The position numbers and the translations under genes are program-made. The notes beneath the pieces were generated by a model. The model made no database searches, was not told the DNA's origin, and worked only from the letters and a program-made list of their open reading frames with translations. Shown here piece by piece: positions 1-64,000 of a stretch of 64,000 nucleotides of DNA (position 1 is its first letter; every line of letters begins with the position of its first letter). The stretch is from Squalus acanthias (lineage: Eukaryota). Location: assembly GCA_030390025.1 (NCBI GenBank), contig CM059431.1, forward strand, positions 130,512,001 to 130,576,000. The letters are read 5' to 3'.

Positions 1-878
1 CAAATCTGCAAAGGCTGGTGACATTGACTTCTGTTGTGAGAGCCTGGCTTCAGTGACACTGGAGATGGCTACGCTCTCCAAGGTAGACTGCAGAATGTTG
101 ATCCCCTGGTAGATGACACCACACGGGCTGGAAGCGGACTCCTTCACACTTTCAACCTTTGTGGTGAAAGTCCTTGGTAGGCCTTCCAATACCTGATATA
201 ACTGCTTGCGCGAAGCAAGCAGTTTTGTTCACATCTCTGTCCTTCTCCACAGAACTGGAAGAGGACCTCGCCCTCTGGCAAGCTCTCTCATGGACTGTCT
301 CTGCTACCAATACCTGCTGTTGCTCACTACTGCTGAGTGCATTACCACATACAGATCTCTCTAATTCTCTAACTCATCTGGGGTTGCCAATCCCTGTACT
401 GGTGCCTCCTCACAAGGATTCTTCTTCTCTGAGTTGCCTTCTTCTGCCAGCTGCAGAAGTTGAGAAGGACCTAGAGGAAAGAGAAAAGGAACAAAAGTTA
501 GCATGGCAATGAGAGATTAGATAGTGGCAGATGACAAGCATCACAATGCAACAATGTAGTCAAGTTGCTTGATAATGCATTTTTCAGAGGTTTATGGCAG
601 GGTGCAAGTAATCAGAGATCCTGTTCAGAGAAGTCTCTGGCTTCAAAATCTCCTATCCTGACAGTCAGGAGGGGCCACTAATTTCCAGCATTTGCTGCTC
701 CAGTTCAAAGAGGTTCATGCTGTTTCTGGTGCTCCCCTAGTCTTAATCTTCTCCCTTGTGTTGTGCGCTGTCTTGTCCTACAGAGGTCATGATGTAGAGA
801 TGCCGGCGTTGGACTGGGGTGGACAAAAATGAGAAGTCGCACAACACCAGGTTATAGTCCAACAGATTTATTTAAAAT

Positions 879-914
879 TACAAGCTTTCGGAGCTGTCGC
901 TCCTTCTTCAGGTA
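879..914 (-). ncRNA. Minimal type I hammerhead ribozyme motif
   Basis: Exact reverse complement of the motif at 1292-1327. Confidence 0.75.
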
Positions 915-1291
915 GGGTAGCTGTGAGAGAATCTCCCAGAATTCACAATATAAACACAGAAAAAATGTATTCCAATCTTTCCCTACATCAAAGACACACT
1001 AAGAGCACAGCCAAGACAATGAGATGTGTCCCAGGGGGTCCAACGTGTCAAAACACCTGCTGGCCGCATATCCTCTCCATTTGGGTTTGGTTCTTGTGTT
1101 AGTTTTTTTTTTAAAAGCTGGAAAGACCGGCCATGATGTCAAGTCACGTTCTGTATCGTGACATGAACCCGATATCGCGATTGAGGCCATCCTCATGAGT
1201 GCGGAACTTGGCTATCAGTTTCTGCTCTATGATTTTGCGTTGTCGTGTATCCCGAAGGCCGCCTTTCTGGGAGATTCTCTCACAGCTACCC

Positions 1292-1327
1292 TACCTGAAG
1301 AAGGAGCGACAGCTCCGAAAGCTTGTA
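1292..1327 (+). ncRNA. Minimal type I hammerhead ribozyme motif
   Basis: TAC-CTGAAGA-A-GGAGC(GACA)GCTCC-GAAA-GCTT-GTA: CUGAnGA and GAAA cores, 5-bp helix II, palindromic AAGCTT helix III, TAC/GTA helix I. Confidence 0.75.
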
Positions 1328-1744
1328 ATTTTAAATAAATCTGTTGGACTATAACCTGGTGTTGTGCGACTTCTCATTTTTGTCCTACAGAGAGAGAGGG
1401 CAAGAGTTAGTGAGTGTCTTCTACAAAGGAGAGTACAAATGTGTGGGGGTTTTGCATGCTGTGTAGATGTTGAGAGGGAGAAGAAGCAAGCTGGAATCAG
1501 AATGGGGAGGTGTTGAATGAAAAGCATGAGTGTGAAATGTGAATTGAGGAAGGAGCCATGAAGGGAGCAAAGATGAGGTGAGTGTCTGTTTGTAATGAAA
1601 ATGGCAGATGGCATTGTGTGTCCTTGTGCTGGGTGATGAAGGATGTGATGAAGTGGAGGGAATTGTTGAGAGTGGTATAGTATGAGGGAAGGTCTGTTGC
1701 TGTGTCTTGTTGAAAGAACTAGAGAAATGAAGAGTTGTACTCAC

Positions 1745-1935
1745 GCTTGCTACTCTTGTGAGGTCATTGAGCTGCTTCCTGCACTGCATCCAGGTCCTGA
1801 AGCTGACAATCTCAGCATTCATTTTCCATCCCTCCTCCCATTGACTGGGAAGAGAACATCCCTCCTCTCCCTGACCTCTTCCAGCAGGACTTCCAGGGAG
1901 GCTTCAAACAACCTGGGAACTTGCCTCTGACTCAT
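1745..1935 (-). pseudogene. Exon 1 of Harbinger Myb/SANT-like DNA-binding protein (degraded)
   Basis: ATG at 1935, W-x-QCRK-x-x-NDL motif, GTGAGT donor immediately after 1745. Confidence 0.7.
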
Positions 1936-3476
1936 TGAAGCAGTTTCTTCTGCCACCACTCCAAAGCGAAATCTTGCAGTGCACGAGGAGGCTGTGCTTC
2001 ACAAGGCAGGCTGTTGCTGAACTATGTAGCCTATTGCAGCAGGACCAGAGGGGCTTCGAAGTTTGGTGTGCCACCCGTTGTGTTGGCCAATCAGGTTAGA
2101 AACCTGTCTGTGAGATTATAATGAGGCCTGGGAGTTAAAATTCCCCAGGCCTGTTTAATGGTGCAGTGGGTGACTTTCTAATTTGCCTCGTCGCCCACCT
2201 GCTCAAAACCTGCCCGGAATTAAAATCAAGGCCAATATGTGGAATTAGGGCCACATCTGTTGAAAATAGTACCCAAATCTGTCTTCTATGGAACAAATGT
2301 AATTTAGTGAGTATGAATGACTGACAATTTTTATTGTTCAAATATAACATGTTAGAAATTCAAGATTAGCAGGCTTTTGTCCGAATACCAAAACAAGCAT
2401 AAAAAGCTTTCTGTTTCCATTACCAGACTGCATTTGTTTACCCTGAAACCGTAGGTTACTTTTGATGTCTATTTTAGGATGTGGAGAACATATGTTCACT
2501 GATCTAAGATCAATACTGAGTTAGAGTTAGTCAGCCGGGAAACACACCATTAGCTTTTGATTTTTTAAAAAGAAAACCCTAGGTTTCCTCGGCTGCTTCG
2601 GTACTGACACTGTCTTCTGATGTGACTGCATCTACTTTCAGGGCTGTGTCTTGAGCCCACCCTAGAGCCAATCTAGAGCACCCCACCACCCAAACCACAG
2701 CCACAAGGAAAAATTATACTGGTTGAGTGTCCAATGAACTCTCGCTGGTAGCAGGTGTGACAGAATTTGTTTTCTTGATTTAGCTTTGCCAAAGCTCCTT
2801 TAATTGAATTACAGTGCATTAGGGTTACAAGACAGCTAGATTCACAGAAATCCTTTCCCACCCTAAATTGTTAGAACAGTTGCAATTATTGTTGAGCTAT
2901 TTGTGGAAAAATGTATCAAATAACTGACAAACAAAACATATATGGGATTTTTAATCTTTTAGAATGAGTTTTTTCTCCATAATACCATTGTGATATTGCT
3001 CCAGTAACAAAATTGTTTCCTAGAAACTTCAAAAGGCTTCTCATCTTTAAACAGTTGAAGTAATTTCCAATAAGGCATCTCTTTGACAAATCAGTTTGGG
3101 AATCATTTAATGTGAGAACATAAATCATGGAAGCAGAAGATATGCATGCTGGGAAGAGAGTTCCACACTGTTTATGCAGGAAGGCATGAAGTGTTCAATT
3201 TATTTCAATAGCAGAGACATAGCGCCAGGTTCCCACTGGGGTTTCACTCACTCCAGTTATTTGGAAAACAGATTTAGGATATGGTTTGTGATTTTAAGCA
3301 TCCCTATGCATAAATGTAGTTGTAATAAGATGAGGTGGTGGTGGCAATCTGAAGCGCAGGCATGTTTAGAATAACTATTGACAAGCAGCTATTTGAAAAG
3401 ACTTTTCATTGTAAATCAGAGCACAGCAAAGGGCTAAATTAGGTATCTTAATGGCTTGTGCATAAGCTAAAAGACA

Positions 3477-3577
3477 AAATAAAAACAGAAAATGCAGGAA
3501 ATACTCATCAGGTCAGGCAGCATCTTTGGAGAGAGAAACAGAGTTAACATTTCAGGTCGTTGACCTTTCATTAGAAC
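3477..3577 (-). mobile_element. Penelope-like pseudo-LTR fragment (second family) with degenerate hammerhead
   Basis: Closely matches 57262-57360 and 56761-56858; core mutated to CTAATGA. Confidence 0.7.
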
Positions 3578-3629
3578 AGGTTAGTTAGAAATTCATTGTA
3601 AATCAGTGGAGGGTGTCCACTTTACATAT

Positions 3630-5810
3630 TTGTTTTTTGATTTGTTCTCGGGATGTGGGAGACGCTGGCAAACCTGCGTTTATTGCATAACCCTAGTTAC
3701 CCTGACATCGTGCTGGTAAGCCTTCCTCTTCAATCTCTGCACGCCTTGTGGTAACGGTGCTCCTACAATGCTGTTAGATATGGAATTCCAGGATTTGGAA
3801 CAATTAACAATTAAGGAACAGCAGCATCTGTTCAAATCAGGATGGTGTGTGACTTGGAGGTGATGATGCTCCCACAACATAGCTGCTTGCACGGTAGTAG
3901 AGGTTGCAAGGGAGGGAGGTACTGTTGAAATAACCTTGGCAAGTTGCTGCAGTACATCCTGTTGATGGTACATATTACATAAGAACATAAGAAATAGGAG
4001 CAGGAGTAGGCCATACAAGATCATGGCTGATATTCCACTGGAACTCCATTTTCCCACCCTATCCCCATATCCCTTGATTCGCTTAATGTCCAAAAATCTA
4101 CCATTCTCAGTCTTGAATATACTCAATGACTGAACATCCACAGCCCTCTGGGGTAGAGAATTCCAAAGATTCACAACTCTCTAAGTGAAGACATTTCCCC
4201 TCATCTCAGTCCTAAATGGTCGTACCCTTAGCCTGAGACTATGACCCCTAGTTCTTGACTCTCCAGTCAGGGGAAACAGCCTCTCAGCATCTACCCTGTC
4301 AAGCCCTCTAAGAATTTTATACATTTCAATGAGATCACCTCTCATTCTTTGAAACTCCAGAGAATATAGACCCATTCTACTCAATCTTCCCTCATAGGAC
4401 AGCCCTCTCATCCCAGGAATCAATCTAGTGAACCTCTGTTGCACCCCCTCGAAGGCAAGTATATCCTTCCTGAAGGTAAGAGACCAAAACTATATGCAGT
4501 ACTCCAGGTGTGGTCTCACCAAAGCCCGATATAATTGCAGCAAGACTTCCTTACTCTTATACTCCAACCCTCTTGCAATAAAGGCTAACATACCATTTGC
4601 CTTCCTAATTGATTGCTGTACCTGCAAGTTATCTTTCTGTGATTTGTGTATAAGGACACTCAAATCCCTCTGCATACCAACATTTACTAGTTTCATGTTG
4701 TGCTGGTGGTGAAGGTGGTGGACATCGAGCCCAGTGACAGGGCTATCAATCAAGCAAACTGTTCTGTCCTGGATGGTGTTGAGTTTCTTGTGTGCTGTTG
4801 TGGCTGAACCTATCCAAGCGAGTGGTGAGCATTCCATCATACTCCTGACTTGAGTCTTGTAGATGGTGGATAGGCTTTGAGGGGTCAAGAAGTGAGACAC
4901 TCATTGCTGAGTATCCAGCCTCTGCCCTGCTATGTTAGCCACGGTGTCAACATGGCAGGTCAACTTAAGCTTTTGGTCAGTGCTGGATCCCAAGGTGCTG
5001 ATAGTGGGGGACTCGACGATGGTGGTGCTGTAGAAGGTCAAAGGCAGATGGCTGGGATTTCCCTTTTTCAATAAGGTCATTACATGGTACTCATGTGGTG
5101 TGAATGTTACTTGGCACTTGTCCGCCCGAGTCTGGATGTTATCCGGGTCCTTGTGTAGACTGGTACAGGCTGCTTCATTATCGAAGGAGTTGTTAATGGA
5201 GCTAAACACTGGAATAATCAGCATACAGCTTGTCTCCTGACTTGATGATGGAGCGAAGGTCATTAATGCAGCAGTAAAGATTGATTAGGCCAAGAACGGT
5301 TCCCCGAGGAACTCCTGCAGAGATGACGTGGGGTTGTGATGACTGGCCTCTGACAACCAAAACCATCTGTGTTAGATATGACTCCAGCCATTGAAGAGTT
5401 TTCTCTTTGAGCTCCAATGACCCCAGTTTTGTAAGGGTTCCTTGGTGTCATACTTGATGCAATACTGCCTTGATGTCTAGGGCAGCTACTCTCACCTCTC
5501 CACTGGTATTCAGCTCTTGCATTCATGTCTGGATCTAGGCTTTGATGCGGTCTGGACCTAAGTTCTGAGTGTTGATGGGTATATTATTGGTGAGTAGCTT
5601 GATGGCACTATTCATGACTCCTTTTGTCACATTACTGATGATTGGGAGGAGGCTGCTAGGTTAGTAATTGGGTGTGTGAAACTTACCCTGTTTTTTGTGC
5701 ATAGAACATATCTAGGGAATCTTCCACTTTGTTGGGTCGATCAAATGTCATAGCTGCACTGGAACAGCTGGGCTAGGGGATTGGCATCTCTAGTGCACAG
5801 GTCTCCAGCA
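3630..5810 (-). mobile_element. CR1/Jockey-group LINE (CR1-Zenon-like), degraded, interrupted by a CR1 insertion
   Basis: RT motifs GVPRGTVLG, LYADY, LTPQSLSTIYKTQVRSMMECSPLAW; 3' tail at about 3630-3720 matches 16960-17050. Confidence 0.85.
3977..4695 (-). mobile_element. CR1 LINE 3' fragment nested in the older LINE
   Basis: QRDLSVLIHKS...KANGMLAFIARGLEYKSKEVLLQLYRALVRPHLEYC, NLWNSLP; ACATAAGA tandem tail at 3977-3995. Confidence 0.92.
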
Positions 5811-6139
5811 GTAAAACGCCAATGGGCAGTTCCAGTTACAAAGGTATAATATTGTAAGAAGTAAAATTGCTGAGAAGGTTAAGGTTTAAAAAAAGCAGCT
5901 TGAAAGAAGCACTAGATGAATAGAACTGCTCTTGGTTACAGGACATTTGATCTTCAAGTAACATTTAACAGAAATAAAATGATAAAGAAGCCATCCAGTG
6001 TGACGCTGTGAAAACCTTTTTTGAAGAATGTTTGACCGCGTTATATCCTTAATTGGGTATTTACTATTTCAACTAGAATATATTTGAAGTTAAAATACTG
6101 CATTAATAAAAACACTTTTTCTAGATTCGAATCTTTGTT

Positions 6140-6540
6140 CTGTAGTTTCTCCTTTTCTTTCCAAAAGGTGATAGTGCATGCTTGGGGTACGCTGCACGTG
6201 TGCTGGCAGCCCTCGGATATCTTGTCCCAATGGTCATTCCTCTAGTAGAAATCTAAACAGTGGGAGAAGATTTCTTTGTTAACTGTTGGTGGCAAAATTG
6301 CTAAATTTGCCCCCCAATGAGTGTTGGCAGGTTGTTGTCCTCACCTAACATTCACCCATGCATATTTTCAGCTTGGTGCCATTGGATAGCTGTCAGGACC
6401 AGGAATCCTGGCTGATTCCCCTCTCCTCCCTTTCCTTAGGTCAGAGATATTGAGGCAAGTTGTGCTATCCCCTGCTGCTTTGGTTGAGGTCAACTTACTC
6501 AGCAAGGATCAAACCTGGGACCTTGCTAGTTGTTGTATCT
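6140..6540 (-). mobile_element. Old degenerate SINE-like repeat
   Basis: B-box-like GGTTTGATCC on minus strand near 6506-6515; related sequence at about 14940-15130. Confidence 0.35.
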
Positions 6541-6559
6541 CACTACCTCAGACTGTGGC

Positions 6560-6752
6560 ATATTTCATCCTTCATTGTCACTGAGTCAAAATCCTGGAGC
6601 TCCCTACCTAACAGAATTGTTGGAACAACTTCACCACATGGACTGCAGCAGTTCAAGACGATGGTCCGCAACCACCTTCACAGGGCAACTAGGGATGGGC
6701 AATAAATGCCAGCCTTGCCAGCAACGCTCACATTCAAGAATGATCAAAAAAA
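6560..6752 (+). mobile_element. 3' end of the CR1-Zenon-like LINE
   Basis: SKSWSSLPN..VG..SPHGLQQFK; AGGGATGGGCAATAAATG tail as at 18213-18227. Confidence 0.8.
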
Positions 6753-7899
6753 TTGTCCCATCATCCATTGAGAGTAGCCTCTTTACAGCCATTTCTAGTT
6801 AAGAAATCAACCTCATTTGTTCAGTACTACAAGACATCAACTAAAAGTGTAAAACACGAATAAAAGAGCCCAACCGATTTTGTAACCACTAAATTGCTTG
6901 AACTAATTGCACTTGGAGACTCAGTTATTCTTTTCAATGATGCCGATATGAAGGTCAACTATGGTGATTCACGGGGATAAATCTTAGTAAAATATCAGAT
7001 CAGCTGAAAGAAAATATCAAATATAAATGCTAATGAGATGTAGCTTGGGGGACTGTAAAGATAAAATTGATAACATTTGCTATCCTAGACTTATGAGACA
7101 TAATTATCCTATAGTTGGTAATTGGGATACTGGTCATAGTAGTTATAGTGGACTGTAGCCTGGCTTTCCGTACCCCTGCTCCTCCAACCAGTGTCAATGT
7201 AGAGAACTATTGCTATGGCTAAGGAAAGATAAAGAGTATGAGGCCAACCAGCAGACAGCTGCAATAATAGTGTTTATGATATAAAATGAGCATCAAACTT
7301 TGGGCTGGATTTTGCTGTAGAAATAATGGTGAGGCTAACTAACCGTTATTAAAGTATTAATAAGTGATTAAGCACTTTACAGCTTTCCGAATACAACATT
7401 GAGTTTAACAATTTCAGATCATAACCACTGACCCCATTTTTTCCGACAGCAACTGTTGGTAATGATTCAAGTGGGAGTCTTCAGCACTTAAAGCTGTATT
7501 CCCTTCCGAACCTCAAAAAATGGGAACAGTGCTTCAGCACTAACGCAAATAGCTCAGCAAGCCAGGGAAAAGGGCACCCAGGGTCTCGCATGCAGCACTC
7601 CAGCTTTGTGCAGGGGGTCAACGCTGTAAGAGAAGTCCTCTACCCACAGGGGGCCAGGAAGCCCTCCAGAACAGAATTTAACTGCATCCCATATCCCTAA
7701 TGCTTTCCTAGTTTTAGTTTTAGTATTTGGGATCAGTCTTGGCTGGAAACAACAGGAATCCACTCATTAACTCCTGTAGGATTCCACTCAACATCTTCCT
7801 CCCCACACACCCCCGTCCCCGTCTGACATTACGTGACTCTCTCTGTCTCCTATTATTTAACAGCTTCTTATCCAGTCCTATAATTTACCCTGGAATCCT

Positions 7900-8110
7900 G
7901 TTGCTTTTAGTTTAACTATAAGTCTCTCATGTGGAACCTTGTTGAAAACATTTTTAAACTTCAAGTAAACTGTCTCTCTGTCTAGCATCCAGTGATACCT
8001 CTAGGATGATACTCTCTGGTCTCCTGCAGTAGCCTAGGATATATACATCTGGCTCAAGGGATCTTTCAGTGTTAAGTATTAAGTACTTTTAGAAACTTTT
8101 AATTTAATTC
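7900..8110 (-). mobile_element. Very old CR1 RT fragment
   Basis: Minus strand VYLKFKNVFNKVPH resembles VYLDFQKAFDKVPH. Confidence 0.45.
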
Positions 8111-8129
8111 AGAGCACCTCCAGCAATAG

Positions 8130-8478
8130 CTTTTCTCCCCAATCTTGTAATATCACCTACAGAGTGTCTCAAGGATCCCATCCTTGTTTCCGCCTCTTAC
8201 TCATTTATATTTTACCCCTTGACAACATCATCCACAGATTCTACATGTAAATCAGTAGCATCCAGCTCTACCTCTCCACCACCTCTCTCGGCCCCTATAC
8301 TGCCTCAATGCTGTCTGGCTGTATGTCTGACATCCAGTCTTGGATGACCGTTAACTCCTTCCAGTTAAACATTGGGAAGACCAAAGCCACCATGTTCAGT
8401 CCCCGCCACAAACTTTGTACTCCAGCTACTGACTCCATTCCTCACCCAGGCCATTGTGTCAGGCTGAACCAGACCGTT
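8130..8478 (+). mobile_element. L2 LINE RT fragment
   Basis: IQLYLS...LSGCMSDIQSWMTVNSFQLNIGKTKA, typical of the L2 RT C-terminal part. Confidence 0.75.
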
Positions 8479-8802
8479 ATGACAGAAGAATATTTTAGTA
8501 TTATCCTGACCATTTTTAGCTGTACTCTCCTGTACTGTTCTCTTTGCATTTTTTTATATTCACTTAGCACGTTCCTATCTTCCTCCCAAAGTTCTGTTCT
8601 CTTCCCCCCTCCCCCACAGACATCATATAAATTGTTTTACCTTTTACTTATCTATTAATTGACCCCCTCATCCATCTTGGAGACTGCTAATTTAGCTAAC
8701 ATTTCCATTTCCTGAGTGTATACTTACCCTGCATACTCAACATTTGTTTATCCCATGCTTGGATTAAACCAGAAGAGATGGGACAGCTAAACAGGATATA
8801 TT

Positions 8803-9505
8803 GGGCCTGAATTTGCGGTTGGAGGCTTCCCGCGCCGGCAAAAAAACCTACGAGCTTACCTTCTGCCTCGGGATCCACGGAGAATTGAGCTCCTAGGCCT
8901 CTATGTGTCGACATGCGCAGAGGCCCACGTATCTCAGGGGCGCAGGCGGTTCACGAGTGCCCCTGGGATCATGTGGGCCGGCCCAACGAATGACAGAAGG
9001 GAATCCCCATTCATGCTTATGCAGGTTCCGCATGTACAGAAACCCCAAAAGCATGAATGGGAATACCCCAAAAAATACATCTACACATCAAATAAATAAA
9101 ATAAAAACCATCTTTAAAATTAATTAAAATGGCATTTAAATATTTGAAACAAAAATTTAATTTTTTGAAAATAAATTTATATGTTTTAAAGGGGCTAAAA
9201 ATAAACGCACCTTATTTCACAGGTTTTTAAATGTATAAATTATTGAAAAAAATTTATTTTTCTGTTTTTTAAAACTCTTACGCTGGTAAAAGCCTGCTTT
9301 TACCAGGCGTAAGAATTTCACGGGCATTCGCTGGGCAGAAGTTGGGCAAATAGCCCAACTTTCCGCCCACGGATGCCCTTTTCCCGGGGATGTGGAGGAA
9401 TCGCAAGTTCCGGGTTTTAGCGCATGTGCAGCACATGCCTAAACCCGGAGCTTGCGAGGTCCTTACGGGCGCGTGCGCACCTACAGGGGCCACAAATTAC
9501 GACCC
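8803..9505. mobile_element. Non-autonomous Harbinger-like element / MITE
   Basis: Imperfect TIRs GGGCCTGAATTTGCGG / CCACAAATTACGACCC; 3-bp TSD ATT; GC-rich ends with AT-rich core. Confidence 0.75.
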
Positions 9506-9609
9506 ATTGTGATTAAATGTGCACACACAAAGATTCACATAATTACTTCTCCAATGAGAGTAAATTAATTTTGACGTTTTTTAGCTAGTACTCAAGTGCA
9601 CAAATCCTG

Positions 9610-9785
9610 ATATAAAAATAAAAAATGCCTGGCAAAAAGATGGGTTAACATTTCAGTTATAGACTCTTCACTAGAACCTTATCGGAGTTCTGATGAAAGG
9701 TTTATGCCTTACATTTTAACCTATTTTTTTTTCACAATGCTGGCAGCCTTCCTACATATTTCCAGTATTTGCACTTTTTTTCAGT
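9610..9785. mobile_element. Decayed palindromic Penelope pseudo-LTR remnant
   Basis: GTTAACATTTCAG...GAGTTCTGATGAAAGG...TTTCCAGTATTT resembles 56761-56991. Confidence 0.45.
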
Positions 9786-10085
9786 TTGACTCAACTGGTA
9801 CATTCTCACTTTTGAGTTAGAAAGTTGTGGTTTTAAATCCCACTCCAAGATTTGAACACAATAATCCAAGAAGAAACATCAATGCAATATTGAGGAAGTG
9901 CTGCTTTAGTTGGAAGAGATATTAAACTGAGTCCCATCTACTTGTTCAGGTGGACATTAAAGATCCTATAGTACTATTTGAAGAAGAGCAGGGAGTTCTC
10001 CTGGTGTCATTAAGATTTGCCAGTCATTCATCTCATTGCTGTTTGTGGGATCTTGCTGTATGGAAACTGGTTGCACATTTGAAGT
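9786..10085 (+). mobile_element. Degenerate Deu-domain tRNA SINE
   Basis: Head and CAGGTGGACATTAAAGATCC..GAAGAAGAGCAGGG core homologous to 27683-28137. Confidence 0.7.
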
Positions 10086-11013
10086 CCCAGGGGCCAATTT
10101 TAACCTTTGGCAGGGATGAAAAATGGGCGGTTGCAGATTGCCCGTCCATCATACACCCCATCCGATAAAGAAATTCAGGCATGGTTTACAATGGTCAGCC
10201 AATCTGTTTTATGCCCCCGCCAATAGTTAAAATTACCTCCTCTCTTTTTACTTTCATAAATTCAAATGATCAGTTGAAGAATAAGATAATAATACTACAG
10301 TAATGAAATCACATGGCATTAAATATTCTTGTGACCATTTATCCTGGGTCAATGATGGAGTGCTTTTTGTCAGTTGTCACTAGCTGCCCAATCAGGGCTT
10401 CAGATGATCTACAAACCATGGTACAGTTTGAGTGATTTATGACTGTCATCTGAACTCTAAGATTACTGACTTTAAATCGCTCCACTATAGCTCTGTATTA
10501 TTTTATTTGTTTTTAATAATACGTACTGTATTTGTCATTTACAGGATTTCATTTTATACCAACATCAGTTCTCAGTACAGGTGACTGATCAGTGACTAAA
10601 GAATTGACAATTGCATTGTTACTGTAAGTTTACTGAGAAATTTGAATTTAGGAAAGTCTATGGCCAGTTAGTAAATGTTCTTGCAATACAAAGAAAATAA
10701 TTTCACCTTCTCCTCGCATCAGTGCACAATGTCCCCATGCTGTATTAGTGCCATAGCAGCTGTAGAGGCTCTGAGCTGAACAGAAAAACATAGCAGTGGT
10801 CTGGTAGATAGTAACTGAAAAGGCAATAATTTGGTAGGCAATACGAACTGAAACAGCAACACAGAATGTGTATATAAGAAATACAGTAGCTTGGATATTG
10901 TGCTATAAATCTGCAGGAATATCAGGGTTCATTTTCAAGGCTTATGCTTTATAAGGGCCCCTTCGTTCCATCCGAAGCTTATAGTACAATATTACAAGTC
11001 AACAATATTCTAT

Positions 11014-11715
11014 GGCCTGGAGTTTCTGCTAGGTTGTGCTTTTTTTGGCATAATTCCACCAAAATTGCCATAACTGCTGCAAAAGATCCCAGATTTTATA
11101 AGCGCAAATTACTTTTCCGCGATCTTTTGCCCTAGTTTAGAAAACGTCGCACTAGAAGCAGGCCCCCCCCCCCCCCACAACACTAGCCACGCCTTCAGGA
11201 TGAATTAATCACCATTGGGAGTTTCTGTTAATTGTGCTCGTTTGTGGGCCTTTGAGGAGGCTCTAAAAATTAAGCTGCTTCCTTTGGGCGCAAGGCCACT
11301 AATAGGCACGTTTTAAAAGCTTTTGAAGATTTTTTTTTTTAATTTACTTAGAAACTGACTACTGTACCCCAATATAACTAGGAAATGATTCTGTATATTT
11401 TATAAAAGTAATTTTCAGTTATTTAAAATCGGGTTACTCACAGGTGGCGGATTGACACTGATTAAAAATGCTTATTTTTTTGTGATAAACCCATCTTTAG
11501 TTGTATTAATCAAAGTGCAGCTAGTTACCACTCTTAAATATATCGAGGAATATTTTTTAAGCAAATTTTTTTTTAAATGACATTCTAAAATGCTGATTGC
11601 GCTGGTTCATGGCAGATTTTGTGTTTCCCAATATGCAAATGAGTTTGAGCGGAAACTCGAGGGGAAAAAATACTTTTCAAAACGGGCGCAATTCCGAAAG
11701 CGGAAACTCTACCAC
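11014..11715. mobile_element. Harbinger-like MITE
   Basis: GGCCTGGAGTTTCTGC / GCGGAAACTCTACCAC imperfect TIRs; TSD TAT on both sides. Confidence 0.6.
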
Positions 11716-12326
11716 TATGGATAAAAATGAACTAAAAGTTTGTTGCAGAATTATTGTGTGAAACAAGAACTGAGCCTGATAAAAAGAAGCTTAGGTTAGA
11801 GCTGAAATCTCTCAGAGAGAATTGACAATTTTCTGGCTTATTACTTTCTTCTTCCAAGGAACATTATTAATTAAATGATTAAGACTGGAAAAAGCACTTA
11901 AATAGTGGCATGTTGCAGCTGTTCACTTTTCTTTCTTCTAATTCCTACTTTAAAAAGTGTAAATTTTTTACCTAGTTGTTTTATGAAATTTTATGCTAGG
12001 TGTCAATAACATGCAAGAGATGTGCAGCAGCAGTTACTAATGGACATCCCTTGTTAATTCAAAAACAAGACCTGTTTACAAACCTATTTTAGTACTATCT
12101 GAAACAGGGTGGGGATGGGGGAGTTCATTTTCATCTTACTACTTCCTTGTCTTTAAGCATACATGGCTCGATAGCAGGAAAAATGCCCTGTCGCCCTGCC
12201 ACTGGAGGTCCCATTCCAATTTTGCTGGTATTAGATAGTGGTTTTTGAGTACTTAGATTATTTTCAAGTGGCTGTAGTGACTGTATAACTTTCTGAACTC
12301 TTAAGAGGCCATACACTTTTTTGTTC

Positions 12327-12720
12327 ATGGGGATACTTCTGCAATTGGCTAAGGAAGAGAAAGAGGAGAAGCAGCAGCAAGAGGATTGAGCAAACAGAGG
12401 TTCAGCTACAGGAAGATTAGATAAAAAGAGAAACGCTAGCAGGAATCCATTGCCTTCCAACAGAGTGTATAGGCCCAGGACAACTTACCTACGCTTCTCT
12501 GAGGAGTAGTGCATAAATAGGCTGCGCTTCTCTAAGGAAGCTGTCACAGAGTTGTGTCACCTCCTGCAACAAGACCCTCAGCCAACTACCTAAGCGAACA
12601 CCGCATTGCCTGTTGCAGCCATTGAACTCTGCAGATCTGAACTTCTTTGCCCTTGACTCCTTCCAGGCTGCCACAGTGCATTAAGCAGCTGACTGATACC
12701 ATGTTTGTTAGAGCTCGCCT
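12327..12720 (+). pseudogene. Harbinger (HARBI1-like) transposase N-terminal remnant
   Basis: RVYRPR..SEE*CINRLRFSKEAVTELCHLLQQD..TALPVA..LNFFALDSFQ, with stops and frameshifts. Confidence 0.7.
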
Positions 12721-13892
12721 TGTCCTCCCACCCATCGATTCCTGACTCGAGTTAAAATCAGGTTTATCTTTTAATGGAATAGCAGGTCATGCATTATCTC
12801 AAAGTTATAGTAATGGGATTTTGGATGTCACTTTTCAGTAACATTGTACATGGGTATCTCCCATGTTGAAGGTATAGACCCAAACTTTAGGCATCTGATT
12901 TCATTAACATTTCTGTATCCAGGGGGCCTCTCGAGCTGCGATAAATTTGGAGGTTGTTACCAGTTGTACAATTCCCTGAAAACTGCCTATAATACTTGTT
13001 TATATCCATTAAAACTTCAGTTAAATGGCCGTAAAAGAAAGCATCTAAGAATCTCATACAATTTATGCTGGACTCAGGAAACAGTTTAATGTTCTGGTGA
13101 AAATTAACTACGTTTTTTATCTGCTGATATAACTTTCTTCTGTGTGCATTCCTTCTTGTAATAACAATTCACAGTTTAATCTGAACTATATGGTCTGTCA
13201 ATATGCTGTTCTTCTTCGTAGAGTCCAGGCGTGTAAGGTAGATATGCTGCACTATTTCCTGAATAACGCACCAGTAAAAATGTAATCATTAAGCCCTGAG
13301 GTGAAACACATCCCATTTCCTATACACTTAAGCTTAAGTTTTTGTTCATAAGTGGTACAGATCTGCTTATGTTAGCTATCTTTTGTAGTAAGCATGAGTA
13401 AAGAGTGTTGTAACAGTAATTTTGGAAGTAGTAATTTTGGAAGTGGTAATTTAATGAGTTGTAGTTTGTATTGGGTATATAACTTTCTGATGGTCAATTG
13501 CAAATTATTTCTCAATGAACTAGAAGTAATTACATTGTCAATCCTTCAGTCTGAGCATCATTGTAAATTAATTGCATGTTTGTCACAAAAGTTCTTAAAT
13601 AACAGGCCATATAAGTCCATGTTTGTTGATTAAAACTACTGTGGAGAACAAATCAGACATTAATAATGTTTGTATGTATAGAGCCTACCCAAAATTGCTG
13701 CCAGCACAAAAAATGCATAAAACCTTAAAGTTAATCATGTACACATTATTAAAAAGTAACCTAGAGAGAATGTGAATTTCATCATTCAAATGACAGTTTT
13801 GAACTGCTCAAGTACATGACTCTCTTGTTGTCACTTCTAGATATGAACTATTATGGTCCTTACACAATCCAGCCAGCAACTTTATCAATGAT

Positions 13893-14706
13893 GGGCCATA
13901 ATTTGCTGCAGGACGATATCTAACGTCGCACATCGTTGGTGCAAAACTGCGAGCTGATAACAGTTCAGCGAGGGAAACGGGGCATCTGGGACCTGAGTGA
14001 ACAGGGCAAGCAAATGTGCATCTCCTGTGTATCTCCTTAACCAATCAGATTGAAAGATTGTGAAATAAACAGCACAAGGACTGAGAAGAAAATGTAAATT
14101 AGAGTGGGTGAATTCAATATCAAATCAGGTACAGAAAGAGAAATAAAGCGAGGGAAAGAAACATTGGATTAAGAGAGGGGGGAAAAAAGAGACAGAAAGG
14201 AAAAGTTAAAAAAAAGTTTTAATTTTAAATTTCACATTTTTGAAATATCCAACAATTAAAACCTGAAGAAATAAAACTCCACAGTTGTAATAGTTAATTT
14301 TTGGTGGCACAGAGGTTCATTGGCAGTAATTAACAATTAGCACACCATTAAAAAGAATCTCTGACAGCTATTCCAGACTTAATTAATTATGCACGGATCT
14401 AACTAGCCCCAAAACAGGCTCCTTGTATCACTTCAGACCAGCTCTAACTTTCCGTGGAGAGTTTAGTTCGCATCTACTGTGCAAGTACAGCATCTTCACG
14501 CTGCTCAATGCATTTTTATGGTGAGTTAAACAGCGAGATGCTGTTTTCGCAAAGCTAATGGCGGATCGGCACAACTCGGACAGCAACTTTTGGATTTCCG
14601 TGTTTAATCGCACATCTGCCCTCGCCTGAAGTTGCTGTAGCATTTGTGCGTAAATAACGGTGACCACTATTAGCCTCACCACTACTTTGGCAGCCAATCA
14701 TGGGCC
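13893..14706. mobile_element. Harbinger-like MITE (multi-copy family)
   Basis: TIRs GGGCCATAATTTGCTGC / GCAGCCAATCATGGGCC; body homologous to 26960-27661, 38986-39340 and 50681-52263. Confidence 0.7.
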
Positions 14707-15169
14707 AATATGTTTATAGTAAATCCTGTTATTTTCTAGGATATTTTATTTTACTGGGTTTTTGTTATTTTTGAGTTGATTTTTTAAATTATGGGCCAAC
14801 AATAGGACTGCAAAAGTGCAGGTAAAATTAATCATGTCGTGGGTCAATGTGACATACCTGTGCGTAGTTGTGCACTTATAGTTTTACAGAAAAAAAATCA
14901 TCTCTCTATTTTTAACTTTTTTGCCAATTTTCTCCCCACCCCTGTTTTCATGAAGGTGTTGACTCATTTCTGAGGTACAGTTTCACAGACATTGATCATC
15001 CCCTCTGGTACCTTGCCCAAAGAGCTATTGTTCTTGTGTGAGCCAGTGATAGCCTGTGGTTGCCAAACTCCATGCATGCACACAAAGGTCACTGGATTAT
15101 GATCAGTAGTGGCAGTATTCCCCTCACTAATCCAGAACAGTACCTACAGAATGCAGTATAACTGCATCA

Positions 15170-18100
15170 TAGGAACGGCAGCATAGTGGTTATGTTACTG
15201 GACTAATAATCCAGAGGCCTGGACTAACTGATCCAGAGACATGAGTTCAAATACCACCACAGCAGCCGGGGAAAATAAAATTCAATTAAAAAAATCTGGA
15301 ATAAAAAGCTAGTACCAGTAATGGTGAGCCTGAAACTATCGGATTGTTGTAAAAACCCATCTGGTTCACTAATGCCCTTTTATGGAAGGAAATCTGCTGT
15401 CCTTACCTGGTCTGGCCTATGTGACTCCAGGCCCACAGCAATGTGGTTGACTCTTAACTGCCCTCTGAAATGGCCTAGCAAGCCACTCAATTGTAACAAA
15501 CCGCTACAGAAAACATTACTAAGAATAAAACCAGACGGACCACCCTGCAAAGTCCTCCTCACTAACATCTGGGGACTTGTGTCAAAATTGGGAGAGCTGT
15601 CACACAGACTAGTCAAGCAACAGCCTGACATAGTCATACTCACAGAATCATACCTTTAAGCCAATGTCCCAGACTCCTCCATCACCATTCCTGGGTATGG
15701 CCTGTCCCACGGGCAGGACAGACCCACCAGAGATGGCGATACAGTGGTATACAGTCGGGAGGGAGTGGCCCTGGGAGTCCTCAACATTGACTCCGGACCC
15801 CATGAAGTCTCATGGCTTCAGGTCAAGCATGGGCAAGGAAACCTCCTGCTGATTATCACCTACAACCCTCCCTCAGCTGATGAATCTGTACTCATCCCTG
15901 TTGAACACCACTTGGAAGAAGCACTGAGAGTAGCAAGGGCACAGAATGTACTCTGGGTGGGGGACTTTAATGTCCATCACCAAGAGTGGCTCTGTAGTAC
16001 TACTACAGGCTGAGTCCTGAAGGACATAGCTGCCAGACTGGGCCTGCGGCAGGTGGTGAGAGAACCAACACAAGGGAGAAACCAACTTGACCTTGTCCTC
16101 ACCAATCTACCTGTCGCAGATGCATCGGTCCATGACAGCATTGGTAGCAGTGACCACCACACAGTCCTTGTGCATTTGCAACCATCTTCAGCCAGAAATG
16201 CCGAGTGGATGATCCATCTCGGACTCCTCCTGATGTCCCCACCATCACAGAAGCCAGTCTTCAGCCAATTCGATTCACTCCACCTGATATCAAGAAATGG
16301 CTAAGCGCACTGGATATAGCAAAGGCTATGGTCCCCGACAACATCCCGGCTGTCGTGCTGAAGACTTGCGCTCCAGAACTAGCTGCGCCTCTAGCCAAGC
16401 TGTTCCAGTACAGCTACAACACTGGCATCTACTCGACAATGTGGAAAACTGCCCAGGTATGTCCTGTCCACCAAAAGCAGGACAAATCCAATCCAGCCAA
16501 TTGCTGTTCCATCAGTCTACTCTCAATCATCAGCAAAGTGATGGAAGCTGTCGTCAACAGTGCTATCAAGCGGCACTTACTCACCAATAACCTGCTCACC
16601 GATGCTCAGTTTGAGTTCCACCAGAACCACTCGGCTCCAGACCTCATTACTGCCTCGGTCCAAACATGGACAATAGAGCTGAATTCCAGGAGTGAGGTGA
16701 CATCGAGGCAGCATTTGACCAAGTGTGGCATCAAGGAGCCCTAGTAAAATTGAAGTTAGTGGGAATCAGGGGGAAAATTCTTCACTGGCTGGAATCATAC
16801 CTAGCACAAAGGAAGATGGTTGTGGTTGTTGGAGGTCGATCATCTCAGCCCCAGGACATCGCTGCAGGAGTTCCTCAGGGCAGTGTCCTAGGCCCAAACA
16901 TCTTCAGCTGCTTCATCAATGACCTCCCCGCCATCAGAAGGTCAGAAGTAGGGATTTTTTTTAAATTCATACACGGGATGTGGGCGTCGCCGGCAAGGCC
17001 AGCTTTTATTGCCCATCCCTAATTTTCCCTCGAGAAGGTGGTGCTGAGCCACCTTCTTGAATAAGTGGCACTTCAGAGGGCAGTTAAGAGTCAACCACAT
17101 TGCTATGGGTCTGGAGTCATATATAGGCCAGACCGGGGAATAACAACAGATTTCCTTCCTTAAAGGGGTTTCGTGAACCAGATGGGTTTTTTACGACTAT
17201 CTGGTAGTTCCATGGTCACCATTACCGATATAGCTTTTTAATTCCAGATTTATTTAAGTGAATTTAAATTCAACAGCTGCCGTGGTGGGATTTGAACTCA
17301 TGTCTCTGGATCATTAGTCCAGGCCTCTGGATTACTAGTCCAGAAACATAACCACTATGCTACTGTACCTGTGTTTGCTGATGCTTGTACAGTGTTCAGT
17401 TCCATTCGCAATCCCCAGAAAATGAAACCGTCCATGCCCGCACACAGCAAGACCTGGATGACATTCAGGCTTGGGCTGATAAGTGGCAAGTAACATTCAC
17501 GCCACACTAGTGCCAGGCAATGACTATCTCCAACAAGCGAGAGTCTAACCACCGCCCCTTGACATTCAACGGCATAACCATTGATGAATCCCCCACCATC
17601 AACATCCTGGGGGTCACCATTGACCAGAAACTTAACTGGACCAGCCACATAAATACTGTGGCTACAAGAGCAGGTCAGAGGCTGGGCATTCTGTGGCGAG
17701 TGTCTCACCTCCTGACTCCCCAAAGCCTTTCCACCATCTACAAGGCACAAGTCAGGAGTGTGATGGAATACTCTCCACTTGCCTGGATGAGTGCTGCTCC
17801 AACAACACTCAAGAAGCTCGACACCATGCAGGACAAAGCAGCCCGCTTGATTGGCAACCCATCCACCACTTTAAACACTCACTCCCACCATTACCGGCAC
17901 ACCGTAGCTGCAGTGTGTACCATCTACAAGATGCACTGCAGCAACTCGCCAAGGCTTCTTCAGCAGCACCTCCCAAAGCCGCAAACTCTACCACCTACAA
18001 GGACAAGGGCAGCAGGCGCATGGGAACACCATCACCTGCAAGTCCCCTGCAAGTTACACACCATCCTGACTTGGAAGTATATCTACGATCCTTCATCGTT

Positions 18101-18227
18101 CCTGGGTCAAAATCCTGGAACTCCCTCCCTAACAGCACTGTGGGAGTACCTTCACCACACAGACAGCAGTGGTTCAAGAAGACGGCTCACCACCACCTTC
18201 TCGAGGGCAATTAGGGATGGGCAATAA
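15170..18227 (+). mobile_element. CR1/Jockey-group LINE (CR1-Zenon-like) with tRNA-like 5' head; EN+RT disrupted and internally deleted
   Basis: APE endonuclease (LLTNIWGL, PDIVILTES, VGDFN, LDLVL, SDHH) and RT (GVPQGSVLGP, IYKAQVRSVMEY); A/B-box-like head at 15175-15260. Confidence 0.9.
16954..17370 (-). mobile_element. tRNA-derived SINE composed of the host LINE's 5' ~300 nt plus its 3' tail
   Basis: Reverse complement matches 15175-15470, then 18170-18227 and the 3' tail, and ends in an A-run; interrupts RT motif SEVG|(M)FADD. Confidence 0.88.
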
Positions 18228-18416
18228 CTCCAACTGCACATCCTAGACACCAGCTAAAAAGGTTTGACTCTTTTGCAGAAATCGCTGTTGAAATTAAATT
18301 AAATTCTGTAAATAAAGCCGGGATAGAAGATTAATATCAGTAAAGCACAAAGAGAAAGTAAAAATAAAACTCATACTCCATATACATTTTTAGCAGTAAA
18401 CACATTGTACACACAA

Positions 18417-19390
18417 GGGCCAAACTTCCTCTCCTGGCACTGTCTGGGAGCAATTAGTGCAGAGCACACCAGAAGTGCACTCTGCTAAGCTCATGTGCTG
18501 AGTACCTAAACATGTTTTTGGGCTTCATTTAAATGAAGGAGGCACCACACAGGCACACTTGGCAGACATTAAAGAGACAGGCACAGTTAGAGTCCCATCG
18601 GAGAGCCAGAGGGACTTTTTCTTCTGCAGGTAATAGGGCAGGATTATAATTTGGACACCTATTGATGAAGAATGGAAAGTTTTAAAATATGTGTGCCAGA
18701 AGCTGCACATTATGTGTTGATTTTTTCTACAATTATTGAAAGTTTCCACTCCTACAAATGGGTGCAGGCTGCGTCATGAGTGGGAAGGCAGCAGCACCCG
18801 AAGCAGCAGTCTGGATGCTGCTCGCGCCTGCCTTGGAGGAGCTGATAAGAGGATGGTCTCATTGTGCCAAGCAGTAGGTGGAGGAACAAGGAAAGTAACT
18901 GTGGTTATGAAGAATGATGGTGGAGGAGTAGGAGGAGGATGCATGATTGATTGTGAAGCTTCTTTTTTTATTCCGTATGCCGCGGAGCAGTTGTATGGTT
19001 AGGCAGAGCGGGATTTCTTACGCTGTGGTAGGGAAACAGGTGTTTGTGGCTCATGAGATGGCCCAGCAAATGACTTCAGCAGCAGTTAAGGGGGCTTGTG
19101 ATTGTTTCCCTTCATCTGCCTCTAAATAAACCAGATGGCAAAAGGGTGGATGGGACAGGACTAAGTACTGACTCATCACAAAGTGTAAAACACTCGTAGG
19201 AGTCCGCAACAATACAGAAGCAGGAAAAATATTTTTTATTCAAAAATCCAAGAAGCTTTTCTTGTCAGTACCAGCTTGTCTCTGAAGGTAGATAATACTC
19301 AAATGGCAGCTCTGGAATCTGTAGTACAGGTAAGTGTGGGAACAGTTTTCCCCTGATCGACACCTGGTACTACTAGAGGAAGTTTGAGGG
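18417..19390. mobile_element. Degraded TIR element, possibly Harbinger-derived
   Basis: Inverted CAAACTTCCTCT / AGAGGAAGTTTG near the ends. Confidence 0.4.
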
Positions 19391-19897
19391 CAGAGGTCTC
19401 TGCCGTTCATTTGTATGGAATTTACATTGCAGTGCTTTTTTCAGGTGCAGTCAGATTCAAACAGTAGAAAGGCCAAAGGGGAAGTTCATGTGCAGTGCTA
19501 CTTAGGAGCAAAATGGGAGCAAAGGATTGGCACCCTTACTTCCTCCACAATGCACTCATTTTTTGGGCACTATGTGGGAGCAAGACAGAAGAAAATCGTC
19601 CCTTCAATCACTAGACAGAAATTACAGATAAAAAGCACATAATTTTAAATATATACAGATATTCCACTGATTCTGCTTAACCTTTTAGACCTGGGCAGGT
19701 TTTCCTGTTGTAATTTATATATATATATGGTTCAAAGTGTCAGGTGGATAAATTCCAGTCCTCTAAGTGTGAAATTAATTAGAAGATCACAATTATCCAC
19801 CAGTATGTACTCCCAGATTGCTTTGGCAAAATACTGAACTAAGCCATTTGTTCTTTCTGCCAGCACTAATGTTAGCCTGGTACCTTGTATAAATAGT

Positions 19898-20366
19898 GAA
19901 AGAAAAAAAGGAAGATTTGCATTTATATAGCGCCTTTCACGACCACCGGACATCCCAAAGCGCCAATCTAGTATTTTTTGAAGTGTAGTCACTGTTGTAA
20001 TGTAGGAAACGCGGCAGCCAATTTGCACACAGCAAGCTCCCATAAACAGCACTGTGATAATGACCAGATAATCTTTTTTTGTGATATTGATTGAGGGATA
20101 AATATTGGCTAGGACACCGGGGATAACTCCCCTGCTCTTCTTCGAAATAGTGCCATAGGATCTTTTACGTCCACCTGTGAGGGCAGAGAGTGCCTCTGTT
20201 TAACGTCTCATCCGAAAGACGGCACCTCCGACAGTGCAGCACTCCCTCAGCACTGCACTGGAGTGTCAGCCTAGATTTTTGTGCTCAAGTCTCTGGAGCG
20301 GGACTTGAACCCAGAACCTTCTGACTCAGAGGCGAGGGTGCTACCAACTGAGTCATGGTTGACACA
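19898..20366 (-). mobile_element. Deu-domain tRNA SINE (SacSINE1/AmnSINE-like)
   Basis: tRNA-like head (..CTCAGTTGGTAGCA..GGTTCAAGTCC), Deu core GGAGGTGCCGTCTTTCGGATGAGACG, L2-like tail GAAAGGCGCTATATAAATGC. Confidence 0.9.
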
Positions 20367-20865
20367 GCATACAGTTACACTAAATTACAGGGATTAATGT
20401 TGAAAATCAGCACCGAATTAACAATGTAGTAGCACCAGCACTCCTTATTATAATCAATAACACTGTCACTAAAATACACTACACCAATTTTAATCGAGGT
20501 AGGAATCGATCAGGTGGGGGCTGAGGCAGACAGCTGACTGTGCCAACCTCAGCAGCATGAAGCCCAGGAGATTTTAACTTCTGTGCCTCATCTGCATATC
20601 CTCAATCAATCTCCCACCAAAACTGGTGGGAAGTAGCAGTTGGCTGATGGGCAGAAGCGCAATTTTGCGCGGTAGGAATCTGCCGACGGGGACTGAAGGA
20701 ATCGTTCCTGGGACATAGGTAATAAAAGGGAGGGCCTCACAAGGGGGAGAGGGGGTGGGGGTGGGGGTGGGGGGTGGAAGCCCAGGGCAGTGGAGACCTA
20801 AATTTTGCTTGTTGGTCCTGGATAAACCCATACATCATGCTGACAGCTGAGAATCTAAACAGATA

Positions 20866-22309
20866 GGCCGGAATTTTGCGGGGAGTCAGTGGGCGCGATC
20901 GGTGGCGGGTTGGGTGGGAAAGTGTTTTTTTCCCCAGCGGGTCGGGACCCTGCTGTGAACCCGCCGCCACGCGCCTTTCCCCATTGTCCGGTCTGTCAGC
21001 GCTGAGCAGACCCGACACGCAGCAGCGGGTGATCCAATTCAGGTCATTAGTGGCTTGTTTAGAGCTACTTAAGAATGATTTTCAGCTTAACTTTTGCATT
21101 TGACAGCTCGCCCATGGGTCCACGCTGGTCGTGGACCATGTCTGTCAAGCTGAGGCGAGAGTTCAGGGACCATTGAATCAGCTGTTGAGTTGTCAGTTTC
21201 AAATGTAAAGTAAAAGTTCCCACCTTACAGAGATCTCTTCCCACAGCCACAAGCTCTTCCTCACTACATTTCCACAACAGATTCACCATGCTGCAAGTCT
21301 TTACACAAATCTCTATCCAGTTTGATGTGCCAGCTTGGCACCACCCCACACCTATACCATAAAGCATCCCTACAATGCCCAAGCCATTCCTTTCACACTC
21401 ATCACCATTGAGTGGGTACCGTTATGTCTCACCATTCACTGCAATTCACTAAGCCACTTCCAAAGGTGCACACAAATCTGTCCAAGAACGCAAAGTGTAA
21501 ATAATAAAGGTTTCAATGTTTGATACCACATTAACAGAAACTTTACATAAACATTGCATAAAACACCCAAGTCCCTACCCTTGTGTGTTGTTAGTTCGTA
21601 TGTTTGCAGTAGGTTGAGGGTGAGTGTGAGGGGTGGCTAGTGAAATGGGGATGTGATAATATAGATAGAGAGGGATGGGTGGAGGTGCAACGTAAGTTGG
21701 TGTGAGTAAAGATGTGCAGGAGTAGGGTAGGGAAGGCAGAGTGATGTGGATGTGATGAGAGGCAAAGCAGGATGAGGTTGAGTGTGGCTTTGTACTAACG
21801 TTTAGTGATCTATTGAGATCATTGAAACATTTGCGGCACTGCACCCAGGTCCTCCTGACCACATCCCTGCTTGTGCCCTCCTGTGCAATGTGCAACCAGG
21901 CTGTGTTGATCTCCTGGGGAGGTCTCTTCTGCCCACGGGTAGGGAAGAGAACCTCCCTGTGTACTGTGACTCCCTCCATAAGCATATGGAGGGAGTCATG
22001 GGAGAGCCTGGGTGCAGCCCTGCAGTGATTGTCAGTGTTTGCAGCACCTCAATACTGTAGAACACTGACAGCACAAATGTCAAAATAAATTTGGACATGG
22101 TCTCTTTGAGGAAACTGGCTGATGATGCGTCATCAAATGACATCACCAGACCCACTTCCTCTAATTGGCCGGGAAACGCGCTGGGCGGGCTTAACAAGCC
22201 CTATTAATGGAAGTTCATTTTACAGAGTGGGATGGAGCCAGCAGCGGGGTTGGGACCCGCCACTGGCGTCGCCCGCCACAGACCCGATGAGGTCAGCAAA
22301 ATCGTGGCC
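20866..22309 (-). mobile_element. Non-autonomous Harbinger element with Myb/SANT exon
   Basis: TIRs GGCCGGAATTTTGC / GCAAAATCGTGGCC; TSD ATA; ORF LMEGV..VLFP..AWLHIAQE..RTWVQCRKCFNDL. Confidence 0.88.
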
Positions 22310-23084
22310 ATAGAGACAAACCTATAACAATGTCAAATCAGAAGTTGCAGCAATGTAGCTAAGATCATTTTCAGTGGTCTGCGATATTATATTTGTGCTA
22401 TCAAAATTAGAGTCAAGGTTTGAGTGAGTGCAAACCTATGTTTGAGAATATAAAGTGTGGAACAAAAATAAATCTATTCAGAATATCAGGCCCATTTTTT
22501 GTAAAATTTACCCTATCATCATCTCTATAAAACCTATCCAACCAAGCACAGGTAAAACCTGAAAGAGGATACATTTCAGAAACTGACTTAAAGATAGCCA
22601 AGCAAAGCACAGGAATAACAGTCCAACTCCACAATGCTAACTGAACCAAATGCATTTCACAGTAAACACTCCCAACGGCCCACGCTCCATAGAGTACATG
22701 ATTATCTCTACTTATCCTTATAAACTTTCATTCCATCCTTAACCAGATATTTATCAGGCTTATTTTATTTTGTCAAAATGTAAACTGTCTTCGTTCCACA
22801 TATTCACTTCTCATGGAGGTGGAGGTGTTGGGGAGATTTCTTCTAACCTCTACTTTCACTTGAAAAATGCAAGTACACATGTCAAAATGTGAATGAAAAC
22901 CAAGAGGTGATATCAAAGAAGCAATAGGATTAGTGGAACAATTTAGATATTGTTTAACCTGTCAAGAGTCAAATGTGACTGATTTAGAGGAGCTGTGGTC
23001 AAGATGAGAAAAAGATTGCACTTGATATATGCAAGATTTTTTAATAAAAATTGCTGTAGGAATCCAATTGATTAATATAATTAA

Positions 23085-23550
23085 AGAAAGACTTGCATTT
23101 TTATAGCGCCTTTCATGACCACCGGACGTCTCAAAGCGCTTTACAGCCAAAGAAGTATTTTTGAAGTGGAGTCACTGTTGTAATGTGGGAAATGCGGCAG
23201 CCAATTTGCGCACAGCAAGCTCCCACAAACAGCAATGTGATAATGACCAGATCATCTGTTTTTGTAATGTTGATTGAGGGATAAATATTGGCCAGGACAC
23301 CGGGGATAACTCCCTTGCTCTTCTTCGAAATAGTGCCATGGGATCTTTTCCATCCACCTGAGAGAGCAGACGGGACCTCGGTTTAAAGTCTCATCTGAAA
23401 GACAGCACCTCCGACAGTGCAGCACTCCCTCAGCACTGTACTGGAGTGTCAGCCTAGATTTATGTGCTCAAGTCCCTGGAGTGGGACTTTAACCCACAAC
23501 CTTCTGACTCAGAGGCGAGTGTGCTACCCACTGAGCCACAGCTGACACTG
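23085..23550 (-). mobile_element. Deu-domain tRNA SINE
   Basis: Full-length copy highly similar to 19898-20366. Confidence 0.9.
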
Positions 23551-24543
23551 TATATATGTAAATTAAAATAATGCAAATTTTATAATTTATGTTAATAATT
23601 TTCATAATAAACACTACGCCTGTAATTGATCAGTCCATGTAAGGGGATCAGCGTAAGTCCCAACAGAACTGCTTTTGCTGGCTTCCTCCATTCCCCCTCC
23701 TCCTCTTCAGTGTCAGTAGCTATAAACACCGAGATATCACAGCTGTAAGGGTTTCTGAACCTGTGTGGCTCTGTGCTCAGCCTGGGTGCTAGTGCGAGGT
23801 TAGGCCTTGTTGCCTGTTCTGGTCTCCAGCCAGTCTGGGAGCACTAGACACCTGTGAGTGGTTCGACCCACTCGCCCTTACGGTTCTGACACTGGACTTA
23901 GATGCGAGAGCAGTAATGGAGAGAAAACTCAGGTAGACCCGGTTGAATGGTACGAAATGGAAAATCTTTATTGCATATTATTCAAGATTACGAAATACAT
24001 GTCATAAGCACAGATTAATGACAGTACAATCTTACACGCAGTTATGTAACTAATTTCAGGGAAACGAGGAACGAACGACACATCGTAAATGGGGGCACAC
24101 ATTACAGTTATCCTTAAAACTTAAACCCTCCCCTATCAATACCTGCTCTAAACTAGACTTGTAGGATCGAGACTCATGCTCACCACTCGTGATAACTCGG
24201 AGAATTCCGAAAACTCTGATCGGATGTTTTTCACCGCAGCACCTGATCACCCACGTGTTGATCAGGGGTCTCTGTACCCCACTTGTTTACTCGTTTCTGC
24301 TCCGGCTAGCAGGCTGGACCGTCTGCTGTCATGAAGATCTGTGTTGTCCTCGGAGTTCCGACACGACTCGAAAAATAGTCTTCCTGTGCCCTCACACCGG
24401 TTCGATAAAACTCAAAGAAGAGTCTTCCGATGCCAGTTCTGTAAAACTCAAAGAAGGTCTTCCTGGGCAAGGAAAGTGTCTATTCGACCTACAGGCGCGG
24501 TCGGAGCTTACTGACCGTGGCGATACGTATGGTCTTCTTCTCT

Positions 24544-24587
24544 TCTCATCTCATCTCATCTCATCTCATCTCATCTCATCTCATCTC
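24544..24587 (+). repeat. (TCTCA)n microsatellite
   Basis: About 9 tandem units. Confidence 0.95.
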
Positions 24588-25392
24588 GGGCCTTCGGTTC
24601 CAACACCGTTTACCGACTTCTCGGGATGGTGTGCCCGTTTCAAGGCTTCACAGCCCGGTTCCACACAGATCTTCGCGGCAAGCCACGAGGCAGATCCTGG
24701 CGGATCGTAAAGTTCAACAGTCTTTCAAGCTGCAAGAGGCAGAGACACGAGGCAAGCGGCAAGGAGTCGAAAGGATAAGAGCACAAGAGCAGCCATGAGG
24801 ATAAGAGAGAGATGGACAGTTGGAGCTTGCAGTTATAGTGCAAAACTCTTCCTTTTCCCGCCCAACCTTAATGTCTTTTCTTTTGTTAGGGTTTTGGCGC
24901 TCAAATTTCTTGTATAGGGTGATCTCCGTTTTAATGGGTTTCGGGGATACTCGTAACTGTCTGAGTACCTGTTAATATTTCTCCCATTGTGCAATCGGTC
25001 GGCATTCTCCCTGGAGGGGTTTTGGGGCTTCCAAATGTTCTCTGTAACTACCCGCTAACGGCTCTCTCATCGTAGAGTCGTGGGGATTTCGCATATTAAT
25101 GTCTTTGGATGGGCTCCTGATCACCCGGCACAATAGCCCTTATTCGCACCTGGGAGACCGACTTCAGTATCCATGTGTACACTGCAAACCCACGATGTCT
25201 CGTGTACCATCCCAAACGTACTGAGTCCTGATCGATCCCGCACAAATGTCCACCGGAACGCCATCCCGTCTGCCCATCGAAAAGTCCAGAATGTTCTGCC
25301 ACGAGGCGTGGCGGCCACCCCACAGGCTGCCCGTGTCCACCCCGAAAACCCGACAGCATTCCGCCGAAACAAAGCTGCTCGAACGAAACTAT

Positions 25393-26285
25393 GGGGTAGA
25401 AATTAGGTCGCGCCCCATTTGGGGCGCAAATATCGTCCGGACGCAAATATTAGCGCCTGGCGCTAATTATCGGCACTGACAGGAAACTTCACTTTTACCG
25501 CCCCGGGAGGTGAGTGGAGCGCTAAAGCAGGCGCTGCACACCTCTCTTAAGGCGCAAAGGGCGAGCAGTGAGGCGCTAACTCGGAGCGCTGGCGAAGCTC
25601 ATGTAATGTCAGTCAGCAATGGAACACACACACAATGGCACGGGCCAGTTCTTAAAGGGGATGGTTAATCTTGCTTTCCATCCACATCCTGTTCATTGCA
25701 GCCTTGAATCTCGGCCTGGAGAGACTTGCACATCAAATGTGCTGGAAAGTACAATGGAGAGTACCAGGCAAAGAGCTCAGAGTGCAGCTCCCACAGTCTC
25801 TGCTAAATCGATACAAGGAATGGCAAATCAAAATGAACCTGCAAAGTGCTGCTCAGTACCCAAAACTCCTTCACACAACGTTGAATCTCTCCAGAAGTCT
25901 CTCCCTCTCTCTCTCAGAATGCGTAGTTCAAAAATGCCACCAACAATAAAAGACAGGAAGAGGCCCCCTTTAAATAGCGCCCCCCCCAGCCCCACAGCGA
26001 TTGATAGCGTTCCAGTCTTCTGGTCGTTGGAAGCGCCAGGCGGTAAGGCAGGGGGCGCCACTCAATTTCTGCTACGGGGCGCCACAAGGGCGTTGCACCA
26101 TGGAATGACGTCACAATCTGCGCGCGCAGGTGGTCGCAGCGGTAAGTTTTAGCGCCGCCGCACAATCTCAAGTTAAGTTCTCGAGCGGCGCAAACATCGC
26201 TGCGCCCGGGCGTTAGCGGCTTTGCGCCCCATTAGCGCCCTCTTAAGGCGCTAACGGGAGGCGCAACCAAGTGAATTTTTACCCC
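25393..26285. mobile_element. GC-rich non-autonomous Harbinger-like element
   Basis: TIRs GGGGTAGAAATT / AATTTTTACCCC; TSD TAT; many subterminal (T)AGCGC/GCGCTAA motifs. Confidence 0.82.
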
Positions 26286-26959
26286 TATGTGTTTTCTCCT
26301 TATTTATAAAATCGCGATATATTGCGAATTCTACACAGCTCATGTGCTCCTCAACAAATAGCTGCTCCAATCCATTTTCAGACACTTCCGTGGTTGGCAG
26401 ATTCACATCTATGTTCAGTTTGTTCCACCATTTAGTAGATTTAAGATGTGTCAGAAAGCATTTTGTTCTGGGTCAGAGTGAAATTAATTGTATCAAATTC
26501 CCATAAGTATTGATGATGTATGCAATTGATGAATTGCTTGAAGCAAACAATTATCTGTTAGTTGTTGGCATGACTGTGAAATAGTAGAAACTTGGACATC
26601 AATCAAGACGGGAAGTTTCACAGGTTAGAAATAAAGGTTTGGTATGAAAATAAGCAATAGACTTAAATAGTGGAACGATCAAATTAGCAGGAGGTAATTT
26701 TTCATTGACATTACTACCTTTTTGAATGGGACTTTGAAAAAATTGTCAACTTAGTGGAGTGTTCAAATTAGAAAGACAGTTGACAAGCAAATAGTACAGA
26801 ATTACAAGAATGTCAATTCATTACATACTTACCAGCACAGGCACGACGGGCTGAATGGCCTCCTTCTGTGCTGTAAGTTTCGATGATTCTATGACAATGA
26901 GCCATATGTTTGCTGTAGAAGACCATCTAACGGTGTCTGATGTTATATACACTTGCTCC

Positions 26960-27661
26960 TGCACCATTCAGCTCAAATATTTTTTGCCCACTAAGCTGCT
27001 GAAAGTGCGAGTTGATAACAGCGCAGCAAGGGAACCAGGGCATCTGGGACCTTAGTGAAAGACAGGACCAACAGTCCATCTCCTTAACTCATGAAATGTA
27101 AGGCTTGGGAAATAAACAGCAGAAGGACTGAGAAGGAGGGTAAATTAAAGGGGGTGAATTGAATGTCAAATCAGGTACAGAAAGAGAAATAAAGAGAGGG
27201 AAAGAAAGATTGGATTAAGAGAGAGAGAAAGAAAAAAGAGACAGTAAGGAAAAGTAAGAATTTTTATTTAAATTTGACATGTTTAAAATCTCCTAAAACT
27301 CACAACCAGAATTCCACATTTGTAATAGTTAATTTTAGGTGCCAGAGATGTTGATTGGCAGTCATTAACACTTATCACATTGTTAAAAGAGTACTTACAC
27401 TTGTAATTACTATCCTTAAATATATGTGGTGGGTTTAGTTCATATTTACCATGCAAATACAGCAACTTCAGGCCATTCAATGCAAGTCAATGGTGAGGCA
27501 GACAGCAAAAGGCTGTTTTCGCAAAGCTAACGGCAGAGCAGTGCAACTCAGACAGCAAATTTTGTGTATTGGCATTTAACTACACATCTGCCCCTCGCCT
27601 GAAGTTGATGTACCAATAAAGCTATTAGCCTCAACAGTATTTTGATAGCAAAATCTGGCCC
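26960..27661. mobile_element. MITE, same family as 13893-14706
   Basis: Shared TCAAATCAGGTACAGAAAGAGAAATAAAG body; right end GCAAAATCTGGCCC. Confidence 0.7.
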
Positions 27662-27682
27662 AATATAACCCTGCAAGAATAA

Positions 27683-28137
27683 ATGGCTCAGTGGGTAGCA
27701 CTCGCGCATCTGAGTCAGAAGGTTGTGGGTTTAAATCCAACTCCAGAGACTTGCACACAAAATCTAGACTGACACTCCAGTGCTGTAACTGAGGGAATGC
27801 TGCACTGTCAGAGGTGCCGTCTTTTGGATGAGACGTTAAACCAAGGCCCCGTCTGCCCTCTCAGGTGGACGTAAACGATCCGATGCCACTGTTTAGAAGA
27901 AGAGATGGGAACTTTTCCCTGGTGTCCTGGCCAATATTTATCCCTCAACCAACATCACTGAAACAGATAATCTGGTCATTGTCACTTTGCTGTTGTGGGA
28001 CCTTGCTGTGCACAAATAGGCTGCTTTGTTTTCCAACATTAAAACAGTGGCTACACTTCAAAGTACTTATTGGGTATAAAGCGCATTTGGACATCATGAG
28101 GCCATGAAAGGCGCTATATAAATAAAAGTCTTTTCAT
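27683..28137 (+). mobile_element. Deu-domain tRNA SINE
   Basis: TGGCTCAGTGGGTAGCAC head, Deu core, GAAAGGCGCTATATAAAT tail. Confidence 0.9.
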
Positions 28138-28139
28138 TT

Positions 28140-29815
28140 TAGAAATTAACAAGGCCAATAGAATCTTGAACTACATAACCAACTCATTCAAATATAAATC
28201 AAAAGTTGCAATCAAACTGTACAGTGCTCTGGTCAGACTTCACCTTGAGGATTATATCCAGTTCAGGTTGCTATGAAATAAATTATACTTATATTTAAGA
28301 AGGGAGATAGAACATCTTCAGGGAACGATAGACCAGTCAACTTAATATCGGTGGTAGCAAAAATAATGGAATCCCTACTAAAGGGGAAAATAGAAAAACA
28401 TCTAGAAACCAAAAATATAATAATGAATAGCATGGATTTCAAAAGGGAAAGTCTTGCTTGACCAACCTTATTGAATTCTTTGAAGATGTAACAGAGAGAG
28501 TAGACAAGGATAATGCAGTAGATATAACATATCTAGATTCCCAAAAGGCCTTCGATAAGGTGCCACATAATAGATTAATGAATAAGGTCAGAACATGCGG
28601 AGTCAGGGGACAAGTGGCAGAATGGACAGCTAGCTGGCTGCAAAACAGAAAGCAGAAAGTATGGGTACAGGGTAGGTATTTGGAGTGGCAGAAGGTGGAA
28701 AGTGGGGTTCCATAAGGATCAATCCTGGGACCACTGTTGTTCACAATTTATATTAACAATTTAGACTTTGGAATCAAAAACACAATTTCTAAATTTGCGG
28801 ATGACACCAAATTCGAGGAGATAGTCAATACTGAGGAGGACTGCAACAAATTACAAGAAGACATTAATAAACTTGCAGAATAGGCATATAATTGGTAAAT
28901 GAATTTCAACACATAAGTGTGAGGTATTACATTTTGGTAAGGAAAATAAGGAGGTCACATATTACTTGGAAAATAAGAATCCAAATGGGGTAGAGGAGCA
29001 AAAGGACGCAGGTTAATAAGGCCATAAAATAGCAAACCAAGCACTAGGGCTTATTTCTAGAGCGATATAATTGAAAAGTAGAGACGTTATGCTAAACTTG
29101 TATCGAACCTTGGTTAAACCATACTTGGAGTACTGTGTACAGTTCTGGTCGCCATATTGTAAATAGGAAATAGAGGCACTGGAGAGAGTGCAAAAAATAT
29201 TTACAAGGCTGATACCAGAACTGTGATTATACCAATCAGGAAAGGATGAACAGGCTAGGTATTTTGTCTCTTGAAAAGAGAAGGCTGAGGGGTGACCTAA
29301 TAGAGGTCTTTAAAATTATGAAGGGTTTTGATAGAATGTTTCCATTTGTAGGGAAGAGCAAAACTAGAGACCATCAACATAAGATAGTCACCAAGAAATC
29401 AAATAGGGAATTCAGAAGAAACCTCTTTACCCAGAGAGTGGAGAGAATGTGGAACTCGCTACCACAGGGAGAAGTTGAGGCGAATATTATTGATGGATTT
29501 AAGGGGAAGCTTGTTAAGCATATGAGGGAGAAGGGAATAGAGGATTATACTGATGAGGAAGGATGGGATGAGGCTCGAGTGGAGCATAAATGCCAGCATG
29601 GATTGGTTTGGCCAAATGGCCTGTTTCTGTACTGTATGTTCTATGTAATTCTTTGTAAAGTGAGACATTCAAGTGCTGGAGGCAGGGCAGGAAGAGCCAC
29701 AAGGCTGATTCCTTGTGTCAGGGATTTGAGTTATGAGAAAAGCTTTAAGAAACTTGGGTATTTTAGTCTAAAAGAGAGACATCTGACAGTTGATCTTATA
29801 TTTGCTATATATAAA
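28140..29815 (+). mobile_element. Old CR1 fragment split by a younger CR1 (about 28285-29655)
   Basis: NKANRILNY..KLYSALVRLHLE at 28140-28270 resumes as RATRLIPCVRDLSYE after 29660; the inner element has LTNLIEFFE, FADDTK, WNSLP and a TTCTATGT tail. Confidence 0.8.
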
Positions 29816-31159
29816 TAATATTGTTAATAGTATGGTTTTTTGAATGTTGAGCTAGAGGCAACCTTTTGAAGTAGTGACCTTAAGTTGATCTTTAGCAGCA
29901 GTTCGATCTGTGACTTGGAGCTAGATAACTTTAAAATAATTTTTTGCAATTTCCATCAATAAATTTCCAGATCTTTCCAGTTTGGAGGATGGGTAAAAAT
30001 TAATTTCTTTACAGTTCTGACTTGCTAAAAGAGGAATTCTCCATGATCTTAGTAAATGCTAAGATGCGCACTTGATGCATGATGTTATATTCACACAACA
30101 TGTGCAATAGCATCACTGACATGATGCACATGCATTCAGGGACCCAATTCTCAGCACCAAATTCTGGAAGGGAGGCAACAGGAGGTAACTTCTTTAAACA
30201 CTTATGCCCCGATATTAACCTCCCACTCAATCCAAACCCACCCGTTTTTGGGGGTTAACCTTTAGTTACGGACACTTATCAATAAGTTTCGCAAGTTGCA
30301 ATCAATTGGATCACTGCTTCTGGAGAGAGAAAGTGGTAAAGGTAATGGCACACGAGGGATAACTTCGCCTTCCTTACCTCCCACCTCACAGGTACAAAAT
30401 CTAGCACCATTTAAAAAAAAATGTCTCTTGTCTGTTGATTGGAGTGGCCATACAAATACTAGCCCCACTCCTCCCCCACCCCCCTCCCCGCTTCACTGCA
30501 GTTTAGAAGTAGTTATCTCTCTATTTTATATACAATTCACAGCCAAAACAAATCAGCTACAGATCACAGAAAATTGGTTAAAAAAAGACTACTCCATGTT
30601 TGGCGACTAATTAATGAACCTTAATGTTTTTGGTAAAGTAACAAGGGAGCTCACTTCCTCAATAATGTTCTTATAAAATAGCTTAACTATGCCTTGTTAG
30701 TCTCTGCTTGTTTCCTTGAGGTTTAGTTCAAAATAAAAAATATTTTTACTGATTTTTTCTGAATTTTTGGGGTTCTAATTCCCCCCTGGAAAATAAAAAC
30801 TGAAAAACACCCCCAAAACACAGGTTATTGACAATAAAATTTCACTTTAAAGTTCCTTATCTAGAACCTAAGATAGTAGAACACCTACCCCCTATTAGAA
30901 AAGGACACATTTTATATTGATGAATAAGTATGTTGGTATAAAGCATTCTGACTAAGGAAATACAATGAGTTCTTCATAACTTATAAGTTCTGTGCTGGGC
31001 AAAGGACTTTTGTTGCTAGGCCAGAAATTCTTTGCTCAGGGAATAATGGGTAACGTGGAAGAAATTCAGGGTGCAAAGATGATGGCCGGAGGCATGTGAT
31101 GCTTGTGGGGATATTCCAGGGTATTTCAGGAGAATATTTCATTGACTAATGTCAGGCAA

Positions 31160-32050
31160 ATGGATTTAGCAATGCTCAAGAGGCCTTCTGATTTTCTTCC
31201 GATTCCTCAGGTCTCTCTTTCCCTTCCTCTTCTGAGAGGCCTTGCTGATGCTCCTCCAGGTCCATGCCTCATTGATGGCTGAGTTGTGCAGCATGTAGCA
31301 CATTACAATGATCTTGGGCACTTTTGATGGTTGATAGATGTCCCCTGACTTGTCCAAGCACTGGAACCATTGGTTCAGAATGCGCATTGTGTTCTCTGTG
31401 ATCATTAAGATGGAGGCATGGGCATCATCATACTAATTCTGTGCCAGAGTTTGAGGATGGTGCAGAAAGATCATGATCTAGGGCTTCAGCAGGTATCCCG
31501 AGTTTCCCAGGAGCCAACACTTTATTTGTTGAGTGTCCACAAACAGGGGGCAGGTGGGGGAGGAATACTTAGCTGCCTAAGAATCAAAGCATTATGCGTG
31601 CTACCAAGGAATCTAGCATTCACATGCATAATCTTATAGTTGTGGTCACACACAAACTAGACCTTCCTGCCGATATAGGTGGCATTCCACTTACAGTGGA
31701 GCATGAATTCCTATGTGCCTCCTGTTGATGACTTTCAGGAAATTTTCAAGAAACCTAATGCCCATCTGTCCTGATCTCTGAGATCTGTGGAGAAGATGAT
31801 GAATTCCCCAGCTCTGAAAAACAATACATTTATGACTTGGTGAAAGAACCTGCTGCTTTCAGACTGGTTTCATGTTCTATATGTCACCTACCACCCCCAT
31901 TATCACTGCCTCCCCCTGAGGCAAATTAATTCAAGGTGATGGTCTCTTTCATCTTGACAAATAATGTCAAGTGAGACCTGCATTGTGGTTTTAATTCAGC
32001 CTGCAGCATGCCACATAGCTCCTGAATGACCTCCCTGGTGAATCCTAACT
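31160..32050 (-). pseudogene. Degraded Harbinger transposase
   Basis: ITENTMRILNQWFQCLDKSG..YQPSKVPKIIVMCYMLHN matches the HARBI1-like C-terminus. Confidence 0.7.
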
Positions 32051-32151
32051 CCCAGATACACTGCTACTAAGGTTCCAGAGACTTCGGAGGGGAGAGTAAA
32101 TGTGACAGCAGAATAGGGGCAGATATTTTTTCTTCCTATTATCAAGACAAG

Positions 32152-33939
32152 GGCCGTGATTTCACTGACCGAGGCAGGTCCGGGACAGCCGGGGTCGGTG
32201 TCGCGGTCCCAGCCCACTGCCAACTGCAGCCCGCTCTCTCCAAACGATATTTTGTTGATTGGGCTTGGTAAGCCCGCCCTGCGAGGTTCCGGCCAATTAA
32301 TAGGAAGCGGGTCTGATGAAGTAATTTGCTGACGCGTCATCAGCCGGGTTCCTTAAAGGGGCCATGTCCAAATTGATTTTGACAGTTCTGCTGTCAGTGT
32401 TCTACAGCATTGAGGTGCTGCAAACACTGACAAGCACTGCACAAAGGTGGACGGCTGCACCCAGGCTCTCCCATGACTCCCTCCATATGCTTATGGAGGG
32501 AGTCACAGCAAGCAGGAAGGTTCTGTTCCCGTCCCATGTGCGGAAGAGACCTCCCCAGGAGATTAACGCAGCCTGGTTGCACATTGCACAGGAGGGCAGA
32601 AGCAGGGATGTCGTCAGGAGGACCAGGCTGCTGTGGCACAAGCCTTTCAATGATCTGAGCAGATCACGAAACGTTACTGCCAAGCCACACTCAACCTCAT
32701 CCCGCTGTGCCAATCATCACATCCACATCACTCTGCCTTCCCTACCCTACTCCTGCACATCTTCACTCACACCAACTTACCTTGCACCTCCACCCATCCC
32801 TCTCTATCTACATTATCATTTCCCCATCTCACTAGCCACCCCTCACACTCACCCTCAACCTACTGCAAACATACGAACTAACAACACACAAGGGTAGGCA
32901 CTTGGGTGGTTTAGCCAATGGTCATGTGAAGTTTCTGTTAATATGTTGTCAAACATTGAAATCTATATTTCCAAGACTTTACCTTATTGGACAGATCTGT
33001 GCTCACCTTTGAAAGTGTCTGAGTGATATCCAGTGAATGCTGAGACATAACTCCACCCCGCCCCCCCCCCCCCCCCCCCCCCCCTAATTGTGATAAGTGT
33101 GAAACGAATGGATTGGACATTGTAGGGATGCTTTATGGTGCTGGTGTATGGTGGTGTCAACCTAGCACATCATGTGACAGCCAGGATTTACAGCGTCAAG
33201 TGAAGTAAATCTGGCCATGGTGATGCCATCGCTGGCCTCCCGGGCAGCAATGTTGCCCTGTGTCCTGTGCTGCATCAGGTGATTGCGGAGAAGGTTGATA
33301 TTGTTGTTGGTGATGTTGGTGTGCCTGGTGATGTTGGTGTTGGGGCTGATCATGGAGGGATTCAGAGGACCAAGGTGAAATTTTTTTAAGGGCACCTGAT
33401 GTTGCTGGAATAGATGGCAGCTGAAGTTGAATTGATAGAAGTGATCTGTCACTGGTCAGAGAGCTTGCTCCAAGGAGGTGACAGTGGATAGAGAGTTTAC
33501 TCCAAACACGTCCAAACTGCACACAGCTCAAAAGTGTCTTCCAACTCCTGAAGGCTCAAGCTTCTGACATTGGAAAGTGACCAGCTGTGAAATGGTAGCT
33601 TTCATACCACTTTTGCAGCTGTCACCTATTCACAGCAATGGGGAGACATAGAGAACCCGACCTACTTACCTGAAGTGATCTCCGAACAATGTGAACCCCG
33701 TTAAAAAAGTGGTAAAATAGAAATAGGCTGGCAAAATAGTAGTTAACAAGCGATTAACTATCTTAAATGCCTCCCCCGCCACTTGGTGTCGGGTCTGTTC
33801 TGAAATCGCAGACCCGACACTTTGGAAGCTTACATGGAGGCAGGTTCGGAGCGGGTTCCCAACCCGCTGGCAATCATTTCGATTTTGACAGTGGACCCGC
33901 CTCCGAACCCGCACTCTGAGCGCCAGCAAAATCGCGGCC
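32152..33939 (+). mobile_element. Non-autonomous Harbinger element (same family as 20866-22309)
   Basis: TIRs GGCCGTGATTT / AAAATCGCGGCC; TSD AAG; Myb/SANT exon APRLSHDSLHMLMEGV..FNDLSR on plus strand. Confidence 0.88.
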
Positions 33940-34423
33940 AAGCTTTCTGCATGTCTTTGTCATCTTTTCTCCTCATAAGCCAAATATAATGGGATGTCCA
34001 ATGACACACCATTTTGGTGTTAGGAATAGAACTGGTTAACATTCCCAAGTACCTGAAACAAATTGTTTCAAAAAGTCCAATTTCAGTAATATCGCATTTG
34101 CACTCAATAATACTTCTGTCAAAACTAACGTAATGCTTCCTGCCTGCTTCAATGCAAAATGTGGTTTCAGAAACACAACCTCTCTCCTTTGTCCTACTTT
34201 TATAGGGGAAACCTGCATCTGACTGACACATAACCTGCACCGTCATAGTTAGCTGAAAGTCATCATCAAAATTAAGTGTTAATCTCATTTAATGAAAACA
34301 CCTGGTTCAGGAGTAGTACAGTTTTGAGACCAGAGGAAATAGTGGGTAAATGCAAAATGGTCATACTGGCTCTGTGCCATTTTCCCTCATAATTATACTC
34401 TAAAAACTAGCATAAAATGGGGG

Positions 34424-37400
34424 TACATAGATACATAGATACATAGAAGATAGGAGCAGGAGTAGGCCATCCGGCCCTTCGAGCCTGCTCCGCCATTTAA
34501 TGAGATCATGGCTGATCCTCCAATTCAGTATCCCGTCCCCGCCTTCTCTCCGTAACCCTTAACCCCTTTTGCCTGTAGAAATATATCTAATTCCCTCTTA
34601 AATATATTTAATGAGCTGGCGTACACTGCCCTCTGTGGCAATGAGTTCCACAGGTTCACCACCCTCTGAGTGAAGAAATTCCCCCTCATTTCTGTCCTAA
34701 ATGGTTTAGCCCTTATCTTTAAATTATGTCCTCTAGTTCTGTTCTCACCCGCCAAGGGAAACATTCCTTCTGCATCTAGTCTGTCTAGACCTGTCAGAAT
34801 TTTATACACTTCTATGAGGTCCCCTCTCAATCTTCTAAACTCCAGTGTGTACATCCCTAAACTACATAGTCTCTCCTCATAGGTCAATCCCGCCATTCCT
34901 GGTATCAGCCTGGTGAATCGCCGCTGCACCCCCTCCATGGCAAGAACATCTTTCCTCAGATGAGGCGACCAAAACTGTACACAGTACTCGAGGTGTGGTC
35001 TCACCAGTGCCCTGTACAGCTGCAGCAAGGTATCCCTGTTCCTGTATTCCAACCCTTTTGCTATGAAGGCCAGCATACCGTTTGCCTTCTTGACCGCCTG
35101 TTGCACCTGCATGCTCGCCTTCAGTGACTGGTGTACAAGAACACCCAGGTCTCTCTGTACTTCCCCCTCTCCCAATTTATTGCCATTTAAATAATAATTT
35201 GCCCTCCCGTTCCTGCACCCAAGGTGGATAACTTCGCACTTGTCCACATTATAGTGCATCTGCCATTTATCCGCCCAATCACCCAGTCTGTCCAAATCGC
35301 TCTGGAGCTTCCTGGTCTCCTCCTCTGAGCCCACCCCCCCTCCTAGTTTAGTGTCGTCTGCAAATTTGGAAATGCTGCATCCGACTCCCTGATCCAGGTC
35401 ATTAATGTAAATTGTGAACAGCTGGGGACCCAGGACAGATCCCTGTGGTACCCCACTTGTTACTGCCTGCCATTCAGAAAATGAGCCGTTTATTCCAACT
35501 CTCTGTTTTCTGACAGCCAGTTCTCTATCCACGTCAATACTTTCCCCTTTATCCCATGAGCTTCAATTTTCCATGCTAATCTTTTATGTGGGACCTTGTC
35601 GAAGGCCTTTTGGAAGTCCAGGTACACCACATCTACTGGCTCTCCCCCATCTATTTTACCAGTTACTCCCTCAAAAAATTCCAATAGATTAGTCAAGCAC
35701 GATTTACCCTTTGTAAATCCATGTTGACTCTGTCCTATCCTGTCCCCATTTGCTAAGTGCTCCGCTATTTCATCCTTAATGATGGACTCCAGCATTTTGC
35801 CCACAACTGATGTAAGGCTTACAGGTCTGTAATTACCTGCTTTTTCCCTACCCCCCTTTTTGAATAGTGGGGTAACGTTAGCTACCCTCCAATCCATGGG
35901 CACTGTTCCCGAGTCTAATGAATTCTGAAAAATCATACTTAGTGCATCCGCTATCTCTAGGGTCACCTCCTTCAGTACCCTAGGATGCATGTTATCAGGC
36001 CCTGGGGATTTGTCCGCCTTCAATCCCTTTAGCTTCCTTAACACCATATCCTTAGAGATATTGATTTGCGTCAGTTCCTCCTTTGCCAATGTCCCTATTT
36101 TTCCCGATATCCCAGGGAGGTTTTTTGTGTCTTCCTTCGTAAAGACTGACCCAAAGTATGCATTTAGTTGGTCTGCCATTTCCTTATTTCCCGTTATGTA
36201 TTCCCCCGTATCTGACTGCAATGGACCAACTTTGGTTTTCACCAGTCTTTTCCTCTTGATATACTTATAAAAGCTTTTGGAGTTAGTTTTTATATTTTCC
36301 GCCAGCTTGCTTTCGTAAGCTATTTTGCCCCTCTTGATTAAGCCCTTTGTCCTCCTTTGCTCTATCTTAAACTGTTCCCAATCTTCCGCTCTGGCGCTTT
36401 TTTTGGCTATTTTATACGCCCTATCTTTGGATTTTATGCTGTCTCTAATTTCCCCTGTTATCCACGGTTGAGTCACCTTTTTAGATTTCCTTTTATGCCA
36501 GATTGGTATAAACAATTTTTGCAATTTTGTCATTCTATCTTTAAATGCTTGCCATTGTTTATCTACCTCCAGTCCTCCCAGGAACGTTGTCCAATCAGAC
36601 CTACTCAGTTCCCGTCTAATGGCATCATAATTCCCCTTGTTTAAATTCAGGACCTTAGTCTCTGAGTCAATTTCTTCGCTCTCCATTTCGAGTGAGAAAT
36701 CGATCATGTTATGATCGCTCTGACCCAAGGGTCCCCGTACAACAAGATTACTAATTAGTCCCTTCTCATTGCACAGTACCCAGTCCAATATAGCCTGTTC
36801 CCGAGTTGGTTCCTCGACATATTGATCCAGATAACCATCCCTTAAACACTCAAGGAATTCCTCCTCCTCATTACTTTTACTGATTAGGCTAGTCCAATCT
36901 ATATGTAAGTTAAAGTCACCTATGATGACAGCTGTGCTCTTATTGCACGCTTCTCTAATTTCCCTCGTGATGCCCTCCCCAACCTCTATTTTACTATTTG
37001 GAGGCCTATATACCACTCCTATTAATATTTTTCGCCCCTCGCTATTTCTTAGCTCCACCCATATAGATTCTGTATTAACTGAGTTAATATCCTTCCTTTC
37101 AATTGCATTTATCCCCTCTTTTACCAGCAATGCTACCCCTCCTCCCTTTCTTTTTTGTCGATCCTTCCTAAATACTGAATACCCCTGTATGTTAAGCTCC
37201 CAGCCCTGCTCACCCTGCAACCATGTTTCCGTAATCCAATTAGATCATAATTATTAACCTCTATTTCTACAGCTAATTCATCTACCTTGTTCCTGATGCT
37301 TCTCGCATTAAGGTATAAAACCCTCAGGCTTTTTTTATGCTCACATTTTTTATGAATTAGTTTGGCCCTTTGTTTTTTGTTCCTCACCCTTTTACCATTT

Positions 37401-37552
37401 ATTTCTGTCTGCCTTTCACTTTCCTCTATTTCACTACATAGGTTTCTCGCCCCCTGCCATACTAGTTTAAATGCTCCCGAACTGCTTTATCAAAAATTAC
37501 CCCGAGAACATCAGTTCCATCTTTGCACAGGTGTAGACCGTCCCTTTTGTAC
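34424..37552 (-). mobile_element. CR1 LINE, 5'-truncated in ORF1, near-intact ORF2
   Basis: ORF1 end YKRDGLHL (esterase-like). ORF2 LYLNARSI / IGDFN / SDHN / GPD / LDFQKAFDKVPH / GVPQGSVLGP / FADD in three frames. (ACATAGAT)n tail at 34425-34447. Confidence 0.95.
34525..37387 (-). pseudogene. CR1 ORF2 (APE endonuclease + reverse transcriptase) with two frameshifts
   Basis: ORFs 37133-37387, 35490-37220 and 34525-35532 overlap and join at about 37230 and 35520. Confidence 0.9.
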
Positions 37553-38623
37553 ATTAGAGGAAAATCAGGGCCAGTGTATTTACAGTAAGAAGATTGCAAT
37601 GGACAGGGCCATATGGCACAAAACTGATACACTTCTAAGATGATGGTCCCAGCTGGGACACCAAATAGAAACACAAAACTGTTGTTCCTGCTCTGACCGT
37701 ATGTACAGGAGAAATGAATGGAAAATGAGCAATAGGCAGATAGCTAGGAGAAGGAAAATGCGATAGTGAGGTCTTGTGGCATCTGTAGTGGGCCTGGTAA
37801 TGACAACTGATCATGAAATAGGCACTTTTCTTTGTGAACGTTCTTAACAGGTAAGTGAGCAATCATCTTTGAAATTCCCTGGTGCTGGCTGCTAATGATT
37901 TAGTTTTTAGCATTTAGCTTTTGCTGGCTAAGTGCTCCAGCTGCTGAAAATGCCCATGAGCTGCTTTGAGAAGAGCTCCACATATCATTTAAATTGGTGG
38001 GACTTGCGGTCTTGTTAATGGTAGTGTACTGATTAGAAGCCTATGATGGGCTTATTTTTCAGGCTGAACTTGACATTTAATAGAACCTGGTTATTTTAGT
38101 CTTGACTTTGTTGATCAAGGCTTTAGTCCAGACAATCCATGTCGGAAAAATATTTGGATTGTTTTGATAACATCTATTTGTTTATTTTTTATACAGTGAA
38201 AACTTTGAGTTTATTGATAAATTATTCAAACTAATAAAAATTGTCAGTGTTTCCTGTTATTAAAATTAATGTTTATTTTGGCAAGAATTAGCATTGAAAA
38301 GAATGTAAACAAAATCAATGAAGAAGCTAAAACTTTCTGGTATTAAAAACAACACAATTGCCAATAATCAGAATTAGGCCTTCAAGGACTAGGTTGGTTT
38401 ATGAGTGCCAAGTAGAAAGGGTAGCCTGGATTTTTTGTTGACCTCCGCCCAATGTTGTGGCATTGATCTTATGTGCAGTGAACGTCCTGGGTTGTTAATT
38501 GGTGGTGAGTATATGGAAGGCCATGGAACAGACACAGTAATGTTAAGATAAGTGTATTTCAACCATTTCTCAACTCTTTTTCTTAATTTTCTTTTCTGCT
38601 GGCACTTGGGTTCTCTTGAACCT

Positions 38624-38985
38624 AGGCTCAGTGGTAGCACTCTTGCACCTGAGTCAGAAGCCCCACTCCAGGACTTGAGTACATAGGCCAGGAATTTCCT
38701 TGGAGTTGCTCCCACTCTGACCGTAAGTGCAGCAGAAACCCCGTTTATGGAGTGGGAGGACATTCCTGGCCATAATCTAGGCTGACACTTCAGTGCAGTA
38801 CTGAAGGGGTCTTGCACTGTTGGAAGTGTTGTCTTTCAGATGAGGTGCTAAACTGAAGCCCTGTTGGTCCTATCAGGGGGGCATAAGAAGACGAGCAGGC
38901 GAGTTCCCCTGCTACTGTGGCCAACACTTATCCCTCCACCAACATTAAAACCGATTATGTGGTGTTTTATCGCATTGCTATTAAA
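38624..38985 (+). mobile_element. Degenerate Deu-domain SINE interrupted by a mini-MITE
   Basis: GGCTCAGTGGTAGCAC head; Deu core at 38810-38940. Confidence 0.75.
38686..38771. mobile_element. 86-bp Harbinger-like mini-MITE
   Basis: Perfect 10-bp TIR GGCCAGGAAT / ATTCCTGGCC; TSD ATA; the SINE is continuous when it is removed. Confidence 0.85.
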
Positions 38986-39340
38986 AAAATTAAATAAAAC
39001 TTTTTTTTACTTTATCTTTCTGTCTCTTTTATCTCTTTCTTAATCCCATCTTTCATTCCCTTTCTGTACCTGATTTGACATTGAATTCAATATTCTAACT
39101 AACACTTCCTGGTTCAGATTCTGTGCTGCTCATTAACAATTGTTCAATCTGATTGGTTAAGGAGATACGCAATTGCTTTCCCTGTTCACACTGGCCCCAG
39201 ATCCCTGTAGAGGGCGCTGCACCAAAATGGCTTTCTAATTACATTAATTTCCAGTGCAAAATCCCATAGAAAGTCTATGTGCAAGTGTAGTGAATGACTG
39301 GCACCATTCATTTGCCACTGAGAGCATGATTTTCTTTCCA
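38986..39340 (-). mobile_element. MITE fragment (13893 family)
   Basis: TTTCTGTACCTGATTTGACATTGAATTCA is the reverse complement of the family body. Confidence 0.65.
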
Positions 39341-39344
39341 TTTA

Positions 39345-39510
39345 ATTAAAAGTCCCTTTTTGGGTTTTATGTCCCCATGTGAGCACTTTGCATTGCTCAA
39401 CATTGAATTTCATTTGCCACCTCTCTGCCCAATTCCCAAGTATATTCAAATCCTCCCATAGCTTATCCTATTCAGCTTTGGAGTATTCCACCTTAATTTG
39501 CTTTGTGCTT
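39345..39510 (-). mobile_element. Old CR1 RT fragment
   Basis: LGNWAERWQMKFNVEQCKVL. Confidence 0.65.
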
Positions 39511-42019
39511 AGCATTGACTTATTACTCTCTCCTCTGGTCTATCTGTAACTGTGCATGCCTCTCTCTATCTACCTCCTCATTTGTCTCTGTCTGGGCTCA
39601 TGTATTTGTATGCAAAAAAAAACTTGTTGGTTTATAGCGCATGTCGGAACAGCTGGTTTGTGATCGTACAGGTGCCACAAATCTGAATTTAATTACAAAA
39701 GTGCTTTAGTGAAGTATCTCAGGCATTCTTCAACTGATTCCTTCATGAGTTACATCATTATCTCAAGTAATCACTTGTGCACAATAAAATGCTATTTTTT
39801 AAGAAATGTTTTTACCAACAGCTTTGGCTTTGTTTATAAGGTTTGGATCATACCTCTAAAAACTGATGTATGAAGTTGGTTCATTAATTCATTTGATCTT
39901 TATTAGTAAACCAGTATATAAGCTGTAAAGTTTATTTACAATGATACCTATACACCCTGAAATATGAGTGCTTATTGCATTCATCAGAAAATCCTCCCTC
40001 CACTATTTTAGTGGAGAGGAATTTCAGATAAGTATTTATATACTAGTGTATAACATCATAAGTTAAGGTATATAATTTTATATATAATGAAAAAAGATTT
40101 TAGTTGTGACATTACAATTACTGAGAAGGGAAGCAACAATACCCCAAACTGCAGCTAGTTTAAAGACACACTGCAGAAAAGAGCTCTAGAATTCTTATTA
40201 CAAGCAAAGCATGTGGGTATATCAGAAACTTCTACAAGTCATGGAGCTATTACTTGCAGGTTTTGCTTACTTCATGGCTGGTTGCACAAACTTTTCATTC
40301 ATTATAACTCTTAACTGGAAATTTAACTATTTCAAAGCTTTCTGCTATTCCTACAATCAGATTCATGTTTCATGAATATTACCCCATGGAAATCACTGCC
40401 AGCCAACATTTTGATTGTCAGGTGTTTAAATCTACAAAAAAATAATGCAAAGTAATATTTCAAGAAGGAGAATGTATCAATTCAGTCATTGAATACTTGA
40501 TTTTAGCAGGTCATTCAGTCAGAATATCAGTATACATGTAAGCTGTATAAATGATCCTCCATTCTAGGCAGACTCATTGCAAACTAGAAGATTGGATTTA
40601 TTTGCCTGTGCAAGAATACAATAAATCAGCTTAGAAATATAAGTGCAAGTCAGCTGTACCAAGCCATTAAATATCAGTTATTTTGCAAAGGCAAAGTAAT
40701 TGAGTTACAATGTTTGTTTTGCAGAGTATTAACGTCCAGCTATGTAGATAGATAAATCTATACAACTTTAGCATGACTGACCATGAATTTCAGTTCACAG
40801 TTATATCCATAATCTATTTTATTTTGTTATATCTATTTTATTACCTTCATTGCTGTTGATAGATTTAACCTTTTTTATTACCTCACTGCTAAAGTGCCAT
40901 AAATAAATTCACCTGAACCCTGTCTTTACCTCCAAATGTTGAAATATGATGTAATGTAATGGGAACATCCAAGAGTTATTCGCACACACACATTTTATCA
41001 ACACTGTCACTTTCAGGAGCTTGGCCACACGTTGTGCTGATGAAATAAATGTTTTAAGTCAGGATTTATTTCAGGAAGTCAAAGAAATGCTATCAGTTGT
41101 CATAAATCATGAGTGGGTTAAGCGACTGTTAAATTTTCTTTGCACCATACAGCACACAACATTCACATTTATTAGATTATTTTATGGGAGATTAATGTCA
41201 TGGATGGAGATATATAGGCTAGTGAAATAATTCAAAGACTCGCTTTGTAGTTCTAAGAGGTTGAAGCCAAAGGGAAGGTTGATATTCAAATAACAAGAAT
41301 AGAATTCATGACACTTTTTGTAAGTTCTCTGGTGAGCCATGAGGTGGAAAGTTACTTTTCCCCCTTAGGAGGGCACGCCTTTCTCTCTTTTACAGAAAAA
41401 TCACATTCCAATAATTTTACACTGCATTGTGCACTGCTTTACAACTAAGCCATGAACCAGTGTCAGCATTAGAAGATCCAAAGCAAGGCACAGCCTGGTC
41501 TCCTGGCTGCTCTTGTTGTTGACAAGTTAAATAGTGGTGAGCCACTGTGAAAGGACAGGGAAAATAACAAAAAAAGAATTGAATGGTGCTAAATGACAAC
41601 TTCTTTCTTCCTTGCCTGCATCCCACTTCTTCCACTGCTTTTTATACCCAGCAGATTGTGCTTTGGATTTTTCTGTAACAAAGACCCCTCTTGTGTGTAC
41701 AGGTCGTAAAATTGACCAGCTAGATGCAATGGGGGGTCACCACTCCAATCCCACCGGATGCGAGTACCTCGCTGGATGTCAACCCAGTATACAGAGCCCA
41801 GGGCTGTGAAATTTGGCACTTTAGCTCCAGCAATTAAGGCGGGTTTCGGGAAAAAAATGGCAGCTGCCTCGCTTCCGCCCACTTCGAGCGCAGCCCGTGC
41901 TGATTGCCATCTTGGTGAGGGCGATAGCGCGGGCGGACATCCGTGAGCTGGCAGTATGCAGAGTAGGCAGATCGTGACGTCAGTCAGCGTGTACTGTTGA
42001 TTTGATGGAGGAGCGCACA

Positions 42020-42660
42020 CATGGCTTTGCCAATATATCTGGCTACCCATAGTGCAGGGCGCCATCGACAGCACACACATGGCTTTGCGGGCGCCGCACA
42101 TCAATGCTGAGATGTACCATAACCACAAAGGCTTCCACTCACTTAATGTGCAGTTGGTGTGCTACCATGCCAAGCACATTGTAATAGTGAATGCCCACTC
42201 TCCTGGCAGCAGTCATGATGCCTTCATCCTGCGCCAGTCTGCTGTGCCAGCAATCTTCTAGCCACCACATCGACCCCAAGGGTGGCTGCATGGAGACAAG
42301 GGCTATCCACTCTGCACCAGGCTGATGAGTCACCTCCGCAACCCCACCACGCGTGGCCAGCAATTATATAGTGACAACCATGCTGCCATGAGCAACCTCA
42401 TCGAGCAGACCATCGGGGTGCTCAAGCAACGGTTCCACTTCCTTGACCGCTTGGGAGCAGCTCTCCAGTATTCACCAGAGCAGGTGTCCCAATTTGTGGT
42501 GGTCTGTGCATCCTCCACAACTTGGCCATCATGAAGTCGACGCCCTTGCCACCACGGGTTCCGCGACCACCTCAGGAGGAGGAAGAAGAGGAGGAGGAAG
42601 GGAGAAGGCAGCCTGCAAATCCCCATTCCAGACGGGCTGTTCGTAAGGGCATCATCAGAC
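42020..42660 (+). pseudogene. Harbinger/HARBI1-like DDE transposase, N-terminally deleted
   Basis: VQGAIDSTH, KGFHSLNVQLVC, PGSSHDAFIL, WLHGDKGYP, IEQTIGVLKQRF; in-frame stop at about 42260. Confidence 0.9.
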
Positions 42661-42844
42661 TCTGCTTCCCCTGAATTAAACCCCAGATCCCCGTTGCTCA
42701 GCATTTCCCCACCTTACCATCCCTCTATCACGGAGCATCACAGCCTCCTCTTGGCTGCAATGCTGAAATGAAAGCCACCACAAAACAAACATTCCAAACA
42801 TAATTTATAAATGACTAATTCCAATATTACATTACAAAGTCAAC

Positions 42845-44770
42845 TAATCACCCTTGTGCATTCCGGTAGTGTCTGTCTTTCGTGTGCCTTTGCCTAATCT
42901 AGTGCTCCTATGAAGAGCTACCCCAGTGGCTGCAGCATGACTGGTGCAGACTGCACCCCCTTGGCATGGGCAGCAGCAGTCTGGGCTGGCTGACAGGCAA
43001 CTGCACTGGCACTGGTGGAGTGGCAGTGGTGGAAGTACGAGTGCTGTCATCCTGAGAGAAGACAGCAGGTTCTTGCTCTACAGAGCCACTGCCACTCCCC
43101 CGGGGTGGCGCCTCAGCATTGCTAGCCATCAATTCAGGACAGATTGCTGGATTACTGTGAGACCCTGTAAGCCCCTTTCCACACTTGTAAACCCAGCCAC
43201 CTGGCAGCAGTCTGATCTTGCGTGGCAGCAAGCAGAGCCTGCATGACAGAAGTCTGAGCTTCCACTGCAGCACTCAGACGTTGAGTCGCTTCTGATTGTG
43301 CTGCAATGGAAGCTGTGACATCGCCCATCAGACCCTGCATCATGGTTGGATCCACAAGTGTTCTAATGGAGTTGCCCATCACTTCTATCCTGGAAATCAT
43401 GGGACTCCTCCATGCTCCTTGACAGTGACAAGAGGCTCTCTGGCAGGCCTGCCATTGCACCAAGCATTTCTGTGTGCATGCCCATCACCCTTCTTCTGAA
43501 GGCTGCCCCATCGAAGTCCTCATCTGAGCGCTCTGCAGCAGAACTCATGTGCAACCTCACCCTCCGGAGAGCTGGCACCTGAGCTACCCTTTCCCACTGG
43601 CCTCGCTGCAGCCTACGCATGCCCGGTGACTCACCACGTGCAGATCCTGCCTCTATACTACTCTCTAAAGTTCGTGCAGTGCTACTTTCTGAGCTGGTGC
43701 CTGAGAGTGTCAGATTGAGTGACAGTGTCTCTTCTTCTCCATCACTTCTCCTCTACTTCTTCCTGCACAAAAATGAGAAGTCGCACAACACCAGGTACAA
43801 GTACGAAGAAGGAGCACCGCTCCGAAAGCTCGTAATTTTAAATAAAACTGTTGGACTATAACCTGGTGTTGTGCGACTTTTTCATTTTTGTCCACCCCAG
43901 TCCAACACCGGCATCTCCGCATCATCTTCCTGCACAGGTTGGGCTGGTGGCAGTTCTTTGGTATCTGAAAAGAGAAAGGCACAAGGGTCAGGTTATGGTT
44001 GGGGTGGGTGGGTGGGGAAGCAAGATGTGCATGCTTACACCATCAGCAGCTTGTAAGCGAGAAGAGATTGTGGGATGAAGGGGAAGTGGAATGTAAGAAG
44101 AACAATTAGGTATGAGCACGATATCATCATCGATGCTTTCAGCCTCGCCGATCACCACAGCCTCAGTGACGGCCCCTCCAATTATCTCCAGCACTGTCTC
44201 CTTTAGCTGTGGCAATTTCTGCAGCCATGATTGCCGCCAGCCTGTTTGCTCTGCTCGCGCCGGTTAGGAGCCACCTTAGCCTGCAAGGGAAAGGGAAGTG
44301 TGTCAGTGAGTGTGATGCAATGTGTTTGGGTTATATGTCTGTCATGGCTAAATAGCTGGCAATTTTGTGCTGGGTGTGAGATGTGGGTGTGAGGCTTGCA
44401 ACAGTGGTAAGTGTGTGAAGGTGAGGTGAAGCTATGATTGTGAGGTATCAGTCATGATTGGTAGAGATTGTTGGTAGGTGAGTGACAGGGGTGTGGTGCA
44501 TTGAGCAGTGTGTGAGGCTAGTGGTGCAGTAGGTGGGATATGACATTTGAAGATGCATTTGTTCACTTTGACCACTCGTATGAGGTCATTAAACTTCTTC
44601 CGGCACTGGATCCATGTCCTAGGAGAGAGTCTGGTGGCACTGACCACTTCAGCGATCTCTTCCCACTGCCTTCTAACATTGTGTCTGGAAAGCCTCCTGG
44701 CCCCTGTGGGTAGAGGACCTGTCTCCTCCTGTACATCCATTGCACCAAGGCCTCCAGTGCTGCCCTGTTG
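42845..44770 (-). pseudogene. Spliced Myb/SANT-like accessory gene of Harbinger
   Basis: QWEEIAEVVSA..RTWIQCRKKFNDLIRVVK|GT; acceptors at about 44282 and 43967; coiled-coil-like later exon. Confidence 0.75.
43770..43924 (+). mobile_element. Very short Penelope-like insertion (same family as 786-1385)
   Basis: TSD TCTTCCTGCACA (43758-43769 / 43925-43936); ~31-bp inverted repeat; hammerhead remnant GAAGAAGGAGCACCGCTCCGAAAGCTC lacking the first CT. Confidence 0.85.
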
Positions 44771-45276
44771 AGACACTGCTAACTTCCAGCTCCACTCAGA
44801 ATGAGGTGCTTCTTTCACAAAGCACCTCCCCTTTAAGAAGTGCAGACAGCCTTTCACTCTGTGGGAAACCTTTAAATACCGAGCAGACTTCCCATGATAT
44901 TGGGCCCCCTGTTGAGTGCTGAGCCAATCAGCAGTGCGTTTAGCGCTGGATGCAGCGCTGCAATCATGTTAACAATCAGGCGTCGCGATCTGCCCGCTCC
45001 CGTTTTCAGGCCTTATCCACTTTAGCCCCCCGGAACACTTGGCTCCACTCGCCTGGGTATGGCTCAAACTCATAAGCTTCCAACTCAGAGGCAGGAATGC
45101 TACCACTGAGCTCACTCCAGTTAAATAGCATAATCAAATTAAATTGTTTAAAATACTACTTACCTTACCAGTGACTGATGTGAATAATGTATCAATTGGC
45201 ATAAATAAGTTCTACGTCTCCAGTGTAATTAATTGCAACCTCTCTATTTTACTATGAATTTTGATTGTCAGATAAT

Positions 45277-46012
45277 TACATAGTATATACAGCACAGAAA
45301 CAGGCCATTGAACCCAACTAGGCTGTGATGGTGTTTTTACTCCACACAAGTCTCCTCCCATTCCATCTACCTCATTTCAGCCTTTCAGCATATCTTTCTA
45401 TTCCCTTTTCTCTCATGTACTAGTCTAGTTTCCTTTTGAAAGCATCTAAGCTATTTACCTTAACCACTTCCTGTGGTAGCAAGTTCCACATTCTAACCAC
45501 TCTCTGAGTAAAGATATTTCTCCTTATTTCCCTATTGGTTTTATTAGTAACTATCTTGTATTTATGGCCCCTAGTTTTGGATTCTCACACAAGTGGAAAT
45601 ATTCTCTCCACATCTATCCTGTCCAGCCCATTCATAATTTTAAAGACCTCTAGCAGTTCACCTCTAAGTCTTCTCTTTTCAAAAGAAAAAAGCCCCAACC
45701 TGTCAATCTTTCCCGATAGCTGTAATCTCTCAGTTCTGGTACAATCCTTGTAAATCTTTTTTGCACTTTCTCCAGTGCGTCAATGTCCTTTTTATAGTAT
45801 GGAGACCGGAACTGTGCCCAGTATCAAGTGCAGCCTGACCAGGGTCCTATACAAGTTTAACATAACTTCACTACTTTTGAATTCTACACCCCTAGAAATA
45901 AATCCCAGTGCTTTGTTAGCATTTTTAATTGATTTGTTGACCTGTGATGCTGCTTTTAATGATTTGTTCACCTGTATCCCTAGATCCCTTTGCTTTTCTA
46001 CCCCATTCAGTT
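45277..46012 (-). mobile_element. CR1 3' fragment
   Basis: QRDLGIQVNKSLKAASQV..ISRGVEFKS; CR1 3' UTR at 45277-45340. Confidence 0.85.
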
Positions 46013-46660
46013 TCATCGAATCATAGAAGTTTACGGCACAGAAGGAGACCATTCAGCCCATCGTGTCCGTGCCAGTCAAAAAAGAGCTATCCAGTCTAAT
46101 CCTACTTTCCAGCTCTTGGTCCGCATCCTTGCAGGTTACGGCACTTCAAGTGCATATCCAAGTACTTTTTAAATGTGATGAGGGTTTCTGCCTCTACCAC
46201 CCTTTTAGGCAGTGAGTTCCAGACTCCCCACCACCATCTGGGTGAAAAAAATTCTCCTCAACTCCCCTCTTATCCTTCTACCAATTACTTTAAATCTGTG
46301 CACCCTGAATATTGACCTCTCTGCTAAGGGAAATAGGTTCTTCCTATCCACTCTATATAGACCCTTCATAATCTTATACACAATTAAATCTCTCCTCAGC
46401 CTCGTCTGTTCCAAAGCAAACAGCCCCAACCTGTCCAATCTGTCCTCATAGCTAAAATTCTCCAATCCTGGCAACATCCTCGCAAATCTCATTGGTACCC
46501 TCTCTAGTGCATTCATATCTTTCCTGTAATGTGGTGACCAGAACTGTACACAGTACTCTTGCTGTGGCCTAACTAGTGCTTTATATAGTTCAAGCATAAC
46601 CTCCCTGCTCTTATATTCTGTGCCTTGGCTAATAAAGGAAAGTATCCCATATGCTGTCTT
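46013..46660 (-). mobile_element. CR1 3' fragment (subfamily of 53415-54105)
   Basis: [41 protein letters not shown] tail. Confidence 0.9.
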
Positions 46661-47712
46661 ATGGCAGAAATATTAAACAATTATTTTGCTTCAGTATTTA
46701 CCAGGGAGATAGAACAGATGAACATGACATTGGATGATGAGATTAGTAATGAGATAAGTGCATTTAAAATTTAAAAAGGGGATATATTAAATAAATTAAT
46801 CAAACTCAAAGAGAATAAAACCCCTGGTCCAGATGGATTGCATCCAAGCATTTTAAAAGAATCTAGGGAAGAGATAGCAGAGGCATTACTGTGCATATTT
46901 AATAATTCGTTAGAAAAAGGTGTAGTGCTAGAGGACTGGCGGATAGCTAACGTAATACCGATATCTAAGAAAGGGGATAGAACATGTCCAGGGAATTATA
47001 GACCAGTCAGCTTAACATCGGTGGTAGGAAAAATAATGGATTCCCTACTAAAGGGGAAAATAGAAGAACATCTAGAAACCAAAAATATAATAATGAATAG
47101 TCAACATGGATTTCAAAAGGGAAAATCTTGCTTGACCAAACTTATTGAACTTTTTGAAGAGGTAACAGAGAGAGTAGACAATGGTAATGCAGTAGATGTA
47201 ATTTATCTGGATTTTCAAAGGCCTTCGATAAGGTACTCCATAATAGACTGATGAACAAGGTCAGAGAATGCAGAGTCGGGACAAGTAGCAGAATGGATTG
47301 CTGGCTGGCTTCAGGACAGAAAGCAGAGAGTAGGAGTAAAGGGTAGCTATTCACAGTGGCAGACGGTGGGTAGTGGTGTTCCACAAGGACCAGTGCTGGA
47401 ACCACTGCTGTTCACAATTTACATTAACAATTTAGACTTAGGAATCAAAAGCACAATTTCTAAATTTGCAGATGACACCAAATGGGGGGGGATAGTCAAT
47501 ACTGAGGAGGACTGCAACAAGTTACAGGAGGACTTTAATAAACTTGCAGAATGGGCATATAATTGGCAAATGAAGTTCAACACAGATAAATGTGAGGTAT
47601 TACATGGAGGGTGCGAGTCTAGGTGGGGTAGAGGAACAAAGGGATCTAGGAGTACAAATACACAAATCACCACAAGTTGCAACACAGGTTAGCAAGGCCA
47701 TAAAAAAAGCAA
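46661..47712 (+). mobile_element. CR1 RT internal fragment
   Basis: YFASVFT, PGPDGLHP, GNYRPVSLTS, GVPQGPVL, FADDTK. Confidence 0.9.
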
Positions 47713-49128
47713 GTGACCACAACCCCAATTCCCCTATCAACGTTTGTCCCGCACCTTACCTTCCATCTGTTACTGACCATCATAACGTCCTCTTGGCCAC
47801 AATGCTGAAATAAAAGCAAACATTTCAATCCACCTATCCATCCAATGTGACATCAAGAAATCAACTCATCACCCATATGCATTCTCTTAGTGACTGTCTT
47901 GTGTGTGTCTTTGCCTTTTCTACTGATATAACGCAGTGTTACCCCAGTGGCTGCAGCATGGCTGGTGGAAGGCTGCTGACTTTCAGTGGGGGACACTGCA
48001 AGTGTCCTTGCTGATTGACCTTGAGGAGCTGCTGGCTGGGAGTGTCAAATCAATCTTCTTCTTCTTCGTCTTCTTCACTCTCCTCTCTCTCTTCTTGGTC
48101 ACCCACTGGTTGGGCAAGATGCATTTCTTGGGTGTGTGAAATGAGGAAGGCACAAAGTTGGAGTCGTGGTGATGGGAGGATGAGAAAGCATGAGGTGCGT
48201 GCCAGAAGGAGGATAATGTATCAGGATACCAGCATCTTGTATCCTTTCAGCCCCGCTGCTGGCCAAGGGCTCAGCCATGCTTCTGCCAAGAATGGCCTGC
48301 ATCGTCTCCTCCAAGGAGGTGAGGTGAGGCTAGGAATGGCAGATATGCCTCGTGATTGATGCAGATTGTTGGTAAGTGAGTGATTGGAGGTGGGGGTCGT
48401 GCATGGAGCAGTGTGTGAGGCTAGTGGTGCAGTTGTTATGAGACGGCTTTTGAAGATGCATTCACTGACCTTGACCAGTGGTCTGAGGTCATGAAGCTTC
48501 TTTGGGTACTGGAGCCAGGTGATGGGGGTGACACTGCTGGCAATGACGGCCTCGGTGATGTACTCCCACATTGTTCTTTCTGGAGGGCGTCCGGGCCCCT
48601 GTGGGTAGAGTGCCTATCTTGCAGTGTTGACCCCCTGCACAAAGCTGGAGTACAGTGTGCAAGACCCTAGGTGCTCCTTTCCTGGCTTGCTGAGCCATTT
48701 GTGTTAGTGCTTAGGCATTTTCCCATTTTTTGAGGTTAGGAAGGGAATTCAGCTTTAAGAGCTGAATATTCACATTTGGGACTTTTTAATGTTAAATATG
48801 TTTTTAAAAGGCAGAAAGGGCTGAAAACTGCATTCACTTCATTTGAATTTTTATTGCTTCAGTGTGCATGGCCCCTTTAATTCTCAGGCCTCTTCATTGC
48901 CCACAATTCCTTGCGAGCTCCACAGCCTCGCTTCCAGAACGCCACACCTGCACACGAACTTCAGGTCAGATGCCTCCAGTAACGCCACCAGGACGGCGTT
49001 GCATGGCGGGTAAGCGCTGCCCCCTGATGAATTTTGTTCCATGTCCGTTGCGGCCATTTTCAGCGGCCGTTAACTCCAGTTGCCGGTGACACCGGCAACT
49101 TTACTGGCTAACACGAATTTCTCCCCCT
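47713..49128 (-). mobile_element. Harbinger Myb/SANT remnant
   Basis: MAQQARKGAPR..WEYITEAVIA..TWLQYPKKLHDL; similar to 42700-44700; right end GAATTTCTCCCC. Confidence 0.7.
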
Positions 49129-49129
49129 T

Positions 49130-49413
49130 GGTTTCTCCGACTCTGGCCTCGAGTGCATGCCGTCTCATTACAACCCACTATTTTCAGCTGTACTTTCAGC
49201 CGCCTTGGCCCAATCTTCTGGAATTCCCTCCCTAAACACCTCCTCCCTCTCCTCCTTTAAGACCCTCCTTAAAACCTAATATTTGACAAAGCTTTTGTTC
49301 ACCCTTCCTAATACTTCCTTCTTTGGCTCGCCATCAATTTTTTTTGATTATGTTTCTGTGAAGTGCTTTGGGATGTTTTTTTGCAATATAAATTCAAATT
49401 TTTGTTGTTGTTG
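49130..49413 (+). mobile_element. L2 LINE 3' end
   Basis: FWNSLP..SFKTLLKT and TGTGAAGTGCTTTGGGATG..ATATAAAT..(TTG)n tail. Confidence 0.75.
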
Positions 49414-50680
49414 TCATGAAACTGGTCTGAAGATCTGGCTCCAGAGATAGAACTTTTATAATGTGCCAAGGTAGGTACATCTTGGACTATACACATGTGT
49501 AGTTGCATTATAACTACCTAAAATATAAACACACACCCCTTTCACATCACCTCTGATCCCCTCTTCCTCACCCAGGACTACCAAACACAGTGCTACAGTG
49601 AGAGTGAATTATTCAACGGTTTGACCTCCATTAAATTCACCAAATTTTGATTTGTGTTTGGTTCTATCCTACAGCATGCCTCTGGCAAGAATGCTGGCAG
49701 TATGGCATTTAATGGCATTGGGTTAACATCGTACCCAAGGGATTGAACTTGGAATCTTCCCAGTTTATATGCTACAGCGGCTCACTGAATGAGCTCCCTT
49801 GATAGAATTTTAAAATATATGTGGTTCCAAACAACAAAAATAAAATAAACTTTTTCGATATTAAAAATGATTTTGTCACAAGAAATTGACTAGTTTAAGT
49901 GTATGACAACTTCTCACTGCTTATTATTGCCCCATGGCTAAAAAGAAATTAAATTTTCTAAAACTTGGGAATTAAAATATTGGTATCATTTTGGGATGTT
50001 ATTTGTCAAACACATTTATTTGGGTAATAATAAATACTAATGAGATTAGTACATAAAAATCCACATGAACACTAGGTGCCGTAGAGAACTTAGACCAAAG
50101 GATAGAAATTTCTGTTGGTGATAATAGCAAATGAACACTTAATGACAATCTTCTATTTGCCATTATATTGAAGGTCTTAATATGCTTACAATAATGCTTG
50201 CATTAAATAGCAGAAAGAGGAAGGTTATACCAATATGTTAAGTGTTCATCTCCAAATACACCAACGGTAATTTCTAGCATTAAATGTTCATCACTACAAT
50301 CTGATTGCAGTTATCACACACTCCTATAGCCTGTCATCTAATTCAGAGGATCTTCAATGGAAGTCGCAGGTCTTGTACTGCAGTGGTTTAGTAAGAGCGA
50401 TGGTACAGCTGTACAACTTCCAGAGTCTCTCTTTGCAGGTATTTTAGGCTGAACTCCCCTGGCTTTATATAGTCTAGGATAGAAATTCCCATTTATATTC
50501 AATCAGGTGCCTGCAATTATCGCCAGCCATTTCTTTGCGGATTCTCCTGCTCTGCCGCCATATTTTCGGCTAAATCCTGTTTACACATGTTCGGAGTGGA
50601 AGAAGCCCCGAGGAAATTCATCCCCTATATTACTTAATAAATAACATTGATGAACTTTACCTGCATGACTTATAAGTAAT

Positions 50681-52263
50681 GGCCCAGATTTTGCTGTACT
50701 AATAAAGGCAAGGCTATCAGCGCTCGCTGTTATTACTGGATAAATCTGACAGCAACTTCTGGCATCTGCATATGTGCAGTTAAACGCAGAAATCTGGAAG
50801 TTGCTGTCAGTAATACCCAGCTTCTCCACAGGCTGCGCTGTTGCAGTCTTCGCCGATGAAATCTGCACAAAAATCAATGTTATGGCGTGAACTTGGGCCC
50901 ATTATTCGCGCTCTAAAGACAGATGGAAAAGCTAGAGCTTGTAGAATCAGGAGTAACTGAGTTTTTAACAGCGTATTACATGATATATACTGCTGAACAA
51001 CCTCTCTGGCCCTGAACATTTAATTTTACATGTGTGAAGTCTCATTCCCTCAGAAGAAAATTAATGTTGCAGAAAAATTAAATTTTTAAAAAGTTTTTCT
51101 GTTTGTCTATTTAATGTTCCTCACTTAATCTCATGAGTATGTCCCAATCTTTATTTTGCTTCCTGTACAATGCTTTAAATGTCATTTATATTACCTGTTT
51201 CTTTACTTCCTGGCTTACTGTCGCATGTCTCTGTGAGGATTCATCAATCTGATTGGTTGAGAAACCTCCATGCTACTTGTCCTGCTCACAGATGCCATAG
51301 ATCCCCTGTAGAGGATGCCAAATTCAAACAGACACCAGGGGCTGGATTTTGTCAATGGGAAACTTTTGGAGGCGGGACTGCTGCTTGCCGGCTTTCAATC
51401 CCGCCTCCATCAGCTGCTGGCCAACCAGCGGGATTTTCCCCTGATTGACCTTGTTAAGCCCATCCAGCGGGCTCAGCAGGCCAATTAGGGGGAAGTCACT
51501 GACAGAGCACGTCAATGTCTGACGTGCCATCTGTCAAGATTTCTTGAAAGAAGAAATGTCAGCGTTTGACAGCTCTGTGAAGCTGTCAAACACAGACATT
51601 CTGTATAGTTTGATGAGTCCTTGTGTTCAGGACTCATCAAACCTTTCAACTTTGCAGAAATCACCTGGCTGTTGGTTCGGAGGATCCAACAGCCAGTCTG
51701 TGAAATCTACAATGAAGATGTCGGGACTCCGGATCCACAGCGGCTGAAGGCTGTAGGCAGAAACAAAGGTAAGTAAACATTTTATAACACTTAACACTCA
51801 CCTTACATACTTACCACTCCACACTTGCACCCATCACTCACCTCTACATCTCACTTTCAGACCCCTCCAAACCCCCGCAGACCTCCTTCTCGTCTCCTGC
51901 ACCCTGGCGGGGTTCTCCGAGGTCGGGAAGCCTGCACTTCGGAGCTAAAAATAGGGATAATCCTTTTTTATGCATGTTAACTACCTGTTAACAGGCAGTT
52001 AATAGGATTGAATCCCTTTCCCACCTCGAGGAGACAGGACACGGGGCAGGACGGCTTCCTGCCCCCTGGCAAAAGGGCACGGAGGCGGGTTGGGGACGGG
52101 TTTGCCAGACGACCCCAAATCCTGCAACTTTACCGGCAGTCCCGCCTCCATACCCGCCCCCTCGGGGCTGATAAAATCCAGCCCCAGATGATTGGAAGTC
52201 TCTGCTGACAAGTCCGCTAAAAGTCTGTGGGCAACCTTTGCCGCTCACAGTAAAATCCGGGCC
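50681..52263. mobile_element. MITE (13893 family) hosting a nested element
   Basis: TIRs GGCCCAGATTTTGCTG / CAGTAAAATCCGGGCC. Confidence 0.7.
51339..52184. mobile_element. Nested Harbinger-like non-autonomous element
   Basis: TIRs GGGCTGGATTTTGTC / GATAAAATCCAGCCC (14/15); TSD CAG. Confidence 0.82.
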
Positions 52264-52679
52264 ATTATAATTCTCAAACAATGGAACTTGTAGCTTGAAG
52301 AAATCTCCTAATTTCACCCAGAATCTTTGTCAATTTCTATCAGAACCCTCCTGTGTCATTTCAGAACTTAAATAACTAAACAGTTATTATCAAAACAGAT
52401 ATACATATTTTATGCAACCACATTAAATACATTTGGCCAGAATTTACTATAAAAATAACGGTGAGGCTAATGGCGCTCACCGTTATTTATGCGCAAATCG
52501 GACAGCATCTTCAGGCGAGCGCAGATTGGCAGTTAAACACGAAAATCCGGAAGTTGCTGTCGGGGATGCAGCGCTCCTCTGTAAGCTGTGCGAAAACAGC
52601 ATCTATTATTCTTCGCCTATACTTCGCTTTTGTCCTCGTCCATGAGTATTAGGCAACTGTTGCTTTGTGCATGTAACTG

Positions 52680-53152
52680 TAAAGAGACTTGCATTTATAT
52701 AGCGCCTTTCACGACCACCGGACACCCGAAGCGCTTTACAACCAATGAAGTACTTTTTGAAGTGTAGTCAAAGTGTAGTCAAATTGGCTGCTGAGTAGGA
52801 AACTCAGGAGCCAATTTGTGCACAGCAAGCTCCCACAAACAGCAATGTGATAATGACCAGATCATCTGTTTTTGTTATGTTGATTGAGGGATAAGTATTG
52901 GCCAGGACACCGGGGCCCCTGCTCTTCTTAGAAATAGTGCCATAGGATCTTTTACGTCCAACTGAGAGGGCAGACGGGGCCTCGGTTTAACGTCTCATCC
53001 GAAAGACGGCACCTCTGACAGTGCAGCACTCCCTCAGCACTGCACTGGAGTGTCAGCCTAGATTTTTTGTGCTCACTGTCCCTGGAGTGGGACTGTGAAC
53101 CACAGCCTTCTGACTCAGAGGCGAGTGTGTTATCCACTGAGCCACGGCTGGC
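52680..53152 (-). mobile_element. Deu-domain tRNA SINE
   Basis: Full-length copy with a small internal AAGTGTAGTCA duplication. Confidence 0.9.
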
Positions 53153-53414
53153 ATTGTAGGAAGAGTTGTATGTGATTGGTTGGACCAGAATGACTCATGG
53201 GAACCAGAGGATCAGCACATTTATGGGATGTAAATAGTGCTAGAAAAAGTGGTATCCAGCAGCCAGAGACTCAAGCAAATTTCATTGTAGGATTTTCACT
53301 TTCTGTTCACAATTCTGTTGATTTTACAACAGTGTGATGCAAAACAATGACATGTTTGGGGGTTGAGAGGAAATATAGGGTTAAATACAGGCTTTGCAGC
53401 TCTTCCAAATATAA

Positions 53415-54105
53415 TGGAGTGCATGTCCACAGATCCCTGAAGGTAGCAGGACAGGTAGATAAGGTGGTTAAGAAGGCATACGGGATACTTTCCTTTATTA
53501 GCCGAGGCATAGAATATAAGAGCAGGGAGGTTATGCTTGAACTGTATAAAACACGAGTTAGGCCACAGCTTGAATACTGCGTGCAGTTCTGGTCACCACA
53601 TTACAGGAAGGATGTGATTGCGCTAGAGAGGGTGGAGAGGAGATTTACGAGAATGTTGCCTGGACTGGGGAATTTTAGCTATGAGGAAAGATTGGATAAG
53701 CCGGGGTTGTTTTCTTTGGAACAGAGGAGGCTGAGGGGAGACCTAATTGAGGTGTATAAAATTATGAGGGGCTTAGAGTGGATAGGAAGGACCAATAGCA
53801 GAAGGGTCAATAACCAGGGGGCATAGATTTAAAGTCGTTGGGCGGAAGTTTAGAGGGGAATTGAGGAGAATTTTTTTCACCCAGAGGGTGGTGGGGGTCT
53901 GGAACTCACTGCTTGAAAGGGTGGTAGAGGCAGAGACCCTCATCACATTTAAAAAGTACTTGGATGTGCACTTGAAGTGCCATAACCTACAGGGCTATGG
54001 ACCAAGTGCTGGAAAGTGGGATTAGACTGGATAGCTCTTTGTCGGCCGGCACGGACAAGATGGGCCGAATGGCCTCCTTCTGTGCCGTAAATTTCTGATT
54101 CTGTG
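53415..54105 (+). mobile_element. CR1 3' fragment
   Basis: GVHVHRSLKVAGQVDKVVKKAYGILSFISRGIEYKS..RLRGDLIEVYKIM; TTCTGATTCTGTGA tail. Confidence 0.92.
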
Positions 54106-54117
54106 ATCCGGCTCTTT

Positions 54118-54830
54118 AGCCCCAATTTTAACTTGGAGCAGGAATCAGGCAGACAGGAGCAAGGTAAATGGCAACCCCCAACCTCACCAGCGTGAGACCC
54201 AGGCAATTTTAACTCCTGGACCTCATCTGCATGCTGCCAGTCAGCTGCCTGTCCAAAACAAGCAGTAAGCAGCAGCTGACCTGCGGGCAGGAACGGAATT
54301 TCCCGCGGCAGGAGGCTGTTAGTCGGCACCACTTGAACAGTTGCCAACAACAACGTGAATCGCAGGAAGGAGATTTCAGTAGGCTCTCATATTCGGGAAG
54401 GGGTGTGGGAGGGGAAGCCCAGGCAGGAGAGGTCTAATCTTTCCTGGTGGGTCCCAAAGGAGCACTTCTTCCCCATGACCCACAAGGAAAGTTTTTAAAA
54501 AAAGCACAACAACATTACCTGTTTGAGCCTCTTCATGCCCTGGATCCTCTTCCCGCCATCTTCACCTGACAGGAAAGCCAAATGGCTTCTCCGCTCAGAC
54601 CACCAGTTAAAATCACAGTTGGGGCCTAATGATGTAATCGGACCCCAATCTGCATCTTTTAAGAAAGAACCCGACGGCTTTAGGCAGGAGTCCTTGTTGC
54701 CTGCTCAGAAGAGCAGGTTAAAATTCCAGACAGCGGGATTGGTGCGGGACCTTTGCAGGTAAATCACCCAGCTGATTTTAAATGCTTGCCCACCCAGTTT
54801 CCACCAGATGGGTATATTTAAAATCCCCCT
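54118..54830. mobile_element. GC-rich MITE-like element
   Basis: CCAATTTTAAC.. / ..TTAAAATCCCC ends; similar to 20490-20805 and 60215-60638. Confidence 0.45.
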
Positions 54831-56760
54831 TTTTTGTTTAATCTAGTAATCTAAATTGTGTTACTAAACTGATATTTACAAGAGGTGTTAAACTGATGTT
54901 AACGTAAACAACAGATGTTGAGGGGAGAAAAAGCGGAGCTTTGAATAACTGTACAAAACATCTGTTAGCTTTCACGCAGACTCTGTTTTATTTATGACTT
55001 ATTACAGTGCTTTCTGTAGACTAATATGTTTATTGATATGAGTCTATTAGCTGATTTTCATTTAATAAATGGCCTAAATATACCACACCATGATATAAGT
55101 TGATGTGCCGAGATAGCCTGCTGAATGTCGAGATTATTCAGCAGTTTCCGAACTACATAAGAGTTTATAACACTGCAGAAAGCAAAGGATGTGTGATAGG
55201 AAAAAACAAGTTTTGAAGGGAAAATTGGAAGTGCTAAATTTCCTTTGGCCTCTAATCAGGAATTTTCCGATCTGCTGTAAAAAAAAATTCTAGAATTTCC
55301 AAGTAAATGGAACCTCTTAACTGAAAACTTTGTAAGTAACCACTTGCTGAAAAAAATGCAGTAAAATTGCAGATATCCCACATTTTGGCAAGTGGGGAAA
55401 TCTTCGTGAATAAGACCCTTTGATTAGTTTTGTTATAAAATGAATATTTTTGGTATTCAACACTCATCAGCTGCATATTCTATTTATAGCAAAAAAGCAC
55501 CATGGAACATGAGCATTTCTGACAATTTCAAAAATATGTCAATAGATTCTGTATGCATGCTTTAGCAGAGACCGAGCAGTATCAAACAACACAAAGGCAA
55601 GTCTCTGGATAGTCAGTTCTTGCTACTGGGGACTTTTGGAGCCACTTTATGGCTGCTTTGGCTGAGTTTAGAAAGCCTTTAATACTAAATAGCTGTTGGA
55701 GAGCTGACTTTTGGCTGCAGCTGTACTCTGTCACTTCACTGGGTGCAGGAGTACTGGAAAATATGGGAATGTTGCTGGGATTGCCATTGAGACTGCCACA
55801 CCAGGGGGAACAGCAGCACAGAGGGCAAAGAAGGCCTTATAGGATGCGGGTTTTCCGCAACAAGGTGTCTTGCCTCCAAATGACAGAGGAACAGTGTATA
55901 AGACATAGGAGCAGGAGTAGGCCATACGGCACATCGAGCCTGCTCCACCATTCAGTAACATCATTCCTGAACCTTTACGTCAACTCCACTTTCCCGCCCA
56001 ATCTCATATCCTTGATTCCCTTAGTGATCAAAAATCAATCAATCTCTGTCTTGAATATACTCAACGACTGAGCGTCCACAGCTGTCTGGGGTAGAGAATT
56101 CCAAAGATTCACTACCCTCTGAGTGAAGAAATGTCTCCTCATCTCAATCGTAAATGGCCAACCCCTTATCCTGAGACAATGGCCCCCAGTTCTAGACTCT
56201 CCAGCCAAGGGAAACAACCTCTCAGCATCTACCCTGTCAATCCCTCTAAGAATTTTATACATTTTAATAAGATCACCTCTTATTGTTCTAAACTCCCGAA
56301 AATATAGGCCTATTCTACTCAATCTCTCCTCGTAGGACAGCCCTCTCATCCCAGGAATCAATCTAGTGAACCTTTGTTGCACCCACTCTCAGGCAAGTAT
56401 GTCCTCCCTTAGGTAAGGAGACCAAAACTGTGCACACTACTCCATGTGTGGTCTCACCAAAAGCCCTATATAATTGCAGCAAGACTTCCTTACTCTTATA
56501 CTCCAACCCCCTTGCAATAAAGGCTAACATACCATTTGCCTTCCTAATTGACTGCTGTACGTGCAACTTAACTTTCTGTGATTTATGTACAATGACCCGC
56601 AAATCCCTCTGCATACCAACGTTTACGAGTCTCTCACCTTTTAAAAAATATTCTGCTTTGCCATTCTTCCTACCACAGTGGATAATTTCACACTTCCCCA
56701 CATTATACTCCATCTGCCACTTTCTTGCACAATCACTTAACCTGTCTATATCCCTTTGCA

Positions 56761-56991
56761 AAATAACAACAGAAAACACTGGAAAAACTCAGCAGGCCAG
56801 GCAGCATCCGTGGAGAGAGAAACAGAGTTAACGTTTCAGGTCGAAGACCTTTCGTCAGTTCTGACGAAAGGTCTTCGACCTGAAACGTTAACGCTGTTTC
56901 TCTCTCCACGGATGCTGCCTGGCCTGCTGAGTTTTTCCAGCGTTTTCTGTTGTTATTTCGGATTTCCAGCTTCCGCAGTATTTTGCTATCG
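56761..56991 (+). mobile_element. Palindromic Penelope-derived mini-element with twin hammerhead cores
   Basis: 98-bp arms (56761-56858 / 56861-56958, 2 mismatches, TT spacer) plus 33-bp tail; 14-bp TSD TATATCCCTTTGCA. Confidence 0.9.
56858..56892 (+). ncRNA. Minimal type I hammerhead ribozyme motif
   Basis: GTT-CTGACGA-A-AGGTC(TTC)GACCT-GAAA-CGTT-AAC. Confidence 0.75.
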
Positions 56992-57261
56992 TATATCCCT
57001 TTGCAGTCTCTTTGCGTCCTCCTCACAGCTTACTTTCCCACCTAGCTTTGTATCGTCAGCAAACTTGGATATATTACATTTGGTCCTCTCACTCTAAGTT
57101 ATTGATATAGATTGTAAATAGCTGAGGCTCAAGCACTGATCCTTGCGGTACCCCACTAGTTACACTCTGCCATCCCGAAAATGACCCGTTTATTCCTACT
57201 CTCTGTTTTCTGTCTGTTAACCAATTCTCAGTCCAATCCTCAATCCTTGCTAGTGTATGAG

Positions 57262-57894
57262 CAATAAAAACAGAAAATGTTGGAAATACAGAGCAGGTCA
57301 GGCAGCATCTATGGAGAGAGAAACAGTTAACGTTTCAGGTTGATAACCTTTTGTCAGAACTGGAAGAAGTTAGTGATGTAACAGTTTTTAAGCAAATACA
57401 GAGACAGGAAAAGCGGTGAGGATAGGAAAGAACAAAAGGGTAGGTCTGTGATAGAATGAAAGGCAGGAATGATTAAATGACAAAAGGGATGATAGTGCAA
57501 GGCAAAAGGGGGTGATAATGGGAAAAGTAAAGAAACAAAAGATGGGTCTAGATAAGGTGTAAATGGCAACAGCAGAATCATTACCAGCACCTGCTGTCTG
57601 AAAAACTGGGAGCAGCGGTTATGATCTGAAATTGTTGAACTCGATATTGAGTCTAGAAGGTTGTAAAGTGCCCAATTGAAAGATGAGGTGCTGTTCCTTG
57701 AGCTTCATTGGAACAGTGTAGGAGGCCGAGGACAGAGAGGTCAGAGTGGGGGTGGGACAGAGAATTAAAATGGAAAGCAACCGAAAGCTAAGAGTCATGC
57801 TTGCGGACTGAACGGAGGTGTTCAGCAAAGCGATCACCCAATCTGTGATTGGTCTCCCCAATGTAGAGGAGACTGCATCATGAGCAGCGAATAC
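57262..57894 (-). mobile_element. Penelope-like element 3' fragment (GIY-YIG remnant + pseudo-LTR)
   Basis: CIRCS*CSLLYIGETNHRLGDRFAEHL..LKEQHLIFQLGTLQPSRLNIEFNNF; hammerhead at 57324-57362 with core CTGACAA; TSD AGTGTATGAG. Confidence 0.9.
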
Positions 57895-58264
57895 AGTGTA
57901 TGAGGAGGCTGTGCTTCAGCTGGCAGGCAGGCAGTCACCTGTTGCAGCAGAAATTGGAACCAAATACCAGGACACACACACAACTGCCTGTGGCTGTGAT
58001 GGTTATAGTGGCCTTCAACAGCTATGCCAGAGGCTCATTCCAGGCTGCAGCTTCAGTCAGTTTGCTGTATATACACGGCCGTCAAGCTGGTTACGGATGA
58101 CCTCTTCGCATGGAGACGGCAATACCTTACCAATGCATGCTGTTGATCAGGAAGAGAGAGCTGTCGAATTTTCCCGCATTGTTGCGTTTCCCAGATGCAA
58201 GGCCTCATTTACTGCATACACGTTGTCCTCCATCAAGAACCAGCCAGGGATAATCATCACTGGA

Positions 58265-60062
58265 TGTAATGTTTACTAGCGAGCCTAAATTGGTACCTGA
58301 CCTTCATATGGGCGAACACCTGGGAAATAGTGACCACAATATTATACGGTTTCAATTAGCTGGTAGAACCAAAGGCACTGAAAATGTACAATTAATTCCA
58401 GATTTCTAGAGGACTAACTTTAATAAAAATGGAATAGGCTTTAGAACAGGTCAATTAGTCAACCTTACTCGGTGGCAACGAAACCAATGCAGAATATAAA
58501 TGAAAAGTCTTAAGAGAAAAATTAAACGCATAGACGCTATGTATGTCCAAATTCAAAAGAAGGGATTGTGGTAAGAAGAAGCTATTGTGTTTGACTGGTC
58601 ATGTACTAAGACAAATAAGACATAACCAGCACAGACTAGTTGGGCCAAATGGCCTGTTTCTGTGCTGTATATTTTTTTTTAATAAATTGGAAGTATATAA
58701 TACAGCAAAACGAAGCCAAGTACTGAAAGCAGTTAAAAATAACTAAGGCTACTATTATATCAGCTAAAAGGTTCATGGAAAAGAGGATTGTGAACAACTG
58801 TGGAAGCAATGGTAAAAGCTTTTTCAGCTGTGTGACGAGTCAGAGGACCATCAAAGACTGTACTGAGTCACTAAAAATGCTCAAGAACAGGTCAGAAAAG
58901 ACTCTGTGTGCCAGCGATGCTAAATGAGTACTTTGCATCAGTCTTCACTCTTGAAGATGATCCACAACTGACAGAATTAAGGGTTGCTGTTAGCAATAAA
59001 ATTGTTTAAATTAAAATAGATGAGGATATTGGTTTAGAAAGAACAAAATAGATCAGGCTACTGACGCAGATGATTTCCAACTGAGGGTCCTTAAGGATAT
59101 GGGACAGGTGCTGTGCGAGCTGGAGTTGCAGATTGTTCCTTTAGACTGGAATAACAGTTCCAATTTTTTAAAAGGGGGCTACGCAGAAACATGCAAATTT
59201 AGGCCTATTAGCTTGATGTCAGTAATAGATAAATGCGAGAGAGAGAGAGAGAGAGAGAATCATTAGGGATGCAATATATGACCACTTAGACAGAGACAGG
59301 GACACCCAACATGACTTTCGGAAAAGAAGTCGTGTCTTACCAATTTGATTGAATTTTTTAAAGAAGTCACCAAGTTAGTGGATGAGAGTAACCCGGTTTA
59401 CATTGTCTACCTCGACTTTCAGAAGGCTTTTGATAAGGCACTGCATAAGAGGTTTTTCTACAAGATTAGTTGTAATCTGCTGTGGTGGATTGAGAATTGG
59501 CTAAACGCCCTTAGGCAGAAAGTGGTTGTCAATGGATTTGGATCTGCTTGGAGACTGTTTACTACTGGTGTTCCACAGGGATTGGTGTTAGGACTTCTGT
59601 TATTTATTATTTTTATCGATGATCTAGATGTAGTTATTGGGGGAATGATCCACAAGTTTAAAGACGATACCAGGATGCTCAACTATGCCATGACCAATGC
59701 CGCAGAACTATAGCTAAAGCGAACAAGGTTCTAAGGTGTATTCACAGGAAAAATCACTGTAAAACAAAGCATACCATTTTGTCCTTGTACACAACCTTGG
59801 TTAGGCCTCTGTTAGAATACTGTGCTGAGTTTTGTTTCTTCATGGTAGGAGATACTGAGGCATTAGAAAGGGTGCAGAGGAGGACCACAAGATTGATTAC
59901 TCTTTGAAAACATCATAGTTACACAGGTAGGCTCAATGAGCTGGGTCTGTATATTTTAGAGAAGCGTAGACTTGAGCGATTTGATTGAGGTTCATAAAAT
60001 AATGAAGAGACTAGATTGTGTTTATGTAGAGCAATTATTTCAGCTAGATAGGTTAGATAGGT
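58265..60062 (+). mobile_element. Old, heavily decayed CR1
   Basis: LGNSDHN, LNEYFASVFT, VYLDFQKAFDK, GVPQGLVLG. Confidence 0.85.
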
Positions 60063-60212
60063 AGCTCATCCAAAATTCTGCTGCCCGTGTCCTAACTCGC
60101 ACCAAGTCCTGTTCACCCATCACCTCTGTGCTCGCTGACCTACATTGGCTCCCGGTCCCTGAACACCTCAATTTATAAATTCTCATCCTCACGTCCAAAT
60201 CCCTCCTTGGAT
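60063..60212 (+). mobile_element. L2 fragment
   Basis: LIQNSAARVLTRTKSCSPITSVLADLHWLPV. Confidence 0.8.
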
Positions 60213-60639
60213 TCTCGACCCCGGAGGGTGGGGGTGCTGCTGGTGAGTGAGCTTGGGGGGGCCGGGAGGAAGCACTCCTGCTCCTCCTGGCCCACAACGA
60301 TTGATCTCCGAGGCTGTGCCCGCCTCGCTGCAGGTACCGGGAATCCTGAGGCCCGGGAATCCTGAGGCCCGGGATCCCCGGCCACCTGCATTTAAACCTG
60401 CACAGCATGGTTAAAGCAGAGGCTTCAGGCCTCATTATCATATTTAAATTGCCAACACGCCTCCTGGCAGCAGGTTGACTGCCCGCCCCCCCTGAGTAAA
60501 AGTTAAAGGTGGGCGGGTTGGAGGCGGGTTGTGGTTGGGATTTAGATGTTTAAAACTTTAAATTCTAACCCCCCCGCCCCCCGCCCCCCACCCACCACCG
60601 CCTCCAGCCCACCCGTTTTTTCATGTGAAAATTCCCCTA

Positions 60640-63400
60640 GTGTCTTGGCTGAGGGGCTGGTGAGGGACCAATAAGGGAGCAGACATGCTGACATCCTGAG
60701 AGAGGGCATCACGTGCTGCCCTCACTGTATCACTCCCACTCCCATGGGCTGGGGCCGATCACTCCCATGGGCCGGGGCTGATCACTCCCATGGGCTGGGG
60801 CTGATCACTCCCATGGGCCGGGGCTGATCACTCCCATGGGCTGGGTCTGATCACTCCCATGGGCTGGGGCTGGTCACTCCCATGGGCTGGGGCTGATCAA
60901 TCCCATGGGCCGGGGCTGATCACTCCCATGGGCCGGGGCTGATCACTCCCATGGGCCGGGGCTGATCACTCCCATGGGCCGGGGCTGATCACTCCCATGG
61001 GCCGGGGCTGATCACTCCCATGGGCTGGGGCTGATCACTCCCATGGGCTGGGGCTGATCACTTCCACTCCCATGGGCTGGGCTGATCACTCCAATGGGCC
61101 GGGGCTGATCACTCCCATGGGCTGGGGCTGATCACTCCCATGGGCTGGGGCTGATCACTTCCACTCCCATGGGCTGGGGCTGATCACTTCCACTCCCATG
61201 GGCCGGGGCTGATCACTCCCATGGGCCGGGGCTGATCACTTCCACTCCCATGGGCTGGGGCTGATCACTCCCATGGGCTGGGGCTGATCACTTCCACTCC
61301 CATGGGCCGGGGCTGATCACTCCCATGGGCCGGGGCTGATCACTTCCACTCCCATGGGCTGGGGCTGATCACTCCCATGGGCCGGGGCTGATCACTCCCA
61401 TGGGCTGGGGCTGATCACTCCCATGGGCTGGGGCTGATCACTTCCACTCCCATGGGCTGGGGCTGATCACTTCCACTCCCATGGGCCGGGGCTGATCACT
61501 CCCATGGGCCGGGGCTGATCACTTCTACTCCCATGGGCTGGGGCTGATCACTTCTGCAGGAGAGCAGACTGCAGAAGACCATTGACTCCTTCAAATTTCC
61601 TATTCATTTGCTGCACAAATCTCTTCAAGGCGGATGTCTGTCTCTGCAAGGTCAATTTCTACCTCTCTAAGGCAGAGCACAGGTTTGACCCCAGAGTCTA
61701 CATGGTAGCTGTTTGAGGTTCCACCAAAACTGCAAAGACTATGACCATTGACTTCTTGTGAGGGCCCGGCTGCAACATTCCTGGATGTGGACACTCCAAT
61801 GTAGACTCCATAGTGCTGATGCCCTGCGAGATGACATCACACAGGCTGAAAGCAGATTCCGCCTCATTTTCAGCCATGGTGGTGAAACTCATTGGCAAGT
61901 CTTCCAATACCTGTATAACTGCTTATGTGAAGCAAGCAGTTTTCTTCTCATTGCAGGATCCCTGAAGTCCACCTGTCTGTCCTCCTCAGCAGTGCTGGGA
62001 TAGGATCTCGTGAGCTGCCTCCTGGACTATCCCTGCCACCAGCACCTACTGCTGCTCACTATTGTTGGGTGTTTCACCACATGTAAATCCATTTAACACA
62101 CTCTGTAACCCTTTTATTTAACTCTGTAAGCTCGTGCTTGAATTGATGGAGCATGTCATGGTGCCTCCTGAGAAGGATTCTCCTCCTCCTGAGGTGTCTT
62201 CATCATGGGCTCAGCGTTACTGAGGAGGACCTAGAGGAAAAAGAACAGGAACAAGAGTTGAGCATGGCACTGAGAGGCTGGAGGGTAGAAGATGACAAGC
62301 ATCACAATGCAGCTTGATGTAGTTAAGCTGTGTGATTGTGTGTTTTACAGAAGATCATGAAAGGATGCAATTGACAGTCAGATACCCTGTTCACAGAGGT
62401 CTCTGGCCTTGAAATCTCCTATCCTCACAGCTCTGGTGTGCCCCCTGATTTCTAGCACTTGCTGCTCCAACTCGGAGAGTTTCATGATGTTGGCTGGTGT
62501 TCCCTGGTCGTACTCCTCTCCCTTGTGTTGAATACTGTCTTGTTCTGCAGAGAGAAAGGGCGAGAATTAATGAGGGTCTCCTGAAAAGGAGAGTGCAGAT
62601 GAGTGGGGCTTGTGCTTGTGTGGATGTCGGGAGGAAGAAGAGCAAGTTGGAATTAGGATGGGGAGGTATTAGATGAAAGGCAGGTGTGTGGAGTGTGAAG
62701 TGAGGAAGGAGACTTGAGAGAAGGTGGTGATTGTGCAAAGGCTACCAAGTGAGAAGAGAACGCTGCTAATTGCTCCTGTGAAGGGAGCAAGGAAGAGGTG
62801 AGTGTGTGTTTGTAATGAGAATGAAGGGTGGTGAGTCCTTGTGCTGAAGGATGTGATAGAGGGGAGGGAATTATTGAGAGAGCTGGAGGAGGGGGCCAAA
62901 GGCTGTTGACATGTGTTGTTGTGCGAGGTGAAGAAATGAAGAACTATGCTCACCCTTGCTACTCTTGAGAGATTATCAAAGCGCTTCCTGCACTGTATCC
63001 AGGATCTGGGGTGATGTTCTTGGGGCTGACAGTCTCAGCAATCTCACCATGGCTGCTGAACTTGGTGCTTTGAAATCCTCTTCCCACTGGCTGGAAAGAT
63101 AACTTTCCTCCTCACCTTGATCTCCAGGGAGGCTTCAGAGAACCTGGAGGTTTGTCTGTGACATTTTGAAGTTCTTTCTTCATGCAGCAGTCCAACAGCG
63201 AAATTTTGCAGATAGAAATGCGACATCGCTTTAAGAGGTGCATTACCACTTTAAATATTCCTCTGGCTGACCCACCAGCAATTGCGCTTCGGAATTGGGC
63301 ACATTTCCTAGCGTGTCAGTGAATTGCGATTTTAATGAGGTGCATAATACCCCAGCCTTGTTTTCTGAGGCAGCGGGTGCGTTTCGGAGTTAAATTCAGG
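60640..63400 (-). mobile_element. Harbinger Myb/SANT element remnant, paralog of 1-2233
   Basis: SRFSEASLEIKVRRKVIFP..WIQCRKRFDNL; long colinear similarity to about 190-1940. Confidence 0.75.
60729..61555. repeat. GC-rich minisatellite, 23-bp unit ACTCCCATGGGC(T/C)GGGGCTGATC with 29-bp variants (+ACTTCC)
   Basis: More than 30 near-identical tandem units. Confidence 0.97.
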
Positions 63401-63511
63401 GTCATGTTTCTAAAATTTTGAGCAGTGCCACAGGAAATCAACTAGTAATTTAAAGAAATACCATAGGGTGAGATCCATAGTAATACAGAGGAGGAAATAT
63501 TAATTTAACAG

Positions 63512-63990
63512 AGGATGGGTTTGGAGCGTGGGTGTAATTAAATTGTTAAGAATCAGAATCCCGACCTGAACCCGCCTCCAACCTGCCCACTTCCAGTTTT
63601 AATGGAGGCGGGCAGCCAACCCGCTGCCAGGAGGCAGGATGTCAATTTAAATATTTTAATGAGGCTGGAAGCCTCTTCTTTAACTTCCATTTTGTTTTTA
63701 ACAGTAGCTGGTCGTTTTTTACACACTTCAGGCTAAATTTTCCCATCAAAAACTGGATGGGTTCGGAGCGTGGGGGCAGTTAAATTGTTAAAAATGTGAA
63801 TCCCGACCTGATCCCGCCTCCAACCCGCCCACTTCCGGTTTTGCTGGAGGCGGGACGGTGGACAGGCGACCAACCCGCTCCCAAGGGACCCCTCCCCTGC
63901 CAATCCCTCCCCCGGACCTCAATTTAAATATTGTAATGAGGCTGGTACCCTCTATTTTCCCCTCCATTTTGTTATTAACTGCCTGTAGAC
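63512..63990. mobile_element. Two tandem copies of a MITE-like terminal region
   Basis: GGATGGGTT(T/C)GGAGCGTGGG..AATCCCGACCTGA..CCCGCCTCCAACC at about 63513 and 63755. Confidence 0.55.
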
Positions 63991-64000
63991 AGGTTTCACA

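Follow-up and report, generated by a model that had tools for sequence, protein, structure and literature searches.

A tRNA-like head and a SINE-type body at the 5' end of a Zenon LINE of sharks and rays

LINEs are usually regarded as Pol II elements that have only their tail in common with Pol III SINEs, and a LINE head carrying A and B boxes blurs this split. Autonomous elements have been held to require Pol II since Pol III is poorly processive (Kojima 2024, PMC10886601). The closest described SINEs are SacSINE1 and its relatives; SINEs described as such relatives are also found in elephant shark and coelacanth (PMC5499810). Their partner LINE has been given as L2-2_CM (PMC5499810) and also as CR1-4_DR-like (PMC3747384), and the role of conserved SINE bodies is stated to be unknown (PMC4824008). 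The closest described LINEs are the Zenon elements, for which a recent supplement lists ten consensuses, seven from sharks and rays and three from hagfish and coelacanth (Stuart et al. 2026, PMC13343379). In the same source, the table gives 59 to 2313 copies for each family, with 0 to 3 intact ORFs. The counts of intact ORFs over copies are 0/2313, 1/1419, 3/612, 0/396, 1/294 and 0/59, and the cell for SquAca_Zenon-1 is garbled.

We analysed one stretch of Squalus acanthias DNA, 64 kb in length, which is called the window below. On sequence grounds, the element of interest is a decayed full-length copy of the shark/ray Zenon LINE, which belongs to the CR1 group, has a single ORF (EN + RT) and measures ~3.3 kb. 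A first-pass annotation had set its limits at 15170-18227. The start holds at ~15172, but the tail continues to ~18260, and the annotation did not mention a reversed insert of 416 bases. The features of the locus are listed in Table 1.

Table 1. Features of the Zenon copy and of the short element inserted in it, in window positions.
Feature	Position	Strand	Remarks
tRNA-like head, 5' end of element	15172..15255	+	A-box-like 15177-15189, B-box-like 15243-15255
SINE-like body	15256..15495	+	common to nested element up to 15472
Linker	15496..15542	+	shortened in this copy ~15542
APE-type endonuclease (EN)	15543..16172	+	Pfam PF14529 E 3.9e-6; stops at 15657, 16011
Reverse transcriptase (RT), 5' part	16173..16953	+	RVT_1 E 1.9e-12 for 16696-16947; frameshift near 16700
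Nested SINE-like element, 416 bases	16954..17369	-	head + body joined to LINE 3' tail
Rest of RT, C-terminal region, tail start	17370..18227	+	44% identity to P0011 693-895; ORF 17511-18227
Rest of 3' tail	18228..18260	+	14-base deletion; ends in short A run (four window tails aligned)

To judge from its stops, frameshifts, missing codons and insert, the Zenon copy at 15172-18260 is dead, decayed and non-autonomous. About 170 codons are gone at ~16172, where the alignment jumps from residue 246 to residue 418 of a related protein (P0011). The element had been called autonomous, which this copy is not. No target-site duplication longer than 5 bases was found around the LINE copy, and none longer than 4 bases was found around the nested insert. 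All four aligned tails in the window end in A runs, and the run is short in this copy.

Only 371 bases separate the 5' end of the element from EN, and ORF1 is absent, as had been noted. The annotation treated this as unusual for the group, but the lack of ORF1 is described as universal among Zenon elements (PMC13343379). The closest of 80 related metagenome loci (L001) has a single frame of 990 codons, with no plus-strand frame longer than 55 codons within the 950 bases upstream. Upstream frames of more than 200 codons are present in 11 of 15 other, more distant loci that were checked. The idea that capture of the head explains the missing ORF1 was rejected on account of L001 and of the clade-wide trait (PMC13343379). 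The upstream region of L001 (positions 1-950) contains a duplicated motif of ~40 bases. Compared by eye, this region resembles the beginning of EptBur_Zenon-2, and it is reminiscent of RTE-type 5' ends.

The relatives of the element were sought by RT phylogeny and protein comparison. In a tree of 37 rows and 141 columns, which contains no named Zenon RT, the element falls outside the starred set made up of the CR1 copies of the window and a bird CR1 (P0240), and it belongs to no starred set of its own. The nearest full-length proteins are ~40-45% identical, and a Branchiostoma belcheri protein is among those near them. The CR1-like copies that group with the bird CR1 lie at 37235-34576 (minus strand), 46664-47611, 28249-28907 and 59045-59704, and these were used as controls. 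An older copy of the Zenon lineage is present at 5779-4747 and 3972-3633 (minus strand). It is 68-74% identical, 5' truncated inside RT and headless, and a CR1-like piece at 4694-4042 interrupts it. A further piece, at 6567-6751 (plus strand), consists of tail alone.

The window contains other repeats as well. A second repeat of ~480 bases, probably another SINE, occurs in near-complete form at 19907-20387, 23083-23570, 27683-28133 and 52680-53158 (80-87% identical); pieces that match less well lie at 9787-10008 and 38774-38982. A tandem array with units of 23 and 29 bases fills 60668-61575. A perfect inverted repeat of 121 bases is formed by 821-941 and 1265-1385, which are 323 bases apart, and an inverted pair of 98 bases, with 2 bases between its arms, is found at 56761-56958.

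Both the A-box-like and the B-box-like motif reported by the first-pass annotation are present in the head. The Rfam tRNA model matches 15172-15235 with 20.7 bits (E 0.61), below its gathering score of 29, and ARAGORN finds no tRNA anywhere in the 64-kb window. We read the head as tRNA-like and not as a tRNA gene. As claimed, no tail is seen between the head and the LINE ahead of EN. The body is presumably Deu-like and related to SacSINE1. Head and body together fold no better than shuffled sequences (z -0.69).

The joining of head and LINE was examined in the published consensuses, all from one automated pipeline, by eye over the opening 400 letters of every row (PMC13343379). Head, body and linker stand at the start of all seven shark and ray Zenon consensuses, which come from five species and are 2886-3314 letters long. 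Over this 400-letter span, the three consensuses from hagfish and coelacanth all lack them. By eye, the A-box-like motif is present in 7/7 of the shark and ray consensuses and the B-box-like motif in 6/7 (HypSab is one letter short), with a spacer of differing sequence. Where the EN start is visible, it is the same as in this copy. A 16-base body motif was found only in the seven shark and ray Zenon rows of the supplement, again within the opening 400 letters. Exact motif matches occur in 7, 6 and 6 of these seven rows and in no other row.

Contigs from four public runs of four organisms (X1, X4, X11 and X16) were mapped to the locus. In the three DNA-type runs, contig depth is 0-17.5 in two flank bins, as for sequence that is absent or single-copy, compared to 1e4-1e6 in the head and EN bins. 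The fourth run, X16, is presumed to be RNA. Before 15172, the flanks are unlike one another in 390 contigs of X1, 272 of X4 and 18 of X16, and the ending of these unlike flanks at 15172 marks a shared 5' end of the family. In X4, a single contig extends over 14960-15197, differing at 2 letters. Of 1741 joint rows, 15 are listed, and five of these link 15500-15515 to 15542-15549 with additional letters intervening. These joints amount to 17 contig counts in X1, 1 in X4, 2 in X11 and 1 in X16, with a shorter side of at most 66 bases. Loose ends before 15542 were seen in 146 and 228 contigs.

Predicted proteins were also searched. A query for the read-through protein returned 153 proteins, of which five carry body-derived residues ahead of EN residues: P0002 (Heterodontus francisci), P0009, P0019, P0094 and P0023. 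In P0023, the body-derived residues reach EN without a linker. The remainder are mostly distant relatives. Four of the proteins encountered (P0002, P0004, P0070 and P0094) are host gene models with absorbed LINE pieces and are probably annotation artefacts.

Taken together, the comparisons indicate that the head is joined to the LINE as a family feature and not through chance adjacency. The head-EN joining proposed by the first-pass annotation is therefore borne out at the family level by the seven consensuses, the shared 5' start and the bridging contigs. The annotation had named full-length copies without a head or with an ORF1 as evidence against it, and this outcome was not encountered. 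A chance juxtaposition, confined to this locus, of a LINE with a truncated SINE has a negligible probability. The headless state of the other Zenon-like copy in the window would be in keeping with it, though that copy is 5' truncated inside RT, and the adjacency is already refuted by the consensuses, with the contigs and the predicted proteins as further evidence. Another possible explanation, which we consider very unlikely, is that a headless LINE supplies the enzyme while heads become attached to individual copies one at a time, making the headed copies recurrent passive chimeras or a consensus artefact. A junction and linker that agree among five species (PMC13343379), this copy and predicted proteins of independent origin argue against it, and no alternative 5' end appears among the 24 of 4752 loose ends listed. 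On the other hand, intact ORFs are rare (PMC13343379), none of the contigs listed spans the whole stretch, and the LINE tail, which is common to SINE copies, could aid switching. The copied unit is shown to include the head.

The first-pass annotation also described an ORF at 15321-15659 leading from the body into the endonuclease. In this copy, the frame is open over 15279-15659, has an ATG at 15321 and enters the EN start; the part from 15279 to 15545 stays open in only 1 of 2000 dinucleotide shuffles. As a family trait, the read-through is not supported: this frame proves closed when the consensuses are read by hand. For SquAca_Zenon-2, it ends after 34 codons, counted from the ATG that matches 15321. 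Compared by hand to the consensuses, this copy has one extra base near 15380 and two fewer near 15420. By hand count, its linker is 53 bases shorter than that of HypSab_Zenon-1 and 39 bases shorter than that of SquAca_Zenon-2. Contig loose ends are also found at 15418-15420 and 15542. A later ATG in the body opens a frame that closes before EN in HypSab and SquAca-2 (by hand); in P0002, this frame crosses the linker but is out of phase with EN. In the nested element, each of the three frames is interrupted by stops. These comparisons suggest that the body-EN read-through of this copy is a product of its own indels. None of 2838 candidates proved to be a longer relative of the read-through protein, which is weak evidence.

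Other candidate starts for the EN frame were seen in the consensuses. In HypSab, this frame has a basic leader without an ATG, which follows a stop at the end of the body, and basic leaders precede EN in related proteins too. In SquAca_Zenon-2, read by hand, the linker contains an ATG in phase with EN. The N-termini of P0010, P0161 and P0162 have a short motif in common ~55 residues before EN, and this motif, when back-translated, is faintly like the end of the shark body.

The element nested in RT repeats both ends of the LINE. Positions 15168-15472 and 17373-17069, which cover head and body, are 85% identical over 309 bases, and the nested tail at 17061-17006 is 91% identical to 18173-18227 of the LINE over 56 bases. 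The Rfam tRNA model scores 24 bits on the nested head (E 0.077, 17315-17369). The insertion point is the RT catalytic motif and splits residues 684/693 of P0011. For the nested copy, the short element can be described as the LINE minus its coding middle, with both ends in common.

This structure bears on the direction of the exchange. The nested element is exactly the 5' 300 bases of the LINE plus the 3' tail, as would be expected if head and body were an ancient LINE 5' end from which the shark SINEs, perhaps Deu SINEs generally, arose by internal deletion. An origin of SINE bodies from LINE 5' regions has been proposed (Kojima 2018, PMC5786205), and bivalve Deu SINEs are partnered by Zenon (PMC11481361). 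We nevertheless regard this direction as improbable. The head is found in 0/3 of the hagfish and coelacanth Zenon consensuses (PMC13343379), and Deu SINEs are far wider spread (PMC4824008). No head or body match was found among the 80 related metagenome loci, of which only L001 is a close relative, and ARAGORN, which misses the present head too, finds no tRNA in 30 related loci. DNA motif scans of viral contigs, metagenome contigs and prokaryote genomes gave no matches, and 0 of 47 candidates from a protein scan of viral contigs were confirmed. Capture of the module by the LINE is favored over the reverse because SINEs with a tRNA head and Deu body exist in elephant shark and coelacanth (PMC5499810), and for neither is a headed Zenon listed. 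This argument depends on the presumed identity of the body with the Deu domain and SacSINE1.

We consider it probable that the best explanation of the whole is a Zenon element with a tRNA-derived 5' module that was joined before the shark-ray split and serves as a promoter. The 5' UTR of the LINE consists in full of a head of tRNA origin plus a SINE-type body. The module most likely joined the LINE once, through template switching or recombination with a partner SINE. The distribution suggests that this happened before the split of sharks and rays and that the module has since been copied together with the LINE. A LINE would have to carry its promoter within the transcribed sequence, and promoters of the tRNA type lie there. 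The head is most likely an internal promoter carried by each new full-length copy.

Which polymerase would use this promoter is a separate question. Our leading guess, to which we give slightly less than even weight, is that Pol III makes the whole 3.3-kb RNA. The body might then, more speculatively, help the uncapped RNA be translated. Pol III terminates at T runs, and a coding RNA usually requires a cap. The coding strand of this copy has no T4 in 2313 bases, and TTT is present at 0.39 of expectation. Among the controls, all four of the window's CR1-like copies have a TTT ratio of 1.04-1.66 and all 46 related ORFs one of 0.78-1.79; T4 is present in 3/4 and 46/46 of these, respectively. These statistics come from one copy, for which several nulls were tried. 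Against dinucleotide shuffles, the 0 T4 observed compare to 1.7 expected (P 0.14), and against codon-aware nulls to 2.0-2.1 expected (P 0.08-0.09). For TTT, 7 were observed and 13 expected under a codon-aware null (P 0.02). There is no shortage of NTT codons relative to the other NNT codons (34/76 compared to 38/81, P 0.89). Outside the coding part there is one T4, at 15378, which is private to this copy, as 15383 T>G is found in most contigs. The T-run deficit was dropped as proof of Pol III after the codon controls.

The same structure could instead belong to a LINE transcribed by Pol II, in which head and body provide an internal promoter for Pol II or else function as an enhancer or RNA element, with the boxes persisting for the sake of short derivatives or through exchange with SINEs. 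We give this reading real weight but consider it less likely than not. Coding RNA is usually capped, and the T-run deficit is insignificant under the codon-aware nulls, both of which are in line with Pol II. In addition, non-LTR elements are described as made by Pol II and Pol III products as short (PMC10886601), and Deu-SINE copies serve as enhancers in mammals (PMC4824008). Against it, the full-length consensuses from five species retain, by eye, the A and B boxes despite a differing spacer (PMC13343379), the 5' end of the element coincides with the expected start of a tRNA-type transcript, and the coding part is without T4. The most complete form of the Pol III reading is that Zenon is a coding, formerly autonomous LINE that is transcribed whole by Pol III, is free of T runs and is translated independently of a cap with the aid of the SINE body. 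We consider this full combination rather unlikely.

The Zenon family and its absence of ORF1 are already published, and the head alone seems to have gone unremarked. In PMC13343379, tRNA and Deu are absent from the main text, SINE occurs once, in the title of a reference, and tRNA is absent from the supplement. No description of a tRNA-headed LINE was found in the literature searched, the scope of which excluded Repbase, Dfam and most subscription papers. Two questions become testable on Zenon: whether Pol III can make the 3-kb RNA of a coding retroelement, and what role SINE bodies play. If true, transcription by Pol III with cap-independent reading would provide a SINE domain of high conservation with a function open to testing. 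A practical consequence of the head is that the 5' end of the LINE will be masked as a SINE by repeat libraries, which will miscount both.

Among known systems, the elasmobranch Zenon elements (SquAca_Zenon-1/2/3, CarCar_Zenon-1, ScyCan_Zenon-1, RhiTyp_Zenon-1 and HypSab_Zenon-1) have the same head, body and linker, no ORF1 and an A-rich tail (PMC13343379). By eye, the SquAca consensuses are closest, and this copy adds private deletions and the nested insert. The element differs from canonical vertebrate CR1 in its RT grouping and in its lack of an esterase ORF1. SacSINE1 and the tRNA-headed Deu-SINEs of cartilaginous fish and coelacanth resemble it, by description, in their tRNA head, conserved body, LINE-derived tail and shark host (PMC5499810; PMC2746220). 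SacSINE1 has 463 bases (PMC2746220) compared to 416 for the nested element, a similar size. SINEs of this type are described as non-autonomous and as having only the tail in common with their partner LINE, whereas here the LINE has the head and body too. The bipartite RTE/Vingi derivatives (PMC5786205), such as the hagfish SINE1-1_EBu (PMC7245038), are also short elements made from the 5' and 3' parts of a LINE. In those, only the short element has gained a tRNA head. In the present case, the coding element bears it, and the clade is Zenon instead of RTE or Vingi. Finally, the TRIMp3 elements Cassandra, Helenus and Ajax are non-SINE retroelements with a Pol III promoter derived from a small RNA (PMC10886601). 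These are short, non-coding LTR elements, whereas Zenon is a coding non-LTR element of 3.3 kb.

Follow-up and report, generated by a model that had tools for sequence, protein, structure and literature searches.

The 64,000-nt stretch of Squalus acanthias DNA analyzed here (the window) contains a 231-nt insertion that splits a decayed LINE (Table 1). Its two inverted arms of 98 nt each are separated by 2 nt and mismatch at only two places, 56778/56941 and 56826/56893, with 95 of 97 positions identical when the right arm is compared with the left. A reading of the letters alone (the sequence-only reading) had described the whole 231 bp as a palindrome with its own 14-bp target site duplication (TSD). 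The arms bear out this description, whereas the last 33 nt form an unpaired tail that belongs to the right arm only. The TSD is exact: apart from its two copies the 14-mer is absent from the window, and repeats of 14 nt at this spacing were found at 1 of 63,500 window positions. A scan of the 64-kb window for short-spacer palindromes passed none besides 56761–56958. The predicted RNA fold of the element reaches −186.9 kcal/mol (z −26.5), which none of 200 shuffles equaled, and this prediction agrees with the long hairpin anticipated by the sequence-only reading.

Table 1. Coordinates of the 231-nt insertion, its host and related copies in the window.
Feature	Positions	Strand	Remarks
Left TSD, 14 bp	56747..56760	+	identical to 56992-57005
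Inverted tail-less copy of PLE pLTR end, 98 nt	56761..56858	−	
Junction	56856..56860	+	3-nt overlap 56856-56858 common to both copies, then 2-nt spacer
Direct copy of PLE pLTR end, 98 nt	56861..56958	+	
One-sided PLE tail, 33 nt	56959..56991	+	
Right TSD, 14 bp	56992..57005	+	
Minimal type I hammerhead (candidate)	56861..56892	+	descriptor scan
Minus-strand core, incomplete	56830..56858	−	helix II present, helix I 0 bp; descriptor scan
Host: decayed LINE reverse-transcriptase region split by the insertion	56300..57240	−	limits approximate
Longer 5′-truncated PLE copy of the same family	57262..57894	−	GIY-YIG end, 3′ UTR, pLTR end, without tail
Solo arm of the same family	3478..3577	−	starts 3 nt upstream of core; no mirror half
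Decayed mirror insertion, same or related family	9612..9790		approximate; 15 nt between cores
Second hammerhead family, mirror insertion	786..1379		arms 121 nt, 100% alike, 323 nt apart
Second family, asymmetric stub	43770..43924		27-nt inverted arm, short filler

The empty site can be read from two sources. Both flanks align without gaps, across the insertion point, to a paralogous LINE at ~35.2–35.4 kb, and 23 contigs of run X16 run from 56992 into sequence resembling the left flank. The insertion is thus as clean as had been claimed, and motifs in the host suggest that it is of CR1 type. Its DNA is 70.7% identical to the LINE at 34856–35512, whose frames carry Exo_endo_phos and RVT_1 domains, and the host itself yields a weak RVT_1 match at 57095–57238 (E 0.0011). 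A nearly intact LINE with endonuclease and reverse transcriptase (RT) domains in two overlapping frames is present at 34525–37244 on the minus strand.

The arm sequence is that of the pLTR (3′) end of a Penelope-like element (PLE), the end that bears the hammerhead, and a longer, GIY-YIG-bearing copy of this element lies 270 nt away. The right arm matches this long copy at 82 of 98 positions and the solo copy at 83 of 98. The long copy has its own 10-bp TSD (57252–57261/57895–57904), and in it the arm runs on into the GIY-YIG-bearing sequence. The broken frame of the long copy matches Pfam GIY-YIG with an E of 0.0029, below the curated cut-off, and is identical at 49 of 67 positions to P0001, an RT and GIY-YIG protein labeled skate by its source, which points to a cartilaginous fish as the probable host. 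The RT of the family is absent from the window, and the link to RT comes via P0001. The features expected of a PLE were found together: membership in a GIY-YIG/RT element, a minimal hammerhead, a one-sided tail in the 30–40-bp range, an inverted 5′-truncated copy and a TSD of variable length (10–14 bp among the window insertions). Judged by its sequence, the 231-nt insertion is the known PLE pattern of inverted pLTR, direct pLTR, tail and TSD at its minimum size.

Could such a palindrome be a fold-back artefact of assembly or library preparation, or a MITE-type DNA transposon? Library preparation can generate perfect hairpins, graph assemblies can break on them, and MITEs are palindromic. On the other hand, the two arm mismatches, the one-sided tail, the exact TSD and the clean empty site all speak against these explanations, as do the continuity of the sequence with an RT/GIY-YIG element and the termini, which are not inverted repeats. 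MITE membership was rejected on the last point and on the TSD, which has no fixed length, either in the window or in the metagenome family M1 described below (6–15 bp). We regard both explanations as barely credible.

Other copies in the window share parts of this anatomy. The sequence-only reading had pointed to a decayed look-alike at 9610–9785, and the look-alike is real (score 69, compared with at most 35 in 300 shuffles and at most ~44 in unrelated tiles), but its centre is not the same: the cores of the window's two mirror copies lie 2 nt apart in one and 15 nt apart in the other. No TSD was found at the look-alike. In the second family, the mirror insertion at 786–1379 has a one-sided tail and a 13-bp TSD and breaks off 30 nt before the core; the stub at 43770–43924 consists of a direct copy from the core plus tail, with a 12-bp TSD, in addition to its short inverted arm. 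The ~240 nt of filler at 942–1184 match nothing else in the window, and the first 6 nt of the TSD of this mirror insertion are shared with the continuation of the element, a possible priming homology. The solo arm is enclosed by a 15-bp direct repeat (3405–3419/3592–3606), together with ~55 nt of non-family sequence beside the tail-less end; this repeat is not a plain TSD. A fragment at 7367–7474 resembles the end of the ORF and the 3′ UTR of the long PLE copy and has no hammerhead arm.

The overall architecture is already known from PLE insertions. According to the available portions of three reports (PMC3846280, PMC8557442, PMC8969392), an inverted pLTR overlaps a direct copy in such insertions, with a one-sided 30–40-bp tail, a TSD and palindromic junctions. 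The 231-nt stub shares with these complex insertions of EN+ PLEs, as far as their accessible descriptions go, the head-to-head inverted copy, the overlap of a few bases, the tail at one end, a TSD of ~8–15 bp and palindromes at the inverted junction. In contrast to the complex insertions as described there, the stub has neither an ORF nor a second direct pLTR, so that the insert consists of two ends, with the 5′ edge of the hammerhead as the stopping point of both copies.

A minimal-hammerhead descriptor matched the window four times, compared with a mean of 0.1 in 200 shuffles, and the four matches are the two cores of the 231-nt element and two cores of the second hammerhead family. Rfam matched no hammerhead anywhere in the window. 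The plus-strand hammerhead is composed of a core (56861–56867), a bulge (56868), helix II (56869–73/56877–81) and a GAAA (56882–85), with a predicted cut between 56889 and 56890. Its helix I is cut to 3 bp by a private change at 56893, where 98% of the X1 depth has T instead of G. The back-to-back cores of the sequence-only reading are seen as descriptor fits at 56861 (+) and 56858 (−), although the minus core lacks helix I. In the whole-element transcript of either strand, helix II has a predicted probability of ~1e-17, compared with 0.98 in a lone arm. The whole transcript would thus be a 98-bp duplex that buries both cores, and the ribozyme is predicted to be unable to fold.

Minimal type I hammerheads of metazoan PLEs have been described, and the portion of that report available to us notes opposite-strand pairs 100–700 bp apart (PMC4209133). 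By that description, the stub resembles them in its core boxes, the bulged base after position 9, the 5-bp helix II, the short helix I, the palindromic 15.2–16.2 pair and the lack of helix III. It differs from the hammerheads described there in that its opposite-strand cores lie 2 nt apart, pair 10.1–11.1 is A-U rather than G-C, and the minus copy is without helix I.

One reading frame crosses the whole element without a stop codon. Protein searches returned no long protein carrying its peptide: the first peptide searches gave no match, and later ones gave six, namely five short frames of 63–107 aa and one repetitive protein of 402 aa. In four of the short-frame matches, unrelated sequence immediately precedes the core, which fits truncation there, weakly. 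Because the peptide is absent from long proteins, the element is still regarded as non-coding, as it had been from the start. The possibility that the arm is the start of the PLE ORF was dropped, as no long RT protein with the peptide was found.

To what extent are the outer ends fixed in the family? In the contig data, the tail-less end at 57263 is marked by 806 loose-end records in X1, 63 in X15 and 62 in X16, and the outer end of the left arm is its equivalent, the fixed tail-less end of the family. At the tail end, 17 X16 contigs have loose ends behind 56987; since this is the usual end of the family's tail, the last 4 nt of the 33-nt tail are extra. Each strand of the insert, read inward from the TSD, is therefore antisense PLE sequence starting at one fixed family end. 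The summed X1 depth is 4.2–6.5 million over the arm, compared with 0.09–2.1 million over the upstream parts. The enrichment of the arm over the LINE is ~10-fold in X15 and X16 compared with ~2-fold in X1, and is not counted as transcription, the runs X1, X15 and X16 being only guessed to be RNA.

In these contig runs, in which a one-arm reference was used, no strand-change joint at 56859–61 was present among the 15 of 281 joints listed, and the joints listed include none for the predicted intron discussed below. In the raw-read run X24, 36 of ~10 million reads matched. Other left-arm to right-arm junctions of the window family are present in contigs. One of these, a shortened mirror junction joining 57333 to 56863 in X1 at a depth of 750, may be multi-copy and could represent either a mirror copy that has been amplified or an artefact of the assembly graph. 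X1 also contains joints of 56957–56995 to 57263, in 5–7 contigs each, that connect an arm or tail end to the tail-less end of another copy; these could reflect clustering of stubs, with sides of only 22–27 nt.

A family-specific pattern had no matches in viral and metagenome contigs. We then turned to a generic pattern of back-to-back cores with a spacer of 0–16 nt, a bound that hides breaks farther from the core and leaves their share out of the counts. It matched at least 119 metagenome loci and 3 viral loci. Among the matches listed, 78 of the 122 loci have mirror arms, mostly of 75–100 nt; the other 44, including the 3 viral ones, have arm scores below 60 (chance-like, decayed or cut) and were left out, as were 5 same-flank duplicates among the 78. 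At least 73 independent mirror loci were thus obtained, 44 in family M1, 17 in family M2 and 12 singles, none of them of the window's family. The hosts of these loci are probably animals. M1 and M2 are putative PLE families, assigned by their anatomy. Across families, 99 of 146 arms among the matches listed keep the core and a helix II of differing, still-paired sequence. Rfam, run on 10 of the 122 loci, returned no hammerhead and mainly sub-threshold microRNA models.

The anatomy of the stub recurs in these loci. After loci cut by contig ends were set aside (11 of 44 in M1 and 1 of 17 in M2), one of the two arms, and not the other, carried a tail in 30 of 33 M1 loci and, with a cruder threshold, in 9 of 16 M2 loci. 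A TSD of at least 8 nt was found at 18 of 33 M1 loci compared with 10 of 1056 mismatched flank pairs, and at 5 of 16 M2 loci compared with 1 of 240. Among the matches listed, the 44 M1 loci have 36 distinct centres and the 17 M2 loci have 14. Pairs with the same centre are no closer than others (49–56 against a mean of 53.0 in M2; 54.5–71.5 against a mean of 60.4 in M1), and partner arms are closer to each other than 89–95% of foreign arms in both families. Consequently, each mirror goes back to a single template lineage and was made in the course of its own insertion. Because the tail is on one arm, the centres are so many and the same-centre copies form no clade, the mirror appears, from these sequence comparisons, to be built anew at each insertion rather than inherited as a unit. 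The clade of palindromic copies envisaged in the sequence-only reading was therefore not recovered in M1 and M2, the families in which it was sought.

These results also bear on whether the stub propagates itself. Animal retrozymes are direct tandems of same-strand hammerheads that release circles, as set out in the available parts of two reports (PMC7229834; 10.64898/2026.07.22.740005). Like the non-LTR retrozymes of animals, as far as those parts describe them, the stub is short and non-coding, has a type I hammerhead, is related to PLEs and has a TSD of more than 4 bp. Unlike them, it is an inverted pair whose transcript is predicted to be unable to fold the ribozyme. Retrozyme membership was rejected because the cores lie on opposite strands, with no tandem array at the locus, because the minus core lacks helix I, and because the predicted hairpin would bury both cores, at the helix II probability given above for either strand.

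More generally, the whole palindrome of a non-autonomous mini-element, retrozyme-like or hairpin SINE-like, could be transcribed and re-inserted by the PLE protein. The very high representation of the arm in X1 contigs, the junction variant at depth 750, the recurrence of some centres (4 of 44 in M1 and 3 of 17 in M2) and the presence of the tail that the PLE protein needs are all compatible with such a unit. However, the recurrent centres span different subfamilies, as expected from 2-nt microhomology, and 36 centres among the 44 M1 loci listed are many for one propagating unit. Without same-strand tandem cores, no monomer or circle would be released, by the retrozyme definition in the accessible text of PMC7229834. 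Furthermore, the predicted loss of helix II in the whole transcript, compared with the arm alone, argues against it, and re-insertion must copy through a 98-bp duplex. We consider this explanation highly improbable, and the self-propagating mini-element proposed in the sequence-only reading is not supported.

Where does the inverted copy meet the direct one? Upstream of the core, the right arm agrees with the unrearranged long copy over a run of 5 nt and the left arm over 0 nt; 3 of these 5 nt are common to the inverted copy and form a 3-nt microhomology. Of the 10 PLE 5′ ends in the window, 6 are no more than 5 nt away from the start of the core. Family 1 has six ends, five of them at 0–5 nt and the sixth at 537 nt upstream of the core; in family 2, one of four ends is at the core and the others are 30 nt upstream, more than 100 nt upstream and ~65 nt downstream, so that 4 of 10 ends (three of family 2 and one of family 1) are far from the core. 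The M1 arms reach 0–8 nt upstream of the core, with two loci readable as −10. At most 3 M1 arms share a PLE-like 10-nt upstream word, compared with 6–13 expected if the breaks were scattered. The 8-nt limit has P values of 0.0002, 0.011 and 0.11 at assumed divergences of 3, 6 and 10%, respectively, and is suggestive only. Five mirror copies (L011, L012, L042, L061 and L106) have a short duplication of the core start inside one arm, as if synthesis had restarted near the boundary.

Overall, the pile-up of 5′ ends covers 0–8 nt upstream of the core, and three unrelated families show such clustering at the 5′ strand of helix I. The breakpoints thus cluster near the 5′ edge of the core, as the sequence-only reading had it, but not at one exact base. 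Such a pile-up suggests that the RNA has a fixed boundary, which could be an intron acceptor or a start site.

The same pile-up could be taken to mean that the ribozyme itself sets the centre, through self-cleavage or an RT stop at the fold. Reverse transcriptases stall at the 3′ foot of a helix and not after unwinding it, and a stop on these grounds would be expected at the 3′ foot. The predicted cut lies 29 nt downstream of the palindrome centre and both arms run through it; therefore, the cut cannot set the centre. Moreover, insertion by PAc, a Poseidon-type PLE of Anolis carolinensis, needs no cleavage (PMC11167929). We consider a centre set by the ribozyme unlikely. The arms end at a place that matches an acceptor-like or start-site-like signal no less well than it matches the ribozyme, and guidance by the ribozyme structure, part of the sequence-only reading, is not borne out by these positions.

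In the long copy, positions −5, −16, −34 and −227 relative to the core are occupied by an acceptor-like triplet and by branch-like, TATA-like and donor-like motifs, respectively. In window coordinates, the acceptor-, branch- and TATA-like motifs lie at 57359–57391 and the donor-like one at 57584 (minus strand), which could correspond to a pLTR intron or promoter. The acceptor was read by inspection of motifs, with no scoring model, and a second acceptor-like stretch occurs near the tail-less end. In D. virilis, the available portions of two reports place the end of a PLE intron at the 5′ end of helix I (PMC4209133) and the intron 46 nt after the start site (PMC2377424). Given the long-copy motifs and this D. 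virilis intron, the template boundary could lie at an intron acceptor or at a start site, which we treat as a lead and not as a result.

How might the stub have been made? The PLE protein (RT plus GIY-YIG) would have cut the LINE with a 14-nt stagger, giving rise to the observed TSD. Both target 3′ ends would then have primed reverse transcription on PLE RNA, as the anatomy and the in vitro work on PAc suggest, one from the start site of the tail and the other from the tail-less start site, which lies 33 nt further inward. Both cDNAs stopped after ~100–130 nt, at a preferred boundary a few bases upstream of the hammerhead core; the stop is most likely the 5′ boundary of the template, at an intron acceptor or transcription start, and not the ribozyme cut. 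Finally, the two 3′ ends would have been joined head to head via the 3-nt microhomology and filled in. Given this anatomy, the insertion is very likely a PLE stub made at insertion and, more specifically, probably a dead-on-arrival, minimum-size stub of an endonuclease-bearing PLE. In this form, the first option of the sequence-only reading, in which Penelope retrotransposition repeatedly yields extremely truncated products with an inverted copy, is supported, with breakpoints clustered near the 5′ edge of the core.

Two-ended priming has parallels in other elements. In twin-primed 5′ inversions of L1, both target ends prime and the cDNAs join at microhomology, each piece having copied a different part of one RNA. 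In the 231-nt stub, by contrast, both ends copy the same 100 nt, and a palindrome results. The PAc protein cuts and extends both strands in vitro and is predicted to be a dimer; reverse transcription begins at two sites that delimit the tail, and the template RNA is uncleaved, hammerhead cleavage not being needed (PMC11167929). The window family is similar to PAc in that two fixed ends delimit the tail and the hammerhead is upstream of both (PMC11167929). Mirror products and 5′ junctions are not described in the available main text of that report, and an ORF start in the hammerhead, when the window family is compared with PAc, is without support.

Alternatively, one cDNA could have folded at its 3′ end, primed its own copying as far as the tail-less position and only then joined the other target end. 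The minus strand reads exactly as such a snap-back would leave it (tail, arm, 2-nt loop and copied arm), and a micro-hairpin with a 3-bp stem and a 2-nt loop is already present in the unrearranged copy. The arms share two changes relative to the commonest contig sequence, which points to one template, as does the closeness of partner arms in M1 and M2; self-priming has also been proposed for PLE palindromes, in the accessible part of PMC3846280. On the other hand, the mirror arm usually ends where solo tail-less copies do, which two-ended priming explains directly, and 26 of the 44 M1 junctions have filler or are unmatched, while 6 are blunt, leaving no stem to prime on; the remaining 12 have overlaps of 1–2 nt. 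Likewise, ~240 nt of unrelated filler separate the copies in the 786–1379 insertion, and identical arms are also expected if a single RNA lineage is used twice.

The products predicted by two-ended priming and by snap-back hardly differ, and the ready-made micro-hairpin and the near-identical arms fit both alike. We favor two ends because 32 of 44 M1 junctions are filler or blunt and the tail-less ends are fixed, the census of centres covering M1 and M2 rather than the window's own family. Snap-back is, on the whole, somewhat unlikely. If the insertion is taken to be a PLE stub, two-ended priming has slightly better than even chances, snap-back is a possible but lesser candidate, and any other route is quite unlikely. 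A tentative and more specific proposal is that mirror stubs record a two-ended integration, in which a protein dimer primes both ends on a short and defined RNA, from the tail back to a fixed boundary (intron acceptor or start site) just upstream of helix I. If so, stubs would be a main PLE output in several animal lineages and an abundant source of 75–100-bp RNA duplexes.

The single locus gives no sign of function, and the 231-nt insertion appears to be real and mostly ordinary, apart from the unexplained fixed stopping point beside the ribozyme. We did not find the stub class, or the pile-up at the 5′ end of helix I, in the literature searched, although supplements, Repbase, Dfam, Arkhipova 2006 and Evgen'ev and Arkhipova 2005 may list them. 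Likewise, the available portions of PMC5753468 and PMC6155905 contain neither the minimum-size form nor the pile-up. How PLE integration is completed and why ends are inverted are still undefined, according to the accessible text of PMC8557442, PMC3846280 and PMC11167929. Stubs provide natural junctions by the thousand, each with its centre and its two outer ends readable in one short stretch; therefore, a simple census can tell two-ended priming apart from snap-back and show where the template has its 5′ boundary. There is also a risk of taking stubs for MITEs, retrozymes or microRNA hairpins.

Two further features of the window were noted. A minisatellite with 33 copies of a 23-nt unit occupies 60737–61552. 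Repeats at 21414–22041, 32431–33058 and 44432–44968 have frames with a common Cys/Trp-containing helix motif, which may be that of Harbinger-associated Myb/SANT-like proteins.
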